32,000 nucleotides of DNA from Methanothermobacter marburgensis str. Marburg (GCF_000145295.1 NC_014408.1:1260001-1292000); one strand, 5' to 3'. Counted from the stretch's first letter, positions 1 through 32,000 are shown. Translations and numbers: made by a program. The notes: a model not told the origin generated them from the letters alone.

Positions 1-171
1 CCATTTCGCGATGTTGCTGTACTTGGATACGCCGTTAACAGCTTCCTTGCCCTCTTTAACCTCATACCAATCGCCGTACTTGATGGTGCCAAGGTTTTCA
101 GATGGAATCCCCTCATATGGCTCATTGCAGCCGCATCGGCATTTGCACTCACATTCAACAGCATGTTCTAA
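1..171 (+). CDS. Peptidase M50 / site-2-protease-like zinc metalloprotease, C-terminal fragment (5' end outside window)
   Basis: Frame +1 is open from base 1 to TAA 169-171 and reads ...LGYAVNSFLALFNLIPIAVLDGAKVFRWNPLIWLIAAASAFALTFNSMF. The FNLIPxxxLDG(A/G)K motif followed by a hydrophobic helix is the conserved C-terminal signature of M50 proteases. It is absent from the supplied ORF track because it has no start codon in the window. Confidence 0.7.
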   Translation, partial: PFRDVAVLGYAVNSFLALFNLIPIAVLDGAKVFRWNPLIWLIAAASAFALTFNSMF

Positions 172-1368
172 GTGATCGAGATGTTCCGGGATATTCCTGT
201 TAAATATGTTGGATGCACCCACCGGGCCATGAAGCCCTCAGAGACACTCAGGGCCTTCAGGGAAAAACTCAGGGCCATAGGTGTCACAAGGATAACCGAG
301 ATAACACACCTTGATCGTATAGGCATACCTGTATTCTCAGCCATAAGGCCGACAGCGGAGGAGGGTGCTGTTAGCATATACGCAGGTAAGGGCGCCACCA
401 GAAAACAGGCAAGGGCCTCTGCAATGATGGAGGCCTTTGAAAGGTACTCTGCCGAGAGAAGTCCCCTGGACGAAACACTGAGGGCCCATCCATCCGAGAT
501 GGATAAACGCCTGGACCCTGAAGCACTTATTCTTCCACCAAACGCTGATACAGACTCTGAGGTTGAGTGGATAATTGCAGAGGATATAAAAAGTCAGGAC
601 AGGATTCACGTACCTGCAAATGCGGTTTTTCACCCTTACAATCCCCCTGAGGGATGTGTGAGTCTCTTCAGGTCCAACACCAATGGCCTTGCATCAGGTA
701 ACGTCCTGGAGGAGGCCATATTCCACGGCCTCATGGAGGTGATAGAGAGGGACGCCTGGAGCCTCTTTGAGGCAAGGAGGGGTCCCCGAATAGAAATTGA
801 TTGTTCGGGGACAGATAACAGGATAATAACGTGTCTACTTGAAAGGTTCCAGAGGGCAGGGGTTGAGATAACACTGGTGGATCTCACCGCTGACACTGGC
901 GTTGCAACGGTTGCTGCAGTTGCAGATGATGTTGTGCTCAGGGACCCTGCACTCCTCACCATGGGCGTGGGGACCCACCTTGACCCTGAAATTGCAGTTA
1001 TAAGGGCCCTCACAGAGGTTGCCCAGAGCCGGGCCACCCAGATACACGGCACCAGGGAGGACACAGTAAGGGCGGAGTTCATGAGGAGGGCCGGGTATGA
1101 GAGGATGAAGAGGCTAAACAGGCACTGGTTCTCTGAGCCCGATAATACCATTGCACTTGAGGATATGGATGACCTCTCAACAAGGTCATTCCAGAGGGAC
1201 CTTGAGATTACCCTGGATAAACTGGAGAGGGCGGGCCTGAAGCAGACACTCTATGTGGATCTAACCCGTGATGTTGGTGTTCCCGTTGTAAGGGTCATTG
1301 TACCGGGACTTGAGGTTTTCTCTGTTGACCCTGAAAGGGTGGGGGGACGCATAAGGTCCTCCAGGTGA
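172..1368 (+). CDS. ycaO: YcaO-family ATP-dependent enzyme, methanogen type (McrA thioglycine-forming thioamidation enzyme; methanogenesis marker 1 type)
   Basis: 398-aa ORF starting at GTG 172, or at ATG 181 which is preceded by GTGATC matching the anti-SD. Hallmark YcaO stretches are present: [58 protein letters not shown]. It is immediately followed by tfuA. Confidence 0.9.
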
Positions 1369-1426
1369 ATATCATAAGCCCACACAGATGAAATGATTAA
1401 GTGACCCTACGCACTAGATAATCCAT

Positions 1427-2110
1427 ATGCACAGCAGAAAGATCATAATATTTACAGGACCATCACTTTCCCACAGTGATGCATCAGATATCCTAAGGGC
1501 AGATTACAGACCCCCTGTAAGGCGGGGTGACGTCCATGAGGCCCTCTCTGATAAGCCAGACATAATAGGGATAATTGACGGTGTATTTCATCAGAGTCCG
1601 GCAGTGGGGCACCGTGAAATCATTGAGGCCCTCAGGATGGGCGTTACCGTTGTTGGAGGGGCCAGTATGGGGGCGCTAAGGGCCTCTGAACTCTATGACT
1701 TGGGGATGGTGGGAGTCGGCCGTATATTCAGGGCCTACCTGAATGGTGATCTGGAATCTGATGATGATGTTGCAGTTGCCTTTAACCCTGAAACCCTCGA
1801 GGCCCTCTCTGATTCCCTTGTGAGCATTCATTTTAACTTTGAAAGGGCCCTTGAAAGTGGCATCATCGGTGAAGATGACTTCAGAGAACTCATGAAAATC
1901 GCTAAGAATCTATTTTATCCCCTCAGGAACTACCAGAGAATTCTGCATGACGCAGAAATACCTGAAAACAGAAAGGCATCCCTCATGTCATTCCTTGAAT
2001 CTGAAGGTAGGGATATAAAAAGGGAGGACGCAATTGAGGTTATAAAATACATTAAGGGACTGCTAAGCTCTGATGATCAGGATCATGGATGTGAAACTCA
2101 TGGATCTTGA
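1427..2110 (+). CDS. tfuA: TfuA-like protein (YcaO partner in peptide thioamidation)
   Basis: 227-aa ORF. N-terminus IIIFTGPSLSHSDA...ADYRPPVRRGDV and GIIDGVFHQSPAVGHREI...GGASMGALRA match the TfuA family as I remember it. It lies 58 nt downstream of ycaO on the same strand. Confidence 0.85.
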   Translation: MHSRKIIIFTGPSLSHSDASDILRADYRPPVRRGDVHEALSDKPDIIGIIDGVFHQSPAVGHREIIEALRMGVTVVGGASMGALRASELYDLGMVGVGRIFRAYLNGDLESDDDVAVAFNPETLEALSDSLVSIHFNFERALESGIIGEDDFRELMKIAKNLFYPLRNYQRILHDAEIPENRKASLMSFLESEGRDIKREDAIEVIKYIKGLLSSDDQDHGCETHGS

Positions 2111-3185
2111 ATCAAAGATAAAAAAGGTGAAGGATGCCCTTAAAGGCAGGAAGGTTGCTGTCGGATTCTCATGTGGGGCTGATAGCACAGCACTTCTTGA
2201 TATTGCAGGGGATTCCGCCGATGAGGTTGCTGCATTCACAGTTGACACAGGTTTTATGCCCCCAGGATTCATAGAAAATGCCTCATCAATTGCCGGATCC
2301 CTCGGGGTGGAGCACTTTATAATAAACAGACCGCTCCTTGAAAACCAGGAGTTTGTGAGTAACACCCCGGAGAGGTGCCTTGTATGTAAGAACATCATAT
2401 ACAGTTCAATACTCTCTGAGGCCAGAAAAAGGGGTTTTGAGGCTGTCCTTGATGGCACAACCGCAAGTGACATGTTCGAAGACCGGCCTGGAACCCTGGT
2501 TAACCATCTGCTGGGTATAGAGACCCCCCTCCTTGATGCGGGGATTACGCGGAGTGACGTCCTTGAATATCTCAAAAAGAGGAACCTTGAATACTCGGAG
2601 AACACCACATGCCTTGCAACAAGGATAAAGGATCAGGAGATAACGCCTGAACGGATAAACAGGGTCTCATATGCTGAAACTCTCGTTAGGGGACTTTACG
2701 GTGAGGGCATCGTGAGGGTCAGGCATGAGGGGGACTCTGCGATAATAGAGGTTGATGAACCTGAGAGGCTTCTCAATGCAGCAAATCTGAGGCATATAGA
2801 GAATGAGTTGAGGGCTGTCGGGTTTAAGAGGGTGCTCCTGGATCTCACAGGCTACAGGGAGGGTAAGAAGGACATTGTACTCTACAGGCCCTGCAGGGAT
2901 GCTGAATCAAGGATAATGTTCGAGGTTAAGCTGCCCTACCACATCGATATAAAAGAAACCTGTGAAAAGCTGGAGGAGAGGAAGCCCCGATGCTCAGAGA
3001 AGATGGGTGTCGTCATGGTTGAGGTGGGTGAAAGTAACGTGACCATATTCAGGAACGGGAAGATAGTGGCAAGAAGGGTAGTGGACAGGGAAGACGCAGA
3101 GGAGGTGCTCCTTGAGGTGCTGCCACACATCATAAGGGCGCATGAGGACATGGAGTCACAGAATCACTCTCAATCAGAAGCATGA
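2100..3185 (+). CDS. PP-loop ATP pyrophosphatase, LarE/TIGR00268-like sulfur-transferase homologue with an extra ~105-aa C-terminal domain
   Basis: PP-loop VAVGFSCGADS. Family-typical PERCLVCK, LDGTTASDMFEDRPG, TTCLATR, VRVRHEGDSAIIEV and LLDLTGYREG. Possible starts are ATG 2073, 2085 and 2100. I prefer 2100 because it leaves the usual ~16 aa before KVAVGFS, and all three overlap the tfuA stop (TGA 2108-2110). Confidence 0.8.
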   Translation: MDLESKIKKVKDALKGRKVAVGFSCGADSTALLDIAGDSADEVAAFTVDTGFMPPGFIENASSIAGSLGVEHFIINRPLLENQEFVSNTPERCLVCKNIIYSSILSEARKRGFEAVLDGTTASDMFEDRPGTLVNHLLGIETPLLDAGITRSDVLEYLKKRNLEYSENTTCLATRIKDQEITPERINRVSYAETLVRGLYGEGIVRVRHEGDSAIIEVDEPERLLNAANLRHIENELRAVGFKRVLLDLTGYREGKKDIVLYRPCRDAESRIMFEVKLPYHIDIKETCEKLEERKPRCSEKMGVVMVEVGESNVTIFRNGKIVARRVVDREDAEEVLLEVLPHIIRAHEDMESQNHSQSEA

Positions 3186-3300
3186 TGGTCCAGTGATATC
3201 ATCCAATATCCTGTGAATATAGTGGCTGACTGGATCAGAAAATGATTGTCCATCCAAAGGTAATGTGGGGCCTGGATTATAGGTGCATTGGATTGTTTAG

Positions 3301-3669
3301 TCACAGGGCCCTCTGGACGTTCTCATTAACCCTCCTTCTGAAGGCGGTGATCTTCTGAAGGAGACCCCTTGAATCATCACCCCTTAAAACAAGTCCAGAG
3401 GGGGTGCTGAACTCAATACCATCGGCACTTATCCCATTGAAAATTATCTCAACCTCACTGGAGTCATCAGGGAGGTCATTGGTCCTCACCGTGTAATCAA
3501 GCAGTAGCTCATCATGGGGGAGTACCTCAGAGATGGCCCTCTTCAGTGTCATCTCAAGTACATCCAGCAGTGTCTCAATAACCGGCAGATCATACCACCA
3601 GCAGTAGCCAAGTAGCATCTTGATCTCGATGTCCCTTATTGAGACCTCACCATGGTTCTTAGCCGCCAC
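3301..3669 (-). CDS. hypothetical protein, no family recognised
   Basis: 122-aa ORF (GTG 3669, alternative ATG 3618), co-directional with and 39 nt downstream of the CBS gene. The composition is normal and not antisense-shadow-like. I recognise no motif. Confidence 0.5.
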   Translation of the reverse strand: MAAKNHGEVSIRDIEIKMLLGYCWWYDLPVIETLLDVLEMTLKRAISEVLPHDELLLDYTVRTNDLPDDSSEVEIIFNGISADGIEFSTPSGLVLRGDDSRGLLQKITAFRRRVNENVQRAL

Positions 3670-3708
3670 CTCAGAAGACCCTTTGAGGCCTTCAGGTTTA
3701 TTCTCTGG

Positions 3709-4563
3709 TCACTCATTTGAATCAATCAGAGCATTTATAAGGTCATTGGCCCTTGCAAGCCCTGTGAGGTTTCCCTCATAGTCTATGATGGGTATCTGTT
3801 CAATGTTCCTCCTCTTCATCTTCCTTGCGCAGGAGGTGACCGTGGTTGAGGTGGTTGCGGTGACTATGTCTGTGGTTGCAACGTCCCTGACCTCCTTGTC
3901 AGGGAATTTGAGCTGGTTTTTTATAACGTAGAGTACGTTTTTGCTGTCCCAGGACCACCTGTCACCCTCTGTACCCACAGATGTATTATGAACGGTACTT
4001 TCAGAGACAACCTCGCTTTCATTTATGAAGTCTGTCTCTGTGAGAACCCCTGAGAGTTCACCGCTGTTGTTGAGGGCCAGGAGGACCTTCAGTCCGAAGT
4101 ACCTCATTATCTCAAATGCCACACTGAGGGGTGTTCTATCCCATGTTGTGGGGATGTTCCTTGTCATGTAATTCTCCACTGGTTCATCGATTTCCATTTC
4201 TGCAATTGCACCTGCAACCAGGTCATAGCTTGTCACTATACCCACAAGCCTGTCCTGGTCAACAACAGGGACCCTCCGGATGTTTCTCTCAAGCATCCTC
4301 TCTGCAGCCACCCTGACATCGTCGTCCGGGGCGACTGTGACTGGATTCCTCGTCATTATCAGCGCTATCTGCTCCTCATCCGGATTCTCAACAAGGTCTG
4401 ATCTTGTTATTATCCCCACAAGTTCCTCTGTTCCCTTTTTAACAACTGGAAGCCCTGATACATTCTCTTTTCTCATGAGTTCAAGGGCTGTTGCCCTGTT
4501 TCCTGGAACAGTTACATAGTGTATTTTCTCTGACATTATCTCCTTTACAAGCATGACCAACAC
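3709..4563 (-). CDS. CBS-domain protein (four CBS motifs, two Bateman modules)
   Basis: Four repeated CBS-type units, each ending in h-G-h-h-T/S-x-x-D-h: [44 protein letters not shown]. There is no catalytic domain. Confidence 0.85.
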
Positions 4564-4593
4564 CAGAAGAGAGTCGGTTAAAAAAAATGGTTT

Positions 4594-5025
4594 TCAGTGA
4601 ACAACAAGGACCGGGCAGCCTGCGGACCTTACCACCTTTTCTGCCACGCTGCCCAGCAGGAATCTGTCAAGGCCGTGTTTGCCTGAGGTTCCCATGACCA
4701 CGAGATCCACGCCCTCCTTCTCCACTGTCCTTAGTATGGCCTCTGCAGGTGAACCCTCATCGGTCCTGAGTGTCAGTTTAACACCTGCCCCTGATTCCTC
4801 AACAAGCTTCTTAACGGCTTCAAGGGACCTTGATGCCTCCTCCTCGAGCATTTCCCTCAGCCTTATTATAAGGTCGTCTGCCGGGAGACCCACGAGGGAT
4901 GATGTCTCCATAACTGTTAAAGCAATTATTTCGGCTCCGCTTTCCCTTGCAATCCATATAGCATGTTCAGCTGCCTTGTTGGCATGTTTTGAGCCGTCGG
5001 TTGGGAGCAGGATTTTACTGTACAT
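4594..5025 (-). CDS. universal stress protein (UspA family)
   Basis: [14 protein letters not shown] at the N-terminus and the ATP-binding type motif [34 protein letters not shown] at the C-terminus. Confidence 0.9.
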
Positions 5026-5029
5026 AGCC

Positions 5030-6178
5030 TCACCTCTTAACTAGTTTACCTTTTATTATTAAGTATATTATATTTTTCGATTCAGTACGGTTTATGATGG
5101 AGAGGTAGGGGTCAGTGGATAGTTTCTCGGTGATCATGAGGTCCGCCGGGAATCCCTCCTCAATAACACCCCCACCTGTTATCTCCGATGCGTTAACGGT
5201 TGTCATCCTCAGCACCTCAAGTGGTGGGAAGTACTCACCTGTGGATCCCCTTGTAACCTTCAGGGTGTACTCCATCTCCCTGAGGAGATCCGGCGAGTTG
5301 AACATGACGTTGTCTGTGCCGAGAAGGAGATTTATGCCCATCTCATGCATCCTCTTAACTGGGGGTATACCTGCTGAGAGCGCCCCGTTGGATCTGGGGC
5401 ACAGCACAACCGAGGCCCCGCTTTCCCTTACAATTTCAAGGTCATCCCTGACTGGGTTTGTGAGGTGCACCAGAAGCTTAAATCCGGCGTCCAGAGCCCT
5501 TTCAACCTCAGTCCTGCCCGTCTCCTCAAGTGACCTCCTCTGGGATTCCGGGTGCTCTGCAACGTGAATCGATGCAACCTTACCCATCCTTTCACATTCA
5601 TCAACGATTATGCGGGCTGCCTCATCGGTTATCTCGCCCATGCCGCTTGGTGCAAAACCATCAGATACCTGCAAGATCCTCCTCACAGCACGCCTGACCT
5701 CAGCATTCGATGCTTCAGGGTCAAAAACCGCAGGGTCCCTACCAAGTATCATTCCCTTCAGTGGGAGATCTGCCATTGCTTCAGTGAGGAGTTCAATACC
5801 GCTAAAACCACCCTCCCTGTAGTCAATGAATGATCCTGTGCCATGGGCCATCATGTCAGCCATTGCATCCTTCATGGATGCCTTAAGTTTCCAGCGTGGG
5901 GATGATTCAAGTATCTGGTGTTTCAGGCCATTGGGGGGTCTCACTATATCCTCAAGTGGCCTTCCATCCCCCACGTCCATTGCAACTGAGTCTCCAAGGT
6001 GCACGTGGGAGTTCACAAGGGCTGGGGCAACCATGAAGCCTGATGCATCAATCCTGTTGCTTCCCGGGATCCTATCAGGGGTTATCTCGGCTATGATGTC
6101 ATCCTCAATGAGAATATTTGTCCTCTCGGGTCTCAGACTGGCACCGCGGAGGACAGTCCCGTTTTCAACAACAAGCAT
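5030..6178 (-). CDS. amidohydrolase-superfamily metallohydrolase (chlorohydrolase/aminohydrolase-like)
   Basis: The N-terminal beta-sandwich lead-in [11 protein letters not shown]...[22 protein letters not shown] carries the HxH metal motif. Later HVAEH and GTDN motifs are typical of the amidohydrolase fold. Substrate cannot be assigned from sequence alone. Confidence 0.75.
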
Positions 6179-6213
6179 ATTTAATTAATTGGTTTTTGCC
6201 CTATTTTATTTTT

Positions 6214-6294
6214 TGTGAGTTCAGGAGAAGAATAAAAAATGAAAGTTGAATTCAGACATCTACTGTGAGTTCATGGAGAAAGAATGAATAATAG
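6214..6294. repeat. imperfect direct repeat, 50-bp period, 2 copies
   Basis: TGTGAGTTCA-GGAGAA-GAAT at 6214 and TGTGAGTTCATGGAGAAAGAAT at 6264 share 20 identical positions with two 1-nt indels. The pair lies between the secreted-protein gene stop and the amidohydrolase start. Confidence 0.7.
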
Positions 6295-6298
6295 TTGT

Positions 6299-7636
6299 TC
6301 AGAATTTCCTGATGTTGTTTGTTTCTGATTTCTCAGAGACCTTGTTGTAGTAGTCGGCCTTAACCGTTCCCCGTGAGTACCTGTAGTAGGTCTTTAGTGT
6401 GACCGTCGCGCCCGGGTTCAGTGTGCCTGTGTACACCTGTTTATAGTTCTTTGTTGAATAGCTGCCATACCACACCCTTGTGTAGAAGTTTCTGGCTGCA
6501 GCTGTCCCCTGGTTCTTAACGTATATGTAGAGTGTGCTTCCAGATTTTCTTGTTCCTGTGACCACAAGGTCGGGTTTTGGGTTTCCAACTGTGATTGTCT
6601 TCTTCTTAACTGAGATTAAGCCGTTGCTATCTGTCGCGGTCAGTGAAACTGTGTAGTAGCCATCCCTTGCATAGGTGTGGGTGACCTCTTCACATGCTGC
6701 TGTTGAGCCGTCACCGAAGTTCCATTTGAGTGTTATTGTGTCGTTATCAGGGTCATATGCAGTTGACCTGAAGGTGAATGCCCTGAGTGATGTTGAACCG
6801 CAGTAGGTGTATGTGAAGTCTGCCACAGGTTTGCTTCCTGTGAAGTTGGGTTTGACCTTGGTTCTGTACCATTCCTCTGCGGCGGCATCATCATAGGGTG
6901 TTGTATTACTGGCCCCCGGGAAGGTGCCGTTCCAGTCCCCAACAAAGGCCGCATATCCATGGTCGTTGCGCCAGATGGTTGTGCCATTGTAAACTGTACT
7001 CTTATTTATAACCTCAAAGTTCTTCTGGTTGGCCTCATAGAAGTTCCTGGAGCCGTTCAGGAAGTCGTATATTATCTCTGCACCATCCCATGCTGTGGCA
7101 TAGTAGTTGGCGCCTGAACCTGTGAACATCCTTGAGAAGTGGTAGATGGTCTCTATGGGGTTCTTAACCTCATAATCCTCAACCCATCCGGTTGAGAAGC
7201 ATGCGTGTAGTAATATTACGGGTATTCCTTCCTTGAAGGGCAGGTAAAAGGTCTGTCCATTGACCTGCACCATATCCCCTGCACCCCATATGTAGCCGTC
7301 ACTTGCAACCAGTGAGAATGGTGGGCTGGCATATCCCCCACGGCAGTCATAGTTCCCTGACATGTATCCTCCGTGGCCCGCGTATATCACAGCATCTGCA
7401 CCGTACATGCCCTTGAGTATGTTCTTAACGGTTGCATTTCCCTTGTAGAGTTCAACTACCTGGTAGCCCCTGTTCTTGAGGGTTGTTGCAACCTTCTTTG
7501 CCTCATCATACATGCAGCTGCTATCTGAGAGGCTGTCTGCAACTATGAGTATGTGGGCCTCTGATAGGGGTAATGCAGTGAGTGATAATATTATGAATGC
7601 AGCGAGCATGAGTTTTCCATATCTCATGTCCTTCAC
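6299..7636 (-). CDS. secreted multidomain protein: signal peptide + N-terminal alpha/beta domain with His/Cys dyad-like motifs + PKD domain + CARDB-like domain
   Basis: Signal peptide MKDMRYGKLMLAAFIILSLTALPLSEA. PKD signature WNFGDGS...HTYARDGYYTVSLTATDSNG (aa ~270-350, nt 6587-6829). C-terminal PDLVVT...YIYVKNQGTAAA...LNPGATVT is CARDB-like (nt ~6302-6577). Eight N-x-S/T sequons. Confidence 0.75.
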   Translation of the reverse strand: MKDMRYGKLMLAAFIILSLTALPLSEAHILIVADSLSDSSCMYDEAKKVATTLKNRGYQVVELYKGNATVKNILKGMYGADAVIYAGHGGYMSGNYDCRGGYASPPFSLVASDGYIWGAGDMVQVNGQTFYLPFKEGIPVILLHACFSTGWVEDYEVKNPIETIYHFSRMFTGSGANYYATAWDGAEIIYDFLNGSRNFYEANQKNFEVINKSTVYNGTTIWRNDHGYAAFVGDWNGTFPGASNTTPYDDAAAEEWYRTKVKPNFTGSKPVADFTYTYCGSTSLRAFTFRSTAYDPDNDTITLKWNFGDGSTAACEEVTHTYARDGYYTVSLTATDSNGLISVKKKTITVGNPKPDLVVTGTRKSGSTLYIYVKNQGTAAARNFYTRVWYGSYSTKNYKQVYTGTLNPGATVTLKTYYRYSRGTVKADYYNKVSEKSETNNIRKF

Positions 7637-7694
7637 CGCTACATTCTATAATATCACAATAGTTTAAAATTTAAAAGAAAATTGGTGCCATGTA

Positions 7695-10600
7695 TCACAT
7701 CCCATGGTATTCGTCAAGGGACTTCACAGTTATCCTCCCAAGTCGAACAGCCTCAATGGCATTAAGGGCCGCCCTTGCCCCAGCAAGTGTCGTAACATAG
7801 GGTATTCCAAGTTCAACCGCCATTCTCCTTATTAGATAGCCATCGTCGGCTGACTGCTTTCCTGATGGTGTGTTGATTATGAGACCAACTTCACCATTGA
7901 GTATGGAGTCCCTTATGTTTGGTGACCCCTGGCTCACCTTCCTCACAACCTCTATATCGGCTATGTCACTGATCGCCCTTGCTGTCCCGCGGGTTGCCAT
8001 GATCTTGAAGCCCAGGTCACTGGCCTTTTTAACGATGTCGGCTATCTTGTCCTTATCCTGGTCCCTGACGCTTATGAATACCTTGCCCTCTGTGAGGAGG
8101 TCCATGCTGGCAGATAGCTGGGACTTGTAGTAGGCTATACCGAAATTCTCATCGATGCCCATTGCCTCGCCGGTGGATTTCATCTCAGGGCCAAGCACCG
8201 AGTCTGCCCCTGGCAGTTTTATGAATGGAAACACTGACTCCTTCACTGCCACATGGTCTATCTCCTTCTCCTCTGTTAGTCCAAGGTCACTGAGCTTTGC
8301 CCCCATCATCAGCCTGGCAGCAATCTTGGCAAGTGGAACACCGGTGGCCTTGCTGACGAATGGAACGGTACGGCTGGCCCTGGGGTTAGCCTCGAGTATG
8401 TAAACTGCCGGCTCAGAGTCGGGTTTCACAGCGTACTGAATGTTTATTAAGCCCACAACATCAAGTTCAAGGGCCAGTTTCCTTGTGTAATCCTTTATGG
8501 TTTCAATTATTTCCTGTGGGATGCTCTGCGGTGGTATCACACACGCCGAGTCCCCTGAGTGAACCCCTGCCTCCTCTATGTGCTCCATTATCCCGCCGAT
8601 GTATACGCCAGTTCCATCGGAGAGTGCGTCCACATCAACCTCTATTGCATCCTCAAGGAACTTATCCACCAGGATAGGATGCTCGGGGGATACCCTCACA
8701 GCCTCCTTCATGTACTCCTCAAGCTCCCTCTCATCGTAGACTATCTCCATTGCCCTTCCACCGAGGACATATGATGGCCGTACAAGTACAGGGTACCCTA
8801 TGCGTTCAGCCACTTCCCTTGCATCCTCAAAGGACTTGGCGATCCCATAGGGTGCCTGCGGTATCCCCAGCTTATCAAGGACACGGGTGAACCTTTCACG
8901 GTCCTCAACCCTGTCTATGCTTTCATGTGGTGTACCCAGTATCCTGACACCCTCCTCTGCCAGGGGTACGGCAAGGTTTATGGATGTCTGGCCACCGAAC
9001 TGTACTACGACGCCCTCAGGTTTCTCCTTATCTATCACGGCAAGGACGTCCTCCAGTGTGAGGGGTTCAAAGTAGAGCTTATCAGATATGTCGTAATCTG
9101 TACTCACGGTTTCAGGGTTGTTGTTAACCATTATGGTCTCATAACCATCCTCAGTGAGAGCCATTGCCGCATGTACACAGCAGTAATCGAATTCTATACC
9201 CTGACCTATCCTTATTGGACCCGAACCTATGATGAGGACCTTCTTCCTGTCTGAGACCTCAACCTCATCTTCAAGGTCATAGCAGCCATAGTAGTAAGGT
9301 GTTTTCGCCTCAAATTCGGCTGCACATGTGTCAACCATCTTGTAGACAGGTTTTATATTATTCTTGAGCCTTAGGGACCTTATTTCTGACTCTGAAAGCC
9401 CTGTTATTGATGCCAGCCTTGAATCTGAAAAGCCCATCCTCTTGGCCTTAAGGAGGACCCTGGGATCCCTCAGGGATTCTCTGGTGAGGGATGACTCAAA
9501 GTTCACTATGTTCCAGATCTTCTCCAGGAAGAATGGGTCTATACCTGTCAGCTCATGTATCTCATCTATACCCATACCATCCTTAAGGGCTGTGTAGATC
9601 TGGAACAGTCTGAGGTCAGTGGGGTTTTCAAGGTCCTTCCTTGTGTAGGGTATCTCCATGAAGCCATCGGCACCTATATCAAGGGATCTTATGGCCTTGT
9701 TAAGGGATTCCTCAAGGGTTCTTCCTATGGCCATGACCTCCCCTGTGGATTTCATCTGAACCCCTATTTCCCGGCTTATCCCCCTGAACTTATCAAAGGG
9801 CCACCTTGGAATCTTTGTCACGATGTAGTCAATGGATGGCTCAAAGGATGCCGGTGTCTCCTTTGTTATGTCATTCTCTATCTCATCGAGGGTCATGCCC
9901 ACGGCAATCTTGGCGGCGATCTTGGCTATGGGGTAACCTGTGGCCTTTGATGCCAGTGCACTGCTCCTGCTCACCCTCGGGTTCACCTCTATGACCTTGT
10001 ATTCACCTGTCTCCGGGTGGACAGCGAACTGTATGTTGCAGCCCCCCTCAATCCTGAGGGCCCTTATGATCTTTATTGCCGCATCCCTCAGCCTCTGGTT
10101 GTCCTCGTCACTGAGGGTCTGGGCCGGTGCAACCACCACGCTCTCCCCGGTGTGTATGCCCATGGGGTCGATGTTCTCCATGTTACAGACGATTATGCAG
10201 GTGTCGTTGCGGTCCCTCATGACCTCATACTCGAATTCCTTCCAGCCAAGTACAGACTGGTCTATGAGGACCTGGTTGATGAAACTCATCTCAAGGCCCC
10301 TTGTGGCTATCTCAATGAGTTCATCGCGGTTGTGGGCCACCCCCCCACCTGTACCCCCAAGGGTGAACGCGGGCCTCACTATAACAGGATACCCTATCTC
10401 ATCAACAGCTTCAAGGGCCTCTTCAACTGAATTTACCGCTCTTGCTGCGGGTACTGGCTCGTTGAGTCTCTTCATGAAACTGTCAAAGAGGTCACGGTCC
10501 TCAACGTTTCTTATGGTCTCAATGGAGGACCCTATAACCCTCACACCCTCGAGGGCACCTATCTCTGCAAGACCCGTTGCAACGTTGAGGCCTGTCTGCC

Positions 10601-10874
10601 CCCCCATGGTTGGGAGTACCGCGTCGGGTTTCTCCTTTTCGATTATCTTTGCAACTATCTCAGGTGTGAGGGGCTCCACATAGACCCTGTCAGCCATTTC
10701 CATGTCGGTCTGGATGGTGGCAGGGTTTGAGTTCACGAGTACTGTCTCAATCCCCTCCTCCCTCAGTGATTTGCATGCCTGAGAACCTGAATAATCAAAT
10801 TCAGCAGCCTGCCCTATCTGTATAGGGCCAGATCCTATGATAAGTACCTTGTTGATGCTTTCATCCCGCGGCAT
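7695..10874 (-). CDS. carB: carbamoyl-phosphate synthase large subunit
   Basis: 1059 aa with two homologous ATP-grasp halves ([25 protein letters not shown] and [25 protein letters not shown]), [22 protein letters not shown] and [22 protein letters not shown], and an MGS-like C-terminal domain. Confidence 0.97.
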
Positions 10875-10897
10875 TTTATCCCCATCTTCCTCTTATC

Positions 10898-11980
10898 CTA
10901 GTATTCTTTCATAACACTTACAAGACGATCAAAGATGTTCACAGTATCATGTGGTCCTGGTCCTGCCTCAGGGTGGTACTGGACACTGAAAACCGGGAGT
11001 TCCCTGTGCTCTATTGCCTCAGGTGTCCCGTCGTTGAGGTTCAGCTGTGTGATCTCAATATCCGTCCCCCTTACTGAGTCCGGGTCGATGGTGAACCCGT
11101 GGTTCTGGGATGTTATTGAGACTGTACCTGTCCTTAGGTCCTTCACCGGCTGGTTTATACCTCTGTGCCCGAATTTCATCTTGTATATGCTGGCCCCGAA
11201 TGCAAGGCCGATTATCTGCTGTCCAAGACATATCCCGAATATGGGCAGCTGTTCTGATAGTGTTCTGACCGTGCTTATGGCCTTCTTCACCCTTGTGGGG
11301 TCACCAGGTCCGCTTGATATTAGGAGCGCGTCAGGGTCATATTCCATTATTTCCTCTGGCTCCATTCTGTAGGGTACAAGAGCAACACCAACATCCCTTT
11401 CAAGGAGGGCCTTTATGCTGTTTCTCTTGATTCCGCAGTCAACTATAACAACCCTCCTCTCTGCGTCCTCATTCATGGTGACCGGTTCGGTAACACATAC
11501 CTGGTCCACAAGGTCAATCTCGGTTATGTCCGGTTGATTCACTGCCAGTTCAAGGAGTTCATCATCATCAATCTCCTCTGTTGCAAGGGCACCCTTCATG
11601 GTACCCCTCTCCCTTATCTTTATGGTGAGGGCCCTTGTGTCAACACCCGCTATGCCAGGGATTTCATATTCCTCCAGGAACTCTGAGAGTGTCTTTTCTG
11701 ATAGCTGGTGTGAGGGTTTCTGGCATTCCTCCCTCACTATCAGGCCCTCGGCCTTTATACCATCTGACTGGTACCACTCCTCAGATATTCCATAGTTACC
11801 CTGCAGGGGGTAGGTTGGCATGAGTATCTGGCCCTTGTATGAGGGATCTGTGAGTGATTCAACATAACCCGTCATCCCGGTTGCAAATACAACTTCCCCC
11901 GTCTTCACTGTTTCAAATCCAAATGCCTCTCCTTTTATTATCGTACCATCTTCCAAGGCTAATTTTGCTTCCCTAAACAT
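10898..11980 (-). CDS. carA: carbamoyl-phosphate synthase small (glutaminase) subunit
   Basis: 360 aa. CPSase small-chain N-domain ([26 protein letters not shown]) plus class-I GATase with nucleophile elbow [10 protein letters not shown] and the VQYHPEA His/Glu pair. It lies 23 nt upstream of carB on the same strand. Confidence 0.97.
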
Positions 11981-12020
11981 TTCACCACCGTGATCATGAC
12001 TTCTGACTGATTAGATTAAT

Positions 12021-12488
12021 TTAATATTCATGACCATAAGGAGAATCCCCTCCAGAGTGGAGATCCATCCTCATCACCACAGCGTCCTCTCCATCCTCAT
12101 AGTAGTTTGCTATAACCTTCTCCTCACTGAAGCCAAGGGCCCTGTAGAAATTTATGGCCCCTCTATTCTTTGCCCTTACCTCCAGTTTAATATTTTTAAT
12201 ATGAAATTTTTCAAATATACCTATGGCTGTCCTCACAAGTTCAGCCCCGACACCCTGGCGGCGGTAATCTTTATCAACTGCAAGTGAGATAATATGACCT
12301 TCATCCTCAAAGCGGATCCAGAATATTATGAATCCAACGACCCTGCCGTCCTCCTGGGCCACGAGGAAACCTGCTCCAAGGTTGTATATGTCCCTCAGGA
12401 GGTGTGCCGGATAGGGATCAGCAAATGATTCCCTCTCAATCTTCAGGACCGTTTTAAGGTCCTGTGGTCTGAATTCCCTTACTATCAT
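12021..12488 (-). CDS. rimI: GNAT N-acetyltransferase, RimI/Ard1-like
   Basis: 155 aa. Acetyl-CoA motif LAVDKDYRRQGVGAELV, plus NRGAINFYRALGF. Size and layout are typical of archaeal RimI/NatA-like enzymes. Confidence 0.8.
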   Translation of the reverse strand: MIVREFRPQDLKTVLKIERESFADPYPAHLLRDIYNLGAGFLVAQEDGRVVGFIIFWIRFEDEGHIISLAVDKDYRRQGVGAELVRTAIGIFEKFHIKNIKLEVRAKNRGAINFYRALGFSEEKVIANYYEDGEDAVVMRMDLHSGGDSPYGHEY

Positions 12489-12506
12489 CTCTATCTCCGT
12501 GGTACA

Positions 12507-12893
12507 ATGTGGAAAGATCTTGCACTTTACATAATCAGGAGCTCGCAGCCATCCGACCGTGTTGTTGAGGTTGGTGCCGGTAGATTCCTGTATGTTTCAG
12601 ATTATATCATGAAACATTCAAAAGTTGATTTGGTTCTAACAGATATTAAACCTTCCCGTGGGGACATAATTTACGATGACATCACATCACCGGATATGGA
12701 TATCTACAGGGATGCCGCCACAATATACTCCATAAGACCCCCATCTGAACTCCACAACCCCCTTATGATGGTAGCGGACGCAACTGGTGCCCGGCTGATC
12801 ATAAAACCACTCACTGGGGAAAATATGGCCACAGAAAAACCCATGAAACTTGTAAATTACAGAAAAACCTTTTTCTACGAGTACAGTCCATAA
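12507..12893 (+). CDS. small Rossmann-like protein, UPF0146-type (methyltransferase-fold, function unknown)
   Basis: 128 aa. Glycine-rich loop VVEVGAGRF followed by acidic strand ends (LVLTDIKP, IYDDI), as in SAM/nucleotide-binding folds. I recall a UPF0146 family member at this position in Methanothermobacter, from memory and unverified. Confidence 0.6.
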   Translation: MWKDLALYIIRSSQPSDRVVEVGAGRFLYVSDYIMKHSKVDLVLTDIKPSRGDIIYDDITSPDMDIYRDAATIYSIRPPSELHNPLMMVADATGARLIIKPLTGENMATEKPMKLVNYRKTFFYEYSP

Positions 12894-13097
12894 AGCCATC
12901 CGATTTTAGGATGTCCTCAAAGTGGATTAACCTGAGATAATTTGATTCAGAGGCGATCCCACCACAATCACACCAGTTCATTAATAATATATACTTTATA
13001 AACTGGATAATGAATGTCAGTGGGGTAATCCAATTCAAAAAATATCATGATCCTAGATCTTAAGAAAATTACCAAAATAAATTGAAAAGTGTTAAAA

Positions 13098-15596
13098 ATG
13101 AAATGGGCCAGGATGAGTGTAAAGGAAGTCTTGAAGGAACTTAAAACGTCAGAAAATGGTTTAAATTCAGATGAAGCAGCCAGAAGACTTGAAACTTATG
13201 GTAAAAACGAACTGGTTGAGGAGAAAAAGGCAGGTCCCCTCAGAATGTTCCTTGCCCAGTTCATGGATATACTCATCATACTACTCATACTTGCGGCTGT
13301 GGCATCCTACTTTGTGGGTGATGTGCTTGATTCTGCAGTCATACTCTTCGTGGTGGTTGTGAATGCCACAGTTGGCTTCATACAGGAGTACAGGGCCGAG
13401 CAAGCAATGGAGAAACTCAAGGGCCTGGTATCAACTGAGGCCACGGTTATAAGGGATGGTATGACTCAGAAAATACCTGCCTCTGAGCTCACAATAGGGG
13501 ATATTTTAATCATAGAGGAGGGGGACAATGTACCTGCAGATATCAGACTCATAGAAGCCTATGACCTCCGCATAGACGAATCCACCCTCACAGGAGAATC
13601 CATACCCGTTCAGAAGACACATGAGAACCCTGAGGATGAAAGGGATGTTATCGCATTCATGGACTCTGACGTTGTATCAGGTCGCGGTAAGGGTGCCGTA
13701 ATAGCAGTGGGTATGGATACATCAATAGGCAGGATAGCCGAGATGATACAGGAGGATGAGGGTAAGACACCTCTGCAGGAGAAGATATCCTCCCTTGGAA
13801 AAAGCCTTGGGCTCATAGCGGTGGTTGTATGTGCCATGGTATTCGCCATACAGTTCCTCCGCGGACTTCCACTGGTTGACACCTTCATGACCGCTGTTTC
13901 ACTTGCAGTTGCCTCTGTACCCGAGGGCCTTCCCGCCATACTGACACTGACCCTTGCACTGGGTATGCAGCGGATGGCCCGGAGCAATGCCATTGTAAGG
14001 AGGCTCCTTGCAGTTGAAACCCTGGGTTCATGTTCGGTTATCTGCACCGACAAGACAGGTACACTCACCCATAACCGGATGACCGTGAGGGAATCAGAGC
14101 TCACCTCACCAGAGATGGCACTCCTTGTATCAGCACTCTGCAACAACGCCACAATATCAGATGGCAAAGTCATAGGGGACCCAACCGATGCCGCCATACT
14201 GAGCTTCGCTGATGAAAATGGACACAGCAGAAAGGAGCTTGAGGAGAAATACCCCCGTCTCATGGAAATACCCCTCGACAGTAAAAGGAAGAGGATGACC
14301 ACCATAAACCAGCTGGGTGACGGGCGATACCTCCTCATCAAGGGGGCCCCTGAGATAATACTCAGTAGATGCAGTTACGTGGATTATAACGGCTCCCTGA
14401 GGGCAATGGATGATGATGAACTGGGCAAATGGATGTCCAGGCTCAACGATATGACATCAAGGGCCCTCCGTGTTCTGGCCCTTGCATACCGGAAACTGCC
14501 TGATGGCGATGAGGAGGAGAGGGACCTTGTGTTCGCTGGCCTCGTCGGTATGATGGACCCTCCACGAAAGGAGGCTGCCGATGCCATAGAGACCTGCAGG
14601 AAGGCAGGTATAAAGGTTGTTATGATCACAGGCGACCACAGGGACACCGCGGTTGCCATAGCACGCGAACTGGGACTCATGGATGATGGTCTGGCCCTCA
14701 CAGGAAGGGAACTCGATGAACTCTCTGATGACGAATTCGAGGATATGGTGGAGGACGTGAGGGTCTATGCCCGTGTCTTCCCTGAACAGAAGGTCAGAAT
14801 AGTTGAGGCCCTCCAGAGGAGGGACCACGTGGTTGCCATGACCGGTGATGGTGTAAACGACTCCCCCGCCCTCAAAAAGGCCGCCATAGGTGTAGCAATG
14901 GGCAGCGGGACGGACGTTGCAAGGGAATCATCTGACATGGTGCTCCAGGATGATAACTTCGCAACGATTGTTAAAGCTGTGAGGGAGGGGCGGACCATCT
15001 TCGATAACATAAGGCGCTTCGTTAAGTTCCAGCTTTCAACAAATGTCGGGGCCATCCTCACAATCGTATCGGCCTCACTCATCAACCTTCCTGTACCATT
15101 CAATCCGATACAGATACTCTGGATAAACATAATAATGGACGGTCCCCCTGCACAGTCCCTTGGTGTTGAGCCCCCTGAATCCGATATAATGCTCAGAAAA
15201 CCCGAGAGGGAGGATATAATGCCAAGAAGGAACCTGCTGCGTATAGTAATTGCAGGTGCTGTCATGGCAGCAGGGACGCTGGGGCTCTACATCTACATGC
15301 TCTCCTCAGGGAACAGTGTTGAGCGGGCGATGACAGTTGCATTCACGGTCTTTGTGATGTTCCAGATATTCAACGTATTCAACTGCAAGTCAAGGACCGG
15401 ATTTTCCAACAGGACCCTCCTTGTTGCTGTTGCAGCCTCACTCCTGCTGCAGATACTGGTGGTCTACCTTGCACCCCTTGAGGGTGTATTCAGGACCGTC
15501 CCCCTCACGGTTACAGACTGGGTCCTCATAGTCGCAGTGGCTTCCCTCATACTGATTGCAGAGGCCCTCATGAGGTTTGCTGACGGGCGGGAATGA
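13098..15596 (+). CDS. P-type ATPase, type II (SERCA/PacL-like cation pump)
   Basis: Phosphorylation site ICTDKTGTLTHN, TM4 motif VPEGLPAIL, MITGDH, hinge TGDGVNDSPALKKAAIGVAMG. There is no CPC/CPH heavy-metal motif. The ORF opens at GTG 13089, but ATG 13098 (MKWARMSVKEVLKEL) fits the family N-terminus better. Confidence 0.93.
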   Translation: MKWARMSVKEVLKELKTSENGLNSDEAARRLETYGKNELVEEKKAGPLRMFLAQFMDILIILLILAAVASYFVGDVLDSAVILFVVVVNATVGFIQEYRAEQAMEKLKGLVSTEATVIRDGMTQKIPASELTIGDILIIEEGDNVPADIRLIEAYDLRIDESTLTGESIPVQKTHENPEDERDVIAFMDSDVVSGRGKGAVIAVGMDTSIGRIAEMIQEDEGKTPLQEKISSLGKSLGLIAVVVCAMVFAIQFLRGLPLVDTFMTAVSLAVASVPEGLPAILTLTLALGMQRMARSNAIVRRLLAVETLGSCSVICTDKTGTLTHNRMTVRESELTSPEMALLVSALCNNATISDGKVIGDPTDAAILSFADENGHSRKELEEKYPRLMEIPLDSKRKRMTTINQLGDGRYLLIKGAPEIILSRCSYVDYNGSLRAMDDDELGKWMSRLNDMTSRALRVLALAYRKLPDGDEEERDLVFAGLVGMMDPPRKEAADAIETCRKAGIKVVMITGDHRDTAVAIARELGLMDDGLALTGRELDELSDDEFEDMVEDVRVYARVFPEQKVRIVEALQRRDHVVAMTGDGVNDSPALKKAAIGVAMGSGTDVARESSDMVLQDDNFATIVKAVREGRTIFDNIRRFVKFQLSTNVGAILTIVSASLINLPVPFNPIQILWINIIMDGPPAQSLGVEPPESDIMLRKPEREDIMPRRNLLRIVIAGAVMAAGTLGLYIYMLSSGNSVERAMTVAFTVFVMFQIFNVFNCKSRTGFSNRTLLVAVAASLLLQILVVYLAPLEGVFRTVPLTVTDWVLIVAVASLILIAEALMRFADGRE

Positions 15597-15599
15597 CCT

Positions 15600-16397
15600 A
15601 TGAATGTTATTGTGATGGCAGGAACCAGGGATGCCCGGAGGATCATAGAAGAACTCTCAAGGGATCCAAGAATTGATATAACTGCCACTGCAACCACCGA
15701 ATACGGTGCTGAGCTTGCTGAAAGTTCAGGGGCATTAAGAACAGTCAGAGGGCCCCTTGACAGGTCCGGACTGGGCGAACTGATAGATGAAATCGGTGCA
15801 GAACTCCTCATAGACGCCACCCACCCCTTCGCCACAAGGGCCACTGAAAATGCACTCCTGGCATGCCATGATACAGGCATAACCTACCTGAGGTTCGAAA
15901 GACCACTGCTGGATGTTGAGGGGGCCATAAGGGTTGAATCATTCAGGGAGGCCGGGGAGGTGGCCTCATCACTCCTCAGGGAGGGTGAGGTGGCGATGCA
16001 CCTTGCAGGGGTCTCAACACTACCTGAGGTTCTTGAGTCACTGGATCCAGAGAGGGTTGCCGTCCGGGTCCTGCCACAGACCTCATCAATTGAGGCATGC
16101 CACAGGCTCGGAGTGCCCCCCGAACAGATCATCGCAATGCAGGGCACATTCTCCCCAGAGATGAACAGGGTGCTCATGAAGGAATACCGTGCAGGTGCGG
16201 TTATCACCAAGGATAGTGGTGAGACAGGAGGTCTCCGTGAGAAGGTTGCCACTGCATCAGAGCTTGGAATACCCATCATCCTCGTTGAGAGGCCAAGGGT
16301 TGACCTGAAAGGCGAGAAGGTATTCCATGACATTAATGAACTTGTGGAATATGTCACAGAGATCCTGAATAAAAAAGAAACTGATAACTGCTTTTAA
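15600..16397 (+). CDS. cbiJ: cobalt-precorrin-6A reductase (CbiJ/CobK family)
   Basis: 265 aa. N-terminus VIVMAGTRDARRI, IDATHPFA, and C-terminal VITKDSGETGG...K match my recollection of CobK/CbiJ. It starts 3 nt after the ATPase stop. Confidence 0.8.
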   Translation: MNVIVMAGTRDARRIIEELSRDPRIDITATATTEYGAELAESSGALRTVRGPLDRSGLGELIDEIGAELLIDATHPFATRATENALLACHDTGITYLRFERPLLDVEGAIRVESFREAGEVASSLLREGEVAMHLAGVSTLPEVLESLDPERVAVRVLPQTSSIEACHRLGVPPEQIIAMQGTFSPEMNRVLMKEYRAGAVITKDSGETGGLREKVATASELGIPIILVERPRVDLKGEKVFHDINELVEYVTEILNKKETDNCF

Positions 16398-16465
16398 ATC
16401 TTTAAAGAACATGCACTAAAAAAATTAGAATAGAAACTGATAACTGCTTTTAAATCTTTAAAGAA
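16377..16465. repeat. 33-bp perfect direct repeat (2 copies, 56-bp period); copy 1 contains the cbiJ stop codon
   Basis: GAAACTGATAACTGCTTTTAAATCTTTAAAGAA occurs at 16377-16409 and again at 16433-16465. The 23-nt spacer contains an A7 run. Confidence 0.95.
16418..16424 (-). terminator. T7 tract downstream of moeA
   Basis: An A7 run on the + strand is a T7 run on the minus strand, 47 nt after the moeA stop. It lies in the spacer between the two 33-bp repeat copies. Confidence 0.35.
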
Positions 16466-16470
16466 TAAGT

Positions 16471-17697
16471 TCACCGATTCTCAAAGAGGACAACCTCAAC
16501 CTCCTCTCCTTCATTGAGTATTTCAACGTTCTTTGGCACCTCAATGTATCCATCGGCCCCTGCAAGGGCTGCTATTGCACCAGAATCCTTGAATATGGGC
16601 CTTGCATACTGGCCATCAACCCTCACAAGTGCATACTGGACCCTGCCCCTTGATGAGTGGAATCTCTCGGCAAGTTTAAGTGTCTTCACAGAACCCTCAG
16701 GGGCTTTTATTCCCGAGAGTTCCCTGAGGAATGGTTCTACGAGTGACCTGAAAACCAGAAGGGCTGCAACCGGGAAACCTGGGAGCCCCACCACCATCTT
16801 ACCATCAACCACCCCCACTATGGTGGGCTTACCCGGCTTCATGGAGATGCCGTGAATGACCACCTCACCAAGATCCTCAAGCACATCCGCCAGGACATCG
16901 CCCGCCCCCGCAGAGGTGCCACCTGAGGTTATAACGAGGTCCGCTTTACCCAGCCCCTCAATGAGGCCCCTCCTGAGTTCATCGTAATCATCCCTCACTA
17001 TACCCCCACGGCTGACACTGCAGCCGGCATCCCTGAGGGCCGCAGATATTCCCAGAGAATTTGAATCAAATATCTTTGCAGGTTCAAGTCTCCCTGAGGG
17101 CTCAATGAGCTCATTACCCGTTGATATGACATGTACTGATGGTCTCGATACAACCCTCACCGAGGTGACCCCTGCAGCTGAAAGCGCTGCGATCTTGTCG
17201 GGTGAGAGTACCTTCCCGCCCCCAACAAGTACACTGCCCGCCCCAATATCAGATCCAGCCGCCGCGATATGCTGCGAGGGGTATGCCGGCCTATGGATGT
17301 AGACATCCTCACCACTAACCTCAGTGTACTCAACCATGACAACTGCATCGGCACCCTCAGGTACAGGCGCCCCCGTACTTATCCTGGTGCATGAACCGCT
17401 TTCAACCCTCCTTGATGGCAAAGAGCCTGCCTCAACCGTCTCGATACACCTGAGCCTCACCGGTTTCTCATCGCCTGCCCCGAAGGTATCTGAGGCCACC
17501 ACCGCATACCCATCCCGGGATGCCCTGTCAAATGGTGGCAGGTCGATGGGGCTTTCAACATCCTCTGCAAGTACCCTCCCAACTGCATCATCAATGTTAA
17601 CGGTTTCGGAACATCTACTGTAAAGTTCCCTGAAGAGATCAGCCATTATCCCCCTTGCATCGTCCAGATCGATTATATCAAGAAATTCAACTCCCAT
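16471..17697 (-). CDS. moeA: molybdopterin molybdenumtransferase MoeA
   Basis: 408 aa. LPPFDRASRDGYAV, VITSGGTSAGAGD and GLPGFPVAALL are the classic MoeA motifs. Confidence 0.9.
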   Translation of the reverse strand: MGVEFLDIIDLDDARGIMADLFRELYSRCSETVNIDDAVGRVLAEDVESPIDLPPFDRASRDGYAVVASDTFGAGDEKPVRLRCIETVEAGSLPSRRVESGSCTRISTGAPVPEGADAVVMVEYTEVSGEDVYIHRPAYPSQHIAAAGSDIGAGSVLVGGGKVLSPDKIAALSAAGVTSVRVVSRPSVHVISTGNELIEPSGRLEPAKIFDSNSLGISAALRDAGCSVSRGGIVRDDYDELRRGLIEGLGKADLVITSGGTSAGAGDVLADVLEDLGEVVIHGISMKPGKPTIVGVVDGKMVVGLPGFPVAALLVFRSLVEPFLRELSGIKAPEGSVKTLKLAERFHSSRGRVQYALVRVDGQYARPIFKDSGAIAALAGADGYIEVPKNVEILNEGEEVEVVLFENR

Positions 17698-17730
17698 TGG
17701 ATCACCATTAAAAGCAGTCTAAGCAATTTA

Positions 17731-17738
17731 TTTATATC
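17731..17738 (+). promoter_or_regulatory. candidate archaeal TATA box for aIF-1A/rio1 (possibly bidirectional with moeA)
   Basis: TTTATATC lies in the 140-bp divergent gap, about 100 nt upstream of TTG 17838. Its reverse complement GATATAAATAAA lies 30-43 nt upstream of the moeA ATG at 17697. Confidence 0.35.
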
Positions 17739-17768
17739 TGCACCGGTAATAAATTATACTGTCTATTT

Positions 17769-17806
17769 CTTTGATTGCTGAATGTGTAATCGCATTAGAA
17801 TCAAAG
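17769..17806 (+). promoter_or_regulatory. imperfect inverted repeat / potential leader hairpin upstream of aIF-1A
   Basis: CTTTGATT (17769-17776) pairs with AATCAAAG (17799-17806). The inner pairs CT/AG and AATG/CATT give 14 bp with two 1-nt bulges and an 8-nt loop. Confidence 0.35.
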
Positions 17807-17837
17807 TTAATCAACGAAAAAAAGAGGAGGAGAGTAT

Positions 17838-18137
17838 TTGAGTAGAGGACATCAGACACAGGAAGTTAGGCGTGTGAGGACGCCCAGGAAGGGCGAGATA
17901 CCTGGAGTTGTTGAGCAGATAATGGGGCACGGGAAGCTCAAGGTGAGGTGTGCCGATGGCCATATAAGGCTCGGCAGGATCCCGGGCAAGATGAAGAAGA
18001 GGATATGGATCCGTGAGGGTGACGTTGTACTTGTAAAGCCATGGGAGTTCCAGAGCGAGGAGAAGGCCGATATAGTGTGGAGGTACACCCGTACAGAGTC
18101 CAACTGGCTTGAGAGGAAGGGCTACCTCAAACTCTGA
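17838..18137 (+). CDS. eif1a: translation initiation factor aIF-1A
   Basis: 99 aa. S1/OB core GHGKLKVRCADGHIRLGRIPGKMKKRIWIREGDVVLV. TTG start 17838 with GAGGAGG at 17824-17830. Confidence 0.93.
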   Translation: MSRGHQTQEVRRVRTPRKGEIPGVVEQIMGHGKLKVRCADGHIRLGRIPGKMKKRIWIREGDVVLVKPWEFQSEEKADIVWRYTRTESNWLERKGYLKL

Positions 18138-19013
18138 TTGTCCCGAGAGAAGTTGATTTTAATGGATCCTGAAGAAACAGGGCAGGCCCCTGAACTCAGG
18201 GCGCTTAAATCAGGGGCTGTGGATAGGGTAGACTCTGATCTTGGACGGATGGAGGCCGTCAAGAGGTTGAAGGGTGTTGAGGACCGAAGGGTGGGAAGTG
18301 AGGTCTTTGATGAGCTTACCCTCAAAACACTCTACAAGCTTGCCAACTCAGGTTACCTTGCGGTGCTCAATGGTGCTGTGAGCACAGGTAAGGAGGCGAA
18401 TGTCTTCAAGGGTATAACCGATAACGACGAATTTGTTGCTGTCAAGATCTACCGTGTCGCCACATCTGACTTCAAGAAGATGCAGTACTACATACAGGGC
18501 GACCCGAGATTCAGGGTGAGGACAACCAACAGACGCCAGCTTGTCCAGGCCTGGGTTAACAAGGAGTTCAGGAATCTGAAAAGGGCCCTTGAAGCGGGTG
18601 TCCGTGTGCCAGAACCCGTGGTTGCAAGGGACAACATCCTCATAATGGAGTTCATCGGGGATGACGGTGAACCGGCTCCCACCATGAGGGAGGTTCCGCC
18701 TGATGACCCTGAGAGGGCCCTTGAGTTGATAGTTGAGTACATGCACCGCCTTTACACTGGTGCAAGGCTTGTACATGGGGATCTATCCTTCTTCAACATA
18801 CTGAACCATTCAGGAGAACCAGTTATAATCGACGTATCCCAGGCAATGGTCCTTGACCACCCACTGGCCATGGAACTCCTTGAAAGGGATATAAAGAACG
18901 TGGTCCGTGACTTTAAAAGGCTGGGGGTCAATGTAAGTGAGGATGATATAAGGAAAAAAATTAAAAAAGAAGCGGAGCCCCCTGCAAAAACCAACACCCA
19001 TGAAAAGAATTAA
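18138..19013 (+). CDS. rio1: RIO-type serine/threonine protein kinase (Rio1)
   Basis: ATP loop STGKEANVF, catalytic loop [12 protein letters not shown], metal-binding IIDVSQA. The ORF opens with TTG directly after the aIF-1A TGA. An alternative start is ATG 18162. Confidence 0.9.
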
Positions 19014-19159
19014 AGAGCCACGGAAAACCACAACCTGACAGAAAGAATTAAAAAATAAAACCTTAAAAAATTACCTGGAACCTGAAGAGAAGGATCCATC
19101 CCAGATAACAGAGCAGAAATAGAAACTCCACTGGATACTTTACAGAAAGTTATTGTAGG

Positions 19160-19168
19160 TTTTATAAA
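19160..19168 (+). promoter_or_regulatory. candidate TATA box for the KH/Dim2-like gene
   Basis: TTTTATAAA is centred ~27 nt upstream of the SD GAGGTGA (19191-19197). Confidence 0.35.
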
Positions 19169-19202
19169 CGTTTATCCTTATTTATTCATTGAGGTGAATC
19201 AG

Positions 19203-19769
19203 ATGCCCACCGAGGAATATCTCAAAATACCCCGAGAAAGGGTTGGAGTTCTGATAGGTAAGAATGGTGAGGTCAAGGCACAGATTGAGCGTCTAACGCA
19301 GACAGACCTTGAAATTGACAGCGAAACCGGTGCAGTTACACTCATACCCCATGATGAACTCGACGACCCCCTGTCACCATGGAAGGCAAGGAACATAGTC
19401 AGGGCCATAGGACGTGGCTTCAACCCGGAGGTTGCCCTCCGGCTCCTGGATGACGATGTTGCCCTTGACATCATCAAGATAACCGACTATGTCGGTAAAT
19501 CCAAAAAGGCCATAGCAAGGCAGAAGGGCCGTGTAATAGGTAGGGGCGGTATAACCAGACGCATAATCCATGATATGACCGGTGTGGATATATCGGTCTA
19601 TGGAAAAACCGTTGCACTGATAGGTGAATTTGAAAAACTCTCAGTTGCAAGGGAAGCCGTTGAAATGATACTTAATGGCGCCAGACACAAGTCTGTGTAC
19701 GCATTTCTTGAAAAGAAGAAACAGGAAATGAAAATGAAGGAGTTTGAGGAAGGCGTTAAATTCATGTAA
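19203..19769 (+). CDS. KH-domain RNA-binding protein (Dim2/Pno1-like)
   Basis: Two KH GxxG loops ([25 protein letters not shown]). ATG 19203 is preceded by GAGGTGA (19191-19197). The track start GTG 19194 lies inside that SD. Confidence 0.8.
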
Positions 19770-19868
19770 ACTCCACCATAAACCTGTTTTTTGTAAGGGC
19801 AAATTTCAATTATTTCACATGTATCGCCCGAACTATGCTTTCTGTAATAGTTACATCTAGGGTATAAG

Positions 19869-19876
19869 TTTATATG
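19869..19876 (+). promoter_or_regulatory. candidate TATA box for the top6BA operon
   Basis: TTTATATG is a near-consensus methanogen TATA. It would place the transcription start near 19899-19901. Confidence 0.35.
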
Positions 19877-19884
19877 CTATAAGT

Positions 19885-19898
19885 TACACATATGTGTA
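19885..19898. promoter_or_regulatory. perfect 14-bp palindrome between the candidate TATA box and the predicted transcription start of top6B
   Basis: TACACATATGTGTA, with all 7 pairs complementary. A further ATGTGTA half-site lies at 19916-19922. Confidence 0.4.
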
Positions 19899-19957
19899 TA
19901 TGAGCATGGTATCCCATGTGTATTATCCTGTGAAAAATTATTTAAGGAGGCGAACTT

Positions 19958-21524
19958 TTGGCTAGGCAAGCTTTGGATCTCTTTGACGAAGGATTCCAGG
20001 AACTCACCCCCTCAGAATTCTTCAGAAAAAACAAGCAGATGCTGGGTTTTACAGGAAAAATAAGGTCACTGACGATAGTTTTTCATGAACTCATAACAAA
20101 CAGTTTTGACGCCGCAGAGGAGGCGGGCATACTCCCTGAGATCAAAATAGATCTCAAGAGAATTGGTAAGGACCACTACATCCTCAGACACCAGGACAAC
20201 GGCCCAGGGATACCTGAAAAGTACATTCCAAAGGTATTCTGTACCATGTTCGCCGGGTCCAAATTCAGGAACATCCAGTCCAGGGGGCAGCAGGGACTTG
20301 GATGCAGTGGTTGCGTGCTATTATCACAGATGACCACAGGTAAGCCCATAAAGGTCATCTCAGGGACCAGGGAAAACGGAGAACTCAAGGGGGTCAAGAT
20401 GACCCTCAAGATGGACGTTAAGAAGAACCAGGGCCTCATACTCGAAAAGGAGGAGGTGGAGGTTGAGGACACAGGTGTCTGCATAGAACTCCACTTCAAG
20501 GACGTCTCCTACTCACTATCAGAGCAGGGGGCCTACGAGTACATAAGGAGGACAATGATAGCCAACCCCCATGCAAAGATAATATTCAATGACCCCACAG
20601 GGAACCGCTACGTCTTCAACAGGGCATCAGACGTCATCCCACCAATGCCAAAGGAGGTCCTCCCCCACCCATGGGGCGTCACAGCCGATGACCTCATATT
20701 CATGGCAAAGCACACCGACAAGAGACGCTTCAGGAGCATGCTTACAAGCAACCTCTCAAGGATGTCCTCCAAGAAGATAAAGGAACTCGAGGAACTCACA
20801 GGCATAGACCTCAACAAGCGCCCCAAGGATATGAAGTGGGAGGAGGCCGAAAGCATAGTTGAGGCCTTCAAGAAGATGAAGTTCATGTCACCACCAACCT
20901 CAGGCCTCATACCCATCGGGGAGGAGCAGATTGAGAAGGGTATGAGGGAGATACTCCAGCCAGAGTTCACCGCCACCGTGACAAGGAAACCCAAAACCTA
21001 CCGTGGGGGTATAGCCTTTGTGGTTGAGGCCGGTATAGCCTACGGTGGAAACTCCGGTAGAATGGTTGGTGACCAGAGGAAGGCCGAGATAATGAGGTTC
21101 GCCAACAGGGTCCCCCTCACCTTTGACGCAGGTAGCTGCGCAATAACCGAGGGTGTTAAGAGCCTTGACTGGAGGCGCTACGGCATAAGGGACCTTGAAA
21201 ATACGCCACTCACCATATTCGTGAATATCGTATCAACCAACGTCCCCTACCTCTCAACAGGTAAGCAGAGCGTGGCACCTGAACCTGAAATACTCCATGA
21301 GATCAGGCAGGCCACCATGATAGCTGCAAGAAAACTCTACAAGTACCTCAGGAAGAAGAAGGCCGCCAAGGAGGAGGCTGAGAGGGCCAAAGTATTTGAA
21401 ACATACGTTCCGGTGATCATAAAGCAGGCGGCTCTCCTGGCAGAGAGGGAGGCACCTGATTACAGGGAACTCCTGGACACAGTTACAAGAAGGGCAAAAC
21501 TTGAAATTCTGGGGGAATCACTAG

Positions 21525-21532
<8 letters not shown>
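19958..21532 (+). CDS. top6B: DNA topoisomerase VI subunit B
   Basis: Bergerat-fold boxes [15 protein letters not shown] and GQQGLG, with a transducer domain following. TTG start 19958 with AAGGAGG at 19944-19950. Confidence 0.93.
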
Positions 21533-22572
<1,040 letters not shown>

Positions 22573-22586
<14 letters not shown>

Positions 22587-22623
22587 AACTGTTCTCCATA
22601 ACTTTTGTTTTTATTTATTTTTT
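22573..22623 (+). terminator. stem-loop plus T-rich tract at the end of top6A
   Basis: TGGAGAAC (22573-22580) pairs with GTTCTCCA (22591-22598). The loop contains the TAA stop and is followed by TTTTGTTTTTATTTATTTTTT. Confidence 0.5.
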
Positions 22624-22675
22624 AGAATAAGAGAATTCCTCATGTCTTAAACTCAACTGGTTTTTAATGGTTATC

Positions 22676-22747
22676 CACCCAGAGTAACTCATTCAGAGAT
22701 AATTATAAACCTAAAGTCCCCCCTCACCCAGAGATAACTATATAAAA
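22676..22747 (+). repeat. three copies of CAGAG(A)TAAYT, two of them fused to TATA-like boxes, upstream of gap
   Basis: CACCCAGAGTAACT at 22676-22689, CAGAGATAATTATAAAC at 22694-22710, CACCCAGAGATAACTATATAAAA at 22725-22747. Confidence 0.7.
22739..22746 (+). promoter_or_regulatory. candidate TATA box for gap
   Basis: TATATAAA lies ~90 nt upstream of ATG 22837. A second TATA-like TTATAAAC lies at 22703-22710. Confidence 0.35.
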
Positions 22748-22836
22748 TAATCAATGAGAAATAATATCAGATTACACCTTTAACTTAAGAGGTTCCTCTG
22801 GGAACAGAAGTTTTCAGGGGATAGGAGGTTTCTTTA

Positions 22837-23850
22837 ATGATATCTGTAGCCATTAACGGGTATGGGACAATAGGAAAGAGAGTCGCCGACGCTGTGGCTG
22901 CCCAGGACGACATGAAGGTCGTTGGTGTCAGCAAAACAAAACCTGATTTTGAGGCGAGGGTTGCGATTGAAAAGGGCTATGACCTCTATGTAAGCATCCC
23001 TGAACGTGAAAAGCTCTTTGATGATGCAGGAATCCCTGTGAGCGGTACCGTGAAGGACATGCTGGAGGAAGCAGACATCGTGGTTGATGCAACACCAGAG
23101 GGCATCGGTGCCAAGAACCTTGAACTGTACCGTGAAAAGGGAATAAAGGCCATATTCCAGGGTGGTGAAAAGCACGACGCCATTGGACTCTCCTTCAACT
23201 CCTTCACAAACTACGAAGAGTCACTGGGGGCCGACTACACAAGGGTTGTTTCCTGCAACACCACCGGCCTCTGCAGGACCCTCAAACCAATAGATGACCT
23301 CTGCGGGATAAAAAAGGTAAGGGCAGTGATGGTAAGAAGGGGTGCTGACCCTGTACAGGTGAAAAAGGGTCCAATAAATGCCATTGTACCAAACCCCCCA
23401 ACGGTCCCCTCACACCACGGACCTGACCTCAAAACCGTCATGAAGGGCGTTAATATCCACACCGTTGCACTCCTTGTCCCCACAACACTGATGCACCAGC
23501 ACAACATAATGGTGGAACTGGAGAACCCTGTGGACGCCGATGAGATAAAGGCGAAGCTCGATGAGACAACCAGGGTCATGCTTGTGAAGGCCTCAGAGGG
23601 CCTTGCATCAACCGCAGAGATAATGGAGTACGCCAAGGAACTTGGAAGGTCAAGGAATGACCTCTTCGAGATACCTGTCTGGGAGGAGTCCATAAACGTG
23701 GTTGAAGGGGAACTATTCTACATGCAGGCGGTCCACCAGGAATCCGATGCCGTCCCCGAGAGTGTGGATGCAATAAGGGCCCTCCTTGAACTTGAAGAGG
23801 ACAACATGAAGTCCATAATGAAGACCAACAGGGCCATGGGCATACTCTAA
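22837..23850 (+). CDS. gap: glyceraldehyde-3-phosphate dehydrogenase, archaeal type II
   Basis: [15 protein letters not shown] Rossmann start and catalytic Cys in VVSCNTTGL. Length of 337 aa is typical. AGGAGG at 22823-22828. Confidence 0.95.
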
Positions 23851-23891
23851 AAACCAATTTTTTCTATTTAACCCTTTAATCGGGTGTTTTT

Positions 23892-24719
23892 TTGATAAGG
23901 GTTGGTCCTGCAGGGAACCCCGTGGGTTACCGTGGCAGTACAGTCAGTGTTTTCAAAAAGATCAGGGCCATGGGACTCGACGCCTATGAGTACCAGGCAA
24001 CCTATGGCCTCAGGTTAAAGAAGGAAAACGCCCTTAAAATTGGTGAAAATTCAAGGAAGAATGATATACTTGTCTCAATGCACGGCCCCTACTATATAAA
24101 CCTTTCATCAGCCAAGGAGGAGACCATAGAGAAATCAATCCACCGGCTCTTTGACTGTGCGGTTGCAGGGGAGTGGATGGGGGCCTACCGTATTGTATTC
24201 CACCCCGGCTTTTACGGTGACCTTGGGAGGAGAAGGGCATTTGAGCTCTGCAGGAAGTCTATTGGGGAACTGATCTCAAGACTTGAAAGTGCCGGTATCA
24301 GGGACTTCACACTTGCACCTGAGACCACCGGTAAGAGGTCACAGGTGGGGAGTCTAGAGGAGATTATAAGATTCTCAGAGGAATTTGATAACGTCATGCC
24401 CACCGTGGACTTTGCACACATACATGCAAGGGGTGGGGGGTGCATAGGGGGCGCCAGTGATTACAGGAGGATACTTGCGGAGATTGAGGGAAGATTAGGA
24501 GTGGAGCACCTCCACTGCCACTTCACAGGGATAGAGTACACAGATGCGGGAGAGAGGAAGCACCACACCCTATCCGAAGGCTTTGGCCCTCCTGTTGAGC
24601 CCCTCCTTGAGGTGCTGGTTGATGGGGGCTGGGATGCCACCATAATCTCCGAGACACCCCGAAAGGATGAGGATGCAAGGAGGATAAAGGACCTCCTTGA
24701 GGGGTACCTCAGCAGGTGA
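23892..24719 (+). CDS. AP-endonuclease family 2 / endonuclease IV-like TIM-barrel protein
   Basis: 275 aa with metal-ligand-like HGPYYINL, VFHPG, APETTG, DFAHIHARG and HCHFTGIEY, consistent with the xylose-isomerase-like/Nfo fold. TTG start. Confidence 0.7.
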   Translation: MIRVGPAGNPVGYRGSTVSVFKKIRAMGLDAYEYQATYGLRLKKENALKIGENSRKNDILVSMHGPYYINLSSAKEETIEKSIHRLFDCAVAGEWMGAYRIVFHPGFYGDLGRRRAFELCRKSIGELISRLESAGIRDFTLAPETTGKRSQVGSLEEIIRFSEEFDNVMPTVDFAHIHARGGGCIGGASDYRRILAEIEGRLGVEHLHCHFTGIEYTDAGERKHHTLSEGFGPPVEPLLEVLVDGGWDATIISETPRKDEDARRIKDLLEGYLSR

Positions 24720-24844
24720 CGCTGGTCCAGAGAAATAAGGTGTGCGGAATGTCTCAAAATCCACAACTCCAGTTTTTTATATGGGCAGCATGAAGTTGAC
24801 CAAAATCTACACGGATGCTCCGATGTTTCTTGAATTAACCTGAT

Positions 24845-24888
24845 GGAGTGTACTGAAAATACAGATCCCACGGAGTGTACCTAAAACT
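24845..24888 (+). repeat. direct repeat GGAGTGTAC-N2-AAAA, 27-bp spacing, abutting a TATA-like box
   Basis: GGAGTGTACTGAAAAT at 24845-24860 and GGAGTGTACCTAAAACT at 24872-24888. Confidence 0.7.
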
Positions 24889-24895
24889 TTATACA
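24888..24895 (+). promoter_or_regulatory. candidate TATA box for the AAA ATPase gene
   Basis: TTTATACA would place the transcription start near 24917-24920. Confidence 0.3.
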
Positions 24896-24977
24896 CCCCG
24901 ATGCACAATTTACCTATGATGAGTTTATTTCTTGATTATATCACAGTATCAGAACTTGTTTCTGAAGAACAGGTGAT

Positions 24978-26096
24978 GTGGTGAAATTCAATAACATAGT
25001 CTATGACCCCCAGCTAACAGATAAAAAGTTCCCTGTGAAGGCCTCTGATCCTGAAAGGGAGGCAAAACTTGTTGTTCTCCAGCCGGTTGGATACCCCTTC
25101 GTATGCAACCTGATGGAGTCCCCGAGGATAGATGCCGTTAACAAGGAACTCTTTGAGATCTATGCAAGGGACCAGTGGGAGGGTTTCAGTGCAACTGAGG
25201 GTTCCTACCTATTCGACCAGAAACTGCTCCCTGACTATGCATTCAAGATAATAAGGGCCCACCCTGACGGTTCAAAGATAACCAGAAACACCTCCATTAT
25301 ACTGCTGGAGAACGAGAGGGAGGAGTTCCATGAGGTGAAAAGTGATATCACCATGGACGATGTTATCGGTCAGGAGGACGCCAAGATAAAGTGCAGGATA
25401 ATCATGAGGTACCTTGAGGACCCGGACAGATTCAGGGACTGGGCGCCCAGGAACGTCCTCTTCCATGGAAGCCCGGGTACCGGTAAGACCATGCTTGCAA
25501 AGTCCCTTGCAAATGAACTCAGGGTACCCCTCTACCTTATAAAGGCCACAAGCCTCATAGGTGAGCATGTGGGTGACGGTGCGAGGCAGATACATGAACT
25601 CTATGAACTGGCATCAAAAACTGCCCCATCAGTTATATTCATAGATGAGATGGACGCAATTGGCCTCGACCGGAGATTCCAGTCCCTCCGTGGGGACGTC
25701 TCAGAGGTTGTTAACGCACTCCTGACAGAGATGGATGGTATAAATCAGAACTGGGGTGTTGTAACCATAGGGGCGACCAATAACCCTGAACTTCTTGATA
25801 ATGCAATAAGAAGCCGTTTTGAGGAGGAAATAGAGTTCAAGTTACCGGGGGATGATGAGAGGCGGATGATGCTTGAGAAATACATTGAGACCATGCCCCT
25901 GGATGTGGATTTCTCCGTGGACAAACTTGTTAAACTGACAAAAGGGATGTCAGGAAGGGATATAAAGGAGAGGGTGCTTAAAACAGCCCTCCACAGGGCA
26001 CTGGCAGATGAAAGTCCAAGGGTGGAGCGTGAACACATAGAATATGCTCTTAAGGAGCGTGATCTGAAGAGCGAACCCAGGCACATGTTCGCCTAG
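24978..26096 (+). CDS. single-domain AAA+ ATPase with CDC48-N-like N-terminal domain (resembles the AMA group of methanogens/Archaeoglobus)
   Basis: Walker A GSPGTGKT, Walker B VIFIDEMD, second region of homology [17 protein letters not shown] ~140-aa N-domain precedes the single AAA module. GTG start behind AGGTGA. Confidence 0.88.
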
Positions 26097-26101
26097 ATCA
26101 A

Positions 26102-26141
26102 TTTTTTAATTTTATAAAATCCGTTTAAACTTTAATTTTTT
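26102..26141 (+). terminator. oligo-T tracts downstream of the AAA ATPase gene
   Basis: T6 at 26102-26107, directly after the TAG stop, and T6 at 26136-26141. Archaeal RNAP terminates at oligo-T. Confidence 0.4.
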
Positions 26142-26144
26142 AGT

Positions 26145-26335
26145 GGTTAAAGAACTCCATGAGCACAAAACCCAAATTCTCCACAGCCCTTTCCTGGTTA
26201 AAGAACTCCATGAGCACAAAACCCAATTCTCTACAGTCTTTTCCCGTTTAAAGAACTCCATGAGCACAAAACCCAATTCTCTACAGTCTTTTCCCGTTTA
26301 AAGAACTCCATGAGCACAAAACCCAATTCTCTACA
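26145..26335. repeat. head-to-tail tandem repeat, 50-bp unit, ~3.8 copies
   Basis: Units are 26145-26195 (51 bp, diverged), 26196-26245, 26246-26295 and 26296-26335 (truncated). Units 2 and 3 differ at 1 position. Unit 4 is identical to unit 3 over 40 nt. Consensus: GTTTAAAGAACTCCATGAGCACAAAACCCAATTCTCTACAGTCTTTTCCC. Confidence 0.95.
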
Positions 26336-26354
26336 TTAAGAGATCAGGAAATCC

Positions 26355-26361
26355 AAAAAAA
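26355..26361 (-). terminator. T7 tract immediately downstream of the hemA stop
   Basis: An A7 run on the + strand at 26355-26361 is a T7 run on the coding strand, 1 nt after the TAG stop (26363-26365). Confidence 0.45.
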
Positions 26362-26362
26362 C

Positions 26363-27559
26363 CTAAGATTCATCACAATCAAAGAGCTCAGAACACATCC
26401 TCAAGAACTCTCTATCATCCCTCTCTGCAGCATCCCTGATTTTCAGTGCAATATCATGGAATATCTTATCAACTATTGACCTTGTGAGACCCTCAACAAC
26501 CCTCTCAGGGTCCTTGCTGTTTTCAATTTTCTTAATTGCCTTACCTGCCTCCCTCTGCCGGAGGGACTCCATGCGCCCCCTTATTTCAGCAAGAAGTGGC
26601 TCCACCTCCCTGTGCTTCATGGCCCTCAGGAGGAGTTCAAGTTCAGCCCTTACTATCCCCTCAGCCTCCCTTGCCTCGGCCTCTCTCCTCTTCCGGTTCT
26701 CCTCGGCCACGCCCCTGAGGTCATCGATTGTGAATAGCCTGACTCCAAGTTCCCTCACGGATTCCTCTATATCCCTTGGGTTGGCTATGTCCACCATCAC
26801 AATGCTGGACCTCCTCTCAGGGGGAACCGCATCCATGACACGCTCACGGGTGAGTATGTAGTGGGGTGAGCCTGTGGCACTTATAACAACATCTGCATCC
26901 CTGAGGGCCCTGTTGAGCCTGTCGAAGTGTATTGCATCACCGCCGAGTTCGCATGCAAGCTGGTAGGCCCTCTCATATGTTCTGTTTGCAACCATTATTG
27001 CCTTGAGGTGCTTTTCGGCGAGGGCACGGGCAACCAGTGTCCCCATTTTACCGGCCCCTATAACAAGGACCTTCTTGCATTTCAGGTCACCGTGTATTGA
27101 CTCTGCAAGATCAACAGCCGCTGATCCTATTGAGACAGAACCCCTGTTTATCTTCGTCTTCCGCCTCACGGTCTGTCCCACATGGACCGCCTTGGTGAAC
27201 ACCATATCAAGGAGGGGCCCGCAGGTGCCCTCACGGAGGGCCTGTAGCCTTGCAGCCTTTATTTGTCCAAGTATCTGGTCCTCCCCGATTATCATGGACT
27301 CAAGGCCTGAAGCCAGTCTCAGAAGGTGCAGAAGGGCATCCTCATCTTTTTCAACTGTAAATCCATTAAAATCAAATTCAGGTGGGACCCCTGTGACATG
27401 AAGGTAGTACTCGACCCTGTTGCAGGTCATCAGTGGCACCTTCTCGGTCACGGCTCCAAGGGCCTCAAGTTCACCCACAATCTCCTCTATTCTGCCTGAT
27501 GCTGTCTCCATTGTCTTCACATCAGAGGTCTTGTGGTCGAGTCTTATGTTAAGAATCAC
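26363..27559 (-). CDS. hemA: glutamyl-tRNA reductase
   Basis: 398 aa. Catalytic Cys context PLMTCNRVEYY, NADPH loop VLVIGAGKMG, long C-terminal dimerisation helix. GTG start overlaps the upstream gene by 11 nt. Confidence 0.93.
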   Translation of the reverse strand: MILNIRLDHKTSDVKTMETASGRIEEIVGELEALGAVTEKVPLMTCNRVEYYLHVTGVPPEFDFNGFTVEKDEDALLHLLRLASGLESMIIGEDQILGQIKAARLQALREGTCGPLLDMVFTKAVHVGQTVRRKTKINRGSVSIGSAAVDLAESIHGDLKCKKVLVIGAGKMGTLVARALAEKHLKAIMVANRTYERAYQLACELGGDAIHFDRLNRALRDADVVISATGSPHYILTRERVMDAVPPERRSSIVMVDIANPRDIEESVRELGVRLFTIDDLRGVAEENRKRREAEAREAEGIVRAELELLLRAMKHREVEPLLAEIRGRMESLRQREAGKAIKKIENSKDPERVVEGLTRSIVDKIFHDIALKIRDAAERDDREFLRMCSELFDCDES

Positions 27560-28166
27560 CTGAAGCCCCCCTATCCATGATTATGTCCCGAGCCCTTCTT
27601 ATGGCACCCTCCAGATCACCAGCTTCAAGTTTTTCCTGTACCATTTTATCCTCTGAGATCTCATAGAGAATTCTGCGCCTCTTTCTGTGATCCTGGACCT
27701 CTTCCATTAGCATGCGGCGGGATACATCCTGAACCTCAATCATTAGTATATCCTCTGGTTTTATGGCCTCCTGGATCCTCCTGCGAAGGTATTTTGCCAT
27801 AAGTGGACTCTTTTTACCTGTGAATACTGAGATTGAAACATCCGCTATTTTGAATGTCGATGGGACAACCACGTTACCCCTTGATGGGTCATCTGCCCGG
27901 TTAAGGAGTTTGCCACCTGCAAGTTCAGTTACCCTTTCATTGAGGCTTCTATCGGGACTTGCGGCAACTATGAGGTCTGCCTTCTTAATCCACTCCTCAA
28001 GTTTTTCTTCTGTGATTGAAACAGCGCCTTCAACTTCCTGTCCAAGAACCGCGACCTCTGCACCGGCCTCGATGAACCTCATCGCCCTTCTTCTTCCAAC
28101 TTCACCTGAACCCACCACGAGTACCCTCTTACCTTCCATGTCAATGTAGAGGGGTGTGAGGGACAT
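27549..28166 (-). CDS. sirC: precorrin-2 dehydrogenase / sirohydrochlorin-forming enzyme (siroheme synthase N-domain, SirC/Met8-like)
   Basis: 205 aa. Rossmann start KRVLVVGSGEVGRRR, size and layout of the CysG-N/Met8 family. Overlaps hemA. Confidence 0.85.
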   Translation of the reverse strand: MSLTPLYIDMEGKRVLVVGSGEVGRRRAMRFIEAGAEVAVLGQEVEGAVSITEEKLEEWIKKADLIVAASPDRSLNERVTELAGGKLLNRADDPSRGNVVVPSTFKIADVSISVFTGKKSPLMAKYLRRRIQEAIKPEDILMIEVQDVSRRMLMEEVQDHRKRRRILYEISEDKMVQEKLEAGDLEGAIRRARDIIMDRGASGDS

Positions 28167-28177
28167 TTTACCATCCG

Positions 28178-28645
28178 TCAGAGGGATTTCATTCTGAGTA
28201 TCTTCATGGCTGTTCTGAGGTCATTATCTGCCTCGGCAAGGGCCTCCCTGGCCTCTTCAATGGATACATCAAAGGCGTCTGCCAGGGCCTTCACACTGTC
28301 GGTGTCAGGTTCAGATGTGCCCACAAGTTCCTCTGAGAGCCTCTTTTTGAGTTCCATGTACTCCTCAGTTGTCATGTTGATCCTCTTCATGGCCATGTCC
28401 CTGAGTGGACAGGGCTTTGAGGGCTTGCAGCACCAGACAAGTGAACCGAAGCATGTCCCCTGGCCCTCGCCGAGCCTCGTATTCCTTGCGAATGACTCCT
28501 TGATTTCAATGTAATCCTGTGGTGTCAGTCCCGCCTCCTCGAGTGCTATCATTATTGGGCAGGGCTTCACCGGTGGGCAGCAGAATGTAAGCGCCCTTTT
28601 ATCACCACCCCTGCAGACATGGGATGGTGCGTCGCTCCATACCAA
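28178..28645 (-). CDS. uncharacterised Cys-rich protein: two C-x(6-10)-CC-x-P-x-K-P-C-P modules plus a UBA-like C-terminal helix bundle
   Basis: 155 aa. TTG start 28645 with AAGGAGGA 7 nt upstream. Internal duplication: [20 protein letters not shown]...TPQDYIEIK versus [16 protein letters not shown]...TTEEYMELK. The tail [31 protein letters not shown] resembles NAC/EF-Ts UBA domains. It may correspond to one of the 'methanogenesis marker' families, but I cannot verify this. Confidence 0.7.
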
Positions 28646-28778
28646 ACACAGTCCTCCTTTATTAATTATGTTTATTCTGTTAATAATAATTCATTACATG
28701 GTGGCTGAAATAACACCACTTAATGCCTTTAACAGCTTTTTTGATAAATAAATTGTGGTTCGCAGATAATAAAGGGGG

Positions 28779-30371
28779 TTATTCCCTGAGCATCCCCCTC
28801 TTCTCATCAGGTGTGAGGTCCCCGACGATTGACTCTGGTTCACCTGTCTTGAGGATTCTGCCCCCCCTCATGAGGGATGCCCTGTCACAGACATCAAGGA
28901 CAAAGTCCATGTCATGTGAAATTATCAGGAAGGTCTGATTCAGCTCCTCCCTGGCCTTCAGGATTGAATCTGTAACCTGCACCCTGGTTATGGGGTCCAT
29001 GGTACCTGTGGGCTCATCAAGTATTATTATCCTGGGCTCCCTGATGAGAACCTGGGCAAGGGCGACCCTGTGTCTCTCACCACCTGAGAGCTCGTCAGGG
29101 TACTTGTCAAGGAGGTTCTCTGCGTACTCCTCATCAAAGCCCACTGCCTTGAGGACATAGATTGCCTTCATCCTGGCAAATTCTGCCGGGAGCTCAAGGC
29201 TGATGGCCTCTGTGAGGTTACCAAGCACATCCCTGTGGGGGTAGAGGCTGTACTCCTGGTGGAGTATCCCAAGGTAGGGCGTTACACGGCCACGGCCAAG
29301 GGGTCCCTTCTCGGTCATGTCTATCCATTCATCACCCAGCCTCACGCAGACCTTCCCGCTGCTTGGCTCGGTTATTCCGATTATTATCCTTGAGAGCGTC
29401 GTCTTACCGGCTCCGCTGAGCCCCACGACACCAAAGATTTCACCCTCATAGACTGTGAGGTCAACACCGTCAACCGCCTTTACAACACCCCTGTCAATGG
29501 AGTAGTAGTGCTTCTTAACATCAACCATCTTTATGATGGGGGTTTCCCTTTCAAACTCCTTCACCTTCTCAGGTGCGGGCACCTGTTCCATGAACCTGGC
29601 AACCACGTCATCAGGGTCTCCCTCCTCGATTATCTCACCCTTCTCGATCCATATGGCATAATCAGAGAGGTCCCTCATGACCTCGGGCCAGTGGGAGGTT
29701 ATGATCATGGTTATTCCCTTATCCTTGACACCCTCAAGGAGTGCGTCGTGTATGAGCTCAGCTGTCTGGGGGTCAAGGGTACCTGTTGGCTCATCAGCCA
29801 GGAAAACCATTGGTTCCTTGGCCAGCTGCCTTGCAAGGACAACCCTCTGCTTTTCACCACCACTGAGATCCCTTGCAATGTGGGTTATCCTGTGGCTCAT
29901 CTGAACCATTTCAAGGAGGTCAAGGGCATGGTAGAGGGCTGTTTCATATTCAAGATCTGGCATTGACTTTATGACGTTATCGATTACCGTGTCGTCCTCA
30001 TAGAGGGCAAATGTCCTCTGGAGCATTATGGCTATTCTTCTCCTGACGGCGGCGAAGGTCTTCTTGTCACAGTTCCAGAAGTCCACCTCCCGGACTGAAA
30101 ATTTTGAGCCGCATCCACATACCTTACCCTCAAAGGAGGGGGGTTCAACTCTGAGGCATTCAGGGCAGATTGCCACATTGTAGATGACACGGCCGCTGTC
30201 GGGCTTGTATTCCTTCATACCCCTCAGCATGTTTATGAGAACAGATTTTCCTGCCCCACTTCTTCCCAGTATCCCCAGGACCTTGCCCTCATCGATTTCA
30301 ACGCTGATGTTTTTTAGAACCTCGACACCCTTAAACTTCTTTGTGACGTTTTCCAGCTTTATGAAAGACAT
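28779..30371 (-). CDS. atwA: methyl-coenzyme M reductase system component A2-type ABC ATPase (AtwA or paralogue)
   Basis: 530 aa. Two ABC cassettes with no membrane domain: Walker A GRSGAGKS and GLSGAGKT, signatures LSGGEKQRV and [10 protein letters not shown] Cys-rich insert [20 protein letters not shown] sits in cassette 1. Size and architecture match component A2. Confidence 0.88.
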
Positions 30372-30465
30372 ATGCTCACCCTCAGTTGCTAAAATTAACG
30401 TTACCAGTGAAAGATGAATCTGTATTATTCTTTTGATAAAGGGACTATTAAAATTTTCTAAATTT

Positions 30466-31227
30466 TTAGTCTGGGTTAAATCTGAGTTCCCTGAGATTGA
30501 AGTCTATCCTGCCAGATATGGCGGCCCTTGCAATTGATACAGCATCTGCACCTGCAGCAAGCATTGCAGCGGCGGATTCAGGGTCTCTCACTGAATTGTT
30601 ACCTATCATGACAGCATTCCTTAAACTCTGTGAAACTTCACTTACAAGTTCAAGGTCAGCCCTATCCTCCCCTGGTTTCATGGCGTCCAGGTGAATGTAG
30701 CCTACCCCAAGGTCATCAAGCATTCCTGCAATGTCAGCCGTATCAACTCCAGGCACATTTCCCCGTATCTTGACAGAGACCTCTGCATTGGCACCCTTCA
30801 CAACCTCAGATGTGAAGTCCTTCAGAAAATCAGGGTCATGGAGCATCGCCTGTCCGGCACCCAGAGAGGTTATCTCTGGCTGTCTGCAGTGTGCATTTAT
30901 CTCAACAATATCCACTTCCTCAATGGATGATATCTCCATGATGGGTTCAGGGTCAAGGGCCCTGAGGTTCACAGAGACCAGCACATCAAAACTGTCCTTT
31001 ATCCTTGATGCCTCAGATTCTACTATGGATTTAAGTTCAGAAGAGTCAAAATCAAATTCAGGTCTGCCCCTCTGGGCTATTAGCCTTCCAGCCCTGGATG
31101 TTTCCTCATCTGCATTGTAACCGCCCAGTGTAACAGCATCGAAACCATAGGGGATAAGTTTCATGCAGAATTCTGCATCGGTTATACCTGCCATTGGGGC
31201 CAGGACAATTATGCTATCAGCAACCAT
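30466..31227 (-). CDS. Dus/NifR3-related TIM-barrel (putative flavin oxidoreductase), short archaeal type
   Basis: 253 aa. [29 protein letters not shown] and [12 protein letters not shown] parallel the Dus motifs (LAPMAGVTD, N-x-GCP, K-x-R, GaDgVMiGR). It is much shorter than bacterial Dus. Confidence 0.72.
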
Positions 31228-31271
31228 AGGTTTTTGGTTAGAAAATCTTGATAATGCAGGACCTCATCCAC

Positions 31272-32000
31272 CTATTCCTTCATCACATGGACCAGGTCAT
31301 ATGTGAAGCCGCCCCTTATCTCCTCGAGGGCCAGGTCTGCCAGGTTGGCAGCCTTCTCAGCTGTTGGTGCCTTCCCGATACCTGCCTTGAGTGCAACGTT
31401 TATCTCGTCATCTATTTCATTGAGTATGCGAAGCAGACCCTGCGGTTCAAGGCCGTTACAGGGGGACATGAAGTTATCTCCACCTATGAAGAATAGAAGG
31501 GCGCCCTCCTTTATGAGTTTCTTCATCAGAAAGTGCTGGACCCGGTTAACAATGAATGATGTGTCATAGGCCGGCACAATGTCGGTCATGGTCTCTGTGA
31601 TGCCATTTATATCAATATGTGCAATCTGCACATAACCCTCATCCACAAGACCATCTATGGCAAGGACCTCCTTCCTGTCCTCTGATTGGGCTCCCCCATG
31701 GCTCTGAAGAGCCCTTGAAGCGTTTCTCTGGGCATCATAGGGTGTCTCAGCGGCTCCTACACCCATACTCACGGTTATGGGGTAACGGTTACCTATGGAC
31801 CTCTGTATCCTTCTGTGGTCCTCCACTCCTATACCATTGGTGATGGCAAGCATGTTATCGAATCTTGTGAAGAAAACAAGTCCCTGACGGGCAGCAAACT
31901 GGCGCTGAAGGTCAGCGTAAAGTTCTGCCTGGAGTATCTGAAGATCAGCCTCATTACGTGGGGCTGGTGTGACTGTCCATGGCCCATAATTGTCTATCTG
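31272..32000 (-). CDS. gch3: GTP cyclohydrolase III (FAPy-forming), N-terminus a few codons outside window
   Basis: The reverse strand reads in frame from base 32000: [24 protein letters not shown]...[14 protein letters not shown]...[19 protein letters not shown]...[14 protein letters not shown]...[11 protein letters not shown]...[25 protein letters not shown]. This closely parallels the Methanocaldococcus GTP cyclohydrolase III sequence as I remember it. The ORF track shows only the part after the internal Met at 31853. Confidence 0.9.

Follow-up and report, generated by a model that had tools for sequence, protein, structure and literature searches.

A predicted [4Fe-4S]-type LarE encoded beside the McrA thioamidation genes tfuA and ycaO in Methanobacteriales

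The window analyzed here, a 32,000-nucleotide stretch of the Methanothermobacter marburgensis str. Marburg genome (NC_014408.1:1260001-1292000), carries near its start the McrA thioamidation genes ycaO and tfuA, followed by an open reading frame (ORF3) that encodes a LarE-family PP-loop ATP-dependent sulfur insertase, predicted from its residues and structural model to be of the [4Fe-4S] type. The pairing of larE with tfuA or ycaO spans nearly all Methanobacteriales, where an ancestral M50-ycaO-tfuA-larE unit ends with larE. This linkage hints at an unassigned step of sulfur delivery in methanogens.

Gene layout of the M50-ycaO-tfuA-larE locus

The first feature of the window is the 3' end (56 codons; 1..171, plus strand) of a gene for a small membrane metalloprotease of the M50 family, with its TAA stop codon at 169-171. 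Translation of this tail in frame 1 revealed 64% identity to the C-terminus of the Peptidase_M50 gene that lies upstream of ycaO in locus L003. An M50 gene was found upstream of ycaO in every locus with ycaO adjacent, and the conserved M50-ycaO-tfuA-larE unit begins with it. The ycaO gene (172..1368, plus strand), which encodes the McrA-glycine thioamidation protein (methanogenesis marker 1), starts with GTG at 172, directly abutting the M50 stop codon, with an alternative ATG at 181; its product scored 573.9 bits against TIGR03266 (cut-off 365) and matched Pfam YcaO at 1.8e-96. After a gap of 58 nt, tfuA (1427..2110, plus strand), encoding the TfuA-related McrA-glycine thioamidation protein, starts with ATG at 1427 and ends with TGA at 2108-2110; its product scored 301.3 bits against NF033432 (cut-off 235.2) and matched Pfam TfuA at 5.5e-43. 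With both equivalog cut-offs exceeded, the assignment of this pair to McrA thioglycine formation in a preliminary description of the same DNA was upheld.

The third gene, a long-form larE of 361-370 aa, extends on the plus strand from 2100 (or 2073) to 3185 and was identified by TIGR00268, its match to 8cnz and Foldseek. Three in-frame ATG codons, at 2073, 2085 and 2100, give overlaps with tfuA of 38, 26 and 11 nt, respectively. Almost all homologues of ORF3 start at the residue matching ATG 2100 (M-D/E-L-E...), and a Shine-Dalgarno-like box (GGATGTGA) lies 5 nt upstream of this codon; ATG 2100 is therefore the likely start of larE, and with it the tfuA/larE overlap reads ATGGATCTTGA. The layout proposed in the preliminary description, including the M50/ycaO abutment, the 58-nt gap and the position of the tfuA stop codon in the larE start region, was correct in all its coordinates. 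The intergenic stretches of M50-ycaO-tfuA-larE contained no T-run of at least 5 and no TATA-like box; this would fit a single transcript for the four genes but is not proof of one.

Two minus-strand genes follow. A convergent ORF of 122 aa (3301..3669), included as context only, had no Pfam or NCBIfam match but is conserved, with an unannotated gene of 139-152 aa at the matching place in L001, L003 and L097. The gene for a four-CBS-domain protein (3709..4563; Pfam CBS, 1e-50) served as a control for background synteny and was kept downstream in nearly all loci retaining tfuA-larE.

ORF3 as a [4Fe-4S]-type LarE with an added domain

Analysis of the ORF3 product against TIGR00268 (LarE) gave a score of 183.6 bits over aa 17-265, above the cut-off of 150, and the best sequence match in the PDB was MmLarE of M. 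maripaludis (8cnz, 8e-30). An AlphaFold model (pLDDT 90) compared by Foldseek superposed on [4Fe-4S] MmLarE (8cnz/8cp4) with a TM of 0.89-0.90 and an rmsd of 2.0-2.5 A, and on L. plantarum LarE entries with a TM of 0.79-0.89. The LarE kinship suggested in the preliminary description thus held at the level of both HMM and model. Many TIGR00268 proteins of the archaea examined here are mis-named QueC in databases.

The three motifs named in that description, SCGADS, PERCLVCK and the Cys of TTCLATR, were also confirmed. In the PP-loop ATP-binding motif SCGADS (aa 33-38; 2169..2186, plus strand), located by sequence alignment, S33, G35, D37 and S38 were invariant in 164/164 sequences covering the site (166 aligned); position 34 was Cys in the window's ORF3 only (1/77 sequences) and G or A in every relative. 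The CxxC pair C102/C105 (PERCLVCK; 2376..2387, plus strand) matches the [4Fe-4S]-binding CXXC-C motif of TmLarE (PMC9283937). The third Cys of the triad heads the stretch C180-L-A-T183-R184 (TTCLATR; 2610..2624, plus strand; C180 codon 2610-2612), and alignment to 5udq placed C180 against the sacrificial C176 of L. plantarum LarE and T183 against its phosphate-binding S180. The same alignment identified R215-V-R217 (2715..2723, plus strand) as the counterpart of R212/R214. C102, C105, C180, T183 and R184 were invariant in 166/166 homologues; R217 was likewise invariant and R215 was R or K in all 166 sequences. C102, C105 and C180 are accordingly the predicted ligands of a [4Fe-4S] cluster, and the statement in the preliminary description that LarEs with three such Cys residues hold a cluster and sacrifice no Cys is correct (PMC9283937).

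ORF3 shares its PP-loop ATP site and CxxC...C triad with MmLarE (PDB 8CNZ/8CP3/8CP4) and Thermotoga maritima LarE, in which three Cys residues hold a cluster with one free iron. In a search with MmLarE the long-form LarE was the next match after other Methanococcales, making it the closest relative and probably the orthologue. ORF3 also resembles Lactiplantibacillus plantarum LarE (5UDQ) in its fold, PP-loop and the aligned residues given above; in contrast, the L. plantarum enzyme lacks a cluster and consumes its single Cys, and its gene belongs to a larA-E operon that includes larB and larC, whereas ORF3 has no lar genes nearby.

Unlike MmLarE, ORF3 bears about 90 additional residues at its C-terminus, a feature overlooked in the preliminary description. 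This TBP-like half-domain (aa ~280-355; 2910..3137, plus strand) was identified by a domain model (pLDDT 84) and Foldseek, in which the top PDB matches were all TBP (E 3e-3, rmsd ~2.0 A over 75 residues, probability 1.0) at 13-22% identity; it had no Pfam match. A profile of the domain searched against 1.84 billion representatives yielded 62 matches. In the ~20 longer, high-scoring matches the domain lay at the C-terminus of proteins of ~320-360 aa, and most of 14 shorter matches inspected were fragments of long-form LarE. The TBP-like domain is specific to Methanobacteriales LarE, and the long form departs from the usual single-domain LarE of about 240-290 aa; Methanococcales, other archaea and bacteria have short forms of 239-289 aa.

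The added domain bears on a reading that we consider distinctly improbable, in which ORF3 is a repurposed LarE whose substrate, recognized by the TBP-like domain, is unrelated to thioglycine and the nickel-pincer cofactor, candidates being a different carboxylate precursor of a cofactor or a nucleic acid (tRNA thiolation). Nucleic acid binding is common among TBP-like folds, and many long-form members carry a second tri-Cys set within the domain; related [4Fe-4S] PP-loop enzymes thiolate tRNA (PMC9283937), and archaeal methanogen-rich clusters of the PF06508 superfamily stand without assignment (PMC13329287). However, the domain is a single half-TBP that is weakly conserved in sequence in Methanobrevibacter and Methanosphaera, the LarE active site is unchanged, and a ThiI gene 3 kb from larE in one clade was the sole neighborhood pointer to tRNA modification. 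TtuA, NcsA and archaeal ThiI resemble ORF3 in pairing an ATP adenylation site with an adjacent three-Cys cluster on which the transferred sulfide is carried, but they act on tRNA substrates and have zinc fingers or THUMP domains in place of the TBP-like domain, and ORF3 scored far below their family models.

Gene neighborhoods of larE

To our count of loci the preliminary description had contributed the idea of a neighborhood census, with adjacency to ycaO-tfuA set against adjacency to lar genes. In the genome census, taken from the best-scoring 80 of 208 loci and hence biased to Methanobacterium-like genomes, tfuA lay directly upstream of larE on the shared strand in 75/75 evaluable loci (Methanothermobacter, Methanobacterium, termite-gut lineages and some Methanobrevibacter). 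The same adjacency was seen in one Methanobrevibacter locus (4-nt overlap) and one Methanosphaera locus (47-nt overlap). It was also kept in 57 loci without adjacent ycaO, where an HD-domain gene lies upstream of tfuA. The 21-kb locus of Methanothermus fervidus had no tfuA; there, ycaO and larE share an 11-nt overlap. Among metagenome loci, larE stood away from tfuA in 32/70 evaluable cases. The gap between tfuA and larE in relatives had a median of 71 nt and was often 50-260 nt (262 nt in M. paludis), and the two genes overlapped in 2/53 loci with an assignable larE start; a tight overlap is not general.

We also searched for larB and larC by tblastn using bacterial LarB/LarC queries from L007. 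The search distance was 10 kb for 80 genome loci and 6 kb for 80 metagenome loci; neither gene was found in these or in the extra loci, so that 0/about 165 larE loci had larB (AIRC) or larC (Ni_insertion) within 6-10 kb. In a published LarE cluster, 54% adjoin LarC and 47% adjoin LarB (PMC13329287). A literature search returned no statement on the presence of larB or larC in Methanobacteriales genomes.

The preliminary description had offered as its alternative that an ordinary nickel-pincer LarE sits here by chance. Chance placement in one genome does not describe a linkage conserved across Methanobacteriales, and the form of this alternative that we weighed, inherited and functionally neutral synteny, appears quite unlikely. 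Unrelated, convergent flanking genes (CBS, Usp) were as well conserved as tfuA, which means that tfuA-larE adjacency inside Methanobacteriaceae may be inherited synteny; the order-wide synteny includes convergent CBS, Usp, amidohydrolase and carAB genes that are unable to share the operon, one or two ancient rearrangements could yield the ycaO-adjacent and HD-adjacent forms, and the gaps are often wide. Against neutrality, tfuA-larE outlasts ycaO adjacency and ycaO-larE outlasts the loss of tfuA, larB and larC were never adjacent in the loci examined, and a sulfur-incorporation gene neighbors larE, often with an overlap, in four independent arrangements (tfuA/ycaO, thiF, marker 16 and bioB).

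Where larE has left tfuA, its new neighbor is again a sulfur enzyme. In 28 loci of one clade thiF lies downstream of larE at a distance of at most 13 nt, and in another clade methanogenesis marker 16, which is coenzyme M synthase (PMC12068725), adjoins larE in 4/6 loci; the thiF-linked (165.8 bits) and marker-16-linked (174.4 bits) LarE proteins also passed the TIGR00268 cut-off. The Methanococcales larE orthologue is overlapped or abutted by bioB, with larE downstream of bioB there and downstream of tfuA or ycaO in the case of ORF3, and its cluster includes thiF, moaE, fdhD, a TtuA-like gene, a gene with a Pfam AbpE_bact domain and sepCysS. Neither tfuA nor ycaO was found near larE in a Methanocrinis locus, which holds the only short-form LarE seen in another methanogen order. 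In other methanogens, ycaO-tfuA has been described near thiF, sufS, moaD, moaE and moeB, with no PP-loop enzyme named (PMC5589413). Since larE is coupled to thiF, marker 16 or bioB in other lineages, its role is probably not exclusive to McrA. The earlier proposal of a sulfur partner for thioamidation gains some support from the conserved tfuA/ycaO linkage, but its description as a dedicated McrA partner was too strong.

Candidate roles of LarE in sulfide trafficking

Reported in vitro thioglycine work is said to have used unphysiological sulfide or ThiS thiocarboxylate as the sulfur donor, and we know of no established sulfur source for the methanogen ThiS thiocarboxylate. In the known thioamidation route, ThiS-COSH is made by a ThiF-type E1 and a sulfur donor, and the ycaO and tfuA equivalogs of this route are present in the window. 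To our knowledge, this route has no assigned PP-loop/[4Fe-4S] enzyme. A thiocarboxylate is both the carrier form of the ThiS/TfuA/YcaO route and the product type of LarE chemistry, which converts carboxylates to thiocarboxylates via adenylates (PMC9283937), and TfuA systems need a thiocarboxylated ThiS carrier (PMC13063428).

Our preferred reading, held tentatively and with somewhat less than even confidence, is that ORF3 is an enzyme of LarE chemistry acting within the sulfide trafficking that feeds TfuA/YcaO thioamidation. ORF3 would keep the ATP-dependent adenylation of a carboxylate, and sulfide held on the free iron of the cluster would then be transferred to give a thiocarboxylate, this chemistry being employed in the sulfide route that supplies thioamidation. 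Most plausibly, ORF3 would make or load a thiocarboxylate donor of the ThiS/SAMP type, TfuA would hydrolyze this donor and pass sulfide to YcaO, and the TBP-like domain would dock a protein partner. Counting against this are the conserved P2CMN residues, the equal synteny of unrelated genes, the unusual nature of the tight overlap, the metagenome loci with larE away from tfuA, the Methanocrinis locus and the published ycaO-tfuA neighborhoods that lack a PP-loop enzyme.

[4Fe-4S] PP-loop enzymes can also receive sulfur from a carrier: TtuA docks a ubiquitin-like thiocarboxylate carrier, TtuB, and takes sulfur from its thiocarboxylate. This precedent enters an explanation that we judge unlikely, in which ORF3 is a client rather than a supplier of the sulfur relay: it would be an ordinary LarE producing P2TMN for nickel-pincer cofactor synthesis, and larB and larC would lie at other places in the genome. 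A ThiS-type thiocarboxylate, either released by TfuA or produced by ThiF, would supply its cluster-bound sulfide, with the TBP-like domain docking the donor; with sulfide supplied in this way larE would travel with tfuA or thiF, and both adjacencies are explained equally well. L. plantarum LarE binds the P2CMN phosphate through S180, R212 and R214 (PMC9283937), and the conservation of their counterparts T183, R215 and R217 in 166 sequences, together with all LarE catalytic residues, argues for an ordinary small-molecule substrate; ORF3 also lies above the NCBIfam LarE equivalog cut-off, and larBCE occurs without larA in about 15% of genomes (PMC11796402). However, larB or larC near none of the larE loci, compared with about 50% for the family, sits poorly with such a client, which also fails to predict the M. 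fervidus ycaO-larE overlap without tfuA, and for a sulfur consumer to be coupled time and again to others of its kind (marker 16 and bioB) would be odd. A literature search whose reach did not include the original MmLarE paper found no assay of MmLarE on P2CMN, so that the in vivo role of the reference enzyme is an assumption. Even under the ordinary reading, the TIGR00268 proteins of these archaea were never in lar operons in the loci examined.

The preferred reading of ORF3 as part of a sulfide route can be broadened, although we regard this extension as doubtful: the LarE-type [4Fe-4S] enzyme of class I methanogens may be the missing sulfide-activating step and not, or not only, a nickel-pincer enzyme. 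It would act as a thiocarboxylate synthase for ThiS/SAMP-type carriers or as a direct [4Fe-5S] sulfide donor, and would serve McrA thioglycine (TfuA/YcaO), coenzyme M (marker 16), biotin (BioB) and ThiF-dependent carriers. If true, MmLarE, the structural reference for [4Fe-4S] LarE, has been assigned to the wrong pathway. Cysteine desulfurase genes are missing from M. maripaludis (PMC3087415), the sulfur donors of coenzyme M synthase are undefined (PMC12068725), and others have looked for a helper that would supply sulfur to type II biotin synthase (PMC10813225). The larE family, repeatedly coupled to the enzymes concerned, is a candidate for the sulfur gaps in thioglycine, coenzyme M and biotin formation, and MCR maturation is a target for methane mitigation.

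A LarE-type gene at the end of the ycaO-tfuA unit

Positions 1-3185 of the window carry four genes, all on the same strand. The last 56 codons of an M50-family gene for a small membrane protease (1-171, +; TAA 169-171) are followed by ycaO (172-1368, +; start GTG 172 or ATG 181) and, after 58 nt, by tfuA (1427-2110, +). Both ycaO and tfuA matched NCBIfam equivalogs for McrA-glycine thioamidation (574 and 301 bits, respectively), and the M50 tail was 64% identical to the M50 gene located 5' of ycaO in relatives. The last gene, ORF3 (larE, +), runs to 3185, with in-frame ATGs at 2073, 2085 and 2100 as candidate starts. For all three start choices the tfuA stop codon (2108-2110) lies within the ORF3 start region, which confirms in the sequence the gene order and overlap observed in the preliminary description. 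The first residue of almost all homologues is the one encoded at ATG 2100, and a GGATGTGA box lies 5 nt 5' of this codon; the likely tfuA/larE overlap is therefore 11 nt. Inspection of the sequence between the genes of the unit revealed no T-run of five or more and no TATA-like box. Wherever ycaO adjoined tfuA or larE, it was abutted by a gene for a small M50-family membrane protease of about 190-210 aa (window 1-171; L003:5578-6159; L097:7507-8148; L096:8215-8802 in Methanothermus fervidus), and this gene may belong to the unit as its fourth member.

The rest of the window lacks larA, larB and larC. It contains CBS, Usp, amidohydrolase, carAB, P-type ATPase, cbiJ, moeA, topoisomerase VI and hemA genes, and the gene order is that of MTH996-1012 in M. 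thermautotrophicus (PMC3087415). A gene at 6299-7636 (-), flanked by the amidohydrolase gene on one side and carB on the other, encodes a 445-aa protein in which PKD and CARDB domains are present; no gene was called at the matching position in the relatives L001, L003 and L097.

The LarE assignment of ORF3, raised in the preliminary description, was borne out by the LarE equivalog model (183.6 bits, cut-off 150, residues 17-265). The closest solved structures were MmLarE (8cnz, E 8e-30) and L. plantarum LarE, and an AlphaFold model of ORF3 (alignment of 77 sequences; pLDDT 90, pTM 0.87) fitted [4Fe-4S] MmLarE with a TM of 0.89-0.90. Residues C102, C105, C180, T183, R184 and R217 were unchanged across 166 homologues, in which residue 215 was always R or K; S33, G35, D37 and S38 were found in 164/164 sequences covering the site (166 aligned). 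The Cys triad corresponds to the CXXC-C motif of T. maritima LarE, which binds the catalytic [4Fe-4S] cluster (PMC9283937), and the same paper bears out the [4Fe-4S] cluster ascribed to tri-Cys LarE proteins in the preliminary description. The PP-loop SCGADS has a Cys (2172-2174) in the window only; all 76 aligned relatives have Gly or Ala at this position, including the nearest one, from a Methanothermobacter MAG (90% identity). Strain variation or a sequencing error could account for this Cys. Database names for proteins of this LarE family (P0001, P0285, P0453 and others) were inconsistent and included QueC ('7-cyano-7-deazaguanine synthase'), 'ATP-binding protein', 'PP-loop family protein' and 'sacrificial sulfur transferase LarE'. 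Tri-Cys members are wrongly called 'sacrificial'.

A predicted TBP-like domain at the C-terminus

The preliminary description was right about the LarE core and missed the C-terminal domain of ORF3. Residues ~266-370 gave no family match. When this segment was modelled alone (pLDDT 84), its top 42 PDB matches were all TATA-binding proteins, the best with an E value of 3e-3, a probability of 1.0 and an rmsd of about 2 A over 75 residues. The model thus predicts a single TBP-like half-domain. Only 62 proteins among 1.84 billion cluster representatives matched a profile built from it, and in the ~20 longer high-scoring matches the domain was C-terminal in proteins of ~320-360 aa. Short TBP-like-domain proteins were considered as a separate architecture and rejected, since the 14 shorter ones read were mostly fragments of long-form LarE, i.e. 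LarE with the TBP-like domain. Four proteins (P0361, P0359, P0362 and P0375) join the C-terminal part of LarE and the TBP-like domain to an unrelated N-terminus without the PP-loop or the Cys triad; these may represent pseudogenes, gene mis-calls or a degenerate form.

Long forms (320-370 aa) were found in Methanobacteriales only; LarE proteins of Methanococcales, other archaea and bacteria were 239-289 aa. The top MmLarE matches beyond Methanococcales were these long forms, which makes them the closest relatives of MmLarE and probably its orthologues. A second Cys trio (C274, C297 and C307; window 2892-2894, 2961-2963 and 2991-2993) lies in and just before the TBP-like domain. It was kept in about 96/166 homologues, from Methanothermobacter, Methanobacterium and termite lineages, and was missing from all 35 loci without tfuA and from most tfuA-linked Methanobrevibacter and Methanosphaera. 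This trio may represent a second metal or cluster site.

Linkage of larE to tfuA and ycaO in Methanobacteriales

Scanning a single genome for each species identified 208 relatives, and the best 80 of these were analyzed; all were from Methanobacteriales, with a skew to Methanobacterium-like genomes. Among these best 80 of 208, tfuA was immediately 5' of larE on the same strand in 75/75 loci with enough upstream DNA, and the ycaO-tfuA-larE linkage is real and conserved. M50-ycaO preceded tfuA in 18/75 loci. In the other 57/75 ycaO was not adjacent, and most of these showed an HD-domain gene 5' of tfuA; one or two events may be all that separates the two forms. Where ycaO was elsewhere, the gene ahead of tfuA belonged to the HDIG-domain TIGR00295 family and overlapped tfuA by 4 nt in L011. 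The HD-tfuA-larE trio is conserved and follows cofE and TFIIE-alpha genes (L001:6191-7739; L011:2212-3365; L098:8898-10047).

The median tfuA-larE gap was 71 nt and overlaps were rare. In the HD-tfuA-larE arrangement, M. paludis has a 262-nt gap to larE and Methanosphaera a 47-nt overlap; in the M50-ycaO-tfuA-larE arrangement, an M. tenebrarum-like genome has an 8-nt gap and a Methanobrevibacter a 4-nt overlap. Methanothermus fervidus (L096:8215-10963) carries M50-ycaO-larE; ycaO and larE overlap by 11 nt there, and tfuA is absent from the 21-kb locus. The retention of tfuA-larE without adjacent ycaO, together with that of ycaO-larE without tfuA, indicates that larE stays with whichever gene remains. 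The best 120 matches in a TfuA homologue search were all from Methanobacteriales, so the cross-order view rests on PMC5589413, one Methanocrinis locus and two Methanococcales loci.

The convergent CBS and Usp genes 3' of larE lie outside the operon, yet were about as conserved as tfuA. Background synteny in Methanobacteriales is therefore high, as expected if ORF3 were an ordinary LarE in a neutrally conserved position. Neither larB nor larC lay within 10 kb of larE in any of the best 80 of 208 genome loci, against a reported LarE cluster baseline of 54% with LarC adjacent and 47% with LarB adjacent (PMC13329287). Bacterial LarB or LarC queries matched no Methanobacteriales PDB entry, and no statement on larB or larC in Methanobacteriales genomes was found in the literature searched.

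Other partners of larE and a possible role in sulfur supply

The neighborhood census was extended to metagenome loci from divergent clades, where tfuA was 5' of larE in 38/70 evaluable loci. The other 32/70 loci were without tfuA 5' of larE, and these were non-random and grouped by clade. Neither larB nor larC lay within 6 kb of larE in the metagenome loci. In a large rumen Methanobrevibacter clade (28 loci: L133:6004-7775 plus 27 more, e.g. L111, L113, L127, L143 and L148), long-form larE was followed within 13 nt by a ThiF/MoeB-type E1 adenylyltransferase gene and then by fdhD, with no tfuA and no ycaO in the locus. This larE is either a paralogue in one genome or a relocated orthologue in other species; one tfuA-linked Methanobrevibacter cluster includes M. 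millerae. In a second clade (P0073 type), long-form larE adjoined the methanogenesis marker 16 gene (TIGR03287, 579 bits) in 4/6 loci, in either orientation (L100:4087-6494; L099, L102 and L103), with thiI about 3 kb away. Marker 16 is the main coenzyme M synthase (PMC12068725). In one Methanosphaera-type locus (L107:5173-6978) the CBS gene was kept 3' of larE, and HAD hydrolase, MATE transporter and glycoside hydrolase genes replaced tfuA 5' of it; the exchange is local to the upstream flank.

Short larE genes, which lack the TBP-like domain, were coupled to bioB (TIGR00433, 340-369 bits in L094, L095 and L012). In M. maripaludis C5 (L094:9021-10777) larE follows bioB with a 4-nt overlap, in Methanotorris igneus (L095:9018-10813) it lies 17 nt downstream of bioB, and on a bacterial contig (L012:10001-11754) cysteine synthase, larE and bioB genes are consecutive. 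The M. maripaludis cluster also contains thiF, moaE, fdhD, a TtuA-like gene, a Pfam AbpE_bact-domain gene and sepCysS, and of its genes thiF, moaE, the AbpE_bact gene and bioB are also present in M. igneus. A 66-aa gene near Methanococcus larE was rejected as a ThiS-like carrier; its product is acidic, has a Cys after a hydrophobic stretch at the N-terminus, and lacks a GG end. The bioB-linked gene, or a strain variant 93% identical to it, encodes MmLarE, the reference structure for [4Fe-4S] LarE. According to PMC10813225, a helper gene for the sulfur supply of type II BioB has been sought, which makes LarE a candidate for this function.

Thus, in four independent arrangements larE lies beside a sulfur-incorporation gene, often with a stop/start overlap, and never beside lar genes. 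This recurrence ties larE to sulfur trafficking and makes chance hard to credit; we consider an ordinary LarE in neutral synteny quite unlikely. The thiF, marker 16 and bioB partners contradict the earlier proposal that ORF3 is dedicated to McrA.

LarE converts a carboxylate to an adenylate and then to a thiocarboxylate by means of cluster-bound sulfide (PMC9283937). In TfuA-type thioamidation, TfuA hydrolyzes the thiocarboxylated ThiS carrier that the system uses (PMC13063428), and thiF, moaD and moeB lie near ycaO-tfuA in other methanogens (PMC5589413). The triangle formed by tfuA/ycaO, thiF and larE suggests, and we tentatively favor, a model in which long-form LarE would make or load the thiocarboxylate donor for TfuA/YcaO, with the TBP-like domain as a putative docking module. 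The phosphate-binding residues for P2CMN, the usual LarE substrate, are conserved and speak for the reverse model, in which LarE is a client of the sulfur relay and continues to produce the nickel-pincer precursor; this model appears rather unlikely. A role for LarE on another substrate, recognized through the TBP-like domain, seems improbable. No paper in the literature searched connected ycaO or tfuA with a LarE-type protein, and apparent co-mentions of LarE and thioglycine came from the author name 'Laremore'. Taken together, these data describe a LarE that is new in its added domain and its conserved context and, possibly, in its role.
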